Source of the DNA: Amphiscolops sp. MND2022
Taxonomy: Eukaryota
Direction of reading: 5' to 3'
NCBI GenBank assembly: GCA_964187785.1
Contig: OZ076418.1
Coordinates: forward strand, 5,084,001 to 5,148,000
DNA length: 64,000 nt
The notes under the pieces are model-generated. The model worked only from the letters and a program-made list of their open reading frames with translations, had not been told where the DNA came from and did no database searches. Shown here in pieces: positions 1 through 64,000 of the stretch; the stretch's first letter is position 1; the number at the start of each line of letters is the position of its first letter. A program made the position numbers and the translations under genes.

Positions 1-1
1 T

Positions 2-2635
2 GGAGGATGAACGAAAGTATTGTACGAAGGATTTTTGAGGGGATTTTGATCTTGTATATCTATCGCGTTTGTCTTCATCATCTCTTTGTTTTTTGAAACA
101 AGCAGAGATAGAGTGATTTGTTCTATGACAGTAGGAGCAGTATTTTTTGTAAGCGGGTTTTGTTTTGTTATTTGGGTCTCGTGGTTGTGTAAACATGATT
201 TGGTCAGTTTGTTGTTGATTTAAGGATTGAGATTGTAATTGTTTTGTAAGGTTATTAACTTCAAGAGTGAGATCATGTGTACGTATTTTGTCATTGGCGA
301 TGTCTTCAGCATCTACAAGTTTTACAAGTGTGTGAAAAGGTATTGAAGGTTCTAAAACAGTAGAAGTATGTTTAACTTGTCGTTTGTTTGCAAAATCTTT
401 AAGATTTTTGGGTAGTCCTTTTGTAAAAATTTCATTGCATTTGAGATTTATAGTTGATGCGTTCTCATTGCACCATCCTTTTTCAACAAGTTGTTGAACT
501 CTAAGGGCAAAATGACGAACAGTTTCGTTGTCCTTCTTTGTTAAACTAAGAGCTTCAACTTGTGCATAATAAGCGTTTTTTTGTGATGAAAATTGTTTTT
601 TGAAAGCTTGTACAAAAGCGTGCCAATCTTGTTTGTAAGTGTCATTCAATCGGATATACCAACTGAGGGCAGTTCCAGTGAGTGAGCATTGTATAAAAGC
701 CATTCGGCGAGCATGCCAAAATTTGTATTCATGAGTAGTATGAGGTTGTAAACCTAGTGAAAATGTAACGCGGGCCTCAATATGTTGTAAGTATTCTTCT
801 GGTGTATAATTATGGTCTAAACCATCAAAAGGTTTAATGGGTTCTGAAATTGATGTAGCAGAATTAATATAGGTAGGTGTATTAATGGTAGATGGAGGTA
901 TTGTATTTGGAGGTATAGTGTGTAAAGTGGAAGGGTTGGAAGAAGTAGGTGGAATATTTAGGACATTGACTTGAGGTTGTATTGGAATCGAGTGTATATG
1001 TGGAGGTGGATGTGTAATAGTTGAAGGAGGATGAGTTTGATGATGAGTATTAGAGTGTAATACATTTAAGTTTGTTTGTGTATTATTTGTGTTAAGTTGT
1101 GATTGTATATTGGTACTGGTGAGGTTGTACATAAGTGGGTTATTCTGAATTAATGGTAAAGGAGGTCTTGATAATGTACTAGAAGTTGTAACGTTTGATA
1201 TAGGGTTAGTATGTAGAGTGTTAATAGTTAATGTAGGAGGATTATTGTATTGTACGGGTATTTGAGCAGGAATATATGGTATTGTTTGAGGTGATTGTAT
1301 TGGGGGAGTGGTTGTTTGAAATTGGGTTTCGTTTAAGGGAGGTTGTTGAGTAAAAAAGGTGTTAGATGATCCTTGTTGTGGTGAGTTGTGTGGGGTACTA
1401 TGAGTGGAGTGAATAGATGGAGGAGGTGGTGGATCATAGTTTCGTGTTGTTGTCTGGTGTATTGAAGATGATTGTGTTTCAGTGTCGTTAGTCATAGAGA
1501 TAGTAGAAGGGTTTTCTTGATTGAAAAGATGAGTGTTAGTTTCTGTGATATTTCGAGTAGGTACTTGAAGAGCATTGGAGTCCGTAGTTGTACTAGAAGT
1601 ATTCGGTGGATTTGTAATTGTGTCTTGTACTGATTCTGTTGGATCATGTGTTATTTGAGATGTATGTCTTGGAGTTGTTGGTTGATGTTGAATTACGTTT
1701 TCATCAGTAATGTTGTGGTCTTGTGTTGAGTGCGTATAGTGTGGATTATCAGAAATTTCAGAAGATTGATTTTCTTCTTCCATTGTGTTGTTTTGAAATA
1801 GGTTTGTATAAGGTCGGCTATCTGAAGTTTCAGATTGTTCTATAAGAAAATCGGTATTAAGTTCTATAGCTTCAATATGAGATGGATGGAGTGTAGTGAA
1901 GTTTTTGTAATAAGGATGTTTGGATTTGTTTTGAATGATAAATGGTAAAAGTTCAGTTTTATTTAGTATTTGAGGAAAATGTATGTATGCATTCTGGTCT
2001 TTTGGTTCCCATATCAGTTGATAATTAAATCTGAAGAATTTCAGAAGAAAGTGAGAGAAAACTTTAATTTGTGGTATTGTATCATCATCTAGTGTAATAT
2101 TTTTGAAGAATTTGTATTGAAAAGTTGTTACTTGTAAAATATCTTGTTGAAGCCAATAGTGAGGGTTGTTGTGGCGTATTATTTTTGTATCTAAATCTGG
2201 GACTTCAAAAAGGTCTACCTTTTCTTTCAATTCTTCGAGAAGAGATGGTCTGTATATAGGTGTGTCTAAATTTTCATTATGTTCAATAAGTTGGTTAATG
2301 TAGCTTATGAAAATATTTTGAATTGGTAAAATTAAGTTTCGAGGATGGATAGTTCTATAGAAGGTTCCATTGTTAATACCTGGTATTGGATTGAAAATGA
2401 CTTGGAAGGGTTGTTGTGATGGTGTGATTTCCAATGTTTTGTATCTAAAGTAATAAAGGTATGCATCTAAGTGTTCTCGAAGCAATGGTATTGTATGAAT
2501 AGAATGTGCTTCTGTTTCAAATGGAAGTGGATTGGTGTACTGATAGATTAGGTTATGTAAAAAAGGTGTTATATCATGGGTGGTTGAGCGAAAAGATCTT
2601 TGTTGTGAAGAAAATGTGAATGGATTTGGAAGCAT
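2..2635 (-). CDS. gag: Gag polyprotein, >878 aa, open off the left edge
   Basis: Manual translation from ATG 2635 (MLPNPFTFSSQQ...) has no stop to position 1. Capsid-like IKPFDGLDHNYTPEEYL...LTGTALSWYIRL...WHAFVQAFKKQF...ETVRHFALRVQQL from about 840; zinc knuckle CSYCHRTNHSISAC (CX2CX4HX4C) at 139-98. Confidence 0.92.
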   Translation of the reverse strand, partial: MLPNPFTFSSQQRSFRSTTHDITPFLHNLIYQYTNPLPFETEAHSIHTIPLLREHLDAYLYYFRYKTLEITPSQQPFQVIFNPIPGINNGTFYRTIHPRNLILPIQNIFISYINQLIEHNENLDTPIYRPSLLEELKEKVDLFEVPDLDTKIIRHNNPHYWLQQDILQVTTFQYKFFKNITLDDDTIPQIKVFSHFLLKFFRFNYQLIWEPKDQNAYIHFPQILNKTELLPFIIQNKSKHPYYKNFTTLHPSHIEAIELNTDFLIEQSETSDSRPYTNLFQNNTMEEENQSSEISDNPHYTHSTQDHNITDENVIQHQPTTPRHTSQITHDPTESVQDTITNPPNTSSTTTDSNALQVPTRNITETNTHLFNQENPSTISMTNDTETQSSSIHQTTTRNYDPPPPPSIHSTHSTPHNSPQQGSSNTFFTQQPPLNETQFQTTTPPIQSPQTIPYIPAQIPVQYNNPPTLTINTLHTNPISNVTTSSTLSRPPLPLIQNNPLMYNLTSTNIQSQLNTNNTQTNLNVLHSNTHHQTHPPSTITHPPPHIHSIPIQPQVNVLNIPPTSSNPSTLHTIPPNTIPPSTINTPTYINSATSISEPIKPFDGLDHNYTPEEYLQHIEARVTFSLGLQPHTTHEYKFWHARRMAFIQCSLTGTALSWYIRLNDTYKQDWHAFVQAFKKQFSSQKNAYYAQVEALSLTKKDNETVRHFALRVQQLVEKGWCNENASTINLKCNEIFTKGLPKNLKDFANKRQVKHTSTVLEPSIPFHTLVKLVDAEDIANDKIRTHDLTLEVNNLTKQLQSQSLNQQQTDQIMFTQPRDPNNKTKPAYKKYCSYCHRTNHSISACFKKQRDDEDKRDRYTRSKSPQKSFVQYFRSSS

Positions 2636-2647
2636 TATGTAATTTCG

Positions 2648-2884
2648 TTATAAATCATAGTAGAAATTGTTTACTATAGGAAATAGATATTGGGTGAAAA
2701 TGTGTTTTGTGTTAAAATTAATGGGGTATGGAAGTATTATATCTACGAATGCTATTTGTAGGAAAACAGTAATTAGAGTTAAAGGTAAGAGCAGGAGTTT
2801 ATTGGATGTCAGTGATAATAAGGTACAAATTGTGTAATATATTCCCAAAATGCCAAAAAGAGGAAGTATTATAGCTTGTATCAT
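2648..2884 (-). CDS. Small hydrophobic ORF (78 aa, about 2 predicted TM helices) in the retroelement leader
   Basis: ORF track MIQAIILPLFGILGIYYTICTLLSL...LLLLPLTLITVFLQIAFVDIIL; stops 13 nt before the gag ATG; G residues mostly at codon position 1 on an otherwise G-poor strand. Confidence 0.45.
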   Translation of the reverse strand: MIQAIILPLFGILGIYYTICTLLSLTSNKLLLLPLTLITVFLQIAFVDIILPYPINFNTKHIFTQYLFPIVNNFYYDL

Positions 2885-2991
2885 AGAAATTAAGAGTAGT
2901 TTAAGAGTTATATAGGGTAATAATTCTTGAGAGTTATATAAAGTTTGGGTTAATATTTTGTTATTCTATTGTAAAATATTAATGTAAAATA

Positions 2992-3111
2992 TTATAATCT
3001 TGGTATAAAAGGGACTAAAAATCTGTCAAAGAAAAGTGCAATACCAGCAAGGATACCAAGAGAGAACCAAAGAAGAATTAAAAAGTGTACTATTTTATTA
3101 GCTGAAGGCAT
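2992..3111 (-). CDS. Small hydrophobic ORF (39 aa, single TM-like) in the retroelement leader
   Basis: Manual translation MPSANKIVHFLILLWFSLGILAGIALFFDRFLVPFIPRL*; below the ORF-track cutoff. Confidence 0.4.
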   Translation of the reverse strand: MPSANKIVHFLILLWFSLGILAGIALFFDRFLVPFIPRL

Positions 3112-3501
3112 TAACAAAAGAAATAATGTACTATAGTTATATGAAATTTTTGATATGTTGTACTAAAAGGTTATACTGAAATTTTGTACTGAGGGTTAAT
3201 TATAGAGTTCTAGAAGTGAAATGTGTACTATTGAAAGTTCTAAATGTGGAATGTGTATTATTGGTGGAATGTGTATTATTGATCCGCGGCAGTGTTTAAG
3301 AAAGGAGAAAATTTATAGTGTATTAGAAAGTTAGAGAAAAAGATTGTTATGAGTATTGTAAGAGTAGAAAGGAGGAAAGATGTTATTTTATGAGATTATA
3401 GAAAATGTTATGTTTTGTGCCAACTCTGAGAGGAGTTGATCCAAGCGGCTAGAACCAGAGTATTTGACTAGCAGGAATCGCCGGATAGCACGATTGAAAA
3501 A

Positions 3502-3711
3502 CCAACACGAATCGCACGTCTGCGGTTGGAACGGAAATGAAAGAGAAACCAACACGAAATCACTTTGTAGTGGTTGGAACGAAAAATTTACTGACAGGAA
3601 TTACGTGTGAACGTAGTCAGAACCAAAATATTTTGCTGACAGGAATTACGATAGTACGCAGTCAGAACCGAAAAGTTGTAACTGACAGGAATTACGAAAA
3701 GACGTAGTCAG
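3502..3711 (-). other. Array of five bulged RNA stem-loops (about 45-nt period) in the retroelement leader
   Basis: Units at 3502, 3549, 3591, 3636 and 3682. Each has a 5-bp outer stem (CCAAC/GTTGG or CTGAC/GTCAG), a 4-bp inner stem, a variable loop and a 3' bulge ATTC(G/C)T on the minus strand (7-nt ATTTCGT in the 3549 unit); compensatory changes between units. Confidence 0.8.
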
Positions 3712-3858
3712 AACCATGAGAGAAGTTAGTATCGATATACAATAGAAAGAGGAGGTGAAACAGTGTGTCGAACGAAGAAATAGCGTATGAGAAAGTTAAG
3801 AAATTGTGTACAAGAAGAATGAAGTTGAGGTATGAGAGGAAGAGAGAAGAGAATTTTC

Positions 3859-3870
3859 GTGGTCGCACCA
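3859..3870 (-). promoter_or_regulatory. Putative primer-binding site TGGTGCGACCAC
   Basis: On minus: ...ACAGCTCA-AT-TGGTGCGACC; TGG two nt after a CA dinucleotide is the usual LTR/PBS junction. Confidence 0.6.
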
Positions 3871-3872
3871 AT

Positions 3873-4287
3873 TGAGCTGTTTAAGACTTGTCTTATGTTA
3901 GATGTTATTTCATTTAAGAAGTACATAAGAAGTTCTTTTCTAAGTCTTAACAGAATACCGTCTAGCTAGCTATACTTTCACTGAACTGAGGAGTACTACT
4001 TAGACTGAGATCTCAGAATTACTTTCTCTTCAAGATGAGAGTACTGGTTGATTACAACATTCGAGTTACTCTGATTATACAGAATTAGTTAGTACATCAA
4101 TCAATAATAAGATTAAATAGACTTCAAATCATTATAGGATGAAGTTTGGAGGGATTACATTTATAATGAAATATTGGCATTTCGATAATGAAGTATTAAC
4201 TTCTGATTAGAATGACATCTGTCATGCTATTAGGTCACGAAGTTTAGCAAATATAAAATTCTTGATGTCATGCATCATGACGTCACA
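3873..4287 (-). repeat. Putative 5' LTR (about 415 bp)
   Basis: Minus strand starts TGTGACGTCA at 4287 and ends GCTCA at 3873 next to the PBS; TATAAA at 4165-4160; the sequence switches to a different repeat family at 4288. No partner LTR in the window to confirm. Confidence 0.6.
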
Positions 4288-5365
4288 CCACCCAAGGCGC
4301 CCAGTCCGGCAAATAAGGCCAAGGCAAATTCAGTGCAAACCCTTTTCAAGGTAACCTACAAAATCGGACGTGACTACAGAGTCCCCCCTTTCGATTTTTC
4401 GATTTTTTTTCGGCACTGTGCGACTTTTTTTCGAAAATTTTTTTGTCTCCAAAGGGTCCCCCTTTCATTTTGTACTTTTTTAACGTAATCTACAAAACCG
4501 TCCGAGGCTAAAGGGTCCCCCCTTTTGATTTTTTTCTGCACTGTGCGACATTTTCCTTTAAAAAATTTTTTTTCGAAAATTTCAAGTTTTTTTCGAAAAA
4601 AATGTTTTGCGCTTTTTGAGCCTTAGATATAGCGCCGACTTTAGACGTTCTCGTCTTGTTTCTTCAGACTACAATCCTCACACTGATCGGTCCACTTTTC
4701 TTACAATTCTTACAATCTTAAAATCTTACAATTCTTACTTAGCAAATTCAAAATACTTGCGAAGTAGTATTTTTACATCATCTTAGAAACTCAAAGGGAC
4801 CAAAGGGTACGCCCTCCTTAGAGTATTTTCGGCTCTGTGAGACTTTTTTTTCGAAAAAATTTTCAATGTCTTAAAAGGGTCCCCCCTTCGAGTTTTCTCA
4901 TATTTTGCAACTGAATGTATGTTAATCAATCCCAAAGGGTGTCCCCCCTTCTACATTTTTCGGCACTATGCGACTTTTTTTGAAATTTTTTTTCAAAAAT
5001 TACAAGTTTTTTTCCAAAAAAATGTTTTGCGCTTTTTGAGCCTTAGATATGGCGCCGACTTTAGACGTTCTCGTCTTGTTTTTTCTTCAGACTACAATCC
5101 TCACACTGATCGGTCCACTTTTTAGAAACAATCCTGAAACCACCTACAACTAAGGCCAAGTCCGGCCAAGGCAAACTTATTCCAAAGGGTCGCCCTTTCA
5201 TTTTTTACTTTTCAAGGTAACCTACAAACCCTTTGGATTTTTTTCGGCACTATGCGACATTTTTTGAAAGAAAAAATTCAGAAATTTCAAGTTTTTTCCA
5301 AAAAAAAGGTTTTGCGCTTTTTGAGCCTTAGATATAGCGCGGACTTCAGACGTTCTCGTCTTGTT
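4288..5365 (+). mobile_element. Three tandem 3' portions of HINE/Helentron-like family A
   Basis: Terminus GCG(C/G)(C/G)GACT..AGACGTTCTCGTCTTGTT recurs at about 4661, 5081 and 5365; internal GGGTCCCCC and CGGCACT(G/A)TGCGAC motifs. Confidence 0.75.
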
Positions 5366-6402
5366 CTGTGTAGCTACAGGGAACTTTCAACTTTCACTTT
5401 GTTTTGAAGCTTTAATTCCCAAATTGAATGTTTCATTTCAAAAACGTTTCCGATTCATTTTACGAATCTTTTGCGTTATCCTGGAAATTGTCTACATGAA
5501 ACTTCTCTTCGAAGTGCAGTTTCTTGTTTGAAGCTTTTGACCCTTTCTTATTTGATATCTTTTTGAGAATGGTAGAATTTTCTCATCAAGCAACGTTGGC
5601 CAGTTTCAAATGATTATTTTCCTTGCTGCCCGATATATAACTTGTCAATCAATAGCGTGTGTTTATTTTGTTTGGGATTTCTGTCATTACTCTTCGATAA
5701 GCTAAGATAGTCAATCTGTGTGAGTTGGATTATCGCCTCTTCTATTCAAAATTTACACACCCTATTGGTTTTCGTTTGTGGAAAATGTAGTTTTTTTGTA
5801 TTTTCCCTTTTTTGACTTGCGTATTTTTTGCTGGTTTTAATAGATGTGAGTTTACTCTTCTTTATTGTTACCTTATAAGACGGTGTTCGTTCTTACTCGT
5901 GTTTCATCAATTTCCGTAAATTTTGAAGTCATTCTTTTTTGATAAATAGCAGAACCCGTTTATTGTCCTTGCTTAACTTGAAAAGGAGGAGTTATTATTT
6001 TATTCATCATTATCGGTTGAAGTGTTTGTAAACTTATAGACCTACCGCTTCTGATGCTTCAATTACAACAAAATGGGATTGAAGATAAAACTAAAATTTC
6101 CAAGTTTAGTGAGCCGAGGATAGAACTGATTGTATGTGGAAAACTCGTCAAAAATCGAAATAAATTCATCAAATACAACTCGTCGAAATTAAAAGTAGGA
6201 AAACTGATCGGAAAAATTAACTAAATTGTCAATTAGGTGCAAACTCTTCTTCAAATGACTAAAGATATTCAAATAGATGTTTTGTAACTCATCAAAAAAG
6301 CGTTTTCACTAATCGATGTGTGATTTTGTTTTCTGCGTGTTTTCTTAGCTTGTATAAGTAATTGAAATGTCTTCATTTCATAGTTTTTAGTGTGATATTT
6401 TT

Positions 6403-6694
6403 GCACATGACGAAGTCAATGTGCATTGCAGTCCAGCTAAGAAAGTTTTTTTTTCCACAATAGCCAACTTCATAATAAGCGCCTTTTAGAGAAAAGCCAA
6501 AACCCCAGAGAGATTCGAACCTGCAGCCTCCCGATTGCGCGGCATAAGTGTTAACCACTGTGCCATAAGGACGTTATTGAATAAAGTTGAACTGTTGAAT
6601 ATATACGCATGCGATTAAAATAATATATATACGCATATTAAAATAATCGTTGTCTTCGTCATGTGTTGCGAAGCACCGCTTCGCCTCTGTGTTT
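6403..6694 (+). mobile_element. HINE-like family D with internal tRNA-like box A/box B module (minus, 6503-6568)
   Basis: 5' GCACATGACGAAG plus its inverted arm, 3' CTTCGTCATGTG, then hairpin GCGAAGC-ACC-GCTTCGC and CTCTGTGTTT; near-identical copy at 44787-45076. Confidence 0.75.
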
Positions 6695-8044
6695 ATAATA
6701 TAGTACAAATCACAAAATTAGTTCTACCCTTGGATACAAGATTTACTGTAAAACTTGCGAGAATTTTCCTTGCTGTATTTTTTCGGCGAGTTGCTTTTCG
6801 ACGAGGCTTTTTTAATTCAGATTGAAAGTTATTCAACGTACATGATAGCCTTTGACTTAAGAAAACTCCGTTTTTAATCAAAAATTGATGAACTTTCAGC
6901 GTCTTGTTTTCCAGAGTCTTTTGAGATACTAGAATAACTTTCCGTTTTACCCATTTTAAAATTCCTAATCTCTCTCTCTCTCTCCCTTTGAAACAATTCC
7001 CACCAGCCGTTTCCTCCAACGGCAAACCCAGCTCCCAAACCCCAGGAGACTTCCCCTATTTCGCTCTTCATGCATACCTACCTGTCAGTTGACCTGTTAC
7101 CTCAAAATCCCGCCAATTACCTTTCCCGCAAACCCACATCACCGCCCCCCCACCCCTGTGTACATTGTTACTCCCATTGTATGAACAGGTATTCCGTGGA
7201 CTATGTGGACATTCATCCACTTTGGTGTGCTCCATTTACATGTACTGTAAAAGGGATAAAATCATCCTCACCAGGTGATTTGTGGGATTACATGCAGTGT
7301 GGAAAGATAGATGGACACGCGGTAGAGTGTATGAATGAATTGCCAACCAGCCAGCCAGCTAGCAATCACGTGACTGAATTTGACGCATAGCCACATGTTG
7401 GTTGCCATGGTGTGTGTGATGGTGGTAATATATTTTACCTACCATGGTCTGTGGAATGTCAAAAGAGTCCCCATTCTGACATTGTTGTTTGCACTGCCGC
7501 TAATTGTCTACATATTCAATCATCCTTTCTTTCATATTGCGTGTAGTCTTTTAGGCGACTATTCGTACGGTTGAATTTATAAAGGAGGTCTGAAACAGCA
7601 GAATCCAATTTACTACATTTACTACAGGGTACATCAGATTATCACTCAGATTGTCACTTCTGAGGAGTTCGATACTGTGTGTTAGAGGGTGTAGGTAGAT
7701 GTCTGAAACGCCAGTCCACTCAGACCGAGTCCTCTTTGAGCGCAATTGTCGAAGAGGGGAGCCTCAATAAATCAACGACGAGCAACATAGTTGCGATACT
7801 TAATTTCCAGACGAGCATTTACTTTGCGATTCAGTCTTTAATTTCATAAATTAGTCCTCCACTTGCCGAGGTTTCCAAATTTATCTTTACGGGACCGCCG
7901 TTACTGACACAGCGAGGAGGCTCTGCAGCTTGCAGCGTATCAAGACCATCTACGGCTATGTTTAAATCATCGCCCTCTTTATTTTCGCTGCGCACGGTCC
8001 ATTTTAGATACGAGAGAACGTTTAGAGAACGACGAAGAGAAAGT

Positions 8045-8496
8045 AAACAAGCCGGGACCGGCCCAAGTCGGCGCCATATCCAAGGCTCAAAAATAGCAAA
8101 AGGACTTCAAAGTGTCAAAGTATTCTCGTCTGCAGCACTAAATTTTTTTTTGAAAAAAGTCTCACAACGCCGAAAAAATTGAAAGGACCCTTTGGGATTT
8201 TTCTATACCCAGTCTGTCGCAAAACCCAAAAAAAATTGAAGGGGACCCTTTGGGGATTTTTTTCCGAAAAAAGTCTCGCAATGCCGAAAAAAACAAAGTG
8301 GGGACCCTTTGGTCTCGTCCGGCATTGTATGTTATGCGGGAAACTTTTTGGTTCTGTTCCCTGGGCCAACAGGTGAAATTTGAAATTTTGTAGAACTTTT
8401 GGTAGAACTTTTTTGGTCAGTTCAGGTGGTCTTAAAAAACACTGACGAAAAGCCATGACTATAGTTGACTCTTCTCTAGAAAAGCGCCGACAAAAA
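8045..8496 (-). mobile_element. HINE-like family A copy
   Basis: AAACAAGCCGGGACCGGCCCAAGTCGGCGC at the left end, GCGCCGACAAAA at the right end, GGGACCC motifs inside. Confidence 0.75.
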
Positions 8497-8548
8497 ATAG
8501 AACGGAAATTACTATTTTATTCCTATATCAGCCAATATCGAAAATGCT

Positions 8549-8695
8549 TGTTGTATGTCTCGGCCTTTCTTTCCGGCGCGCTTCTCACCCCTCCATGTCA
8601 ACATTGCCAGGTCAAACCAGTCGCTGGACTAGTACCACGTCGCTTCGCTTCTGCATTTAGGACACTAGGGTATGTGAAAAATGTGACTACGTCAT
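8549..8695 (+). repeat. Family B dispersed repeat (core GGCACGTCGCTYCGCTTCGCTCCTGCATTTAGGGCAC)
   Basis: Related copies at about 14963-15109(-), 23465-23611, 30171-30290, 34848-34950 and 40255-40400. Confidence 0.7.
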
Positions 8696-9189
8696 GATAA
8701 TAATTTCGATAATATCCTTTTCACGTTTTCAACTGGAAGAACTCAATCCGATTTCGAATTTCAGCCAATCAGAATGCACGATGAACAAAATGTCAGCCGT
8801 TTGAAATCAATTTTTCATTTTCGGCTGTTCGACATTTCGACACATTGGAAATTCCCCTCCTTTCATTACGTTTGTTTGTGTTTACTTTTATTCGTGAGCC
8901 AGATGATTATCAGCTTTTAATTGGTATTGCAGTAGTTTTATGATTTCAGCGAATTAACTCCTACTCACCTTTCCGTAGCTGTTTTTGAAAATCTATTTAT
9001 ATTTCAATTCGTTTACTGAGGGAAACTTGACTTTTTCGATCTTCCTGTCTGTTGGTTTTCACCAAACTCGGTATCATCTTTACTTCTGTTGGCCACTTTG
9101 GTATCAAACTTAGATGTTGTGAAAAGATTCGTGTACCGGATATCATCAATTCACATTTCCTGTTTTGCCTAAAGTTAAAGCTTCCAAGG

Positions 9190-9532
9190 CAGAGTTTTGA
9201 CATCGTTAAGTTTTTTCGCTAATCGCTCAACCAGTAATTTCAAAATCGCTATTTGGCTGAAAAGTTTTTTCTTCAAACTATTAAATGTTTGAATTCAGGA
9301 ATGTTTGAAAATCCAATGATAGCTTGATTCGATTTTTGCAAGAAAAAACTAGGATTCTCATACTGTGTGAGTTTTACTAGTGTAAGCGTTGAACTTTTTC
9401 GAAATTCCGTGTTTGCTCCAAAGAAATTTTGAATTTAGACAACCTATTAGTTGCCGCTAATTTGAATCGCGAATATAATCACTGCAAAATTCTGCGCGGC
9501 CGCTAAATTGCTGATTAGCGGTGTCAAAACTG
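9190..9532. mobile_element. hAT-type MITE
   Basis: TIR CAGAGTTTTGACA / TGTCAAAACTG; 8-bp TSD TTCCAAGG on both sides; related fragments near 18550-18680 and 25760-25830. Confidence 0.8.
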
Positions 9533-10221
9533 TTCCAAGGTCATATATTTGTGATAAAAGTTGCAAAAAATTAGCATTTTGGAAATTATACACGTTGCGA
9601 AGTCTAATGCGCGTTGCAAAATCTTACTGGCGCCTTACGTATCTGTTATAGAATTACACATTTACAGAAAATGTTCTCGGCATAAGCGTTATCGTGGAAA
9701 ATTTTATTTCACCACAATGCGTTGTTTTTTGAACCTCTCTTGAAAATTTATTCAAGGCGTCACACAAAAAGGCAATTACATGTAGAAGCTTGTAAAGCTC
9801 TCGTATTTTTCAGGTTCCAAGAATCTTGAGCTACTGAGTGCTATCTTTCTCCTCTGAGGACTTGGTTAAGAAGTCTGGTTATAAGTAATAAACAGTTGAA
9901 AGCAGCCTCAGTTCATTTCCTTTGAATTTCCTTCATCTTTATCGTCTTGTTCCGTTTTCCTTATTTAGACGTTCTTTCATCGGCCAACTGAAAGTTTTAT
10001 GTGGGAGTTCTACGAACGAGACGAATGAGAGCTAAGTGGTTGGCAGTCATCGCTTTAAATGAAAAAAAATTCACGGTTCTTAGTTTTGTTATAACCATTC
10101 AGACTTGGCTAAAAATTCAAAATAGTCGACTTTGTTTTCAACCAGAGGTTTTGGCCAATAGTGACCTTTACATCGTCTAAAACAATCGACACCGCTTTGT
10201 GTACAAATCACGTACGTTTAA

Positions 10222-10797
10222 CCCCAATTGACCTGGGCGTTTTTTGAAATTTTCAAAAAAATTGACAAAAAATTTTCAATCGTCAATATCTCCACAACTA
10301 CGCGTACCAAAGGAACGAACTATAGCGCGTTTGAAAGATCTGATATTGGGCTTTCATTTTGGTCATGTGAGCCCCTGTCGCCGCGCGCCCCGTCCTTCAG
10401 AATTTTAGTCTCTTTTTCCGGTACCGCCGCTTCGCGGCAGTTCCGCACTTCGGGGGCTTGTAGTAACAGCAGAATATTATAGGGGTTTGTTGCACCAGGA
10501 CTTGTTGTGGAAGGGTATGTGGTTGGTTTTTTCTATTGATCAAAGACTTTTGAGAAAACAGGATTTCGTCAAAATCTGAATTTTGAGAAAATATAACTTT
10601 TTTTTGTGCAAAAAACCCATTTTTCTCAGGTTTGGAGATATTTTCCCTTTTTCTAATGCTTGTGCCATTCAAATCAATCTAGGTAGAAATTACTTGTTGA
10701 AAAAAAACCGTGCTAGAGAAAATGGGCTACTGGCAAAAGGAATCAGAATTTGGAAGAAAAGGTATGCTGCTTTAAAGCATCACTAGGTTCATTGGGG
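10222..10797. mobile_element. piggyBac-type MITE (family C), copy 1
   Basis: TTAA-CCCCAATTGACCTG...CTAGGTTCATTGGGG-TTAA; near-identical to 24390-24971. Confidence 0.9.
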
Positions 10798-10829
10798 TTA
10801 AGAATCCACCTTTGAAAAATTTTGGGTGT

Positions 10830-11194
10830 AGTATAGACAGGAAAATTTCCGTCCGGCCGGACAACCGGACAGGGTTGATTGAAGCCAGATACCAGCCGGA
10901 CCAAATATTATCCTCAAATGTAAGCCATGACAGACTGTTTTAAGAATTGGGCAACGAGTGTAATGAAAAACAAACATTTGTTCCAAAATAGAACATCATT
11001 CTCTGTTTTCGTGAACATCAAAATTCCGGAAATTTTTAAAAACTTTCGCTGTTTCAAACAACTTTCATTGGAGATATGCGATCATTTTTCCGGATATTTG
11101 TTCGACCGGATTCAATCAAATGTCCGGCCCGATCCAGGACCGGACACTTTACTGCAATCAGACCGGACCGGACTTGATGTCCGGTACACCCCTA
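10830..11194 (-). mobile_element. Degenerate hAT MITE with CCGG-rich subterminal repeats
   Basis: Reverse-complement similarity to 48951-49645; ends TACACCCCTA at 11194; left end approximate. Confidence 0.6.
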
Positions 11195-12571
11195 GGAAAG
11201 TGATACTAAACCAGACCGTCATGGCTAACTTTGAGTCTCAATTCGGTGAAATTTTGAAAAATGATGCCAAAATATAGCAATGATTATTGAATTTGTGACG
11301 TCATCAAACAAGAGTAAAAGGAAAATATGATTTCAACAGTTTCGGCTCCTAGTTTTTGTGGGTTTCGATAGGGACCAACATTTACATAAGTCAAGTCCAG
11401 AATTGTGTAATGCATGAAACTTTTGCGCACGACAGAGTTTTTTAGAGTTGCCTCTCAGAGTCGAATTATTTAGAATCGAAAATTGCAACTGAAATTTCCA
11501 GGGTCCAAGTATAAAAGATCGAATTTTACAGGGCATTATAGCAATGGTATAATATGAATGAAATTTTCACTTCTATCGATCCTAGATAAAATCAAGTCAC
11601 AATTCGATCCTGTAAAATTTGGCACATTTTTCGATCATACATAATTCGACTCTGTACAGCAATCCCGTTTGTGTAACCAAGTAGTCAATTTGGATGATAA
11701 ATCATTGCGTACCAATCTATGTATTATCTTGGTTTCTCTTTATTATTCGGGGGCTTATCTACTTTCCTCGACAGTTGTGAAATTTGCAACTAATATGCAT
11801 TGCCAGCATTTCCATGAAAAGGCACACGTCATTTTAGCCAAGAGTGCTATTATGATTTAAACGTTCAACTGTATAAAATGTTTGTCAAGATTCAGAAGGA
11901 CCGACCGTTCACATGTAATCCCCTTGTTTTGTCTTGAAATTCAAGCCAAACCATTTGGGCTTGAAGTCTTGGAAACATTGCAGTGTTAAATTACGTAATA
12001 ATATCCTACAGTAACATTCACTTCGATTGAACGCATGTTCTTGTGAGCTGATAAAATCCTGTTATAATTTATTCAAACCAAGTGAAGTTAACCTTAGCAT
12101 AAATTATGTACTCTTGTCTAGTTATAACCTTTTGGCAAACAGACCATGGTACCAAATCTAAGATAGTTGTACTAACTATCGCTACTGCTACTACTGAATA
12201 CTGAGCCCGAAACTTGTTATTTATAACTAGTAGATATTACTAATGGTTAACTCATAACCGGTTACTCAGACTGTAGAGCAATCACTGTGTGAACCAATCA
12301 TATGATCTTGGCGTCGTCATTCCGATTCATCCCGAAATCTCAGATGTTGCCCAAACTTAGTTTACTCAGTAAAATCGAACTCGTTCTGATTTCTCGGTTT
12401 CCATTCAATCCCACCTCATAATGTACAATGCGTTTGGCGCCCTTTGATGCAGGTTACTTCTCAATTTTGTTCGTTTCTCTTTGAATTTATTTGAGGTTAA
12501 TCTTTTGATGTTTAAAGTTTATTTAATGTACAAGCTTAGTTTCGAAACCAATCGCCCTACTCGGGGTTTAA

Positions 12572-13161
12572 CCTTAACTTGGCCAATGTGCCAAATTTGG
12601 CACATTTTGTTTCTGCAAATTCTTAACGCACCAGCTGATTGTATGGTAAAGCATACCCTTTAATAAGTGTTTCAGACAATATTGCATAGCATTCGGCGCC
12701 TTTTCACGGAAAATTGACGTGATGTCTCAAAAACCCAGAAAATGACGCAAAAAAATCAAAAGAAAAATAAGTGCAGATTTTCCGTTTTCCCAGTTTTCGT
12801 TTGTGCCCCTTTTATCCCACTGGTATCAACATTGGGTCAAAGCGTCCCCAGCATGTTTTGAAACATGTTGAAAAGCAAGCGGAGACACGACGCGTGCAAA
12901 GTTTTGGCGCAAAGTACGGAGCCAGTGCGGCGAAGCCGCACGCCAGCGGAGAACTTCGCGCAAAAAACTTTGCGCGCAAGGGGCCCGCGCTAGCGGGCCC
13001 CAAGCCCGGCAGTTTAAAAATTGATTTGAAAGCCCCAATGCTCCTCTTTCGAACGCTGTATAAATCGTTTGTCGGACTTGTATAGTTCAGGAGATATTGC
13101 GGTTTAAAGTTGAAGCACCTGATTTTTGGACGCAACAAGATTTTTCCTGGCCAACTTAAGG
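12572..13161 (+). mobile_element. piggyBac-type MITE sharing its left end with the Tudor-piggyBac at 61707
   Basis: TTAA-CCTTAACTTGGCCA...TGGCCAACTTAAGG-TTAA; first 33 nt identical to 61707-61739. Confidence 0.85.
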
Positions 13162-14777
13162 TTAAACATTGGTGGCTTTCGAGTTCTGTCGCCATTTTAT
13201 GACTCATTTTATTATTGCAGTGAGACTAACATAAAACCCTGATGTCATTTTGTTTGTTTAAATTATTTATTAATCAAGTACTGAATCCTATACTTTGGAT
13301 TTAGGATAAGCTCTCATTTTAAAGAAATGAAAATGTTGCTGGTCTTGCTCCATATTATGCTGAAACATCCAAGTGAATTGGTGGTTTTTTGGTTGAAACT
13401 ACGCGTTTGTAGCTTCCTGCTTTGAACCAAGGTATACTTCGGCTAGTTTTGTTGGCATCAATTTTCCCCAAGGTTCTCATGAAAAGACCAGTTTTAGAAT
13501 TAGGGAAATACCTTTGGTTGCTTTGGGTTGCTCATCTTGAATGATCGTTAGAAGCCATGGTTGAATTTCGCACTCTGAAATCCGTTGCTTTTTGTCCACT
13601 GTCGTGCAACCGTCGACTTTTATCTTTTCAACACTCCTCTGAAACGAAAAGAAATTTGTTGACAAAAATTCCTTGATTTCTCGAAAATGTTAGATCAGTA
13701 TTATTTAGGACAAATGAGTTTTTTTCTCCTGACTTTCAAGTTTTCTCAATGTTGAGCACGTATGAAGCGTTCTGGATATTTCGGTGTGTTGCTAAAGAGC
13801 ATAATTTTTTCATGGAATCTAGGCTCCAATAGGCCTACATGTATCCCGTATTTTTCCTAAAAACTGGTCATTTTCCATCATAAAAGTCAGTAATTTTCCT
13901 TAAAACAAATGATCGAAGAACCCCACCGTGAAATTTTTCTACGCGTTTTTTCATTAGACCCAAAAAATCATGTTTTTTCTTCCATCTTTTGTATATTTTT
14001 TTTCTGGAATATTCCCAGCCGTTCACGGTAAATGGTTATCCACAAAAGTGTCTTGCATGTTCATGGTCGACCTTGGGAATCTAAGCGAGCAAGGTACGCA
14101 TTGGTAACTGCATGACGAAAGGCTGCATAACATCCTAATGCATTTTGGTGCTTTTCTGCAACGCGTTATCATCGCTTGGCGTTCAATTTGTATTCTGTTT
14201 CTGTTCTAGCTGCTTTTTCGCTGCCTTGCTTTTCACCATGCATTGTGTGTGCATGGGCACTTATTAGAAATCATTCTACCGACAAATTTTGCTATTTTAT
14301 GTGCTGCTATTCACAGTCGTATGGAGTTATGGCAGTCATTGTAAGCGTTCTGCAAGAGTTCAAAAAATATTGTGCTTGCTTATTTTTGAGCTTTGATTGA
14401 GCTCTCACGTCTATTCCCCAAAGAGCGTTCAGTTCATTTATTTTATCTTTTAAAGCCCCTTTTGAACTTTTCGGATCATTTCTTCGTACAGAAACTTTAG
14501 CATAAATTTATTTTGAGATACAAAAAGCTAATTTCGTGAAAGCCGAACCTTTGGCAGAGTTTTCATGTAGTCTAGTTTTCATATTTCCAAGTTGAGCTTC
14601 GGTCTTCAGGATTATTTGAATATTTCAAACTCTTAAAGTTTTTTAAAACTCTTAGTTAGCTTATTTACAGCACAAAGCCTTCCCGTTCAAAATTAGGATG
14701 CTTTCAGATAAAAAACATACAATGTTTCCCTCTTTACCCTGAACGCTGATTATTTTGAGAGAATGGCCAGAATCAAC

Positions 14778-15331
14778 GGGGGCACGACAATTCGTACACA
14801 CGACATTTCGTGCACACGACATCTCGTACAAAAACCAAAACCAGACATTTCGTACAAAAGCGAAACCAGACATTTCGTACAAAAGCGAAACCAGACATTT
14901 CGTACCAAAATGAAACCAGACATTTCGTGCAATTTATATTATACAACTTACATGTATTATTATAACGTAGTCAGCTATGTTCACATACACATAGTGCCCT
15001 AAATGCAGGAGCGAAGCGAAGCGGAGCGACGTGCCATTTGGCCATGCCTCAATGTTGCTTCTTGGCGAAGGGAGCGAAGCGACCGAGCCATACAACATAT
15101 ATGCTAACCTCTTTAATCGAATCAAGTTCCATACATATTGGCTGTAACAGCACTGAAAGCTAGTAATTCTGTTGTTTGAGACCTATTTTGCAAATGTGTT
15201 CAATTTAATTTTGTACGAAATGTCTTTTGTACGAAATGTCCGGTTTCATTTTTGTACCAACTGTCCGTGTACGAAATGTCGGGTTCTTGGCTATTGTACG
15301 AAATGTCGTTTGTACGAATTGTCGTGGTGCC
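14778..15331. mobile_element. Mutator/Foldback-like MITE with GACATTTCGTACA subterminal arrays; family B inside
   Basis: 9-bp TSD AGAATCAAC at 14769-14777 and 15332-15340; inverted arms CACGACAATTCGTACA. Confidence 0.8.
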
Positions 15332-15603
15332 AGAATCAACAATCTATAATCCGTTCTTCTTTCAAGCAAACACAATGAACTCCCATCGTTTGCTCATGAT
15401 ACTACAGTTTACAACTTGAAGGGATAAGTTCAAAAGAAACATCGTTTAAAGAATTGAAAGTTGACTGTTTGAATACGACTTGACTCTGAACATTGATAAG
15501 TGTAAAGCCATCAATTCGACGGATCGTTTGCAATATGAGAAAAACCTTTGGATGAAAAATTTGAGTTAAAGCTCTGGAAAGCACACATCAATTATGTAAC
15601 TAG

Positions 15604-15950
15604 AACAAGACGGCAACGTCCCAAGTCGGCGCCATATTTAAGGCTCAAAAATATTCAGGGAACAACTATTGGAGACATTCGGAAAAAAATATTTTTTTAA
15701 AAAAGTATTTTGGTTAAAAAAGTCGCGCAATGCCGAAAAACCCAAAAAGAGGTCATTTAGGCCCGTTGAACGTTTTTTACAAACCTAAAACTTCAAAAAA
15801 TGCAAGGGGGACCCTTTGATAGAATTCGAAAATTTTCGAAAGTCGCATAGTGCCGAAAAACCCCAAAGGGGACCCTTTGGTCTCACTTGTACTTTTGGAA
15901 GCATTAAAAAATATATGGTTAAAAAAAGTGGACCACTCAGAGTGAGATTA
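15604..15950 (-). mobile_element. HINE-like family A copy, truncated
   Basis: AACAAGACGGCAACGTCCCAAGTCGGCGCCATATTTAAGGCTCAAAA terminus and family-A internal motifs. Confidence 0.65.
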
Positions 15951-17464
15951 TCAATGCCAGATTCTATTCAAAGAAAATTTTCCAAGAATTTGTGGAAACT
16001 TGAATTTATTTTACAATGCACGAAGTGTTTGTTTCGGAAATATTCTGTAGTTTTTTTCAGACAATTGTGAGAAAAATCTTTTCGATCACGCGAGGGATCA
16101 CTTCATCCTTTATGAAAGTAACATGTATTATGTAGGATGGCGAGAAGAATACTGCTGCTAACTATGGGCTGGACTTAATGAACAAGGCGGCGCAAAACAT
16201 GTAAAATCGGCGCCCTGCTTTAACCTCAAAAGACTCGAAGTCTCAATAAAATGCTTAGGGTTACTTTTGAGGTAATTCTTTCAGAGATATAACTCTTATC
16301 AGAGTGGAAAAAATTTCCGAAGGGGCGACCTGTGGTCCCGAAAAACGCTTTTTCTTTTATGGAAAGATCTTGAGTGGAAAAATTCTCAAAATGATATATA
16401 TTTTTCGGATATTATATCCGAAAAACCCAGAGATGGGACCCTTGAGGCTTCGAAAAACGGAATTTTTGGATGTTAAAATACGAGAAAGAGTTTTGGTCAA
16501 AAAATCTTTTTTCTTCGAAAAGTCGCACAGTGCCGAAAAAAACCCGAAGGGCGACCTTTGACACGTTAAGGGTTGCCGCACGAAAATTTTTTGTCCTAAT
16601 ATCGAACTGACAGCCGTTTTTACTGGCGGCGTGAGCAAATACTGTTGAGTGGACCATTCGCATACATTCTGTGGTCTCTCGAAAAGTTCAGTCACTGTAT
16701 TAGTCAGACACATTTTCATATGAAACGCGCCGGCTAAAGTTCCTGAAAAACTGCAGTATCTAGTTTGCTAATTGGTCGAGATTATCTTGAGCTCATACTC
16801 GAGAAAATCAGCTAACTAGCGGCCGATCAAATGAAAAAAATATATTTTTCGCAATAGCAAAAGACTTTCACAACAATAAAAAATACATTTCTTGTCTAGT
16901 TGAGCTTCATCGTCAACTTTGACAAGCAATTTTGTCAGAAAAGGAGAAGGAAAATGCTTGTTTTCAAAGAGTTGGTTCCCAAGGGCGAACGTTTTGAAGA
17001 GTTGATCAGTTCATACTTTGTTCTTTATCGTTTCGTACATATTGACCTTCTATTCAAATAGAATGAATAAAAATTCTTCAGTTGTTTTCGATTAACCCAC
17101 GTTTTTTTCAGAAGATACATTAATGAAATCCAATGATTGGCTCTGTATAGTAAAATACGCCTCTGTTTTCAAAAAATAGCTTGGCACAAAGCTATAAAAA
17201 TGATGGAATCACGGTGTATAAACAGGTGTATTAGGTTCGATGTTTTTCCAAATCGCATATTCATATTCAATTCTACATGTTTTATTTACACGAAATTTGT
17301 CTCTGTCAATTATTAATTTTTGCTACATGCAAAGTAAAAGATTTCCCAAAATTACGTTTGTTTGGTGTCATAAAATGACTGAATTTTCAAGGCTACATAT
17401 TTTATCTCCAATATTCAGTCTTTTGTTGCTTCAAAGCTATATTTGAGTGTGCTATCGTATGGCA

Positions 17465-18025
17465 CAGAGATTTGACGCTAATCGCTAATAGCGCCGCTTT
17501 AGCGTTAGCGAGGGATTACATTAGCGGAAATTAGTTAGCGCAAAACATATTATTTAGCGACCGCTTACCGATGGCCTTTTCCTATTGACCACTTTTCTAA
17601 AACAACGCTTCATTTTGCATCATTACTTATATATTATAAATTGGCTCTACATATACTGATTTCTCCCAAGAACTGTTATATATCTCCAAAACGATCTCGA
17701 CTTTCTAGTGAAATGTTATCAAAATTGCTCATTACAGTAAACCCTCGATTATCCGCCACCATCGGTCCAGCGGGAATTATGGCGGATAAGTGAGAGTGGC
17801 GGTTAATCAAGGGAGCTTAGACACGGGTGTTATAGCAAAATGTCCCCGTAGATTTGTGGCGGATAATCGAGGGTTTACTGTATTAAATATAATATGAATT
17901 AAACTTTTCACTATGGATTTAATTAGCGTTAGCGATTAGCCACTGTCAATTAGCGAAGTTAGCGATTAGCGATATGTAATTAGCGTTAGTTAGCGATTAG
18001 AGAAAAAAATAGCGAGTCATCTCTG
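17465..18025. mobile_element. hAT-type MITE with TTAGCG subterminal repeats
   Basis: TIR CAGAGAT...ATCTCTG; 8-bp TSD GTATGGCA on both sides. Confidence 0.85.
17735..17880. mobile_element. Tc1/pogo-type MITE (146 bp) nested in the hAT MITE
   Basis: Perfect 25-bp TIR CAGTAAACCCTCGATTATCCGCCAC; TA on both flanks. Confidence 0.9.
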
Positions 18026-18954
18026 GTATGGCATCACCAAACAGACAAATTCACAAAAAAAGGCGCTCATTACTTGACAACGAAGTTTTTCCAGAATTCT
18101 GTCATTTGACATGCAACTATTTTGATTCCAGATAGGGTTCTCGTTATTCTTTAAAGGCTTAAAATAGCTGAATTTTCCGAGTAATCAGATGAGCACAAAT
18201 TTCAGTAGTCGCTTTCGGTGTCCGTCGCTTATTCGGTTATACGTGGCTTTCGTTTATTTCGCGCTTCCACTTACAAGCGACCTAATTCACTGAACATATA
18301 GAGCAATCCAGTTGAGCCAAAACCAATCAATGTCCATACCGACATCGCTAATTTTTTCGTAACAAGCTAAATCGCTAATTTAAAAATGTAAAGTTTTTCT
18401 CGAAGCTTAAATGTTTGCAGACATTTAATGACCTCAAGTATCTTTCAAAATTGAATGATTACCTATTACAGTTTTGCAGGTAAAATAGACTGGAATTTTT
18501 TATACTGTGTGGGTTTTCTAGGGATAAAAGATTTTCGAAATTCGGAGTATTCTCAGAGGAAATTTTGAATTTAGACCTTCCATTAGTTACCGCTGGTTCG
18601 AATCGCTGATGAACTCACTAAAAATTTTTCGAGCGGCCGATTATTCGCTCAATCGCTAATAAGCGGCGTCAAAACTCTAACTTACTAATAAAAACACTCG
18701 AAATTACCTTCAAAAACTCTTACCATATCTTGAAAGTTCTTTTTATTCTGAATGTAGCATGAAAATTGCGTGCCGCCTCTTATCTTGATTACCAAAGTAT
18801 CCTCTTTGTATTTTTTCAGCTGCAAGTTCCATTTAACTGTTTGGTTTTTCAGTTCATTTTCCCCAGTGAAAGACCATCCAATTAGTGAGAAAACACTTCG
18901 CGAGCATCAGCTTTGTCACAATCTGGAAGGTCAAATTTTACAGGTATTGTTTTT

Positions 18955-19350
18955 AGTCGGCGCATTTTAACAAAATGAGCCCGACTATTACAGTGGCAAG
19001 TTTTTTATTTTTTTTCGTCAGATAACAGAATGTATACGTAGTGGACACTTTTTCTACAGAACTACTAAACTACTGGACCGGCAAGCGGAAACGCATCTAA
19101 GTTAGTGCAAAGGGTCCTCCCTTTCGTGTACTCGATTTTTAACGTAAGATACAAAACTGGACGGGCTACAGGGTCCCCCCTTTTGAATTTTTTTCGACAC
19201 TGTGCGACTTTCAATTTTTTGTCGCCAAAGTGTCCCCCTTCAAGTTTTTTGATATTTTGCAGCAAACTGGATTTTCAAAAAGTCTAAAGGCTCTAAAGTT
19301 TCAAAAACCCTTTTACAATTTCAAAAACTTTGCGCTTTTTGAGCCTTAGT
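18955..19350 (+). mobile_element. HINE-like family A copy, 3' truncated
   Basis: TTTTAGTCGGCGCATTTT...AAAATGAGCCCGACT 5' hairpin; family-A internal motifs. Confidence 0.7.
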
Positions 19351-20181
19351 TGGGTGACCGGTTCCGTGTAAAATGACCGGTTCCGTGTTAATTCTGAAAA
19401 AATGTTTTCATTACTTATCAAGATGAAGCGTATCGAGAAATTTCTGTCAAAAATTATTAGATCCTTCTAGGGCCAAAATTGTCTTTCGAAGATTTTTTTG
19501 TGAACAGTCAATGTAGTCAACATTAAGCGTTTGAGTATTTCGGCGGAATTATAATTTTTTTGTCGGCAGTACATTTTTTCGTTGAATTGTAAGTAAGCCA
19601 TCCATCAAGATCTGAAAGATAGACGATGAACTCTGAAAGTTATTGCTTTTCAGAAAAGTTATTAATGAAGTAATTAATGCTTTTAATCTTTCTCTTTATA
19701 ATTGGTATTTTGTACACATCATCTCTATTTGTCTTTTTCAAATGTTTTTCAACTTAATACTTTGCTTCTGCTCACTTTCAATAATGAGATCGTTGTTATA
19801 AATAAAATCAATATCAAAGTGGAATCGGCAAAAAGTTTCATCTGGTACTGTCGTAAATCAAGTTACTAAAGATTGGTTCTTGAGATAGTTTAGTCGTTTA
19901 AAAACACTCTAGATTCACGATTTCATCTCTTACGTTGTTTTCTTCATGACTATTTTGTTTTGAAGATGATTCGAATGTTTCGTGATTTTTCAAAGCACAA
20001 CTTAGAAAAAGAACGTTTAACTGCATATATACTATAACATGTCATTCATTACTCAACTGAACCATTGAATGTTTTCTGTTTTTTTTTCTCAAACGAATCA
20101 AGTTTTTGCAGTGTTATGTATCTAAATATTTTTGTATTTGTTTACGTTGCAGGTTAGTTTCTTAACGTTGAACATTCTTAA

Positions 20182-20616
20182 CCCTAAATGGACCATGGTA
20201 CGATTTTGTTCCAGCTATTTTGTGAAAACTTCTGAAGGCACTAGCTGAACGTATGGAAAAGAAATCTCTTGGATAAGCTTTTTGGACATTACAGAGCATT
20301 GCGTGCATTTTCACGAAATATTGACTTGATATCTCAAAGAAAAAAACCGGGACCAAAAAATCGAAATGAAACTGAGTTCAGATTTTCGGTTTTTCCGGTT
20401 TCCGTTTTCGGCCACGTTATCCCACTGGTATCAAGATTGCCATCAGAGACACGAAGCGTGTAAAGTTTTGGCGCAAAGTCGCGAAAGCCCTGATTGTCTT
20501 CTTTCGAACACGCTATAAATCGCTTGTCGGACTTGAATAGTTCAGAAGATATTGCGGTTTAAAGTTCAAGTACCAGATTTTTCGTTAAATTCGGAAATTG
20601 CTTGGTCCAATTAGGG
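20182..20616. mobile_element. piggyBac-type MITE
   Basis: TTAA-CCCTAAATGGACCA...TGGTCCAATTAGGG-TTAA; interior shares blocks with 12572-13161 (CCCACTGGTATCAA, GATATTGCGGTTTAAAGTT). Confidence 0.8.
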
Positions 20617-21156
20617 TTAAATTATGAGCAATAAAATTTCCAAAGATGGACATTTTGCATCGTGTTTCTTTCTAAGAATTCGAGTACAATGAGAGACATG
20701 TTTTGACTGGTCTTCGTTGAAATCACACCTCGATTGGTGTGAATTAATTTCCACCAAAAGTGCCAAACTAGTTTTGCATGAATTCACTTCAACGCAGATG
20801 TTAGCGTACCTCTTCATTGTTTGCTAGTTGGAACAATTCTTGCGAGTGTGAAAACTTGTATTTAGAAATAGGACTCTTTAGAGATGACTTAATACATCCA
20901 CTAGTGGATTATTCTGTTGAATTCCAGCAAAAAAGTTTTCAAAAATGTTTTTATTCTGCTACTGAGAGCGCGAAGTCAAATGAGAATTTAGAGCTAGATA
21001 GCAGCTTCCTTGGTAGTTTCAAAAGCCACCAAAGGCCAGCTAGCTCTAAATTTTTATGTGGTATTGCACAGAGCGTTCGGTATGAAAGATATCTTTGTTC
21101 CAAATTGCTCCATTTTTTCCAATCCTTCATTTTATTACCGCTTATATTGTTTTTTT

Positions 21157-21458
21157 AGGAGTCGGAAAAAATTACCGACTACTTATGCAATCTCGTACCT
21201 TTTTTCTTCTAACTTTTCGATGAAAATTTCAAATTTCTCGAAAAATGTCCATACTATTTTTTATAAAATTTGGCACAGTCATTCTAAAACCAAAGGTGCT
21301 CCTTCGTGCACAATGACATCACAATCGTATGACTGCGAGTTGAGAAACATAGTCAAAGTTAGTCCAAAAATGACCAAATGACAAAGTAAGTAATTAATTT
21401 TTCAATATTTTAATCCGTTTCCGACTCTTTGCGGCTACCGCACATGCGGCTCTGGTTT
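21157..21458 (+). mobile_element. HINE-like family J
   Basis: T-run, AGGAGTCGGAAA with inverted arm CCGACT; 3' TTTCCGACTC, hairpin CCGCA-CA-TGCGG and CTCTGGTTT; copies at 49804-50453 and 59633-59918. Confidence 0.75.
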
Positions 21459-21551
21459 TCATTGATTGCTTTTTTGGTTCGTTATAAAAAGTATCTTTGT
21501 TCCAAATTACTCCATTTTTTCGATCCTTCATTACCGCTTATGCTGTTTTTT

Positions 21552-21750
21552 AGTCGGCGCTTTTGTAGAGAAATGACCAAAATAATTCTACCAAAAGTGA
21601 CCAAAATAGTCCTACCAAAAGCGTGACTAAAGGGCCCTTTCCTTTTTTTGCATTGTGCGACTTTTTTCTCTTTTTTTGGGTGCTGTAGAAGAGAATACTT
21701 CGACGCTTTGAAGTCCTTTTGCTATTTTTGGGCCGGTCCCGGCTTGTTTT
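21552..21750 (+). mobile_element. Short HINE-like family A copy
   Basis: TTTTAGTCGGCGC start; GCCGG-TC-CCGGC-TTGTTT end. Confidence 0.7.
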
Positions 21751-21867
21751 TAAATTAATTGTGTAATGAAATAACCTATCAGTTGGTTCTTTTTCAGAGT
21801 GTATGTAACAATGTTTACTATCCACTAACCCCGATTGTGCATCAGAAGTACCGACAGGGCTTGTGTG

Positions 21868-21938
21868 TGACCGGTCAAACCGACCACACTGACCTCTGAC
21901 CTTTGACCCGGGTTCACCTATTATTACGTCACCACGTG
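21868..21938 (+). promoter_or_regulatory. Candidate promoter-proximal motif cluster of the L1-like gene
   Basis: TGACCT-C-TGACCT-T-TGACCC (21890-21909), TGACCGGTCA palindrome, TTACGTCA and CACGTG within 70 bp, about 450 bp upstream of the signal-peptide Met. Confidence 0.35.
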
Positions 21939-22381
21939 ACTTCAAATTCTATCACTCTTTGCAATCATTATCTATCCAATTATTATGCAGGGTTAATACA
22001 TGCAAATAGCCAACAGCGACACAACATAAACTCTTCAATTCCATCTTTTTGTATTTCGACATATTTGACGACGCACGATTTTCCATATTTATATTTTGCT
22101 ACATTACAACAACACGGTTTGTTATAATATTTATAAACGAAATACCATCACCGATTATTGATTATTTGTTGGCCCAATATACCAATATGATTACTAGCTT
22201 TACCCAACTCGAAGACAAAGAACAGAACCCGGACGACGGTTCACTTAGAAACAGATCGAGTAAAAATAGTCAAACGAAGTGCAACTCTGACGCAATTATG
22301 ATGACGTCAGCAAAAAAGAGGAGTGACTGTGACGTAACAATGACGTCATCGCCGGAAAGCAGCAGTAATTACAGCAGATGG

Positions 22382-22466
22382 ATGCGAAGAGTGGCAATAG
22401 CGGTTTTGTTCCTGGCTCTGTTCTTTTCCCTCCCCTCTCCCGTGGATTCACAGTGTTCCGAAGATG
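22382..22466 (+). CDS. L1-like exon 1 (signal peptide)
   Basis: MRRVAIAVLFLALFFSLPSPVDSQCSED; donor G|GTTAGT, phase 1. Confidence 0.75.
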
Positions 22467-23350
22467 GTTAGTCACCCGTTTTTGTTCATTTCGCTTATTT
22501 ATTAAACGCTTGAAACTTTGCCGCTTATCGCTTACAGCGCTTATTTTCATTCAGCTTATCGCTTAAGCGGTGTCGCTCACGAAAATTTTGAATTCCGAAA
22601 AATTTCAGTTTAAACTTCACTGATTTAAGCTCTTGAAACTTTGCAGCTTATCGCTTACAACGTTCAATTTCATTCAGCTTATCGCTTAAGCGGTGTCGCT
22701 TATAAAAACAAAGCTGAATTACGGGAAATTTCAATTCAATGAAGGAAAGATTGAATGATTCCCAATAGAACACTGTCGCTAAAAGTTACCCTTACTTAAA
22801 CGCTGCTTAGCATTGCTTACAAAGAATTGGTGAGATTTTCAATCGGTCCCTAATCAATAGAAAAGCGCGTCAATATTTGAATTCGCTACCGCTTATACCG
22901 CTTTCCTGAGAATGATGCCATTTACGTTTTTTCGTGCTTGCGCCATAAGCGTATAATGAATAACCGGTTTACTCGTATTTTGATCAGTTCATTAGTCATG
23001 ATTTTTGGTTAAGTTAGGCCAGATTAGTGTATTTACTGGCTAAATTTATAAAGACAGGATAACGGCTCTTTCATCTTAAACCTACTATTTTTTTTCCAAA
23101 TGTGGGTACTTTCGCTTTTTCAGTGGACTCCGTTAAATCGTACATTCTGAACTTGTGCGGTGAAATCTTTTTTTTTCTACAAATCTTGAACAATGTATCA
23201 ATAAAATATAATGTTTAAGCGTATGGTAGCGACATTCGCTGACTTATAACATCAAATTGTGTCAACACATATTTAACAGTTATAAACTCGGAAAAAAATG
23301 GCTGGTGTTTTTAGCATTCAGTGAAAGTTGCGATCAGGACGCTCTTTCAA

Positions 23351-23678
23351 GGGTTCTAGGACATTACGCCCAAGGAAATTACGCCCAAACGGAAATTACG
23401 CCCAAGGAAATTAGGCTATTCAAAGAGAATAGCAGCGATTTTTTTCAGGTTATTATTTGAAGAGGTTAGCATGTTTGTTGTATGGCTCGGTCGCTTCGCT
23501 CCCTTCGCCAAGTAGCAACATTGAGGCATGGCCATATTGACACGTCGCTCCGCTTCGCTTCGCTCCTGCATTTAGGGCACTAGGTGTATGTGAGCATAGC
23601 TGATTACATTATCGTAATTTCCTTGTGCGTAATTTACATTTGGGCGTAATGTCCGCTTTGGGCGTAATGTCCGGACAC
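23351..23678. mobile_element. Mutator-like MITE with AATTACGCCCAA arrays; family B inside
   Basis: Flanking duplication CTCTTTCAA(G) of 9-10 bp; inverted arms GGACATTACGCCCAA. Confidence 0.75.
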
Positions 23679-24389
23679 CTCTTTCAAGACTTAATTTGAA
23701 AGCTCAATAAGTTTTATAAACTTTTGTGGAAAAACTTGTCAAGTTAATCATTACTCGCAGCATTCAATTTTCGTTCGTTCGTAACAATTTTTAAAAGGCA
23801 ATACTATACTTCCGTTAGAAGATTAAATAGCTCCTGTTTCAACGATAGTTTAGCAGTCCGATTTTAGCCTAGAGGGTTTTTGGTTTTGACGAAGGGAGCA
23901 TTACTGGTGGAAACAAACTGCCGAGTATTTATTTAGTTTGTTATTCTTGTGTCTCTGTGGTTCTCTGAACTGAACTCTCAAACTATCGCTGCTCGTCAGT
24001 GGTGCAGGCGTGCAGTTTGGACGAACAACCGTCTCAGAGGTCCTCAAAATAACTCGAGGCTGTCAAAGTTTACTCAGTTGGTTTACTCAAACGCTTGCAA
24101 TTTGTTATCTTGTTTGAAGTGTAGGCCCACTGAAGTTGTTCAGTTCAGTCGCCGGCCGCTCTTGACCAAGGTTTTTAGGCTCAGTGGCAATGTGCCCGCT
24201 AAAGTAACATGCAGGCGAAATGAGAGGGGTAGAAAGCATTCAGGGGGAGGCGGGATTTTTGTCGCGACAAATTTGTTAGACCATGTTTCTTGGGCAACTT
24301 AAAACAGCAAGAATTCGCCCTCTGGAACAAGTTAGAATTGTATAAAAAAGCCCCTATTTCAACGAAAGTTTTCTCCGCCATGAATTTAA

Positions 24390-24971
24390 CCCCAATCGAC
24401 CTGGGCGTTTTTTTAAAATTTTCGAAAAATTTGCCAAAAAAATTTCAATCATCAATATCTCCACCCACAACTACGCGTACCAGAGGAACGAACTATAGCG
24501 CGTTTGAAAGGTCTGATATTGGGCTTTCATTTTGGTCAGGTGAGCCCCTGTCGCCGCGCGCCCCGTCCTTCAGAATTTTAGTCTCTTTTTCCGGTACCGC
24601 CGCTTCGCGGCAGTTCCGCACTTCGGGGGCTTGTAGTAACAGCAGAATATTATAGGGGTTTGTTGCACCAGGACTTGTTGTGGAAGGGTATGTGGTTGGT
24701 TTTTTCTATTGATCAAAGACTTTTGAGGAAACAGGATTTTGTCAAAATCTGAATTTTGAGAAAATATAACTCTTTTTTTGTGCAAAAAACCCATTTTTCT
24801 CAGGTTTGGAGATATTTTCCCTTTTTCTAATGCTTGTGCCATTCAAATCAATCTAGGTAGAAATTACTTGTTGAAAAAAAACCGTGCTAGAGAAAATGGG
24901 CTACTGGCAAAAGGAATCAGAATTTGGAAGAAAAGGTAGGCTGCTTTAAAGCATCACTAGGTTCATTGGGG
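24390..24971. mobile_element. piggyBac-type MITE (family C), copy 2
   Basis: TTAA-CCCCAATCGACCTG...ATTGGGG-TTAA; near-identical to 10222-10797. Confidence 0.9.
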
Positions 24972-25227
24972 TTAATTGGGCAACTGTGAATCAAAGTAGG
25001 ATTATATAGGATTATACCGACATCAATTATATTAGTGGACAAATGATTTCGATATTTTTTGATGACCGTTTTCTCTCATTTCTTGTTTTTGAATGACGAC
25101 CAATCACGCAAATTATTTCCACACAATATTTTTCTTTACTGGCCTGGTGATTGTTCCGCCATGAGAAGCAACAGTGCGTTCGAAGTTTTTCCAAAGTCCG
25201 TTTTACTAAGCTGGATTCCTTATTTTT

Positions 25228-25595
25228 AGTCGGCGCTTTTTCGTAGAAAAACGCAGACTGTAGTAGTGACTTTTTTTAAGACCAACGAAGTGACAGATTT
25301 TATAAGCTTTATAAGCTGACTTGAACTAACACTAAATGCCACACTACTTCTACTGGCACTTGAGATAGAGGTTAATTAAATTAGGCTTTTTTGAGGTCCA
25401 CTTCTACATTTTTCGGCACTATGCGACTTATCGGAGACCAAAAAAAATTTTGAAGAAAACTTCGAAAAAATGGGATTTTTTTCCAATTTTTTCCTCATGC
25501 GGGTACTGTAGAAGAGAATACCTGACACTTTGAAGTCCTTTTGCTATTTTTGAGCCTTAGATATGGCGCCGACTTGGGCCGTTCCCGGCTTGTTT
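25228..25595 (+). mobile_element. HINE-like family A copy
   Basis: TTTTTAGTCGGCGC start; GGCGCCGACTTGG-GCCG-TTCC-CGGC-TTGTTT end. Confidence 0.75.
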
Positions 25596-26077
25596 GTAAT
25601 AAAGGTGCTAAAGTGCATAGCTCTCGAAATCTTCAAAAATGACAATTAAGCTGGTTATTGTCAGTCGTGATCCCTGCCCCATGAAATGGTATACATCTGT
25701 GTGTAAATCGGAAATTTTTTCTGAATTCAAAATTGTGACCGATATTTTTACGTCTTATACTCTGAGGGAATTTTGAATTTGGACAACCTATTGGTTGCCG
25801 CAAATTTGAATCGCTAATAGAATAAAAATTCTAAAAATCGGCAATGTTTTGGTCACCGGTACCCACTCAGTTTGATGCATACAGTCTTGTGTCCATAAAA
25901 GAATGGAACCCTTGTTTGGTAATAACGTTTGGAACGACGACCTATCATTTTGCACATTTCTGAGAAACTGTCAGATTTTACTGAATTTGATAGAAGCAAA
26001 AATTTCTTGGATTTTTGTCTACTTGTTTGTATTCCTCTAATTTTGGAAGTCTTAACACCAATATGAGACAAAGTTGA

Positions 26078-26314
26078 AAACAAGACGCCCGCGGACCAGC
26101 GGGATATTTTCCGCCCCAAATCATTTGAGTAACAAAATCGTTTTAAGTCCAAAAATCTTTACAAATACATATCGCATGGAACTAAATTTATGTCAGTTGA
26201 ATTCTGTGAATGTACTTCTTCATATTACGTAAACAATAATTCTTGGCAAATTTTGTAAAAAAACCCGTTTGATTTAAATATTTTCCTTTCCCATATGAAA
26301 TATGGGCGGAAAAT
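26078..26314 (-). mobile_element. HINE-like family L
   Basis: Minus strand ATTTTCCGCCCA...GGAAAAAT 5' hairpin; 3' GCGGAAAATAT, hairpin CCGC/GCGG and GCGTCTTGTTT. Confidence 0.6.
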
Positions 26315-27849
26315 AATAATAATTCGTACATGTAAAATGTTGGGAATAGTCACTAATTTCAGAGAAATGAAATGGGCAGAGAAATGAAGTGTTCCAAACG
26401 TTAATACCAATTAGGGTTTCATTCTTTATCACAACACTACTATCATATCAATACCCTCCCCTGTGCTGTGATGAAAATTAGAGAAAGAAATAATTTTCAA
26501 ATATGAAAGTCAACTCACACGCACAGAGAATTTGTGGGAACGGCGTTGAAGATTGACAGTTAACACCATCAATAATTAATTGCATAATGTAAGTTAAAGA
26601 ATAGCATAATGTAAGTTCTTGGAAGTTATCTTCACTTGTCTTGAAAGGAAAAGAAAGATGGAAAAGTGAGATGAAGCCTATGAAGAAGGATCTTGTCCTT
26701 TTGCAAAAGTTGCAATATTGGTTAAAGTATTCAATCTCGAACTTGTCTTAGACAGTGAGTTGGCGTATCTGAAGTGTATGTAACTATAAAGAGATAATAG
26801 GGCTTCTATTTAGAGTTAGTTTATTGCAAAACAATTCATGAATGGGGGAGGGGGTGTGAGGATGCAATATGCAATGAAACACCTTTTATTTGCTGAAATG
26901 TCGCAAACGGGTCATCTGCTAGTATTCACTATTCTGTGTGTCTTTTATTGCTTTCGGCGGCGTTTCACTGTATGGTATCCGTTTCTTTGTTGGATGTCAT
27001 GTATTCACATGTGGATCTGTTCTGTCGACAATAGCCATTAAGTTGGACGAATACCATCTTAATTTTTCGTGTAATTTCATAGTGCACACCATGTTAGGCA
27101 GATAAACAGTTAAAACAGTTAGCCATGTATAGTGACTGCGTTTCAAAAATTTCGATCAATTGTGGAGTAAATTCCAAACACAAAGACCAATCGTCAATTA
27201 ATCAGCTGTTTTTGACTGATTTAATGTTTCGCGATAAGAAATCAAATCATTTGGCTTTTTTGTATCATAGTGTAGAACAACGAAACTATTAAAAACATGT
27301 TTCATGGTTTTTTGTTCTGCCTTTTTTTCTCTTCTTTACAAAAAGTTGCTCCTTGGTTTTCTGAAGGAAAGAGCTCGTTTTCAGCCTGAAGGGTTCCCTT
27401 TTCATGTTTTTTTTCCATTTTCTCATGACGAAATTTCCATCTCTTGTTTCACAATTTATTCATCCTTAAATGCGATGTTTCTCTTACCGGAAACTTTCAA
27501 GTTCTCGGTCGCAATAATTTCAACAAATATAAAAACAAAGAGAGTTAACCCGTAGAAAAAAGCGTTGGATTTTGATTAACTAAGTTAAGTTGACCTCTCA
27601 GAAACTTGCGACTTAAAAAGGTTCTCGCAATTTCTCAGTTCAACTTTTTTAGCACAATTTTAAAGTTAATTATCTATTTGGAATAAGATCCTAACAATAT
27701 ATACTATTCATTTATCTGACGTTTACGGAAACCATTTTTATTATTTCATTTCTGCGATAGCAGGAATATTATTGAAATCTGAAGATGTCTATTTTTTTTC
27801 AGTGAAATTCTTCGCCCGATACTGAATAATTCAGATATTTTGTTTAGCA

Positions 27850-28270
27850 GTGACTGTAAGCGTGGGAATTAAATTTCTCAAGCTGCCGACGACAATTCAA
27901 TTCTCGCGCGATGGAATGAGCGTGTGGTAATTATGCATTCGTACGCTGACGTCATTGATATGAAGCGAGCGAATGTTCGTAATTATGCTTTCGTTGCGCC
28001 GAGTTATTGAGATGAAGCGAATGAGTGTTAATTATTCTTTCGCAGAGAGCTTCGCCTGCATTCAAATATGTATTTGCTTTAGTCCGAGATTTGCTACTAT
28101 TACTACTAAAAGACTGAATAACAGATTTAAAGGCGGTATAAACTGCCACAGTGATTAATTGTGCGCTAAATAATGATAAAACAGGAGTGTACTGGTATTC
28201 CAGATATGATTCTATCATTAATGAAAGGTTAAAGCAGAAATAATAGTGTGCCCCAGAGAGGCCTATTTTT
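27850..28270 (+). repeat. Family K dispersed repeat
   Basis: Colinear similarity to about 56747-57120 (TTTCTCAAGCTGCCGACGACAATTC, GAGATGAAGCGAA, GAGCTTCGCCTGCATT, AAAGGCGGT). Confidence 0.7.
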
Positions 28271-28892
28271 GTTTCTGGAAAATTTTGCGAAAACAGATCA
28301 AACCTTTGAAATTGCAAAGTTAGTCATCATAATACTTTCTCATATGACTTCAATTCAAAATATATCATTCTGGTTTAAAACTGAGAAATGTCTTTGAGAT
28401 ACTTTCTCACATGAAACTTTGAAACTTTCTAAATGAGTGCATTACAGGAAGTATTTCGGCGCCCCAAGTTGGTGCAGCGCTCAAGGTTCAAAAAGAGCAA
28501 TTTCAAGGCACAACTATTGTGAAACTTCTTAATCATCATACAGTGCAAAAAATTGCCCGAAAGGGTACCCTCGAGACACTAAAAAGTTTTTTCCTGGAAA
28601 CCAGAAAAACTGCAAACATTTGAGAAAAAATCAAAAAAATTTTCCAAAAGTCGCATAAGGCCGAAAGTTCAAAGAGGAGATCCTTCAGGCTCGCTATACC
28701 CTCTTTCCGAACCGAAAAGTTCAATAAACTGAAGTATCCTCTGTTGAAAATAAAAAAAATGGAAAAGTCTCAGAGGTTTTCGTGAACTGCGAAAAATATG
28801 TCCATCCTGGGAGTCGAACCCACTCACCCTTGCTTTGCAGCCACGCACTCATCCACTACGCCAAGTGGTACATCGTTCTGAAGATGTTTATT

Positions 28893-29174
28893 ATTTTCCG
28901 CCCACATAACTGGGGGAGGAAAATCATGATCTGTGATGCGTTTTTTTTTACTAATTCTGTCAAAACTCCACTTTATCTCAACTACATTTATGCATTCAGT
29001 TACTTCAATTATGGTGGCTCAATCAGGTTGTAGGTCCTGGGTTCGAACCCGGGTTGGTGCTTGATTTTTTTGTTTCCCAGTCAGTAGGTCGTGGGTTCGA
29101 ACCTCCTTCGTCATACTTTTTTTGCCATAAGCGTGTCGCGGAAAATATACCGTTGCTTAACGGGCGTCTTGTTT
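28893..29174 (+). mobile_element. HINE-like family L with two tRNA box-B-like modules
   Basis: ATTTTCCGCCC...GGAAAAT start; GCGGAAAATATA, CCGTT-GCTT-AACGG and GCGTCTTGTTT end; GGGTTCGAACC twice inside. Confidence 0.65.
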
Positions 29175-29294
29175 GATTTTAGATTGTGGAATAGCTAATT
29201 TTCTTTCAATTCGGTAGGCAGACAATTTTAGACGTCAACAATTAAGAAAATCTATTTTGAAAAGTACTTTAACTGGGCCTTGGAAGGGGCCTAT

Positions 29295-29399
29295 TCATAT
29301 AGCAGAAAATGAAAATTCGGTCCCATAAAGCAGAATTCAAATTCTGCTGTATGCAATATTCTGCTGTATGGGACCGAATTTTCATTTTCTGCTCTATGA
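29295..29399. repeat. About 105-bp near-perfect foldback (mini-MITE)
   Basis: Arms AGCAGAAAATGAAAATTCGGTCCCATA in inverted orientation; no clear TSD. Confidence 0.75.
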
Positions 29400-31106
29400 G
29401 GCTTCTGCTATGTGGGAATTCCCCCTTTGAAAGTCAGCTTATCGGTTCTAAAACTTTCTCTCACATGTAAAGCATTTTCAGTTATCACTTCTTGGAACGC
29501 AGGAAGTAGCCAGTTTTTCCTTTCCAGAAACATAATTTGTTCCTGTTTCCTGTCTGGCTTTACAGACTGCATCTGAAACATTGGAAACGTGTCCCAAAAA
29601 TGGACTGGAATAATAGAATCTGTGTTTTCATCTCTTTTTAAACTGCTCATCCGTCTGGTAGTATGAATGAAATCCACTTTGAAAACTTCTTCAAAGTATT
29701 CTTTTTTGAGGCCTCGTCTAGATAATGGACACAATTTTCACAATGCTCTTATGCTCTGCAATTTGCAACGTTGCAAAATGAATGTGAGAAAGTGTTCCAG
29801 AATGTTTCCAGACTGACGAAATGTGGACAAAATTGCCGAAAAAGGAAAAAATTTTAAAACGAGGTCGATTGTTTTGAAATTACGTGTATAATGCTTGCCA
29901 TTGTTACATAGTTCTGCAAAATTTCATTCATTCAGTTCATTTTGAAAACTTGAAGTCCTCTCCAGAACTGTTCTATCCGTTCTATTTCTTATTTTCCATT
30001 TGAGTAGTTATTAATTTCAAGTGTTTTTAATTCCCTTTATTATTGCTCTCGTTATTCCTGAAAATTTTGCCGACATGTCAAAATCTACAAGTTAAAATCT
30101 AGACAGAATCTAAGTTGAAATCTAAATAAACTGGCATCGAAATTGGTTGTATCACTCGGTGTTTCTCTTTCCGCGGCGCTTTGCGCCCCTCCGGGTAGGC
30201 CTTCGTCAAAACCAGCCACTGGACTAGTAGTGGCACGTCACTCCGCTTCGCTCCTGTATTGAGGGCTTTATCGGTATGTGAACGTAGTTAATCATGATTC
30301 TCTAATTTAGAGATTTTGGTGTATATTTTAACATGGATTTTGAATTGATACCGGTTTCATTTAAGTTTGACTGATTTTGCAGAATTCTAACCAGAACTTA
30401 TTTATTGCGGTATCCTCAGGACTGTACGCACTGTTGAGGGTTTTTTCGCTGTAGAAGATTCCTAAGTTCAATATTGTAACAGCGTTTCAAACTTCTTCGC
30501 TAGTTGGTTTCCTTCATTTTACGCCACAACAATTCTTGGGCTTGATTAGCGCAATTAGCCCCGTTTTTTGAGTTTTCAGAGACCTATTTTTGGAAACGGC
30601 GTGATGATTTAATTTCACGAACAGTTGAAAATGTCCTTTCGTTGAAAAAGACGGGAACCCATTGGTCTCGGATAGTTTCGAGGATACGATAAATACTGTG
30701 AAAGAATTCAAAGGAAATACCCTATAGGCTCCTTGGGTAACCTATAGAACTTAGGCGTTAAGTCTGTAAAAGTGGACCATTCCACAAAAACTGAAAAACT
30801 TTGAAGTCTGTGCTTTGACGAGAAAAAGAGACGACTAACAAACCAGGAATGGCCCAAGTCGGCGCCCGATCAACTTAAAAAAGAAAACAAGTATGTTGAA
30901 CATGCAAAGCATACTGTTGATGGAATTTCTTCAATTTTACAGTGCCGAAATGTACCCGAAAGGATACGAGAAAGTCTCGAAAACCACTTTTTCCCAACGG
31001 GAAACAACAAAAACATTTTTTCAAAACTTATTTTTTTTCAAAAAAATTTTTCGGAAAGTCTCACAGTGCCGAAAATGGAGCTCGTAAAACGCTTTCTTTC
31101 TAGCCG

Positions 31107-31412
31107 AAAATTTTTGTGAAGAAATATTTCAAAACATTTGCTTCTAATTTTTGTTTTTGAAGATTTCTGTAAGCAAATCTTTATTTGAGTCCTAAAGGTG
31201 AGTTCAAACAGATTCTTTTCGAAGAAAACCGCTCACTGCCGAAAAATGCCGTGTCTTTTCCACAATTATTGAGAAAACTGTCATCAGTTTTGCAGGACCA
31301 AAAAATAATCATTGAGGTCACCTTTAGGACTCGAATAATGATTTGTTTACAGAAATCTTCAAAAACAAAAATCAGAAGCAAATGTTTCTAAATATTTCTT
31401 CACTAAATTTTT
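31107..31412. repeat. Long inverted repeat (about 100-bp arms), MITE-like
   Basis: GAAGAAATATTT...GAGTCCTAAAGGTGA mirrored by TCACCTTTAGGACTC...AAATATTTCTTC. Confidence 0.75.
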
Positions 31413-31504
31413 GTTTAAAAAATCTGCTTCCCAGACCTCGTCACCAGGCCTGGAAATTGAATTACCCCTAGGCCAAGTGGCAGTCAAATGGTACCAAGTT
31501 AACC

Positions 31505-31740
31505 TCCGCCTCCTCCTTAGTCGAACACATTTTACTTCGGATACAACGTCAAAAGTTCGAATATAATGTGCTGGGCCACATGGGTGCGTTTTTTTCGAAC
31601 CTGCAACTCCTGAGTGAAACGCAAGTTACCTCGGATATAAAGCTTCGGATATAAAGCAATGTTTTCGAACCTCTGCTTCCCCCTTAGTAAAACGCAATTT
31701 ACTTCGGAAATAACGGCTAACTTCAGATATAGAGCAATTC
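31505..31740. repeat. Family G repeat (TTACTTCGGATATAA arrays)
   Basis: Same motif arrays at about 37040-37195 (nested in family A) and 45340-45530 (reverse). Confidence 0.6.
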
Positions 31741-34700
31741 ACAGGAGCAGCTTCTGGCGTGGCGTGCCTTTGACAGCACGAAAAGTAGCTGACGGAAGCA
31801 GTGACTTTAACCCGCGACCACTGGGTTCATAGTGAACCGAATAACCTCTACACTAAAACGTGATGCATACAGAGTGAGCTCTGTGATCTGACGAAAAAAA
31901 AAACGAAAAGCGCCGACTGAACAAAGTGGCCCGTTGAAAAGGCCGACAAAAAAGAGGAAAGAAAACGTTGAAAAGATTGATATTGAATAAATAAATATTT
32001 GCAATATTTGTAAAAATGATTTTGCAAGTCAATCCATCGAACCGATCAATGAATATACTGGTTACTTCGTTGATTGTTTAATGCAGCAGCGCTGAAGCAT
32101 TTGGAAAAATTTTAAATGAAATTCAAGTGGAATGAATCTACTTTTGAACCTTATATTGTTTATCCTCGACAGTACACCGAGAAGTTGAAAAAGTGACAAA
32201 AAATAGGGAAAATTTTTTCAAAGCTTAATTTCTCCACGAATAGTAGTCAGAGGTCGAATCGGTTCTCTGCCTTTCACATGCCGGTTGAACTTTTCGCTGA
32301 AGCTTCATTGAAAAAAAACTTCTATATGCGTTTCTATTGGTGGCAAACTGTGTAACTAGAGTGTGACAGTAACTTAGCAAACAGTTGCTGTGTTATTGAG
32401 AAAAAGTTAATTTTCTAAAAAGTATTTTTTGCAAATGTTCACTTTTTTCAAGTCACCTTTTGGCCGGTGGTTCGGAAAACAAACTATATTGACACAAATA
32501 ACAACTCGCCCCAGGTAGTCCAATAGATTGTTGATGAGAAAAACAATTTCGTTTTCCTATATGCGTTTTGCGTTTCGTAATATTTTTTCGATTGTGAAAA
32601 AATCGCTGTCCTCATTTGAGAACGAAATCACTGTCGAGGTTATATCATCTTGTGGAATATTCGTTACTTTTCGGTGCTTTTTGAGAATGCCTTCTGAGAA
32701 CATGAGAATTTGTGAACTTACAGTAATCGAAGTACTTGATAATTAATTTGAAACGAACTGTGATTATAAACTGATTATAAACAGTTCAAAGCTTCATAGA
32801 ATCAAAATGAACTTCAAAACCACAGAATACTCAACCAATTTAATTGTTTCTCATTCTCAAATGTACAATATTTCAAAATAATGTGGCGTAACTAACCTCA
32901 AACTTACCTCAGATTCAAAAGAGTTGATCAACAATAATTCCAACTATGAGTCAGTGCCCAAGCTATTGTGGATTTCAAATTGGAAACGAGTGCTTTTGGT
33001 AATAAATTCGACTGCAAATCTATTTATCAACTTTATTCTATCTATTGCTACAATAATTGGGTCAATCTTTGACTTCTCGAAACAGATTAGATCAAACCCA
33101 TTTCTCCGAACGTGTATGACTATTTGGTAAATTCTGATAAATTTGTTCGCACTTCTGAAATAATAGTCGAGGTTAGGGAATGAAAAACGGGAATGAGAAG
33201 TTAATATGCTTTGGTGTCTCAGATTTGTCTAGCCTGTTTGGCGCTTCTGTTGGCTCTACTGTTATCGCTACCCTTTCTTTGTGCACGCTTTGAAGTTCAA
33301 ACGGTTGCCGCTATTTTTCCAACGGTCGTTGTCACTTTAACATAACCCACTTTTCAAGCACCGTGACTTATTAGTTTTTCTTTTCCTTTTCATTTCCACC
33401 TTTTGCGTAATCCCAAATACATATCATTTCAACGCTCTCATGTTAATAAAAGTCATTTCCGAGGAAATCGTGGTCTAGGATGGGGCAAAGCTAGCGTGGG
33501 TTTCGTTTCGGGCTGTTTTGTCGTCGGTTTCCTGCCGCTGTTAATTTGTTATCATTGTCGCTTGAGTTGTAAGCAACGGAGCGTGTTATGTATTCCATTT
33601 GTTGACATGCGAAAAACAGCCGCCGGATCTGTGGCTCTAGTACTCCAGAACGAGGCCAGAGTTCCGGAAATTTGAAACCTAACCGGACGGGAAAACCAAA
33701 CGCCGGCGTGTTTGTAAACATAGAGTGCGTCGAACTGTTGATAAGGAAACAAAATCCATTATTAGTCAAACATCGTCCTTGTGCTGCTCAATAATGTAGT
33801 AGCCCAACTTTCATTGAACTATTGCGCCAATTTTGTTGAACATGTTGTTATATTTTCATTATACTGCGGTTCTGTATTGAACAGTAGTGCTATTGTTATT
33901 TGTTATTATTACAGTATTGATATATTACAGTAGTTGTATTGGTGGTATCAATACCGCCATCACAACACGCTTTTCGTGGTACTATCCGGAGGTGTATTGT
34001 TAGTCCTGGATAATAGGCTTAGCTCATTTCCGCCGCTCTTGTTCGTTAGCTCGTACTAACTACTTTTAGTTAGTGATTGTAATAAAAACAGCGCTTACTG
34101 GAATGCAATATTATATTGTAACACCTCACTTTCGGTGTTAACTCAGATAATGCCATTAGATAGAATCGCTATACGCCATTGCTTTACGATTCCTGCTTTA
34201 ACAACATCATTGTTCCACATGTCGACATTTTCTGTTTTCTCGAAATTGTTATCGATATAAAGTGTGATTTTTTCAACGTCCTTTATTTATGTTCATTACT
34301 AGTTAAATTTTTTACTGGTTATATCCAGAAAACTTCGTGTCACATACGTCATCAAACATCTAGCTACACAAACCGTAAAATCCTCATTTCCGAATCCTAC
34401 CTTTTCTGCCTTTCTCCAGACATCCTGTCCTTATTTCCTGATACTCCCAATTCGAGTTTTCGTATTGCAATTGTTTGGTTTGGAATCAGGATTTTTGTCA
34501 GCTTGTTTGTATCTGATTACCTGTTAAATTACACTTCCAGAAACGCAAAAAGTGGATAGTTTTTTTAAACTTCACTTGGAATTTTGAAATAGATTTCAGA
34601 ACCTTAGTTTATTGGTATGGCATTATATACTTCTAGTCAGCGCTGTATTAAACATAGACTGCCTTTTGTATTTGCTTTTTGTTTGCTTTTTTTTCGACAG

Positions 34701-36119
34701 AAATAACCAAGATAGTTGCAAAAAATATAGTATGCGACAGGAGTGTTTGCCAAGTTGCCTTTCCAGAGTCGAATTATTTAGAAACGAATTAAACGAGATC
34801 GAAAATGATGATTTCATTAATAATTTTGGAACCACTGGTCCAGTTTCTCGCTTCGGTGCGCTTTGCGCCCCTCTAGGTCGGCTTTCGTCAAAACCCACCG
34901 CTAGTAAACTAGTGGCACGTCGCTTCGCTTCGTTCCTGCATTTAGGGCAGATATTACTTTCCGCATTTTTCTGCATTGAGGGCTTTAAATCATGTGTTCT
35001 TCGATTTCAAGTTTGGCTGCCGAGTTCTAGGAAACAGCCTAAGATTACACAATTTAGGAAATCCCCATGCTTCAGAAGATACTGTTGTTATGCAATGATG
35101 AAATTACCTGTGACCTTTCTTTTGATACATAACTAGGATCAATCGATTGTTGTGAAATATTCGATGTTCTTGTGCTTGTGTCTTACAAAACTAGCTTAGT
35201 GTTACTAGCTTTCATCGTGTCCTGTTTCTTCGGAGGGCAAGGCTAAACTGTCCCACTCTCGACCAGCTGTGTAAACTGAATGTATTTGTTGCGCAAATAC
35301 TGTTCAAAACGATCTGCCAACCTAACTCGAGTTTACAAGTTGCTGATTCCAACTTAACATCACAGTCAACTGATGTTTTGACGCCCATTCAATATCTCCA
35401 AGTGAGATGTTAAAAGCGATTGAAAGGAAGACATCTGACGAATGAGAGCCTCAAACCAAAGTGCATTGTTAAATTTGTAACATTTCGAAGCGTCCTCAAA
35501 AGTATCCGTCACTTATCTCTGATTCTGATCTTTGTTTAAGTTAAGGTTCAAACCTCCCGATTAGCCCAAAAACCCCAAATATTCGAGCCCTAGCGCCTAC
35601 CAGCGTCTGCTGTTGTTGGTTTAGGTAGAGGCGCGGTTTGCTAATTTAATCACTCATTATTACTAGTTTCGCCAAGTTTGAGAATAGACAAAGATTAGTA
35701 AGGTCGATCTAAGGTGGATTCTGAGTTTTAAGCCGTTGTTGAATTAATGGTTTCGTTACTGCTCTTATTCTATCACAAAGTGAAAAATGTTAAAATCCTG
35801 AAGTCAAAAATCTGAGTCACCGAAAAATTATGAAAGTAAAGTAACAAACACGCAATCTAAATCACACTCGGTTGATTTTTCAAATTAAATTTGTTCAACA
35901 TTCGCCGCTTTTAAAAACTGACGGCCAATTATTTATCAGATCAATTATTAATTATATAGGGGTGTTATATTATAAAGTACACTTTATTAAACGAGCTTGA
36001 ATTCTTTATTTTTTATTACTGTTACGCTTGAATGCATTTCTTGAGGCCACAAAAATCCTGATTTTTTGTTTTTGTACTCAGACGTGTCTTTCTAGTATTC
36101 GTATTTATTACTTGCAATA

Positions 36120-36312
36120 ATGACCAATACTGCAATGAGTTATGGCCCGTCGTTACGTGGGATATTATCCCTGTCCAATGCTTTTCGTCACCAATTTTCG
36201 TTACTATTACTAACTTCTCTGGTTATAAGTCCCGTGGGGTTGGGACTGGGATCCCCCGAAGGAGACAATGGTTCTCCCGGTGCTAGTCAGTCTTTATCGT
36301 CTTGTTCTTCAG
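36120..36312 (+). CDS. Putative alternative first-exon extension (second signal peptide), contiguous with exon 2
   Basis: In-frame M...RHQFSLLLLTSLVISPVGLG...SSCSS runs directly into exon 2; GC-rich relative to the intron; TATAAA at 35971. Confidence 0.5.
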
Positions 36313-36445
36313 AAAGCGAGGATTCCTTAGTGCCTTTCCCGCCCTCCATCCAACCCCTGGATTATCTGAAGCTGCTCGAGTACAATGGACCCGAATTCAG
36401 ACTCAGCTGCGAACTCCTTGTCTGCTCCATCTCGAAACCCATCAC
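36313..36445 (+). CDS. L1-like exon 2 (Ig1 N-half)
   Basis: ttcttcag| ESEDSLVPFPPSIQP...FRLSCE...KPIT |gtaag; phase 1 to 2. Confidence 0.85.
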
Positions 36446-36920
36446 GTAAGAACATCTTTTTTTTTGTAATTTTGAAGTTTTTCTATGGTTTCCAGCTTCA
36501 CTGTCGTTGTAGTGATTTTATTCGGATTGTGGTAGATTTTTTTTAAATCTCACAGTGCCACAAAATTTACAAAGAGGAACCCTTTGGTGTCAAGGCGGTT
36601 TTGACTGAAAGTATCGCAAAAGCAAAGTTCTTAATTTCACAGTACCAAAAACGCAAAGGGGTTAACAGTCTTGAATAAGTTCCCAATTTCTCAGTACCGA
36701 AAAAAAGCCAAAATGCTTAACGTTTTGGGCCTAAAAGAACTTTTTTGCTTTTGATCTCACCACAAACATCAAAAACCAAAACTTTTCTGCTTCTCTTCTC
36801 ACCAGAAACCATAAAACCAAAGCACGAACCCTTTTGTGAAATGGAAAATTTCCAAAGAAGTCGCAGAGTGCTGAAGAAAACCAAAAGGACCCTTTGGGCA
36901 TGAAAACGCTCTTTAAGTCC

Positions 36921-37802
36921 AACAAGACGAGAACGTCTAAAGTCGGCGCCATATCTAAGGCTCAAAAAACTCAAACTTCTTGAAATTGTAAAAGGTGGGA
37001 CCCTTTGGGTTTTTTCAAAATCCGATTTGTTGCGCGGTGTAACGTCTCAAAGATCGGATATAGTGTGCTGGAACAAATGGAAGCGCTTGTTTTCGAGCCT
37101 CCGCCTCCGCCTCCTCCTTAGTAAAACAGAATATAATTCGTATATAACGTCGAAAATTCGGATATAGTGCTATACTCCATATTACGTCCAAGTTTCGGGT
37201 AGTTTTAAAAAAAATTGGTGGATATATGCTGAAAAAACCTAATTTCAGACAAAAAATGACAATTTTGAACAGTCTCATAGTGCCGAAAAATTTAAAAGAG
37301 GGGACCCTTTGGGATTTTTATATATCTATTTTGTTGCAAAATATTTTAAAAATTGAAGGGGGGACCCTTTCGAGGCATTAAAAAATTTTCGAAAACGAAA
37401 AATGAAGAATAAGAATTTTGAGCCAGTCTCATAGTGCCGAAAAACTTGAAAGGGGAGACCCTTTGGGCTTTTCGAAACTTCAGTTTGCTGTAAAATATCG
37501 AAAAATTCGAAGGGGGGACCCTTTGGATACAAAAAAAATTTCGAAAAAAAGTCGCACAGTGCCGAAAAAAACTCAAAGGGGGGACCCTATAGTCTCGTTC
37601 GGTTTTGTATCTTACGATAAAAATGGAGTTACTGAAAGGGGGGACCCTTTGCACTATCTTAAATGCACTCCCCGTTTGCCGATCCAGTACTTTAGTAGTT
37701 CTGTAAAAAGTGTCCAGTACGCATACATTCTGTTATCTGACGAAAAAAAACTAGCCACTGCAATAGTCGGGCTCATTTTCTTCTAAAATGCGCCGACTAA
37801 AA
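36921..37802 (-). mobile_element. Long HINE-like family A copy with nested family G repeat
   Basis: AACAAGACGAGAACGTCTAAAGTCGGCGC at the left end; AGTCGG...GCGCCGACTAAAA at the right end. Confidence 0.75.
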
Positions 37803-38462
37803 ATATCAAAAAACCAAGTGGGGCCCTTTTGGAAAGTTGAAATTTTCCCACAAAAGTAGCACAATTCCGAAACTATTAGATTTCGAAAAAGCCTATTTAC
37901 TCTGAATAAGTATATGAAAATGGGAACGGGGAGAGACCCTTCTAACTAATTTGTCTGTAGAATCTAGAATGTTGGAATTTATTATTTTTTGGCATTGGGT
38001 ATGAAAATGGCTACTTTGACCAGATTAAAAAAACGACTAGAAATCACTATTGTATTCGCGTTTTATTTCATGAAGCGCAGACTAAAAATGGATCAAAGGG
38101 TGGATCCTTTGGCCTCTTTGGGTACCTTTAGATCTTAGGCCTACATTTCAGGTTATATCTTGTATTTTCCGTTGGTACGATTTTTTGTGTAGAGATCATC
38201 GCCCATCTGTTTGGCGTTTTTCCACTATTTCTGCCAAATCTCTTATCACTTGATTACTCCATTTAATATATTGGTATTTTTGGTATCACGGTGGCACAGT
38301 TGGTCGTGCGTCCGCCTGGCAGACAGGAGGTCGTGGGTTCGAACCCGTGCTAGAGTCTGAATTTTTTGTAGGACAAGGAAACTTTTCCTCGCTGCAAGAT
38401 TCATCGGGTTCCATCAAATACCCGATCGCAAATTATCGGAAGTTCATTGTATTGCTTGACAG

Positions 38463-38844
38463 GTACGACTGGTTTTTCGCGAAATACTCGAACGAGACCG
38501 GAGAAGCACTGAGCAGAATCGGCCACGAGGACAAGAAGAGCGAGAACTACCACTTCGAGGGCAATGACCTAATCATCCACGCAGACTACGGAGACTGGGA
38601 CGCTCTGATTGGCTACTACTGGTGCACGGCCCAGAACGAACACGGCATGGCGTCCTCCACCAAGTGTCTGGTGGACAAAACTAAAGTGAAGACTAGACCG
38701 GAAGATCTGCCGCCCATAACCATCAAGAGTGAGGAGAGTGTGCACATTGCGATGGAGAAACCCCCCCTCACCCCCCAAGATGTACCCCTGGGCGTGTTTT
38801 ACACAGTGGCGTCCCTAGACGACAAAAATACTGAAATTCTCAGG
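38463..38844 (+). CDS. L1-like exon 3 (Ig1 C-half, Ig2 N-half)
   Basis: gacag| YDWFF...GYYWCTAQNEHG...TEILR |gtaagt; phase 2 to 0. Confidence 0.9.
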
Positions 38845-40475
38845 GTAAGTTACTGAGTGGAGATAGTTTTTGACCCACTTGCTACTCTGTTGTATCTAAT
38901 TTTTGTCCTTTCTAGTATTTGGGAATATTTTCAAATGGTTTATCAAGTAAATTGTCGCTTCTTAATGTCAGTAAATGCTGAGGTTGGTTTTCACAGAAAT
39001 GCATAGGATCATTGATAAAACGTCCTCCGATTCAAACGTCATGACTCCGGAAAACCCTGTTACTGTTTTTTATAATTCGTTCAACGTTTTTTTTCTCGAA
39101 ATATGATATCAAGCTTATCACAACGGTGAGGATTCCTTAGTAGGCAGGAAGAGTATTTTTCAATAATTTCAGAGGGTCCAAAGGACATCTGATGAGAAGT
39201 CTCCCTGTAGGGTTTACTTGGAAATGCTTTAGGTAACACAATTGAGTCATTTGTTTTTCCGAACACACTCACCGACAAAAGTTGTCCGTGGCTCACCAAA
39301 TTCGAAACTGCTTGCAAACGTTTCACAAAAAAGGCCAATTAAAAAAATGCTCATAGATACAGTGTCTCCATATCACATATCAGAAAAGTTATCAAAACGT
39401 CTTGAAACTTTATTCCCTGTCGAATTCGAGGAATCATGTAGACTTGTGTTTAACCAATTTCGACAGAATTGTGTTGTCTAATTGATTTTCTTGTTAATGA
39501 AACAAAGAGTGCCATACTTCCCCGTTTGCTCTGAATCGAACTCATAATTTTTTTCTAGTTTTCCGCAAAAACTATAGAAAAAAGATGTGGTAAAAACGGA
39601 TTTTTACACAATGTCCCATGTTTTTAGATGGGGCATAATGGCTATTTCGTTTTTATGAAAAATCGTTTTATGAATGAAAGACTTTTGAATCGCTAAAACT
39701 AAAAAGTCTTGGAAAGCTGCAAAAAGCTTGAATTGCATTTGCTGTGGAACATTTTCCTGAGCCTCACAATAATAGTTCAGGACAAAAGTGTGAATAAATT
39801 TTTTTTGAAGCTTTATTTCTCGTTGTATTTCTCTTTAAAAGTTTTCACACACTTCCTGTTTTTCCGCTGAGTTCTACAAGGGACAGAACTTTTTCGATAA
39901 GTTTAATAAGTAATGAAGAGGAATAGAATGTGAAACTAGCTAGCTATGAACGAATTTGATCGACCAAGTTGCTATCTTTGATTTGAAATGTTGTTGGAAA
40001 TGAACATGATCAGGAATTGAACGGAAACAGAAGAGAAACTTTGTCAAGGAACCGGAAATCAACCGGAAGTCGATTTGAAAACTTTTTAATCTCAGTTGTC
40101 TTTCTTCGTTGTTCATTCAGGAAAGTGACTTTTATTCATGTTTCTGTGCCTGAAGTTCATTTGCATGAATAAAATTATTTACGGAGACTATTCAAAGCGT
40201 CGAAAGGATTCCATAGCAGCGAATATTTCAGCTTATTATTTGAAGACTAATTTGTTAGCATATTTGTTGTATGTCTCGGTCGCTTCGCTCCCTTCACCAA
40301 GTAGCAACATGGAGGCATGGCCAAATGGCACGTCGCCCCGCTTCGCTTCGCTCCTGCATTTAAGGCACCAGGGGTATGTGAACATAGCTGACTACGTTAT
40401 CGTAATTAGTTCGCTCGCCACTGTGTTGCACTTAAATTTAATTCTTTCCTATTTCAATTTTCAACCAATCAGAAG

Positions 40476-41760
40476 CAGGGCTGTCATGTTATTTACATAG
40501 TGTTATTAACAAGCCTTTAATTTACATGTTATTTACATGAATGTTTTGAAATTAACATCCGATTTTAACAGTTTTTTTTGGATTTTCATCATTCGGTGTT
40601 ATTGTATTTTTTCAGATCACTGAAATGCCTCCAGCGAAAAAGCCGGTGTGGGATAAATTTCTTTCTGTTACTGTTAATGGTGTTAAAAAAGGGAAATGCA
40701 AGGCTTGCAATACGGAAATTGTGAATAATCCTGTTAGACTGGAAGCGCATCTGAAGAAATGCGCAGCAAAACCTGACGATGAAGATGTTCAGCAAGTAGA
40801 CGGACCTGGGCCCTCTAAGGTCTTGAAGCAGACTACTATGGACATTTGCATATCAAAATCCAAACAACATGAAATGGATCTTTCTCTAGTGCGCTATTTT
40901 GTCGCCACCAATACACCTTTCAATGCCGCCGCGAACAAAAATTTTAAAGATTTTGTGCAGAAAATGAAGCCCGGAGCTGTTATCCCTGATCGCCGAAGAC
41001 TAGCGGGTGAACTTTTAGACGAAGTTTACGAGCAAGAAAAAGAGAAAGTCAAGGTAAAAGTCAGGGGCATGAATGCTACGCTTGCCATCGATGGGTGGTC
41101 CACCCTCACAAATGAGCCCGTCCTTGGAGTATGTTTTATTTGCCAAGGGGTGCCCTATTTAGTTACTACCATGGTTACAACTGGCGAATCGCATACAGCA
41201 GATTATTTAGAGCGTATAGTCCGTGAGCAGTTAGCCTTTGTAGAATCGGAATTTTCAGTTAAAATTTGCAGTGTAGCTACTGACAATGCAGCCAATATGT
41301 CGTCAATGAGGAACCGAACTGCGTCTGCCGTTGACTACATCAAGAATTTTGGTGGAACAGAATTGATGGAAGACCTGGTGAAGTATATGGGGAAGGTACA
41401 GCCATATAATGATTCTCTGTTTGGCGATGACTACAAAAATGTCTCACCAGATGCCTGGTGGAAAGGTGGCATAAAATTTGGATTTTCTGCGAAGTTGGTT
41501 CAAATCGCCTGCTCTATTGTCACAGCCGTAGCCTCAAGTGCAGGACTCGAGCGCTACTTTTCAACCCTAGGCTTGACATATGGAACGCTACGCAGCTCTC
41601 TTGGAGTTGAAAAAGCGGGAAAAATGGCCTTTTTGTTCAAGCAGTTGAACAAAGACTAAGATTTTGATTTTTACAATTTTACTGTTATTTACATCTACTT
41701 TTGTGTAATTTACATGTTAACATGTTAATATCGTTTTTAACTAACAATATGACAGCCCTG
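40476..41760 (+). mobile_element. Internally deleted hAT transposon (1285 bp) in intron 3
   Basis: 12-bp TIR CAGGGCTGTCAT; perfect 8-bp TSD ATCAGAAG (40468-40475, 41761-41768); TTTACAT subterminal repeats at both ends. Confidence 0.95.
40625..41659 (+). CDS. 344-aa hAT mini-transposase: BED finger, DDE residues and hATC dimerization region, insertion domain missing
   Basis: VWDKF...CKAC...HLKKC; LAIDGWS; ATDNAANM; PDAWWK...SSAGLERYFS; uninterrupted ORF. Confidence 0.85.
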   Translation: MPPAKKPVWDKFLSVTVNGVKKGKCKACNTEIVNNPVRLEAHLKKCAAKPDDEDVQQVDGPGPSKVLKQTTMDICISKSKQHEMDLSLVRYFVATNTPFNAAANKNFKDFVQKMKPGAVIPDRRRLAGELLDEVYEQEKEKVKVKVRGMNATLAIDGWSTLTNEPVLGVCFICQGVPYLVTTMVTTGESHTADYLERIVREQLAFVESEFSVKICSVATDNAANMSSMRNRTASAVDYIKNFGGTELMEDLVKYMGKVQPYNDSLFGDDYKNVSPDAWWKGGIKFGFSAKLVQIACSIVTAVASSAGLERYFSTLGLTYGTLRSSLGVEKAGKMAFLFKQLNKD

Positions 41761-41994
41761 ATCAGAAGCGTTTGATGATTAATTTTTGGCGCGATGAATA
41801 GCTTTGTAAAATTTCGGCGCTTTGGGAATCCGCCAAAGTTACGTAAAAGGAAACCTTTTTCGAAAATGCTTTTGTTTCCCGAACGTTCGGGCTGTCAAAA
41901 AGTTGATTTTATTTCCCCAAAACTAAGAACTGTTAGTTAACCTGACTAGTTAGTTAACCATCTGATTTGCTTCTTACCCACATTGCGTTTGTAG

Positions 41995-42181
41995 CCCAAA
42001 GTTCGTCTGGAGAGCAAAGATGGTCGGTTCGTGATCGGCGATGATTTCGATCTCTACATTCTGGACGCAAAGACATCTGATTCTTGCAGAGTGACTCAGT
42101 TCTTCCAAGAGTTTGGCACCATGACTAACTTCGCCTACAGAACTGCTGAAATCAACGTAGATACCAATCGATTTGAAGGAG
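41995..42181 (+). CDS. L1-like exon 4 (Ig2 C-half)
   Basis: tttgtag| PKVRLESKDGRFVIGDDFDLYILDAKTSDSCRV...RFEG |gtttgt; phase 0 to 1. Confidence 0.88.
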
Positions 42182-44226
42182 GTTTGTATTCATTCCCCCG
42201 TGTACAGACAAAAGCGCCCCGATACAAAGGGTATTCGACCAGATTTTTCATTTCCACACCGAACAAAACGTATTCAGCAGCTAATTTTGGTATTCTAAAC
42301 AATTAGTCGATGGAGCAATTTTACAATAATTGTTCTGAAGTCAAAACTGATGAAAATATAATTGGAATGAGGAACTTGAAGTTGGCGGTGGAAAAGAGTC
42401 ATTAAATCCCCTGTGGCCTTTCCTTGGGGGCGCTTTTGACTGTTTATTTTGTGTGCTTCTGTCGTGTAACCGTTATTCTAAGAAATCTATAGGAAGCAAT
42501 ATATTGAAATTTGCCGGAAGAAGCTTCCTTTTTCACCATTAACTGCTGTTTTCTGGAACAATGTTGGAAATATACATTTTAAAAAATTAGGTGTGGTCAT
42601 CTTGGACACTGCCTAGGGCTTAGATGTGTGAAATAGGTTTAAGCTTTTTAAGTGTCGTTCTTGAATCTATTGAGCATTTTTTTCAAAATTAGTACTTTTT
42701 CAAGTAGCTTAAACGTTTTTTTAATAGTGGAATAGAGCACTTTTTGGCATCTAGTCCAACTCTCTTAGCAGGAAGGAGAGACTTTTTTATTGACATGAAA
42801 CGAATGAGTGTTTACTATTTAATCGTTCACTGAAAGCTTCGCTTGTACTCAAAAGACCATGGAAAAGATATTTGCTGTTTTCCAATTATATTTTCTTCAA
42901 GTAGCATCTTATATCCCAAGGTTTGGATGCTTCCAGTCTGAAATGAAAGGTTTGCATTTCTGTAAAGTTCGAAAATTTGAAAAATGTTCATTGAGAATTT
43001 TGGAATTGGAAGACGTACTTTCGGAAATTCCCAGAAACTTGTGGGAATGTGGAGTAAAAGAAACTTGTGGATGACTATTTTAGTGGATGCGGAAATTTTA
43101 GTTAGTCCCGAAAAGGCAGATTTTTGAAAAGGAACTTTTCAGGAATGTGAAAGGAACCCGAAAATTCCAAAATAATGCCTGCCGGTTTCAACTAAATAAT
43201 GCCGCCAAAATAAGGATTGAAAACAATAAGGATTGAATCTATTTTACACTGAAAACATAACGATCTTCAATTTTTACAAACATTGTCCATTTGCGTGACT
43301 TGAGCTCCCTAAGTCAGTCGAACCAAAAACATTAGCATTTTACGATCTTTAAAACCTTGAACATTTTCGAGCCACCTAGAGTTGAAGGTTTTTTCTACAC
43401 CCTAACTCAATTCATGAACTCGCAACGTAATTCTCGAATGTGTAGGTAAAAGAAGGCCACCGCAATTCAGGTGCAGAAAATCAAGGCACCTTGAATTCTC
43501 AGGTTATTCTTATGTAGCAGCTGAAATGTTGAAATCACTTTAGGTCCTTTTCATTTTTGGGATCAACCGAAGTGCTAGTCTTAACAATTTGTTGCTTAAC
43601 TAATCCATGCTCTCGACCAGAGTGAGTTGCATTTATATGTTCCAAAATTATTGAACTTATTTAGAAGTGTAAAATATTTGTTAAAATTGGGAAGAATGTA
43701 TGGTCAAAATTATTCAATCTCGAATATTTTTCCCCGAAAGGTGTTATCAACACTTTTGCAGTCGAAATAGTTTCAAGATAAGAAATATGAAACTAACATA
43801 ACAGTTGCCAAGTGACGGACTTTGGAACTGAATTTGTTGAAGAAATTTGGGATAATCTTTGAGACGACGTTATTAAAAAATCACGTCGGCATGTTTTAAA
43901 ACGATGCGGTTAATATTTTTTAAACACAGTTTTAGAACGACCATTTCCTGGGCTGTTTACCTTGTAAAACAGTTACCTTGTAAACATGACCAGTCAGCTC
44001 AACTCTTATTTGGAAAAACTGAGCTACGTTTCTGATGACCTATTAGTTATGGTACCAACTTCAGCTGGTTTTAGCCGTTAGTTTTTTGATGGAAGACCTT
44101 CATTCTGCAATGCTCAAAACTTTTTTGACGCCAAATTTCTTGAGAAGTGTTTCATTTTTGAGTTCCGGTTGTTACGTCACTAATCTGTTTACATTATAAA
44201 TTCAAACGTCACATTTTTGTTCACAG

Positions 44227-44499
44227 TACAAAGTGGATTCTTCGAGAGTTACGAAGACTACCTGTTTGTGCGAAACAAGAAGAACTCTTACATAACTTGC
44301 ATTCCCAAAAAACCAGGCAAAGTGAAGTTCCAGAAAGATGGGAAAGACTTGGAGCTGAGTGAAAACAGCAAGGAGAGTGTCTACCGCACCGATTATGCAA
44401 TCTGGTTCAGCAACCCCACCGAGGAGAACTCCGGGAAGTACACTTGCATCAGGGAGGACGACCCTACTGTGAAAGTTACCAAAACTCTCCGTGTTATTG
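44227..44499 (+). CDS. L1-like exon 5 (Ig3)
   Basis: ttcacag| ...YITCIPK...FQKDG...ENSGKYTCI...LRVI |gttagt; phase 1 to 1. Confidence 0.9.
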
Positions 44500-44786
44500 G
44501 TTAGTCCACTGAACCACAGTCTGTTTTTTGAAGAAAACAATCGTAGTTCTAGTCACGTTTTCTTCACAGTGCCGTGTCTGATCTCAGAGCTAGTCAATCG
44601 ATGATGGTTTCCACTCTTCTCTACTCTTGTTCGCTGCTCGCATGCCTTCGTCTCAACTTCTTTTCCGATTTTTTTTTCCGATTCTGCATCAACATTTGTT
44701 TGTCTGTGTCGGCCTTGGCTTTTGTGCCGTTCATGTCTTAAGCTACAAAGATTTCATTTTTGTACAACTTTTTTGTGATTTTTTTT

Positions 44787-45076
44787 GCACATGACGAAGT
44801 CAATGTGCATTGCAGTCCAGCTAAGTAAGTTTTTTTTCACTATAGTCAACTTCATAATGAGCGCCTTTTAGAAAAAAGCCAAAACCCCAGAGAGATTCGA
44901 ACCTGCAGCCTCCCGATTGCACGGCATTAGTGTTGACCACTGTGTCATAGGGACGTTATTGAACAAAGTTGAACTGTTGAATATATACGCATGCGATTAA
45001 AATAATATATATACGCATATTAAAATAATCGATGTCTTCATCATGTGTTGCGAAGCACCGCTTCGCCTCTGTGTTT
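44787..45076 (+). mobile_element. HINE-like family D, copy 2
   Basis: Near-identical to 6403-6694, including the tRNA-like module. Confidence 0.75.
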
Positions 45077-46250
45077 AATTTTTGAAAAAATGTTCTTCTT
45101 CGAAAGTATTCTTCTACCACGTTCGCTACAGGGGGGTGTGAAGCATCAGAGTTGTTTGAAATGTTTCCGAAGTACTTTGATCCATTGGTGTCTAGCCGAA
45201 TTTTAGTCGACGTTTTGCTAAGTTTCGACGGAGGTTAAGTTTTTATTCAGTAGCTCTGATCCCTCTTTTACGGAGAACAGACGGAGCGCAAACATTATCC
45301 ATACGGTAAAGACCATTTGTCCTGGCCAACGTGCTATATTTGCATTGTTGACGTTATATCCGGAGTAAGTTGCGTTTCATTAGAAGCGGTGGGGAAAATA
45401 TAGAGCTTTATCCGTCTCTATGACATTATATCCGAAGGAGGCTGAGGTTCGAAAAAGCGCCCTCGCGTGACCCAGCTCGCTGTATCCGAACCTATGACGT
45501 TTTATCCGAAGTAAATTGCGTTCTATTAAGTAGGAAGCGCAGGAGGTTCTATTAATGAAAAAAACAATTCCGAAAAAATTTATTTTGTCAAAGGGTATCC
45601 CTTCTTTTTTGCACGTTTTTGCATCAGAAAAAGCGTTTTGCGAAATCAGGAAGTCTTCTTTTGGGTTGTTTGGCATTATCAGACTTTTCCGGAAAAAAAA
45701 TTCGACGTCTTTTTCATAAATTTGTCTTTTTTGATTTTTCGATGCTTTTTTGGTTTTTCAATAAATCATTTAAATTGATAGTGCCGTCTTATTATTGCTA
45801 ATCAGCGATGCCGGGCTTTAGTGGTTTGTCCACCAATCTAATGCGCTATGAAAATTGTATCTATCCGAAGTGTTATCGTGGAAGTGGAGCATGGTGTAGT
45901 TGTTCGAGCATTCGGTTTGTACTGGGGCGGTATCAGGTTCGAATCATTGTTGGGCTTATGGGATGGTCAAAAATGAGGCTGAAAATTATGATGGAAAGAA
46001 ACAGCGGTGAGCAGTCAGACCTTTATTACATTGAACAGGTCACTTTGAAACCACAGCTTGAAGCTTGACCTTTTAACTGCAAATATGGTACTAGAGCTTG
46101 CTTTGGGAACATAGTATCTGAAAGGGCGCCGAGGTAGAAAAGCAGAACTGCTTGTTCTACGTTCACTCCACAGAATTGAGGAAATTAACTTTTCTTATTG
46201 TTTGTGAAACCCACCATCTCGTTAATCTGATGAATGAATTGAGTTTTCAG

Positions 46251-46388
46251 GAGCCCCCTTGATGAAATGCGACTTCTATGTGTTCATCATTCGTACTCCC
46301 GGCGACCAAGTCAAGATGTCGTGTACCATCACGTCAGACTTCCTTAAGCTGAATGAGCCACAGATTTACCTCAACGACAAACCTTTCG
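46251..46388 (+). CDS. L1-like exon 6 (Ig4 N-half)
   Basis: ttttcag| GAPLMKCDFYVFIIRTPGDQVKMSCTITSDFLKLNEPQIYLNDKPF |gttagt; phase 1 to 1; not in the ORF track. Confidence 0.8.
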
Positions 46389-48229
46389 GTTAGTTTCCTA
46401 TCCACTTCAACAACATTGTCTGCGAACAAGCAAAGAGGTTTTTTGGCTAGAAACAGTTGTGAAAGGTCACTTTTTTGAGTAATGGTAAAAGTAATCAGGA
46501 CAATTCAGACCAATTCAAGAAATTCAAAAAAATTAGTGTCAATCTTCATTGATAATGATTGTTTTGAAGTAATTTTTATCCCTTTGCTTTCGATGATTTT
46601 TTCAGGTGTTCAAATCCACTGCATGTTTTGCTTTCCTTTTTGCCGAAATAAAGTACATGTTTTATTTTCAAGGTAACCAGCTTATCAATCGAACTTCCAT
46701 AATGTTTCTATTTCAGCTGAATTTTTCAACTTTGAACAGTTGAACTAAATTGCTGTCATTTTGACCTAAGTTCCAGGCGTCAATCTTTTCCGATAAGTTT
46801 TCATTTCTAATGATTTTTTCCAAGTAATGATGAAACATTATCGAACAAATGAAAATTTTGAATCAGTGTAATAACTTGAGATGAAATATAAAAGTTTCAT
46901 ATTTTGGCTTTCCCTATAGGTTTTTTGTTTTTGAAGAAAGTCCTCAAATGTTGGATTCAATTTGCCGATTGTTTCAAGTGAATACTTGAGTGCTTTCATG
47001 CGTACAACCGTATCTCCAGAAGTTAGTATTTTCAACTAGTGGCAGTGAGTCGAATAACCATTAGGCCGAAATACTGAAAGTGTGGCAAAATGCCCAATGG
47101 AGGTATTTGTTCGGTTGAGAATTACAAAATGAAGTATATGAAAATTGCCAGTGAAAAAGCTCTGTGAAAATTAAATAAAGATGTGCATATAGTTTTGAAA
47201 ACATAAATGATGACGTTTTGCCGAAACATTACCGGAGGAATTCAACATATTGAGGTTGTTGAAAATTTGGGAAGTGAAAGTCGATCAATTCCCTTAAATT
47301 CTCGCTTTTTTCAGCTTATTAGTTATTCGGCTTTTTACGCCCTCCATACGTATTTCCAACATATGACTCAATTGTGTGCTGTTGTAGACGACTATTTGAC
47401 CACAGGTGAGGGCATGTATGAATTAATTATACATGGTATATCTCTACTTGAATTCTATCCCTGTCCTTGGCCCAACGACAAACGAACTATTAACTATTTC
47501 TTCTCTTAATTTGTGAAATAACTAAAAAATACTCCAAGGTTGTTCTGAAAAGAAATACTCCTAACTCAGTCATATCGAAATCCGCCTAATTCGTAACACT
47601 CGGGACTCCACAAATTCGCAAATATTGAGAAATAGGAAATATTACTTGACCAGAAAAGAAAAGTCAAGATGCATTTGTAACTAAAATTGTCGTCATGAAA
47701 ACGTACGAATTGGTCGGATTTCTGGATTATCCGGATATGAATTAACCGGAATTTATTGTACGTGGAATCATGGGTGTGATATGGATATGCTATTCATTTA
47801 ACTGGAATTCACTTTTGGAGCAAAAAAGGGACCCCATAGTCAAAAACTGTTCAGCTTGGCGTTGCTTATTCCATCCATAGTTATTGACAACGACTGTTTG
47901 TTTCATTAAAGTAGCTTATGGAAACATTCCCTAAACTGACAATTGGTTTCTCCTATGACCGCTTAACTGCAATCTTTTCTATGCTAGGCATCAGCTTATG
48001 CTTTATGAAAGACATTCACTCCCTGAATACGCCAATGACTTCTTTAGGTTTGGGCGCTCAAAATGATTCAAAATGTGCCAGAATCACTCCCCTATTTCAC
48101 TTTCATTTGCCTTTGGGGGCGTTTTGTAATTTTTCCACTGAGTCTTCTGACCAAAAACTGACCAAAATCCCAAAAAAAAGATTTTTCCCGTTTATGATGT
48201 AGGCTGAAAATGCGCAAAAGACTTTTCAA

Positions 48230-48650
48230 AAAAACTTGAAATTTTTGATTTTTTTTCTTTCAGAAAATGTCGCACAGTGCCGAAAAATGTAAAAGGGGGG
48301 ACCCTTTGGGCTTTATTAACATATATTCTGTTGCAAAATATCAAAAAACTCGAAAGGGGGACTCTTTTGAGACATTAAAAAATTTTCGAAAAAAGTCGCA
48401 CAATGCCGAAAAAAATCGAACCTTTTAGTCTCGTCCGGTTTTGTAGGTTACGGTAAAAAATGAAAAGGGGACCCTTTTGCACTCATTTCCGCTGACCGGA
48501 CTTGGCCTCTTATGCTAGTAGTTTTAGTAGTTTCGATTGTAAGAAAAGTGGCCCAATCAGAGTGAGATTGTAGTCTGACGAAAAAAAAAGAAAAAAAACT
48601 AGCCACTGTAAGAGTCGGGCACTTTTCCCTAGAAAAGCGCCGACTAAAAA
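48230..48650 (-). mobile_element. HINE-like family A copy, one end missing
   Basis: GTCGCACAGTGCCGAAAA and GGGGACCC motifs; AGTCGG...GCGCCGACTAAAAA end; left boundary approximate. Confidence 0.65.
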
Positions 48651-48950
48651 CATTGCGAGAATTAGTTGCATTGATGTTTTTAAAAGTTGACTACCGTGTT
48701 TTAAAAGTGTCCATGTTTGTTTCGCATTGGTCCATTGTTCACCAGTTAAGACGTGTGCTCTGAAACTCAGTGTTTAGAAAGTTTGTAACTAAGCTAGTTT
48801 GAGATTAACTTGTATTCAGGTGATGTGGTAACCTAACCAAAATGTTTGTGTTTCCTCTAGTTAAAAAACGTTTTCAATCGTAAAGTTTCCAGATCGATGT
48901 TTGTAGAATGCTCATAGTATGATTCTATTTGAAATTCATTTGATGTGTAC

Positions 48951-49645
48951 TAGGGGTGCATCAAGTCCGGTCCGGTATCCGGCCGGATTTTTGATGCAAT
49001 CCGGCAGGACTAATAACTAAGAAAATGATCGCCCATCTTAGATAAAAAACTGAAACGTTTAATATTTGAACTTACGAATCAAAAATAATACGTCACCATG
49101 AAAGAACTGAAAGCAAAAAAAACAGTGCAAAAACTGGTTCAATTGATTCATTTAACATATAGCGAGTTTCGATTGAGCTTCATTTGAAAGGAAACGACTG
49201 GTACTATCTACAAGAAACCGACCTTAAAATTGGTAGAAAAAAGTGACTTCTTTTGGCTACTTTCGATCAAATTTTTCTCCTATGAACACCATCTCAAAAT
49301 TCAGCTCAACCTGAGTCTAAAGGTTAGTTAGCTTTCGATTGAGGCAACTGCCAAAAAATTGTTTATTCAAAAAATTTCAAAATGCTTTTATTGCTTTTTT
49401 TGAACTATCATTTCTCTATAACAGTCGTAAATTCCCAGTATTTTGATTTTTGAAGTAAAAATATAATTTTCCCACTATTTTATAGCAAACGTTTACTTTG
49501 CTTTTCGACGTATCATTGCCCAATCCTGGAAACAGTCTGTCATCGTCTGTAGTTGAGGATAATGTCCGGCCTGGCAGAGGATCCGGCTTCAATCAGTGCT
49601 TTCCGGTTGTCCGGCCGGAGGGAAACTTTTGTCCGTGCACCTCTA
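48951..49645. mobile_element. hAT-type MITE with CCGG-rich subterminal repeats
   Basis: TIR TAGGGGTGCA / TGCACCTCTA; 8-bp TSD ATGTGTAC on both sides. Confidence 0.85.
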
Positions 49646-49803
49646 ATGTGTACAAAAAACCCATTTTCAATATGGTCAACTTATACAAAAAAGAACAAAA
49701 TTAGTGTCCGCAAAACCTGACAGAAAAGCACTGAATTCATCTTATTGTTTTTGCCGGGATTTGTACGATATCAACTTCAGCTTTTTTTGGCTCGTTTAAT
49801 TTT

Positions 49804-50453
49804 AGGAGTCGGAAAAAATTTTCGACTACTTATGCAATCGTGTTGTTTTTTTTTGTTTTTTTTTCTCCCGACCTTTTCATGAAAATTTCAAATTTCTCAA
49901 AAACTGTCCATACGATTTTCACGAAATTTTGCACAGTCAATCTACACCCAAAGGGGCCCCTGCGTGTGCAAAGGCATCAAAATCGTATGGCTGGGATGTG
50001 AGAAACATAGCCAAAATTAGCCCAAAAATGGCCAAAAAACAGCAATTTTTCGACTTTTTTCGATTTTCTCAAAAACTGTCCATACGATTCGAACGAAATT
50101 TTCTACAGTTATTCTACACCATATTAGAGTCCTATATGTGCAATGGCATCAAAATCGTATGGCTGGGATGTGAGAAACATAGCCAAAATTAGTCCGAAAA
50201 TGGCCAAAAAACAGCCATTTTTCGACTTTTTTCGCTTTTCTCAAAAACTGTCCATACGATTCGAACAAAATTTTCTACAGTACTTCTACACCATATTAGA
50301 GTCCTATATGTGCAATGGCATCAAAATCGTATGGCTGGGATGTGAGAAACATAGCCAAAATTAGCCCAAAAATGGCCAAAAAAGGGCCATTTTTCGACTT
50401 CAGAAGGAAAAAGACCTAAGCCGACTCCTTTACCGCACATGCGGCTCTGGTTT
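49804..50453 (+). mobile_element. HINE-like family J with internal 172-bp tandem triplication
   Basis: J termini; GGCATCAAAATCGTATGGCTGGGATGTGAGAAAC at about 49973, 50145 and 50317. Confidence 0.8.
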
Positions 50454-50935
50454 AAGGTCGGTAATAGCCCAAAAAGGTCCTCTGAATTTTTTCGTAAACA
50501 GAGGTATAAATTTCCACCTTGAATGTTAATGTTTCGAAAAAAAATCATCAAAAATTGCTAATTTTCTTGACGTTTTCATTGTGATGAACCACGGATGAAC
50601 GTATTCTGACCTAACCGTATATCCAGAAAGTTGAAAATAGTTTTTGAACTGGAAAATTCACAGAAGCTGGCTCTGGGAGCAGCCCTTTTTTTCAATATCT
50701 TTTGACAGGGTCTTTTATTTGCATCTAGTTTTGTCTGAGCTTTACGCGATGGGTAAATCTGCAGCGTCTAATGCCGGTTCTCCGTGCAATTTCAAAAGAT
50801 TGAGCTGTACTTCAAAAGGGTTTCATCTCAAAATAACAAAGTCAACAGTTTGAAGCCTTGTAATTGTCTCGAAAATAATTAGTAGTTCAATAGCCTCCAT
50901 GTGTAGAGTATGTACATGTACCCCGTGTACTACAC

Positions 50936-51377
50936 CAGAGATGGCAGAAATTCACGGCGTGTAAAACCGTGACACTTGCGTTAAAAAGTGGATTCGCATA
51001 ATCCGTGACATTTGCGTGTAATCGACGATGAAAAACATTTTGAAAGGCGCATTATTGAACTTTCAGCAAATTCTTCATTCTATAACAACTTTCTTTTTTG
51101 CCATTTTTCACTCAAATTTTTTATACAATGGAGTTTTTAGATTTTGAGAAGTACTCAATGTGAGTAAACTCTTTCCAAGTTATTTGGTTAAAAAGTGTTA
51201 ATGTAAATTGCGGTAAAGTTATGATGAAAAGTGCTGTTACTTGAAGTGTCAATGTAGAAAAAAGTGTTTTTCTTTAATTTCGCGTTTTTTAAAGTTTCCC
51301 TTGAATTTCTGAGTGGAATTTTCCTTTTTTTGGCTGTGAATTTGACGAAAATTCTGCGTGAATTTCTGTCATCCCCG
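50936..51377. mobile_element. hAT-type MITE
   Basis: 17-bp imperfect TIR CAGAGATGGCAGAAATT; 8-bp TSD TACTACAC. Confidence 0.8.
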
Positions 51378-51573
51378 TACTACACTAACTTATGTAGAGA
51401 GTTTGTTTGTGAATAACATACACTGAGATCAAATTAGAATTAGAAGAGTCATCAGTGTCATGATTTCGCTGCCCCTGGAAGTGAAATCTGTGCTCTTGTA
51501 CATGACTGAGTAACAAAGACACTTTATGAAAAGGTCAATGACCTATTCTATGTTGGCATTCTATCTGTTTCAG

Positions 51574-52042
51574 ACCCTGCATCAGTGCCCTCAGTTTCGT
51601 TCAAAAGGTCAACCAAGAAAATCACTAATGGATACAGCGTCGAGATTGTTTCGGACAAACTCACAGATAAAGACAACGGCGTGTTCAGATATGTGGGGTC
51701 ATCGGCTCCCATGACTAAAGAAAACATCATGAAAACCATGAAGTATGACCCGGTCAAAGACGCAAACAAGGTGTACTTCAACGACTTCAGAGTTCTGCCC
51801 TTCGAAAGCCGAGAGGAAGTGTCAGTGGCCGTGTTTGTGATGCCTCTGAAGATCAAAGAACATGACAGCTCCGAGCGGTCTGACGCTTTAGTCGGTGAAT
51901 CGAACTTCGTCGTGAGGTCAATTATCTATGGGTCACCTTTACCTGACGTGCAATGGCTTGTAGATGGCGAGGAAATTAAAGCCGACAATTCTTTGTACTC
52001 TTTCAGAACTAGGCTGACTGTCGTCTTCGACTTCCTGATCAA
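51574..52042 (+). CDS. L1-like exon 7 (Ig4 C-half, Ig5 N-part)
   Basis: gtttcag| DPASVPSV...DKDNGVF...IYGSPLPDVQWLVDG...FDFLI |gttaga; phase 1 to 2. Confidence 0.85.
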
Positions 52043-52416
52043 GTTAGAATTTTTTTCTCCTCGTTCAAACATATAAACTCATCGACGAATGTGGTATACG
52101 TGCATGAATCAAAAACGCCTGTCGGAGATGTTTTCTTGTAGTATTTTCTTCAATGACAAGACAATTACATGGGCCACATAATCTCCCTCATTGATTTTTT
52201 TGGATCTGCGAAATCTCCCAAAAAGTGTTTGCAAAAACGGCGCCTTGTGTACTTTTTGGAATAGTATTTGATGTTTTGGAACTATGTAACCATATGCTAC
52301 CAAATTGACTTCATTTGGCCTACTTTGGATTATGGGTACTTTTGGAGTTTGTTTTTCCCGCAAAATCAGTTCTTTAACGATTTTGAAAGAACTGAATTTT
52401 TTTCTATTTTTGTCAG

Positions 52417-52889
52417 TGGCAACTGTATTAAACCGGGTTTCAGGACGGTGGAGAAATCTGTGAACATCACTGCTTTTGGGACACACACGATAGAGGGCGA
52501 ATTGCACCATGTATCCGACCACTTCCGAGTACAAGCCCACGAGCCCATGGAGTGGCAACCGGGGCTGCCGACTTCGGCCAACACCATAAATGGAAATGAC
52601 GCCAACGTCTTGTGCGCAGCCACGCAGAAAGGGGGCGTTTTGACTGGAATTGTGAAAATCACGTGGCTCCGCGCCAAGGACCTGAGTCAGATATTCTCTG
52701 GCAGTGGAGGCTTCCAGATTTCAGATGGCGAACAGGAAGTGGATGGGGCCACCTATAGTACGAGTACCTTGAAGTTCAAACCTGAAGACAATTCACTGCA
52801 CAAGTTCATTTGCGTCGCCAAGTTGATCGCCGGACAGAAACAACACACTCTGCAGACTATTCAGCACAACGTGTCTGTTGAAGTTGGAG
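52417..52889 (+). CDS. L1-like exon 8 (end of Ig5, Ig6)
   Basis: ttgtcag| GNCIK...ANVLCAA...KITW...HKFICVA...VSVEVG |gtaatt; phase 2 to 1. Confidence 0.88.
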
Positions 52890-53169
52890 GTAATTTGTTT
52901 AGTTTTAATTAGCATAGCGGTACTTTAAAGCAACGAAACTTTTCAACTTCTGAATCGTCGAATGGGGCTGGCGCAACAGGGCTCACAAGGCCCAAATGAA
53001 AGCCCAATATTAGACCTTTCAAACGGGCCATGGTTCATTTCACTGGTATGTGTAGTTGTGGAGATGGTTTAATGGAAGCCTAAAACTTCACTGTTTTTTC
53101 TCATTCAGATGTTTTCGACCCGCAATTCTTAAAGACGTGATTTTTAATAGTAACTCCTTTGATTTTCAG

Positions 53170-53351
53170 TTGGACCGGATAGTCCCATTGACTTGGCGTA
53201 CGATGGCACGAAGAAGCTGTTCTCGTGGACTGCTCAAAGAATAGCGAACGAGTACGAGATGAAAGACGTGGTTCAATCGGCCGAAGTGTTCCAGGAAACT
53301 GAGAATGAAGAACCGGAATGGAAAGAACTTGGGGCTTCTCAAATGTACCTG
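53170..53351 (+). CDS. L1-like exon 9 (FN3-1 N-half)
   Basis: ttttcag| VGPDSPIDL...FSW...EWKELGASQMYL |gttagt; phase 1 to 0. Confidence 0.85.
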
Positions 53352-53932
53352 GTTAGTTCACTTGAACTGATAGTTCCAAATTATTCTTAATGATCAGTGT
53401 ATTGTACACCGTACGAAATCTAATATATATAGTTGTACCAATTAGATGTAGGTTATTTGAGAATGTCATCATTGTTATACAAGTTATACGAAGAATCGGT
53501 CATTAGACGTTTTGCGTCTGTTGTACCAATATCAATAGGAAGTTTTAATTTTGATGACCGTTTCTGTGTCCCTGTGCCTTGAAGATAGGATCTTCGTGGA
53601 TTTTTAACGTGCATTATATTTGCAAGAGTCACCAGAACGTTTTTGAAGCCCGATGTCCTGATTTTCAATGTCATATCCCTCAAGAAAGCATTTTCATCAT
53701 TTGTCCATAAGGAAATTATTATCTGAAAGATTTATGTTGAATTTTTCAACCTGTTCGAAAGGATGTTCGGTTTTTACTATTGAAGTTTTGCCTATTTTGC
53801 GCCCAAGCGAATTTCGCGGTTTTCGGACTGTCTCGACGTATCTCGAATTCAAACCCAAATAAACATGTTTTGGGTCTTTCAAATGTAACGACCCATTCAA
53901 ACGCTCGGTTGTTGAATGCTAACTTGCCCCAG

Positions 53933-54175
53933 GGCCGAGCTGGTATCCATGACATAAAAGCGAGTTTATCGGAGCTCACTGACTACGAAATGAATGAACT
54001 GCCGACGGGAGCCAAGTTCAAGTTCAGAGTCTACACGCAGAACAAGTTTGGCAAGAGTGGATTCTCCAACGTAATTGAGACCATCACTCCGGATGCTGAG
54101 CCCACTTTAGATCTCACAGGAGTCGCAGTTAAACCAGCCGGTGATGGCTCCAGCAAAGTTGTAGTCTCTTGGGAT
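53933..54175 (+). CDS. L1-like exon 10 (FN3-1 C-half, FN3-2 start)
   Basis: Branch-point ctaac...cccag| ...LPTGAKFKFRVYTQNKFGKS...VVVSWD |gtaagt; phase 0 to 0. Confidence 0.88.
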
Positions 54176-54402
54176 GTAAGTTCCGGATCAGATATTTTGG
54201 ACGTTTCTCAAAAACCAGATGATACTTGGCATCTTTGCTGCCCATATTCAAGTTTGATTTGAAAGTTCGATTCGATAAGAGTTTTCAGTTGTCAAAAACA
54301 AGACCAAAAACATTCTTTTAGAATGATATTACTTCTAGTTCTGGCCTCCTTCACACTTGAACTTCACGTTCGAATGAAATCAAAACTTTTTGTGCTTTAC
54401 AG

Positions 54403-54768
54403 CCGTATCCCAGAGACAAGTTTGGTTCTTTTGACAAAAATGGATGCTGCATCCACGTGGAAGTTGAAGCAGTCACTAGATCTGGAGAAACCAAAACTCT
54501 GACTCTGGATTGCGTGGATCCAGAAGAGACAGAAGTTGAAACTGGCTGGCCGGACATGGCACCATACACGAAGCATAAAGTGAAGGCTTGGTTCTCGAAC
54601 GACGCAGGCGAAACTGACAAGGCTGAAGTGGAGGGTTACAACGCTGAGGCAAAACCCAGCAAACCGAATCTCTCTGAAGATCAGCCGGAGGAACAGCCCA
54701 GAGAGGTTTCAGTCGAGTTCGATAGCATGACTGATGAAGATCTGAATGGAAAGTTCAAGGATTATAAG
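54403..54768 (+). CDS. L1-like exon 11 (FN3-2, FN3-3 start)
   Basis: ctttacag| PYPRDK...APYTKHKVKAWFSNDAG...DLNGKFKDYK |gtttgt; phase 0 to 0. Confidence 0.88.
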
Positions 54769-56385
54769 GTTTGTACCTCAAGATTCGTTGTGCAATTCAT
54801 TCGTATGTTGATTGGATCAGTGCAACAAAAAAATCTCGGTTTTCGGTCAGGGCGTTTCGTGTCAAAGAGTGCCCAAATAATTACAGTCACTAGTTTTATC
54901 TCCTAGCCCCTGGTTTTCATTCAAGGAGTGCTTCAAGTTTTAAAGACTCTTGGATTGATTATCTAGAAAGTATAACCAGACCTAATTTTTTCAACGATCG
55001 AGGATACTTTTTCCGGAGGAGTTAGGAACCGCCCAGTTTTTTATTGTTTTTTTTTCAACATCAAATTGTCGAAAGTTTCAGTCTGCCACAAAATAGGTTT
55101 TCTCAAGCTTTTGACAAATACTTCCTGGTTCTCGACCAAGTTTTTATCTGAAAGACAATGCTTAGAAGTATTTGAGTGCAGTCGATTATCGCGTTTTGCT
55201 TTCATTGTTGCGAAATGTTAGTCCAAAAGTAGCAATAATTGCAAATGTAATGTATATTTTTTTTACAAATTTTAGGAGCAGTTTGCTCAATTTTCCACTC
55301 GGCAGCTTTGGCAGTTGTCCCAATCGAAAGATCACAACCTTTCAAATTGATTTCAGTGGGCCGATTTTTGACAATTTTTAAAATGAAGCGGTCTCTTATT
55401 TTCCCGTTCAAAACTACAATGTCTTTTGTGGCATTTGATCAAAAGATAGAAGCAGATTTCATTTCATGGGTTTCTCTTTGATCCCATCATTATTGAGTTT
55501 TTGGTTGCGCAGGTTTTAAAAACAAGAGGATGCATGTTCATTTCAGACACTTTCTCCAACACATATTATTTTCAAATCGTTAGTGATAGGAAGGCTTGTT
55601 TTTTCGGAATGTCCACAGTTGTTTTTTTTCAAAAGTTTAAACTTTTTCTTATACAAATAAGTACCGTGCTCACTGAAAGTCAGGTACATGTGGTTTCATG
55701 CCCATGTATAAAAAAGTTGGTTTTGGATGCGCTGCACGCTGCGGAGTCTTTTTACAGTGTCAACAACGGTCTCATAAGCATTAGTGAACATCAAATGAGG
55801 AGGGCAAAATTGTAACAATAGTTGTCCGCTAAAGTCAATCAATTTGAGAAGAGCCTCCCCTTCTGAACCATTGCGAGTTTGGAATTATGGATGAATATAG
55901 ACGATCAGACTACTTCAAGAGTTGCATCCTTTTATGCAAAGAATACAGTTCTCAGACGCGAAAAACTGACCTTAGTTCTTATACAATAGATAACGTCTGC
56001 GTGTGGAACTTAGTCGAAAGGCGATAACTTATGGATTGAGTCAATTGAATTAGGTCTGCGAAGTTTTAGTTTTTTTTACTTCCGGAGTCCTGGCATGGTT
56101 TTCCATGTTTTGGGTGGTTTCTCTTCGAATTAGTCACAAACTCTGCCACAGTAAGGAATACACAATAAATAGGTTTCTGTTTCCCCAGTTTAAAATTATC
56201 TCTTCTGATATTTCATGATAAGAGCAACTTGACTGCAGGTTAATTTCAGGCATCTTTTTTCAAGAACATTCAATTTGCTGTCGATTCTCTTGAGTAATCT
56301 GAACATGCTTGCCATATTTTATTGATTAATCAGACTACGCTTATTCTCGAATTTTACAGCGTTTCAAGTTTTTTCCAAATTGCAG

Positions 56386-56578
56386 CTGATTGTTCGAGAC
56401 GAGAATGGAACCGTTGTGGGCGAGACGACAGTAACAGATCAAGGAAAACCTGGCGAGAAAGTGAAGTTGACGGTGGATGGTCTGGATCCCTTCTCTAACT
56501 ACACGGCCGAGGTTATTGTCAGCAACCAGGAGTATTCCACGTCAACAGGAGAGATCCCCACGAAAACTGTAGCTACCA
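56386..56578 (+). CDS. L1-like exon 12 (FN3-3 C-half)
   Basis: ttgcag| LIVRDENG...GLDPFSNYTAEVIVSN...VAT |gtaagt; phase 0 to 1. Confidence 0.88.
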
Positions 56579-57243
56579 GTAAGTTATCGTTTCTTAGAAT
56601 GCTAGTAAGGTATCGCGAGTTTCATGTTTTTATTTCTACGATAGCGGGAACGATATAGAAACCGGAAGCCGCAGTTTTTTTCAGCCGAGTGTGTTCGTGA
56701 TCCGAGTCGAGTACCTACTGAAAAAGATTCCAATGTTTGTTCGGCAGTGTGAGTATAAGCGTGAGATTTAAGTTTCTCAAGCTGCCGACGACAATTCTCG
56801 TGCGCCGAATTCATTGAGATAAAGCGTGCGAATGTTCGTAATTATGTTTTCGTACGCCGAAATTTTGAGATGAAGCGAACTAGTGTTAATTATTCGTTCG
56901 CCGGGAGCTTCGCCTGCATTTATTTGCGAAACTTCATCCACGCTTAGTAGTTATATTTTCTTAGGTGAGAGAAGAATCAAAGGCGGTGTAAACTGGTACA
57001 TTGATTAATCGCGCCCTATATAATGATGAAACAGGGGTGTTTAGTTATTCCAGATAAACGTCTAATATTGGTCATGAAAGTCTAAAGCAGAAATAGTACT
57101 GTGCCCGGCTGGGGCCAATTTTGATATTGTAGGTTCCAGACATTTAGCGTGTTAGTTTGAAAAACTTAACACAATTTCATGGGGTCAAGTGAATAATTTC
57201 TTTATAACGTACTGTGCACTGACTTCTCACTGCTGTTTCTTAG

Positions 57244-57372
57244 AACCCGCTCCGATTGATCCCGATAGCATTCGAGTGATGGTGCACCCAGAAGGTGTGG
57301 TGGTATTCTGGGAACCGACTGAACCCAATGGAATCTTCAAGGATTATCTCATCAAATTCCAAGACTTTGGAG
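57244..57372 (+). CDS. L1-like exon 13 (FN3-4 N-half)
   Basis: ttcttag| PAPID...VFWEPTEPNGIFKDYLIKF |gtaact; phase 1 to 1. Confidence 0.88.
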
Positions 57373-57504
57373 GTAACTTTTTTCCTTCTTGCAATTCCTT
57401 GTGAAATAAACTGTGCTCGGAGGAAAACAAATAGCTCATGTTGACTTTTCAATATCCGCCTCTTTTGGTTGCGAAATTGGTGACATTCGGGGTTTGGTGG
57501 TTAG

Positions 57505-57678
57505 GTACTGAGGATACAACTGTGGTGCCCTTTTTCGATGCGACTGACTTGTTTTTCGACGAGAAGGGAAACCCCACAGCCAATGTGAAGGGCTACCCGT
57601 TCGAGATTGCGGCCCAGAATCACATGTACACCGGAGACTTCACTCCTGCCAACGTCGACTTCACCATCGTCACTTCTC
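57505..57678 (+). CDS. L1-like exon 14 (FN3-4 C-half)
   Basis: ggttag| TEDTTVV...YPFEIAAQNHMYTG...IVTS |gtgagt; phase 1 to 1. Confidence 0.82.
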
Positions 57679-58426
57679 GTGAGTGTACATATTTAGAGAT
57701 AGACCCCTTAAACTGCTTCTGCCCTTGATATGCATGCGGACTTTTAGGGATTTTGTTCTTTTTTTGGTCTTCAAAAGCAATAGTTCGCGTCATGCTGAAA
57801 ATTCGAACCCAAATTAGATGCCGACAACAGCGGTGACTTTTGAGTTAGTTTTTTTTTCTAAAAGGCGCCTTGAATTGGATGATTTAGTCAAAAATCTGTT
57901 CAAGAAATTAGGCTATTTGGTTAAAGTTGCCGGTGTTGGCTTCCAAACTTATCTTGGACCTGGATTTCCTTGTTTTTGTTCAACTTTAGTGATCTCATAT
58001 GGCATTGAAGCAAGTCTAAAATATATCTAGGAGCATTTCTCAAGGAATGCTAGAGAGTAGCAAAAGGTTTTTCGGAACTGTGCGACAATTCTTATTGTAC
58101 TGTTCTTGGACATACTGCAAAACGAGAAAAGATTTTTTGTACTTCTGGGATTTTCGATTTCTCTCAAACGTCCCTCAAGTGAACTGTTTTGTTGCATCGC
58201 TAAAGAATCCAAAACAGCCCGAAGCATTGACTCCTGAACTTTCTTTGGCGGTGAGATTCTTTCAATTCACGAAACAAAAACAGATATGATTTGCGCCAAA
58301 GTTGACTTAATGTGAAAGACTAACTCTTGCAATTGAACGGAGCGCCGATTTGAGCTGTTTCCGGTTTGTTGAATAAGGTTTTCTTGCCCATAATGTCATT
58401 TGTCTTATGACGGCGCTGTTGTTTAG

Positions 58427-58561
58427 CTCCCGAGAACCCGAGACCTCCCGCAAAGTGGAGCTGTGATTTGCTGAACCCAGCTAGGCTAGGAGCCGAGTGG
58501 ACGTACAAGGAGTTTGGCAATTTCGCTACTTCCCACTCCATCATTTACGGCATGATTGAAG
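58427..58561 (+). CDS. L1-like exon 15 (FN3-5 N-half)
   Basis: gtttag| PENPRPPAKWSCDLLNPARLGAEWTYKEFGNFATSHSIIYGMIE |gtaaca; phase 1 to 1; not in the ORF track. Confidence 0.78.
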
Positions 58562-59632
58562 GTAACATAAGTGTTTCCTTTTTACAAAAAAAGTAATATA
58601 TTGTACGATTCCTCAATCTCTTCTCGGTGTCTGTTTTGTGAAATCAAAATACGTAAAGAATCACTTTTTAGTTCGTTTTAGCCTTTGCTTTTTTGGTTTC
58701 TCAGAGTTAATGCACAAAACTGCACTGAATTAAATTTTAAGTGGGTTTTGAACTGCTTTTATTTCACTCTATAGATTACGCCATAGATAGAATGAGTCAA
58801 AAACTTTTTTTATTAGTTTCTGTAGTGTGCAATGATTTTTAGATGCCAAATATTTTTCTGCACAATGCCGTTTCGTCAATATTTTCGGCCCTTTTTTTGT
58901 GATCTTTTAGTTTTTCTGAACTTTCTGTTTTCCAATGTGTTTCTTTGTCGTGTAGACTACTTTGTGTTTCGTTGTGTATGAGTTGAGTGTGGTTTGATGT
59001 AATTACTAGAATACTCAAATTCAACTGAAGCTGAAAAGAAACGAAAGGCATCAGGTAAGAAAATTGTAACAAAGATAACAACGATGCACTCTTTTGGTTT
59101 CAACACAAATTCGAGTTTGAAATGGAGTTTATGTCCTATGTTTTCGTGAACTCCGAGATAAAGTTTATCAACAATATTCCAATTCTGGATTTTTGATCAA
59201 GAAATTTGTGATATAGACATTTTCAGATGACATTAGCATTCTTTTGAGTTATCTTTGTTTTGATCGAAATTCATGCGCGGTCAATTTTGGATCACCTCCA
59301 TTTCAAACGAGAAACTCTGTCAACGCTTAACTGTTTGTTTCTCAACTACTACAGTTGCTTTAATTTGAAAATTCAGCTTTATTCTTTTTTAATTGCGGGT
59401 GAATTCAACTGTTTCTTCCTGTTGAATATCAAGTTCATGGTGCTTAACTGTTGTGCTGAACTATCATTCAAATTTGCTTTTCCATTTTGGACCCATCTTG
59501 AACGACTTTCACACTGAATGATCAAAACTTCTCTAATCCGAGCACTGCGTCTTGGGATGTTTCCTCTGAAATCAAGTTTTCAACAAGAGGTTAACAAGAG
59601 GCTCTGTAGTGTCACTGTGGTATTGTCCTGTT

Positions 59633-59918
59633 AGGAGTCGGAAAAACTACTGATGCACTGGTACCTTTTTCTCCCGACCTTTCAATGAAAATTTCAAATT
59701 TCTCAAAAGGTGTCCATACAATTTTTGTAGGAATTTAGCGCAGTCATTCTACACCCAAAGATGCTTTTGCGTGCACAATGACATCGAAATAGTGTGATTG
59801 GGATCTGAGAAACATAGTCAAAATCAGTCCAAAATTGACCGGATGACGAAGTACGTAATTTGTTTTTCAAAATATTTCTCCGTTTCCGACTCCTTTACCG
59901 CACTTGCGGCTCCGGTTT
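59633..59918 (+). mobile_element. HINE-like family J, copy 3
   Basis: AGGAGTCGGAAAA start; TTTCCGACTCCTTTA, CCGCA-CT-TGCGG and CTCCGGTTT end. Confidence 0.75.
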
Positions 59919-60875
59919 CAAACTGATCTCAATCAAACGCACTTAGATTTTGTTAGGCCTTCAATCCTTTTGCCTAACTAAAAAATTGCAACTATTAAAT
60001 GTCTCTACAGATCTGAAAACTAGTTCAAACAATTATGGTCCAAGTTGCTAATTGGAAAATGTCTCCGTAAAAATATCGGAAAAAAGTCCGATTTTGTTGA
60101 CGTTGCGTAGAATCTTCTCTGGCGTGATACGAAAGTGCTAAAACTGGAATTTTACTAAATATGAAGTTTTGAAAAAATGCTAACATTTTTTTAGTATCAC
60201 AGTACTTAGGTACTTACCTAAATCCAATTCGAAAAGATAACTAGACGAGAAGTCTCTAGTCGGCGCCCCGTTTAGGGCTCAAAAAGCGCCAAGCTTTTAT
60301 AATCTTTTGAGGGAGATCTTACAAATATAAGTGGTGCTAAAAATACGCAACGAGAGCCTTTCTTGCTCGGAAAACGCATTCTCTGAAAACATGAAAAAAA
60401 AAACGAAACCGGGTTCTTGAACATTTTTTGTCGAAATAAGCAAAGTTTCGCCAACACAAACGTTCAAACCTGCGCTGGTTTTGAATCCACGTACTTCTGC
60501 TTCCGAACCACTCACTCTAACCACTAGACCAAATGACGGGACTCTATCTAATTAGTAGTTCAATATACCAGAAATCACTGAACGTCTCTTGAGAAATTAA
60601 AAAAATATGCGATCTCAATCTTTCAATTCTTAAATGTTTCCTATGAAAATTATAGCTTGGCAGTCAGCCACTTTCAGTTCAAAATGGCCATGGCTCTAAG
60701 AAATGTGTCAACTAATTTGTTAGATTTTGTACGACTGCTGAACATGTTTCGTCTCACAAAACACCAAATTGTTGTATGATTCGAACTTGTATGCACTTGT
60801 ATGGAACACTGACCACGGATGAACGTTTCGCTTCTATGACGTAATATGTAACACCATCTGACGCCATCGTTTCAG

Positions 60876-61199
60876 ATGCCCTGGAAGACTACAACGAGTC
60901 GTGTGACCCCACAGCCCTCACAGACACGCAGCACTGCTACCCGGAAGTGGACCAGGAGCCAGGCAAGTTCCGGATCCTACTGCTGGCTCGCAACAAGTAC
61001 GGGGCTGCCATGTCCAGTCCCCGCATCTGCAAGGCCACCTGGGCCTCTTCCGGGTTCCTGCAGCCGGAGAGCGAGATGCAGGGCTTCTCCACCGCGGGCG
61101 CCACTCTCATCATGTTCCTCATCCTCCTCATTCTGCTGCTCATCATCCTAGCTCTCATCGCCGTCTACTACACCAAGAACAGGAGTCATAACTACAGAG
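60876..61199 (+). CDS. L1-like exon 16 (FN3-5 C-half, TM helix, juxtamembrane tail)
   Basis: gtttcag| ...KFRILLLARNKYG...TLIMFLILLILLLIILALIAVYY-TKNRSHNYR |gtcagt; phase 1 to 1. Confidence 0.9.
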
Positions 61200-62141
61200 G
61201 TCAGTGCTGCTGCTGCTGCTCAATGAAGAACTTGTCTTTTTTGGTTTTGTGATTTTAGACGGAGACGAACAGCGTTGTAGTATTTTAGAGGAGACACTAA
61301 CAGAGCTGCAGTGTGAGGTTTAGGGAGAGAAGAATTTTTTGACCGTCTGATGGAGGTGTAAATCGAAAAGTGCTTTTCAATTTTATTGCGTAATATGGTA
61401 GACACGGAGTATAGTATAATATGAACTATTATACTAGACACGTACATTGAGGTCTAAACAAAAGTGAACAAGTGAATAAAGTCGTAGTTATATCATCAAT
61501 TGAACTGGAAAAGAGGCGCAGTGGCACTGTGATTTATCGTTCTAAGTTACAAAAAGTTTTCAGAAAAAACACGACAAATACAAACCTCGTATATTTGAAA
61601 AGGAAAAACCAACAGAGTTCTCTCAACTAAAATGTCTCCACGGATCTGAAAATTGGGTCATGCGTATATATAGTAGGGTTCCAGGCAGGGCTAAGCAATC
61701 AATTAACCTTAACTTGGCCAATGTGCCAAATTTGGCACAGCGTGTGAATTGAATTGTGACTGTGAGCATGACGTAATAACCATTCCAATCCAAATTAAAT
61801 CACGAAATCTGATTGGCTGCCGACAGTACGACACAGAGATAAAGTTAATACAATATTGCAGCTTGATTAAAGGCAGCTACTGTTATTACCACATTCAGTC
61901 TGGCATAATGCATTTGTATTAGAAACTTAGAAACATCATATCTCAGCGAATACGTTACAGAAATTGGTCATTCTTTTTTATAATAATTTATACAATGTGT
62001 ACTTTGCTACTGTTAATATTCAGGTGTGCAGTTTTGCCCCATTCTTTCGGAAATTCTCTTGAAAATAGCGTGCCATTTTAGGCACATAAAATAACAACAG
62101 TAAAACGAGATTCTTCTTCATTTTCACGATTTTCAGAAATT

Positions 62142-62318
62142 ATGGTTTTTAACGTCGGAGATCCAGTTGATATCTTCTGGGCTGATGAAACGTGATGGGG
62201 GCATTATTATCCTGGCTCAATCTCGCAGGTTTTAAAAACCGGTTACCAAGTTACTTTTGACAATTATCCTCAAGAATGGAACATGGTTGTCCTTAAAAAG
62301 TACGTGAGAAGAGATGTT
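62142..62318 (+). pseudogene. Tudor/Agenet-like domain at the 5' end of the piggyBac coding region (one in-frame TGA)
   Basis: MVFNVGDPVDIFWADET*WGHYYPGSISQVLKTGYQVTFDNYPQEWNMVVLKKYVR matches by eye the Tudor pattern (W/F)xVGD..W..D...YP..I..V....V.(F/Y)..Y; not in the ORF track. Confidence 0.7.
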
Positions 62319-62326
62319 TGAAATGA

Positions 62327-63817
62327 TTGAATGAGCTTCCACTAGCTATGGAGGTGACCGATGACTCAGATTTGGACATACCACTCAAGGAATCTGCGAG
62401 CAACAAGGCTAACAGAGCGTTTTATGGGCTGAAACTTGGTGAGCAAACAGCAACAGTTACTAGTATTTCATCTTCTGATTCAAGCTATGACAGCGATAAA
62501 GAGAACATTGGGAAGATTTAGTAAACAGATCTCAAGAAGAAAGTGAAGACGACCTCATTCTGCCGAATACCAAGGAACTCAGGTGCCGCAATCGAACGGA
62601 TGCTTTTGACATTCCAGCTGCCTCTGAATATAGAGAAGTGGTTTCGAAAATACGAAAACATTTCGAATGCCTTTCAGATTATCTGACAAGCGACAAGCGA
62701 ATTCCTAGCAAATATTTGCTACAATACAAACCTGTATGCACGACAGCAATCCATCAATGACCCATTTAACCTTGATTCGAAAGAACTTTTAGTTTTCATT
62801 AGAGTTTCAAAATGGACGTCTCTGATCAAATTACCGCCAATGCATATGTATTGGGCGAAAGATACGCGAATACCGCATGTCGCTGACTTTTTGACAAGAA
62901 ATCGATATCAGCAGATCGGAAGTAAATTGCACTTTGCGGATAACGAAAAAAAGACAGATCACAGTCTGAAGGACTTCAAATTCGCAATGATTGGGGAGCA
63001 TTCCAATGACGTGTGTTCAATAATTGAAAAAGACCCTTTCTTATCAATAGACGAACAGATCATACCTTATAAAGAAATAAAATCGTCACTACGGCAATAC
63101 CTACCGAAGAAATCGAAGAAATGGGGCGATAAAGTTTTCGCGCTTTGTGAACAACAATGTGAGGTCAATGGCATCCGACTTGCTGCTGTGTTATGGCATG
63201 ATAACGCGCAGGTTTCATTGCTCAGCTCTTTCGTTGGTGGCCAAATGGTTTATCAGCAACAAAGGTATGACAGGGGAAAGAAACAAAAAATTGTGGACTG
63301 CCCAGTGATTGTAATGGAATACAATAAACATATGGGTTATGTTGATAAATTCAACAGATACATTGCACTTTACCGCTCTGGACAACACTGTGTAACTCGA
63401 CATTACTTGAGATTTTTTCCATTTCATCGATGCGTTCTTCATCAATAGCGGGGTCCTATATAGAAGAGAAGCCGAGGACTCCCAACTTCCGAAAAAAGAC
63501 ACTTTGAGCTTATTTGACTTCTGTTCACGCTTGTGTTCGTGTCTTACAAGTATGACAGGTGATCCTGTTACACCAAGAGGGAGTCTACGAAAAAAAGCGA
63601 CTGAGATGGAAACACCTGTTCGGGTGGCGTCACCATTAATACTGCGAGCAATGCAATCAAGCAACGGTGGTCACTGGCACCTGACAACATCACAGACAAC
63701 GATGCAAGTTACCAGGTTGCAATGCCAAGAGCAGTTTGGTGCAAAAAATGCCAGCGGCACCTCTGTGTAAACTCTCACCGAAACTGTTTTCAGTCATTTC
63801 ATTATCAAAACTTTTGA
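62327..63817 (+). pseudogene. piggyBac (PGBD-type) transposase, frameshifted and internally deleted
   Basis: Acidic N-terminus; TNLYA..Q; KLP..MYW; LSIDEQIIPYK; YLPKKSKKWGDK; WHDN; EYNKHMGYVD; C-terminal RCKLPGC...CKKCQRHLC...NCFQSFH*. The DNYF region is absent between KVFALCE and QQCEVNG. Confidence 0.9.
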
Positions 63818-64000
63818 AGTGAATTGAAAATTTACTTGAAAATAATTTTTTTCTGAAAATTTTGCGAAGAGCCTTCTTTTACCTTTTTTTAGCCAATGTG
63901 CCGTTCTTGGCACACCCTATGAGGAAAAATGAGGTTTCTTTATTTCAATCACTTTCATCCTCAATTTCTTAACTGAAATGAATCGGATTCATCCAAATAG

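Follow-up and report, generated by a model that had tools for sequence, protein, structure and literature searches.

The window, i.e., the whole 64,000-nt stretch of DNA analysed here, opens inside an env-carrying Ty3/gypsy LTR retrotransposon of ~17.8 kb, which lies on the minus strand and is present in thousands of copies in its host genome (1.07 Gb, animal by gene content). In the direction in which the element is read, its features within the window are as follows:

3873..4287, minus strand: 5′ LTR of 415 bp (TG...CA); the identical 3′ LTR lies ~17.4 kb downstream, outside the window
3858..3870, minus strand: PBS, 13 nt complementary to the 3′ end of genomic tRNA-Val(TAC) plus CCA
3682..3715, minus strand: unit 1 (type A), with GGUU flank, outer stem CUGAC/GUCAG, inner stem UACG/CGUA, and bulge AUUCCU
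3636..3669, minus strand: unit 2 (type A), with a sense-strand G-U pair within the inner stem
3591..3624, minus strand: unit 3 (type A)
3549..3581, minus strand: unit 4 (type B), with CGUU flank, outer stem CCAAC/GUUGG, inner stem CACU/AGUG, and a 7-nt bulge; the weakest predicted fold
3502..3533, minus strand: unit 5 (type B), capped by a conserved GACG tetraloop (3517-3520) with an A-U closing pair
3445..3481, minus strand: unit 6, circularly permuted, reading GCG AUUCCU GCUAG (bulge strand first), a linker, and GGUU CUAGC CGC
3417..3491, minus strand: three-way junction made of a GUGC/GCAC stem, an AUCC/GGAU arm with unit 6, and a CAAC/GUUG hairpin
2992..3111, minus strand: small hydrophobic ORF 1, 39 aa, between the array and gag
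2648..2884, minus strand: small hydrophobic ORF 2, 78 aa, immediately upstream of gag
1..2635, minus strand: start of Gag-Pol, a single ORF of 2,691 aa that continues beyond the window

This copy is young, as its LTRs are identical and a 4-bp target duplication (CCAC) is present. A cluster of five tRNA-Val genes (L213, G000:C2:56572494-56575514) includes a TAC gene, at 1500-1574 of that locus, which matches the PBS. Between the PBS and the hairpins, the stretch GTTCGACAC (3765-3773, minus strand) is kept at a constant spacing to the PBS in families F1, F1b, F1d, and F2, and is GTTCGA in F3; we take it to resemble a tRNA T-loop or a Pol III B box.

Gag-Pol comprises, in order, an uncharacterised N-terminal domain, capsid, a CCHC knuckle, an RS-rich region, PR, RT, RH, and IN; the Pfam matches follow the gypsy domain order, that to PR being weak (E 0.24). 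Four ORFs come after Gag-Pol; in all, the element has six ORFs besides gag-pol, env included. The env-like ORF (909 aa) matches the viral fusion glycoprotein PF24664 (E 8.5e-23); for the three accessory ORFs (420, 485, and 192 aa stop-to-stop; L031 568-4498, the L031/L032 junction, and L032 8037-8615, minus strand) there is no Pfam match. The first two accessory ORFs are common to families F1–F4 (35–75%). The last is lineage-specific, with 50–63% within the group of families sharing the motif described below, and is barely or not alignable to F3 and F4 (best E 0.009). Both small hydrophobic ORFs are retained in F1b and F2 and have, by eye, apparent counterparts in F3 and F4. The Gag N-terminal domain (1796-2635, minus strand; ~270 aa) gave the one confident structural model of five (pLDDT 81.5, pTM 0.84); comparison with solved folds gave no clear match (best Z 3.5, rmsd 4.1, 88 aligned). 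A 449-aa accessory ORF has a poor predicted fold (pLDDT 41.7) and 700 unnamed profile matches, and solved relatives were found for neither protein. Elsewhere in the window, scattered exon-like ORFs at 38254-61252 (plus strand) have, by eye, the look of an immunoglobulin/fibronectin-type cell-adhesion gene, and ORFs at 40556-41659 and 62687-63448 look DNA-transposon-like.

The hairpins lie ~150–450 nt downstream of the PBS and upstream of all long ORFs. The original prediction described five bulged hairpins on the sense strand, spaced 42–47 nt, one of them with a UGCG/CGUA inner stem containing a G-U wobble. Coordinates and a generic scan recover the units in exactly this form, the wobble included, with stems at 3682-3711, 3636-3665, 3591-3620, 3549-3577, and 3502-3529 (minus strand) and end-to-end spacings of 46, 45, 42, and 47 nt. 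The scanner, set to a 5-bp outer stem, a 4-bp inner stem, and a 3′ bulge of 5–8 nt, found these five units and no other match over 4,400 nt of the window; its five matches in 3481-3730 compare with at most two in 500 dinucleotide shuffles, 485 of which gave none. Each module consists of two helices (5 and 3–4 bp) connected across a 3′ bulge of fixed letters, and the spacers are U-rich. The predicted count of five holds for units of this form, but the array extends further, into the permuted sixth unit at 3445-3481. Similarly, the hairpin predicted at 3421-3438 is present, not as a structure standing alone but as one arm of the junction at 3417-3491.

Thermodynamic prediction does not single the region out. 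Whole-region folding (z = −1.07 sense, −0.85 antisense) is non-significant on either strand and was dropped as structural evidence; both strands fold at similar energies. Single units with their flanks have z of −0.5 to −1.8 and modest energies of −5.2 to −7.5 kcal/mol each. Each isolated unit is predicted to fold in the proposed form. In full-leader predictions, the 3′ arm of one unit often pairs with the 5′ arm of the next, competing with the outer stems, the probabilities of which are 0.86, 0.85, 0.91, 0.08, and 0.14 at a 60-nt span and at most 0.10 at a 400-nt span. Since the energies are ordinary and cross-unit pairing competes, the case for structure rests on comparison, not energy.

For this comparison, related families of the same genome were found by protein searches, and their leaders were then retrieved. 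A structure-blind parser, with the window units as templates and at most 6 mismatches, yielded 551 units from 104 loci; two duplicate loci, two neighbour stretches, and six gag-region loci were left out of this set. Stem cells of these units comprise 4,179 Watson-Crick pairs, 124 G-U pairs, 31 A-C, and 74 other mismatches; it should be noted that the 104 loci share descent, so that these and the following counts represent non-independent events. Double-sided change is seen in at least 5 loci at 7 of the 8 stem pairs, and no pair state other than Watson-Crick and G-U exceeds 8 loci. Thus, outer pair 1 changes from C-G to G-C in 23 loci, outer pair 2 alternates between C-G and U-A, outer pair 3 between A-U and G-C, and outer pair 4 changes from A-U to C-G in 5 loci, outer pair 5 being fixed. 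Analogously, inner pair 1 alternates between C-G and U-A, and inner pair 3 changes from C-G to A-U in 50 loci. Some of the double-sided swaps trace to a single split between types A and B; the GCAAC, CCACC, CUAAC, CAA/UUG, and CAC/CGC variants are separate events. In 20 real units, hand-picked to represent the common types, 99.5% of cells pair, vs 28–44% with the partners slid. RNAalifold, the check suggested with the original prediction, predicted the proposed fold from the units unaided, with 8 of 9 pairs compensated. A hammerhead reading of CUGAC was ruled out on inspection, as CCAAC replaces CUGAC with compensation.

Inner pair 2 bears on the strand. Its states are A-U and G-C, with G-U in 80 loci vs A-C in 3. 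Private mutations outside this pair are symmetric (32 G-U vs 31 A-C locus-states); because such mutations give the two about equally, the fixed G-U identifies the sense RNA strand. An independent U-G is present in 9 of 14 loci of family F4.

Outside the stems, unpaired letters of the flank and bulge are at least 97% constant at 7 positions, while there are ~150 distinct loop sequences, the spacing between the arms varies, and loops and 3′ flanks vary freely; the variability of the loops, also predicted, is true of most units and does not extend to the GACG loop of unit 5. In ten diverged loci the unit cores are 92–96% like a window unit, while the leader adjoining the array no longer aligns. 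Leaders hold 3–9 units (5 or 6 in 91 of the 104 loci), the number and order of which vary over 16 architectures. A genome-wide search with the type A pattern gave 4,609 matches, vs 2 for the reversed control; a first look across the genome gave 2,138 candidates for the array region, 40 of which were scored. Taken together, the comparison shows the array to be a selected, family-specific RNA structure, present in several copies on the sense strand. Two lines of evidence, the covariation between subfamilies and the arrangement of PBS and LTR, support the proposal of structure conserved over sequence in the sense strand of a retroelement leader.

Unit 6 provides a different kind of evidence. Its two strands are in reverse order and form a stem of its own, CUAGC/GCUAG, and it was parsed in 64 loci. 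The recurrence of this permuted copy indicates that the module is a two-strand structure rather than a linear DNA site. The predicted probability of the unit 6 stem is 0.34 in the window copy, and in two sister copies 0.55 (locus L064) and 0.94 (locus L077). Two adjacent units, through their facing halves, likely gave rise to unit 6, which resembles their spacers in sequence; a search for an unpermuted unit with the CUAGC stem gave 0 matches.

The flank and bulge may also pair with each other. Bulge position 5 covaries with the flank position that lies four bases ahead of the outer stem, the flank-bulge pair being C-G in 104 loci and G-C in 100; an invariant G-C adjoins this pair, and the candidate pairs are GG:CC vs CG:CG. 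Since the permuted unit combines GG:CC with a type B-like inner pair, the flank-bulge covariation is separable from the stems. On sequence grounds, 5′ flank and bulge likely form a 2-bp pseudoknot, the swap amounting to one deep evolutionary split only. Genome-wide pattern searches found no second, multi-copy independent flank-bulge swap: type A stems gave three double changes, one of them complementary, and type B stems 22 matches, about half of which are real units. Several complementary type B changes would be explicable by CpG decay, and one G-C swap is confined to a single decayed copy.

The loop of the last unit is the one apical feature that is kept. Across five subfamilies, 91 of 104 loci have A-GACG-U there, vs 2 of 442 other units. 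The latter figure also means that a second, adjacent GACG hairpin was not found. Nor is the loop universal in the clade, since GACG hairpins are absent from the sister-family leaders (F3, 0 of 25; F4, 0 of 14).

These sister families, F3 and F4, share ~60% and 57% overall Pol identity, respectively, together with the PBS core and gene layout. Families with unlike motifs have closely similar capsid cores (78% and 66%), a point against the packaging reading discussed below. Both have arrays at the same leader position made of different motifs: 129 units in 29 of 31 loci in F3, and 61 units in 14 of 15 loci in F4. Our unit model, run over 111 kb including the sister leaders, gave 5 matches, all of them the window's own units. 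The F3 array (L070-L076, L097-L108, L183-L194) consists of ~6–8 hairpins whose stems vary and whose internal loops set RUUUAUC against YGAHA; downstream of it lies the three-way junction in a compensated form. The F4 array (L057-L063, L109-L116) usually consists of 4–6 small three-way junctions with an outer GUAC/GUAC stem; their third arm swaps CGAC/GUCG for CAGC/GCUG, and they resemble the single junction at window positions 3417-3491. Further protein searches for subfamilies added loci and no new motif. Outside this genome, the motif occurred in 0 stretches of viral contigs and as 10 lone single matches in prokaryote genomes, which we read as chance; metagenomes yielded 2 distant RT fragments only (26–28%). 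In a more distant gypsy clade (P0017, P0018, P0022, P0024; ~45% RT identity), an apparent macrodomain-like insert precedes RT, as judged by eye; a search for the loci of a clade at this distance did not recover them at the thresholds set.

As unpaired letters of flank and bulge are fixed while the stems swap, we infer a protein-docking array, and the multivalent protein-binding platform of the original prediction would be a reasonable reading. The use of three motifs by three families in one host suggests that the reader is encoded by the element, and the leader position together with the GACG loop points to genome selection and dimerisation; both features would favour dimerisation or packaging over an IRES or export. 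The explanation we prefer, with confidence that is evenly divided, is that the array is the family's packaging and dimerisation signal (psi). In the mechanism proposed, the 5′ flank would fold back and pair with the bulge at two positions, and on the resulting compact knot several element-encoded proteins would dock, the simplest candidate being Gag, through its CCHC/RS region or its N-terminal domain. The fixed GACG loop would make a C-G kissing contact joining two genomes, as in gammaretroviruses. Since sister families have different repeated motifs at the same position, a family-specific array may let each family select its own RNA. The classic packaging-signal sign, deleted non-coding copies that retain the array, is missing among the 29 closest copies.

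A broader version of the psi reading, which we offer tentatively and consider doubtful as a whole, is a self/non-self identity code. Co-resident env-gypsy families would have amplified different folds at the same leader position, each read by the family's own protein; in one lineage the fold would be an undescribed pseudoknotted module that works in either strand order, and that lineage would have reached the retroviral GACG kissing loop independently. On this reading, identical neighbouring modules could also re-form between two genomes via strand exchange.

The explanations competing with a packaging and dimerisation signal differ in which part of the evidence they account for. A response element for an accessory protein of the element (Rev/Rex/Rec-like), serving export or stabilisation of the unspliced genome RNA, is in our judgement unlikely. 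Multi-site platforms for Rev-like proteins are established, the six ORFs besides gag-pol probably require subgenomic RNAs, and the lineage-specific last ORF aligns within the motif-sharing group and barely or not to F3 and F4, as a motif-specific binder would. However, fast divergence alone could explain its missing alignment, and by eye it contains no arginine-rich motif; a simple pattern search gave no strong splice-donor-like match in the LTR or leader, and the GACG loop would be left unexplained. Control of gag-pol translation by IRES-like entry, shunting, or re-initiation seems quite unlikely. In its favour, the leader is long and contains upstream AUGs as well as two conserved small ORFs, gag-pol beginning ~1.2 kb from the LTR, and in 95 of 104 loci the flank of the leading type A unit overlaps an AUG (3715-3717, minus strand), vs 6 of 107 type A units further along. 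The peptide from this AUG is nevertheless unconserved (mostly 8, 13, 18, or 23 aa), ~300 nt separate the end of the array from the first small ORF and ~780 nt from gag, and full replacement of the motif between sister families fits poorly with binding of a conserved host ribosome.

That replacement, with a separate motif in each of three families of one host, also weighs against docking of a host RNA-binding protein for germ-line or stem-cell localisation; host-bound localisation hairpins are known in retroelements. We consider this, or a tandem-xrRNA-like block to 5′-3′ decay, decidedly unlikely. Flaviviral xrRNAs combine a three-way junction and 5′ strand pairing with a loop-to-downstream pseudoknot, and tandem copies whose 5′ flank would pair into the junction resemble xrRNA cores. 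On inspection, however, no conserved loop or 3′ flank suited to a second, loop-to-downstream pseudoknot was seen in the array, its loops and 3′ flanks varying freely; the "5′ flank" of the permuted unit sits within a loop and cannot face an incoming exonuclease, and there is no Rfam match. Tandem DNA sites are known in gypsy leaders, and the similar folding energies of the two strands, as well as the duplication and loss evident in the 16 architectures, would suit either inverted repeats acting as DNA sites, in an enhancer or insulator, or tandem duplicates of neutral origin with arms matched by template switching. Such DNA-level or neutral readings are disfavoured and, in our view, highly improbable: stem sequences change with pairing kept, arm spacing and loops vary, fixed wobbles are sense-strand G-U against a symmetric background of private mutations, the strand order of unit 6 is reversed, and the unpaired flank and bulge letters are nearly constant.

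The system could be of use beyond this element. The module is compact (35 nt), naturally varied, and present thousands of times, one form of it is a natural circular permutant, and other motifs take its place in sister families; short synthetic RNAs could thus test how a retroelement tells self RNA from the RNA of related elements. Occurrence of the GACG loop outside retroviruses would bear on whether this dimer motif is ancient or convergent.

Among known RNAs, an Rfam search over 2600-4400 gave 5 matches with E of 3–9, all far below the gathering threshold, and a literature search, confined largely to openly accessible papers, did not find such an array described in a gypsy leader. Within LTR retrotransposons, the 5′ RNA structures of Ty1 and Ty3 (the latter of the same superfamily as our element) are likewise tied to dimerisation and packaging, but these use short palindromes and a single pseudoknot, and a repeated structural motif is not described in the accessible parts of the two sources (PMC4974528, PMC11381356). 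According to the accessible part of a review, the cis signals are not clearly defined, and packaging signals of LTR retrotransposons are ill-defined even in yeast (PMC4974528). In LTR, PBS, gag-pol, and env, the element is like the errantivirus-like, env-carrying Ty3/gypsy elements of invertebrates (PMC13524379, from the text available), and in its two small ORFs before gag like the MDG1 group with sORF1 and sORF2 (PMC11952523, likewise). Unlike these, as far as the available text goes, it reaches ~17.8 kb, contains three accessory ORFs in addition, and combines env with the small hydrophobic ORFs. The terms "UTR" and "RNA structure" have 0 occurrences in the main text of the env-gypsy survey, the supplements of which might list the element (PMC13524379).

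A close parallel is with coronaviruses, where lineage-specific repetitive structural motifs (RSMs), such as the SL5 UUYCGU hairpins and the agc/guAAu packaging signal of embecoviruses, are read as multi-site packaging signals in the available portion of the source (PMC8206606). As in the RSMs described there, one small motif type per lineage is present in several copies in the 5′ region, and the type B bulge reads UUCGU (cf. UUYCGU; PMC8206606). Unlike the RSMs as presented in that portion, the array has its fixed letters in the 3′ bulge and 5′ flank, not in an apical hexaloop, its apical loops vary, and its host is a reverse-transcribing element; a permuted copy and flank-bulge pairing are not described for RSMs in it.

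The parallel to the loop of unit 5 is found in retroviruses. GACG tetraloops act in retroviral packaging and dimers (PMC516450, in the part available). Like the packaging-region hairpins SL-C and SL-D of MoMLV, the array has a GACG tetraloop in the leader after the PBS, kept amid drift, and the dimer hairpin of Maedi-Visna virus has the same loop as unit 5 (PMC516450, PMC7599994, both from partial texts). Unlike the gammaretroviral pair, the loop here is single, closes a short 4-bp helix in a bulged module, and belongs to a Ty3/gypsy host; a motif like that of the array around the GACG loop is not described for gammaretroviruses or Maedi-Visna virus in these texts. The likeness is most likely convergent, the kissing itself being a prediction. 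As judged from its sequence, the array would be a variation on the theme of multi-copy packaging signals, with a circular permutant, a likely pseudoknot, motif replacement, and the GACG loop as its unusual extras. By analogy, its pattern of function would be that of coronavirus RSMs, and it shares its loop with gammaretroviral dimer hairpins, but it lacks defining features of both.

Follow-up and report, generated by a model that had tools for sequence, protein, structure and literature searches.

A piggyBac-like transposon family with a predicted Tudor-like domain at the N-terminus of its transposase

A decayed copy and the ends of its family

The window, by which we mean the whole 64-kb stretch of DNA analysed here, ends in an old, dead piggyBac-like copy that is ~94% identical to the youngest copies of its family. 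All features described below lie on the forward strand. Within the 64-kb window, the coding part of this element occurs once only. An apparent coding exon, rich in GC, lies a short way upstream of the copy. For comparison we used four loci (L001–L004) from a single ENA assembly (ERZ25074608), which represents the same or a sister genome and shares the MITE family of the window. These loci were reached by tracing protein fragments of sister copies, such as one of 69 residues, to their contigs. The reading of variant contigs as mere alleles was dropped; distinct loci with identical variants were retrieved.

At its left end, the window copy bears a TTAA target-site duplication (61703–61706). The contig flanks diverge exactly at this position (loose ends at 61703), and similarity to L002, L003 and L004 starts at the identical base. 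The duplication is followed by the left terminal inverted repeat (61707–61739), which is composed of a 15-bp perfect repeat, CCTTAACTTGGCCAA (61707–61721), and the palindrome GTGCCAAATTTGGCAC (61723–61738). The adjoining 5′ untranslated region (61740–62141) is collinear with L002, L003 and L004 and contains a second GTGCC-N6-GGCAC palindrome at 62070–62085.

The coding part begins with the remnant of a segment of 57 codons (62142–62312), for which a Tudor-like fold is predicted below. As read in the window, it opens with an ATG (62142–62144) and continues for 17 codons (MVFNVGDPVDIFWADET) to a TGA at 62193–62195, after which 41 codons (WGHYYPGSISQVLKTGYQVTFDNYPQEWNMVVLKKYVRRDV) lead to a TGA at 62319–62321 in the unshifted frame. 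The next frame contains an acidic stretch (62327–62518), followed by pieces of a piggyBac transposase in changing frames. Lesions were called from an alignment to the near-intact copy L004 as the reference, which revealed 11 in the coding part of the window copy. The segment itself carries the TGA at 62193, where AGA (Arg18; 62193 T>A) stands in contigs from other copies, and has lost 1 nt after 62306. The remnant of an acidic, Ser/Asp-rich linker (62313–62660, corresponding to residues ~58–173 of the family protein) shows a TGA at 62324–62326 in the restored frame, where L004 has TCA, and a 1-nt deletion after 62509. The remnant of the transposase core (62661–63721) matches Pfam DDE_Tnp_1_7 at 62762–63445 (E 1.7e-25). 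Its lesions comprise an insertion of 7 nt at 62685–62691, a deletion of 288 bp after 63148 that takes out the stretch around the second catalytic Asp, deletions of 2, 1 and 3 nt after 63271, 63285 and 63412, respectively, and an insertion of 1 nt at 63689. The remnant of a putative C-terminal cysteine-rich domain (CKKCQRHLCVNSHRNCFQSFH) and the stop codon span 63722–63817, with a 2-nt deletion after 63733 and the stop at 63815–63817.

An earlier note on this DNA had placed the segment on the inner side of the left terminal inverted repeat, broken by one TGA and separated from the transposase by a −1 shift near 62310–62327 and a second TGA at 62324, in a copy that was similarly decayed elsewhere. 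This description agrees with the letters of the window to the base, and the alignment to L004 recovers both the missing nucleotide after 62306 and the change of TCA to TGA. The TTAA at 61703 and the repeat starting at 61707 are both 5′ of the segment, and the 11 lesions, including the 288-bp deletion, bear out the decay of the remainder.

The 3′ untranslated and subterminal region (63818–64000) contains a third palindrome at 63898–63913, and the window ends 44 nt short of the right end of the element. The motif at 63889–63914 is not a terminal repeat, right or direct, but the internal GTGCC-N6-GGCAC palindrome; the real right repeat is located 44 nt past the window. In the other copies (L001, L002, L003 and L004), the element closes with the left repeat CCTTAACTTGGCCAA in reverse complement, and TTAA comes next. 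The 15-bp perfect repeat is found at both ends of L002, L003 and L004, and TTAA flanks L002 and L004 on both sides and the window copy and L003 at their left ends. Based on the TTAA flanks and the 15-bp perfect inverted repeats, the element is a typical TTAA-inserting transposon, and in L004 it is complete at 2,626 bp.

Each element carries three GTGCC-N6-GGCAC palindromes, one each beside the left repeat, in the 5′ untranslated region and in the subterminal region on the 3′ side. Four are present in the window as a whole, compared with 0.02 expected, and these palindromes are candidate transposase-binding sites. The left terminus is also shared more widely. When public contigs were mapped on 61400–64000, word depth reached 83,000–153,000 at 61703–61739 compared with 50–440 over 61748–64000, and the 33 nt at 61707–61739 are also the end of a hugely abundant MITE. 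The window itself holds a 599-bp non-autonomous (MITE) relative at 12568–13166, with TTAA on both sides; its left 37 nt are as in the element and its right inverted repeat has diverged. A relative of this MITE with 85% identity is present in the L004 locus (11415–11976).

The segment and the transposase in sister copies

The segment occupies the identical place in all three copies that retain the 5′ end (L002, L003 and L004), whereas L001 is truncated at its 5′ side at the equivalent of window position 62571 and is uninformative in this respect. In L003, which is 86–93% identical, the segment is present with its start lost and one stop. In L002 (94%), the segment heads an uninterrupted ORF of 264 codons that enters DDE_Tnp_1_7. 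The L002 copy sits among called ORFs with Pfam matches to UPA, ZU5 and ankyrin repeats.

In L004, an uninterrupted ORF of 531 codons (6001–7596; protein P0155) comprises the segment (residues 1–57), the acidic linker and DDE_Tnp_1_7 (residues 174–510), covering nearly the entire DDE domain. The sole lesion of L004 is an eighth T in a T-run (7559–7566) that consists of seven T in L002 and L003, past which the C-terminus, including the putative cysteine-rich domain, is encoded in the next frame; the extra T could be an assembly error, and with seven T the ORF would be intact over ~654 codons. L002 and L004 are 99% identical, but L002 carries a 310-bp deletion, and none of the window copy and L001–L004 is fully intact. 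In L002, the ATG is preceded at a distance of 13 codons by an in-frame stop, which places the segment at the extreme N-terminus of the protein. A second Met is present at residue 63, at the start of the acidic region, and may be an ancestral start.

P0155 matches DDE_Tnp_1_7 with an E-value of 2.2e-61 and 208 bits (cut-off 22.4), and its D302, D385 and D497 fall in columns that are conserved in 58–61 of 61 relatives. We take these residues to correspond to the piggyBac DDD motifs SIDE, DNxF and GGVD. The C-terminal parts of L002 and L004 show the Cys/His pattern CKLPGC...CKKCQRHLC...H...C....H; the sole Pfam support for this cysteine-rich domain is a weak match of the L002 counterpart to Transp_Tc5_C (E 0.0076). 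By its TTAA, inverted repeats, DDE_Tnp_1_7 domain and catalytic DDD triad, the element is a member of the piggyBac superfamily.

Substitutions in the L004 frame, counted according to Nei-Gojobori, provide a further view of the segment. In comparisons with the young L004 lineage, pN/pS was 0.23–0.32 for the Tudor codons, 0.35–0.51 for the linker and 0.39–0.53 for the core. Between two dead copies, that of the window and L003, the corresponding values were 0.81, 0.82 and 0.85, near-neutral ratios of the kind that decay after insertion predicts. The deficit of non-synonymous changes across the whole ORF relative to L004 was significant (Fisher test, p = 0.004 and 3e-5). The Tudor codons alone showed no significant deficit relative to L004 (Fisher p = 0.14 and 0.08), 57 codons being too short for selection to be proved on the segment alone. 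In the young lineage, purifying selection thus acted on the whole ORF, and the segment resembles the remaining coding sequence.

Taken together, the family transposase is almost certainly a natural fusion of a Tudor-like segment with a piggyBac enzyme. The earlier suggestion that the ancestor was such a fusion is upheld by the single ORFs of L002 (264 aa) and L004 (531 aa). The segment is neither missing from the other copies, being present in L002, L003 and L004, nor a separate non-coding remnant, since it shares one reading frame with the transposase in L002 and L004.

Outside this genome, our searches for the fusion returned no relative. An exhaustive search of representative proteins with the transposase piece identified piggyBac relatives with identities of 44% at most, and the segment was absent from the 150 nearest piggyBac representatives as judged by phmmer, blastp and a regular expression. 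The 59-residue read-through, with X in place of the stop, had no match in a word-indexed protein search, and a protein search with residues 1–62 of the L002 ORF returned only the query itself. Metagenome contigs scanned for a Tudor-piggyBac architecture contained none; protein and metagenome-contig searches together yielded no relative with this architecture outside this genome. The known distribution so far is one genome.

Predicted fold and aromatic positions of the segment

Sequence searches and fold predictions used natural ORFs or the window read-through with X at the stop. The best Pfam matches of the window read-through and of the L002/L004 sequence were Tudor_3, Agenet and Tudor_5 (E 0.02–0.09). 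No model of the Pfam Tudor clan reached its gathering score: Tudor_3 scored 15 bits (threshold 25.8), Agenet 14.6 (27) and Tudor_5 13–14.6 (31). Since the three best matches all belong to the Tudor clan, the segment may be a divergent member. The top sequence match in the PDB was the Agenet protein AGDP3 (E 0.02–0.07). Those language-model neighbours that have a family were almost all Tudor, Agenet, Tudor-knot and MBT clusters, with scores of 0.78–0.86, where a score of at least 0.9 is needed to count as more than a lead. The sequence evidence for a Tudor domain is therefore weak but one-directional, and the evidence from predicted structure is stronger.

The AlphaFold model of residues 1–64 has a pLDDT of 79 and a pTM of 0.63, obtained from an input alignment of four near-identical family rows with only two of the five models confident. 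It comprises five strands (residues 8–15, 18–30, 35–39, 48–50 and 55–57). A single-sequence AlphaFold model of the window read-through with X reached a pLDDT of 58 and was excluded from the fold searches. [quoted passage not shown] The Foldseek E-values are only 0.02–0.09, as a barrel of 60 residues would lead one to expect. The best 50 rows returned by VIA-align were all Royal-family domains (Z 9.9–8.1), with the Tudor domains of TDRD3 and SMN superposing at an rmsd of 1.4–2.0 Å (Z 8.1–9.1). Matches among AFDB Swiss-Prot models included FXR1/FMR1, PHF20, LIN9 and Pcl, and those among Atlas models SMN_Tudor, Agenet and Tudor-knot.

Based on these comparisons, the segment probably adopts a Tudor-like, five-stranded antiparallel SH3-like barrel. 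The Tudor-like assignment proposed in the earlier note is thus favoured by predicted structure, with Z up to 9.9 and matches of the model to solved Tudor and Agenet domains, whereas the Pfam profiles all remained below threshold. The sub-threshold Pfam scores, and protein searches that gave no homologue of the segment, would fit an ORF that arose by chance, or a host exon captured once, without a role in the element. We consider this reading very improbable in view of the identical position of the segment in every copy that retains its 5′ end, its in-frame union with the transposase (ORFs of 264 and 531 codons) and the bias of its substitutions towards synonymous changes. A confident-enough predicted barrel, with structural neighbours by VIA-align that are all of the Royal family, argues in the same direction.

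We next consider the Tudor-like barrel in terms of its possible ligand. Tudor domains hold their ligands in an aromatic cage of three to four residues on the β1–β2 and β3–β4 elements, formed in SMN by W102, Y109, Y127 and Y130 together with N132 (PMC9481570) and in PHF1 by W41, Y47, F65 and F71 (PMC7492083). The cage was mapped by pattern alignment with the sequences of SMN and PHF1, numbered in accordance with these two papers. In this alignment, the family sequence FW13ADETRWGHYY23PGSI...VTF39DNY42PEEW46 has aromatics at all four cage positions, with the first two spaced three residues further apart than in SMN and four further than in PHF1. W13, Y23, F39, Y42 and W46 are invariant across the copies. 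The barrel thus appears to carry a putative four-aromatic cage of W13, Y23, F39 and Y42, with W46 as an alternative; W, Y, F and Y had been named as cage candidates in the earlier note, and their pattern match to the SMN and PHF1 positions and their invariance in the copies agree with that proposal.

The cage also bears on whether the barrel binds methyl marks or nucleic acid. SH3-like nucleic-acid binders are among the structural matches as well, including the C-terminal domain of RSV integrase, ribosomal SH3-like proteins and clusters of rve integrases. By comparison with the C-terminal domain of retroviral integrases, the barrel might therefore be an SH3/KOW-like module that helps the transposase to hold DNA (of the transposon ends or the target) or RNA, and is not a methyl reader. 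The three conserved palindromes per element need a binder, and PWWP domains, and the PHF1 Tudor with its adjoining domains, also contact DNA. However, the integrase superpositions are clearly worse (TM 0.57–0.62, rmsd ~5 Å) than those of Tudor domains (TM 0.73–0.83, 1.5–2 Å), and all four canonical cage positions are aromatic. Known piggyBac transposases bind the transposon ends through a cysteine-rich domain and a dimerisation/DNA-binding domain, and both appear to be present in this family. We regard a nucleic-acid-binding barrel of this type as unlikely.

A methylarginine adaptor of the SMN/TDRD type would leave the methyl-binding function of the cage in place and remove its part in choosing insertion sites. 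Such a barrel could, for example, bind sDMA-marked PIWI or Sm proteins, either to escape the piRNA or RNP machinery or to turn it to the element's own use. SMN/TDRD3-type cages share the F39-x-x-Y42 spacing and the Y-P-x-x-I motif, and TDRD3 and the SMN Tudor are among the best superpositions listed above. The Asn of SMN that bonds the ligand (N132), however, corresponds by pattern alignment to E44 in the family and to Q44 in the window copy, and the methyl-lysine readers UHRF1, PHF1/19 and SGF29 score equally or higher. A role of this kind seems to us rather improbable.

Proposed role and relation to known systems

The explanation that we prefer for the whole of these observations is a piggyBac transposase fused to a Tudor-like barrel, the cage of which binds a methyl mark and thereby biases insertion; we assign it a probability of about 0.6. 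The earlier note had likewise suggested that the domain could steer insertion to methylated chromatin or bind methylarginines of the piRNA pathway. In this model, the cage would bind chromatin proteins at a methylated lysine or arginine, and the barrel would tether the transposase or the transpososome to chromatin so marked. Tethering would in turn bias the TTAA landing sites of the element and of its MITEs, in analogy to the chromodomain-bearing integrases of chromoviruses. For the narrower statement that the barrel is a methyl-mark reader that steers insertion, we would accept slightly less than even odds. A reader at the N-terminus would be consistent with the tolerance of piggyBac transposases for N-terminal fusions (PMC5381638).

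A more far-reaching version holds that this is a still or very recently active animal piggyBac, with a Tudor-type reader that chooses the chromatin for TTAA insertion, and that it drove the MITE burst. Recent activity is possible given the 99% identity between L004 and L002 and the single homopolymer T that is the only lesion of L004. The depth of the family MITE is about a thousand times that of the element itself. We nevertheless consider this extended version doubtful; if correct, it would give the piggyBac type its first natural cut-and-paste DNA transposase guided by a chromatin mark.

The predicted barrel distinguishes the family from canonical piggyBac-like elements. In known elements, such as T. 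ni piggyBac and piggyBat, the N-terminus is poorly conserved and probably disordered and has no folded domain (PMC5381638; PMC9499001). The family described here adds to this architecture a predicted Tudor-like barrel of 57 residues at the extreme N-terminus, and differs also in that its repeats begin with CCTTAAC. A piggyBac superfamily survey makes no mention of Tudor and calls the N-terminus unalignable (PMC5381638).

Reader domains on inserting enzymes are known from other elements. In chromoviruses (Ty3/gypsy, for example, MAGGY), as is proposed for the present family, a Royal-family reader is fused to the inserting enzyme, and the chromodomain directs integration to H3K9-methylated chromatin, as cited in one study (10.1101/2021.11.30.470311). 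Chromoviruses are, however, retrotransposons with a C-terminal chromodomain on the integrase, whereas the present family is a cut-and-paste DNA transposon with a predicted N-terminal Tudor-like barrel, for which targeting is proposed by analogy. Like the present family with its predicted Tudor-like segment, Gypsy-10_Ec32 of Ectocarpus encodes a Tudor domain, and its authors described it in 2025 as the first transposable element reported to carry one (PMC12477816). Gypsy-10_Ec32 is a brown-algal LTR retrotransposon with a C-terminal Tudor, in contrast to the animal piggyBac DNA transposon of the present case.

Within the piggyBac family of enzymes, Tetrahymena Tpb2p binds through its cysteine-rich domain. 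It resembles the proposed system as a piggyBac-family enzyme that is tied to heterochromatin (PMC3861120), and differs in that it is a domesticated host gene with neither transposon ends nor a Tudor domain. PGBD1 (with SCAN) and CSB-PGBD3 demonstrate that piggyBac transposases tolerate N-terminal additions (PMC5381638), and hAT-Chromo fusions in a sponge demonstrate that reader-transposase fusions occur in animals (10.1101/2021.11.30.470311). The PGBD genes are immobile and domesticated and arose by exon capture, whereas the fusion described here lies within the inverted repeats of a mobile element and is present in several copies.

The same survey of fusions between chromatin domains and transposons lists mostly Chromo and PHD domains, and an architecture of TUDOR plus DDE_Tnp_1_7 was not found in the available part of its supplementary tables (10.1101/2021.11.30.470311). 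A full-text search of the literature for piggyBac with Tudor or chromodomain returned nothing closer, and in agreement with the earlier note, which knew of no Tudor-piggyBac, no published one was found in this search. What is new is a reader-domain-bearing transposable element in the piggyBac superfamily, reader-bearing elements as such being already known.

Reader domains on insertion enzymes are the clearest natural cases of transposable elements choosing their landing sites, and so far these are mainly the chromodomains of retroelements. If the proposed role is correct, the reader strategy would extend to a superfamily of cut-and-paste DNA transposons, and nature would have used the tolerance of piggyBac for N-terminal fusions. 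The barrel would represent a small, naturally evolved module with which integration could be biased towards particular chromatin, in a family that is widely used for gene-delivery vectors, and the thousands of MITE insertions that share the ends of the element would be a ready record of its target preference.

A miniature element sharing the ends of the Tudor-piggyBac family

The Tudor-piggyBac family shares its first 37 nt and its terminal 15-bp repeat with a 599-bp MITE, which lies at positions 12568–13166 of the window with a TTAA at each side; a further copy of this MITE is present in L004 (11415–11976), a contig of the main assembly that also carries a copy of the Tudor-piggyBac element. 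Contig word depth was 83,000–153,000 on the shared end versus 50–440 over the remainder of the element (61748–64000), and the MITE is therefore vastly more common than its putative autonomous partner, the Tudor-piggyBac element.

A conserved GTGCC-N6-GGCAC palindrome occurs three times per element: adjoining the left repeat (window 61723–61738; L004 5581), within the 5′ UTR (window 62070–62085; L004 5928) and in the 3′ subterminal region (window 63898–63913; L004 8041). The window contains four occurrences of this motif against 0.02 expected, and we consider these palindromes candidate transposase-binding sites.

Integrity and surroundings of individual copies

The L004 element (2,626 bp) is complete except for one lesion, an eighth T in the T-run at L004 7559–7566. 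The same run comprises seven T in the copies on L002 and L003, and the extra T could reflect a genuine frameshift in this copy or an assembly error within the homopolymer.

Reading the DNA by eye, we observed a GC-rich, coding-like stretch at window positions 60900–61200 that appears to finish in a hydrophobic, transmembrane-like segment (...LILLLIILALIAVYYTKNRSHNYRG). Because this stretch is directly upstream of the element, the window copy may be located inside or beside a host gene. The L002 copy is surrounded by called ORFs with Pfam matches to UPA, ZU5 and ankyrin-repeat.

Distribution and N-terminal composition

An 868-nt contig (L005, ENA ERZ1742291) from a different public metagenome sample carries a copy of the family's transposase with an internal deletion (P0151, 179 aa), which shares 53% identity with the transposase fragment of the window copy by BLASTP and is, by eye, nearer to P0155, the 531-codon ORF of L004. 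The family, or DNA of its host, thus occurs outside the main assembly (ERZ25074608).

The closest full-length relative, P0002 (595 aa, 44% identity), features a Cys/His-rich stretch (CYFTCEVCHAFVCDTHFDTCC) at its N-terminus in place of the Tudor-like barrel, which suggests that N-terminal add-ons differ between related piggyBac lineages.
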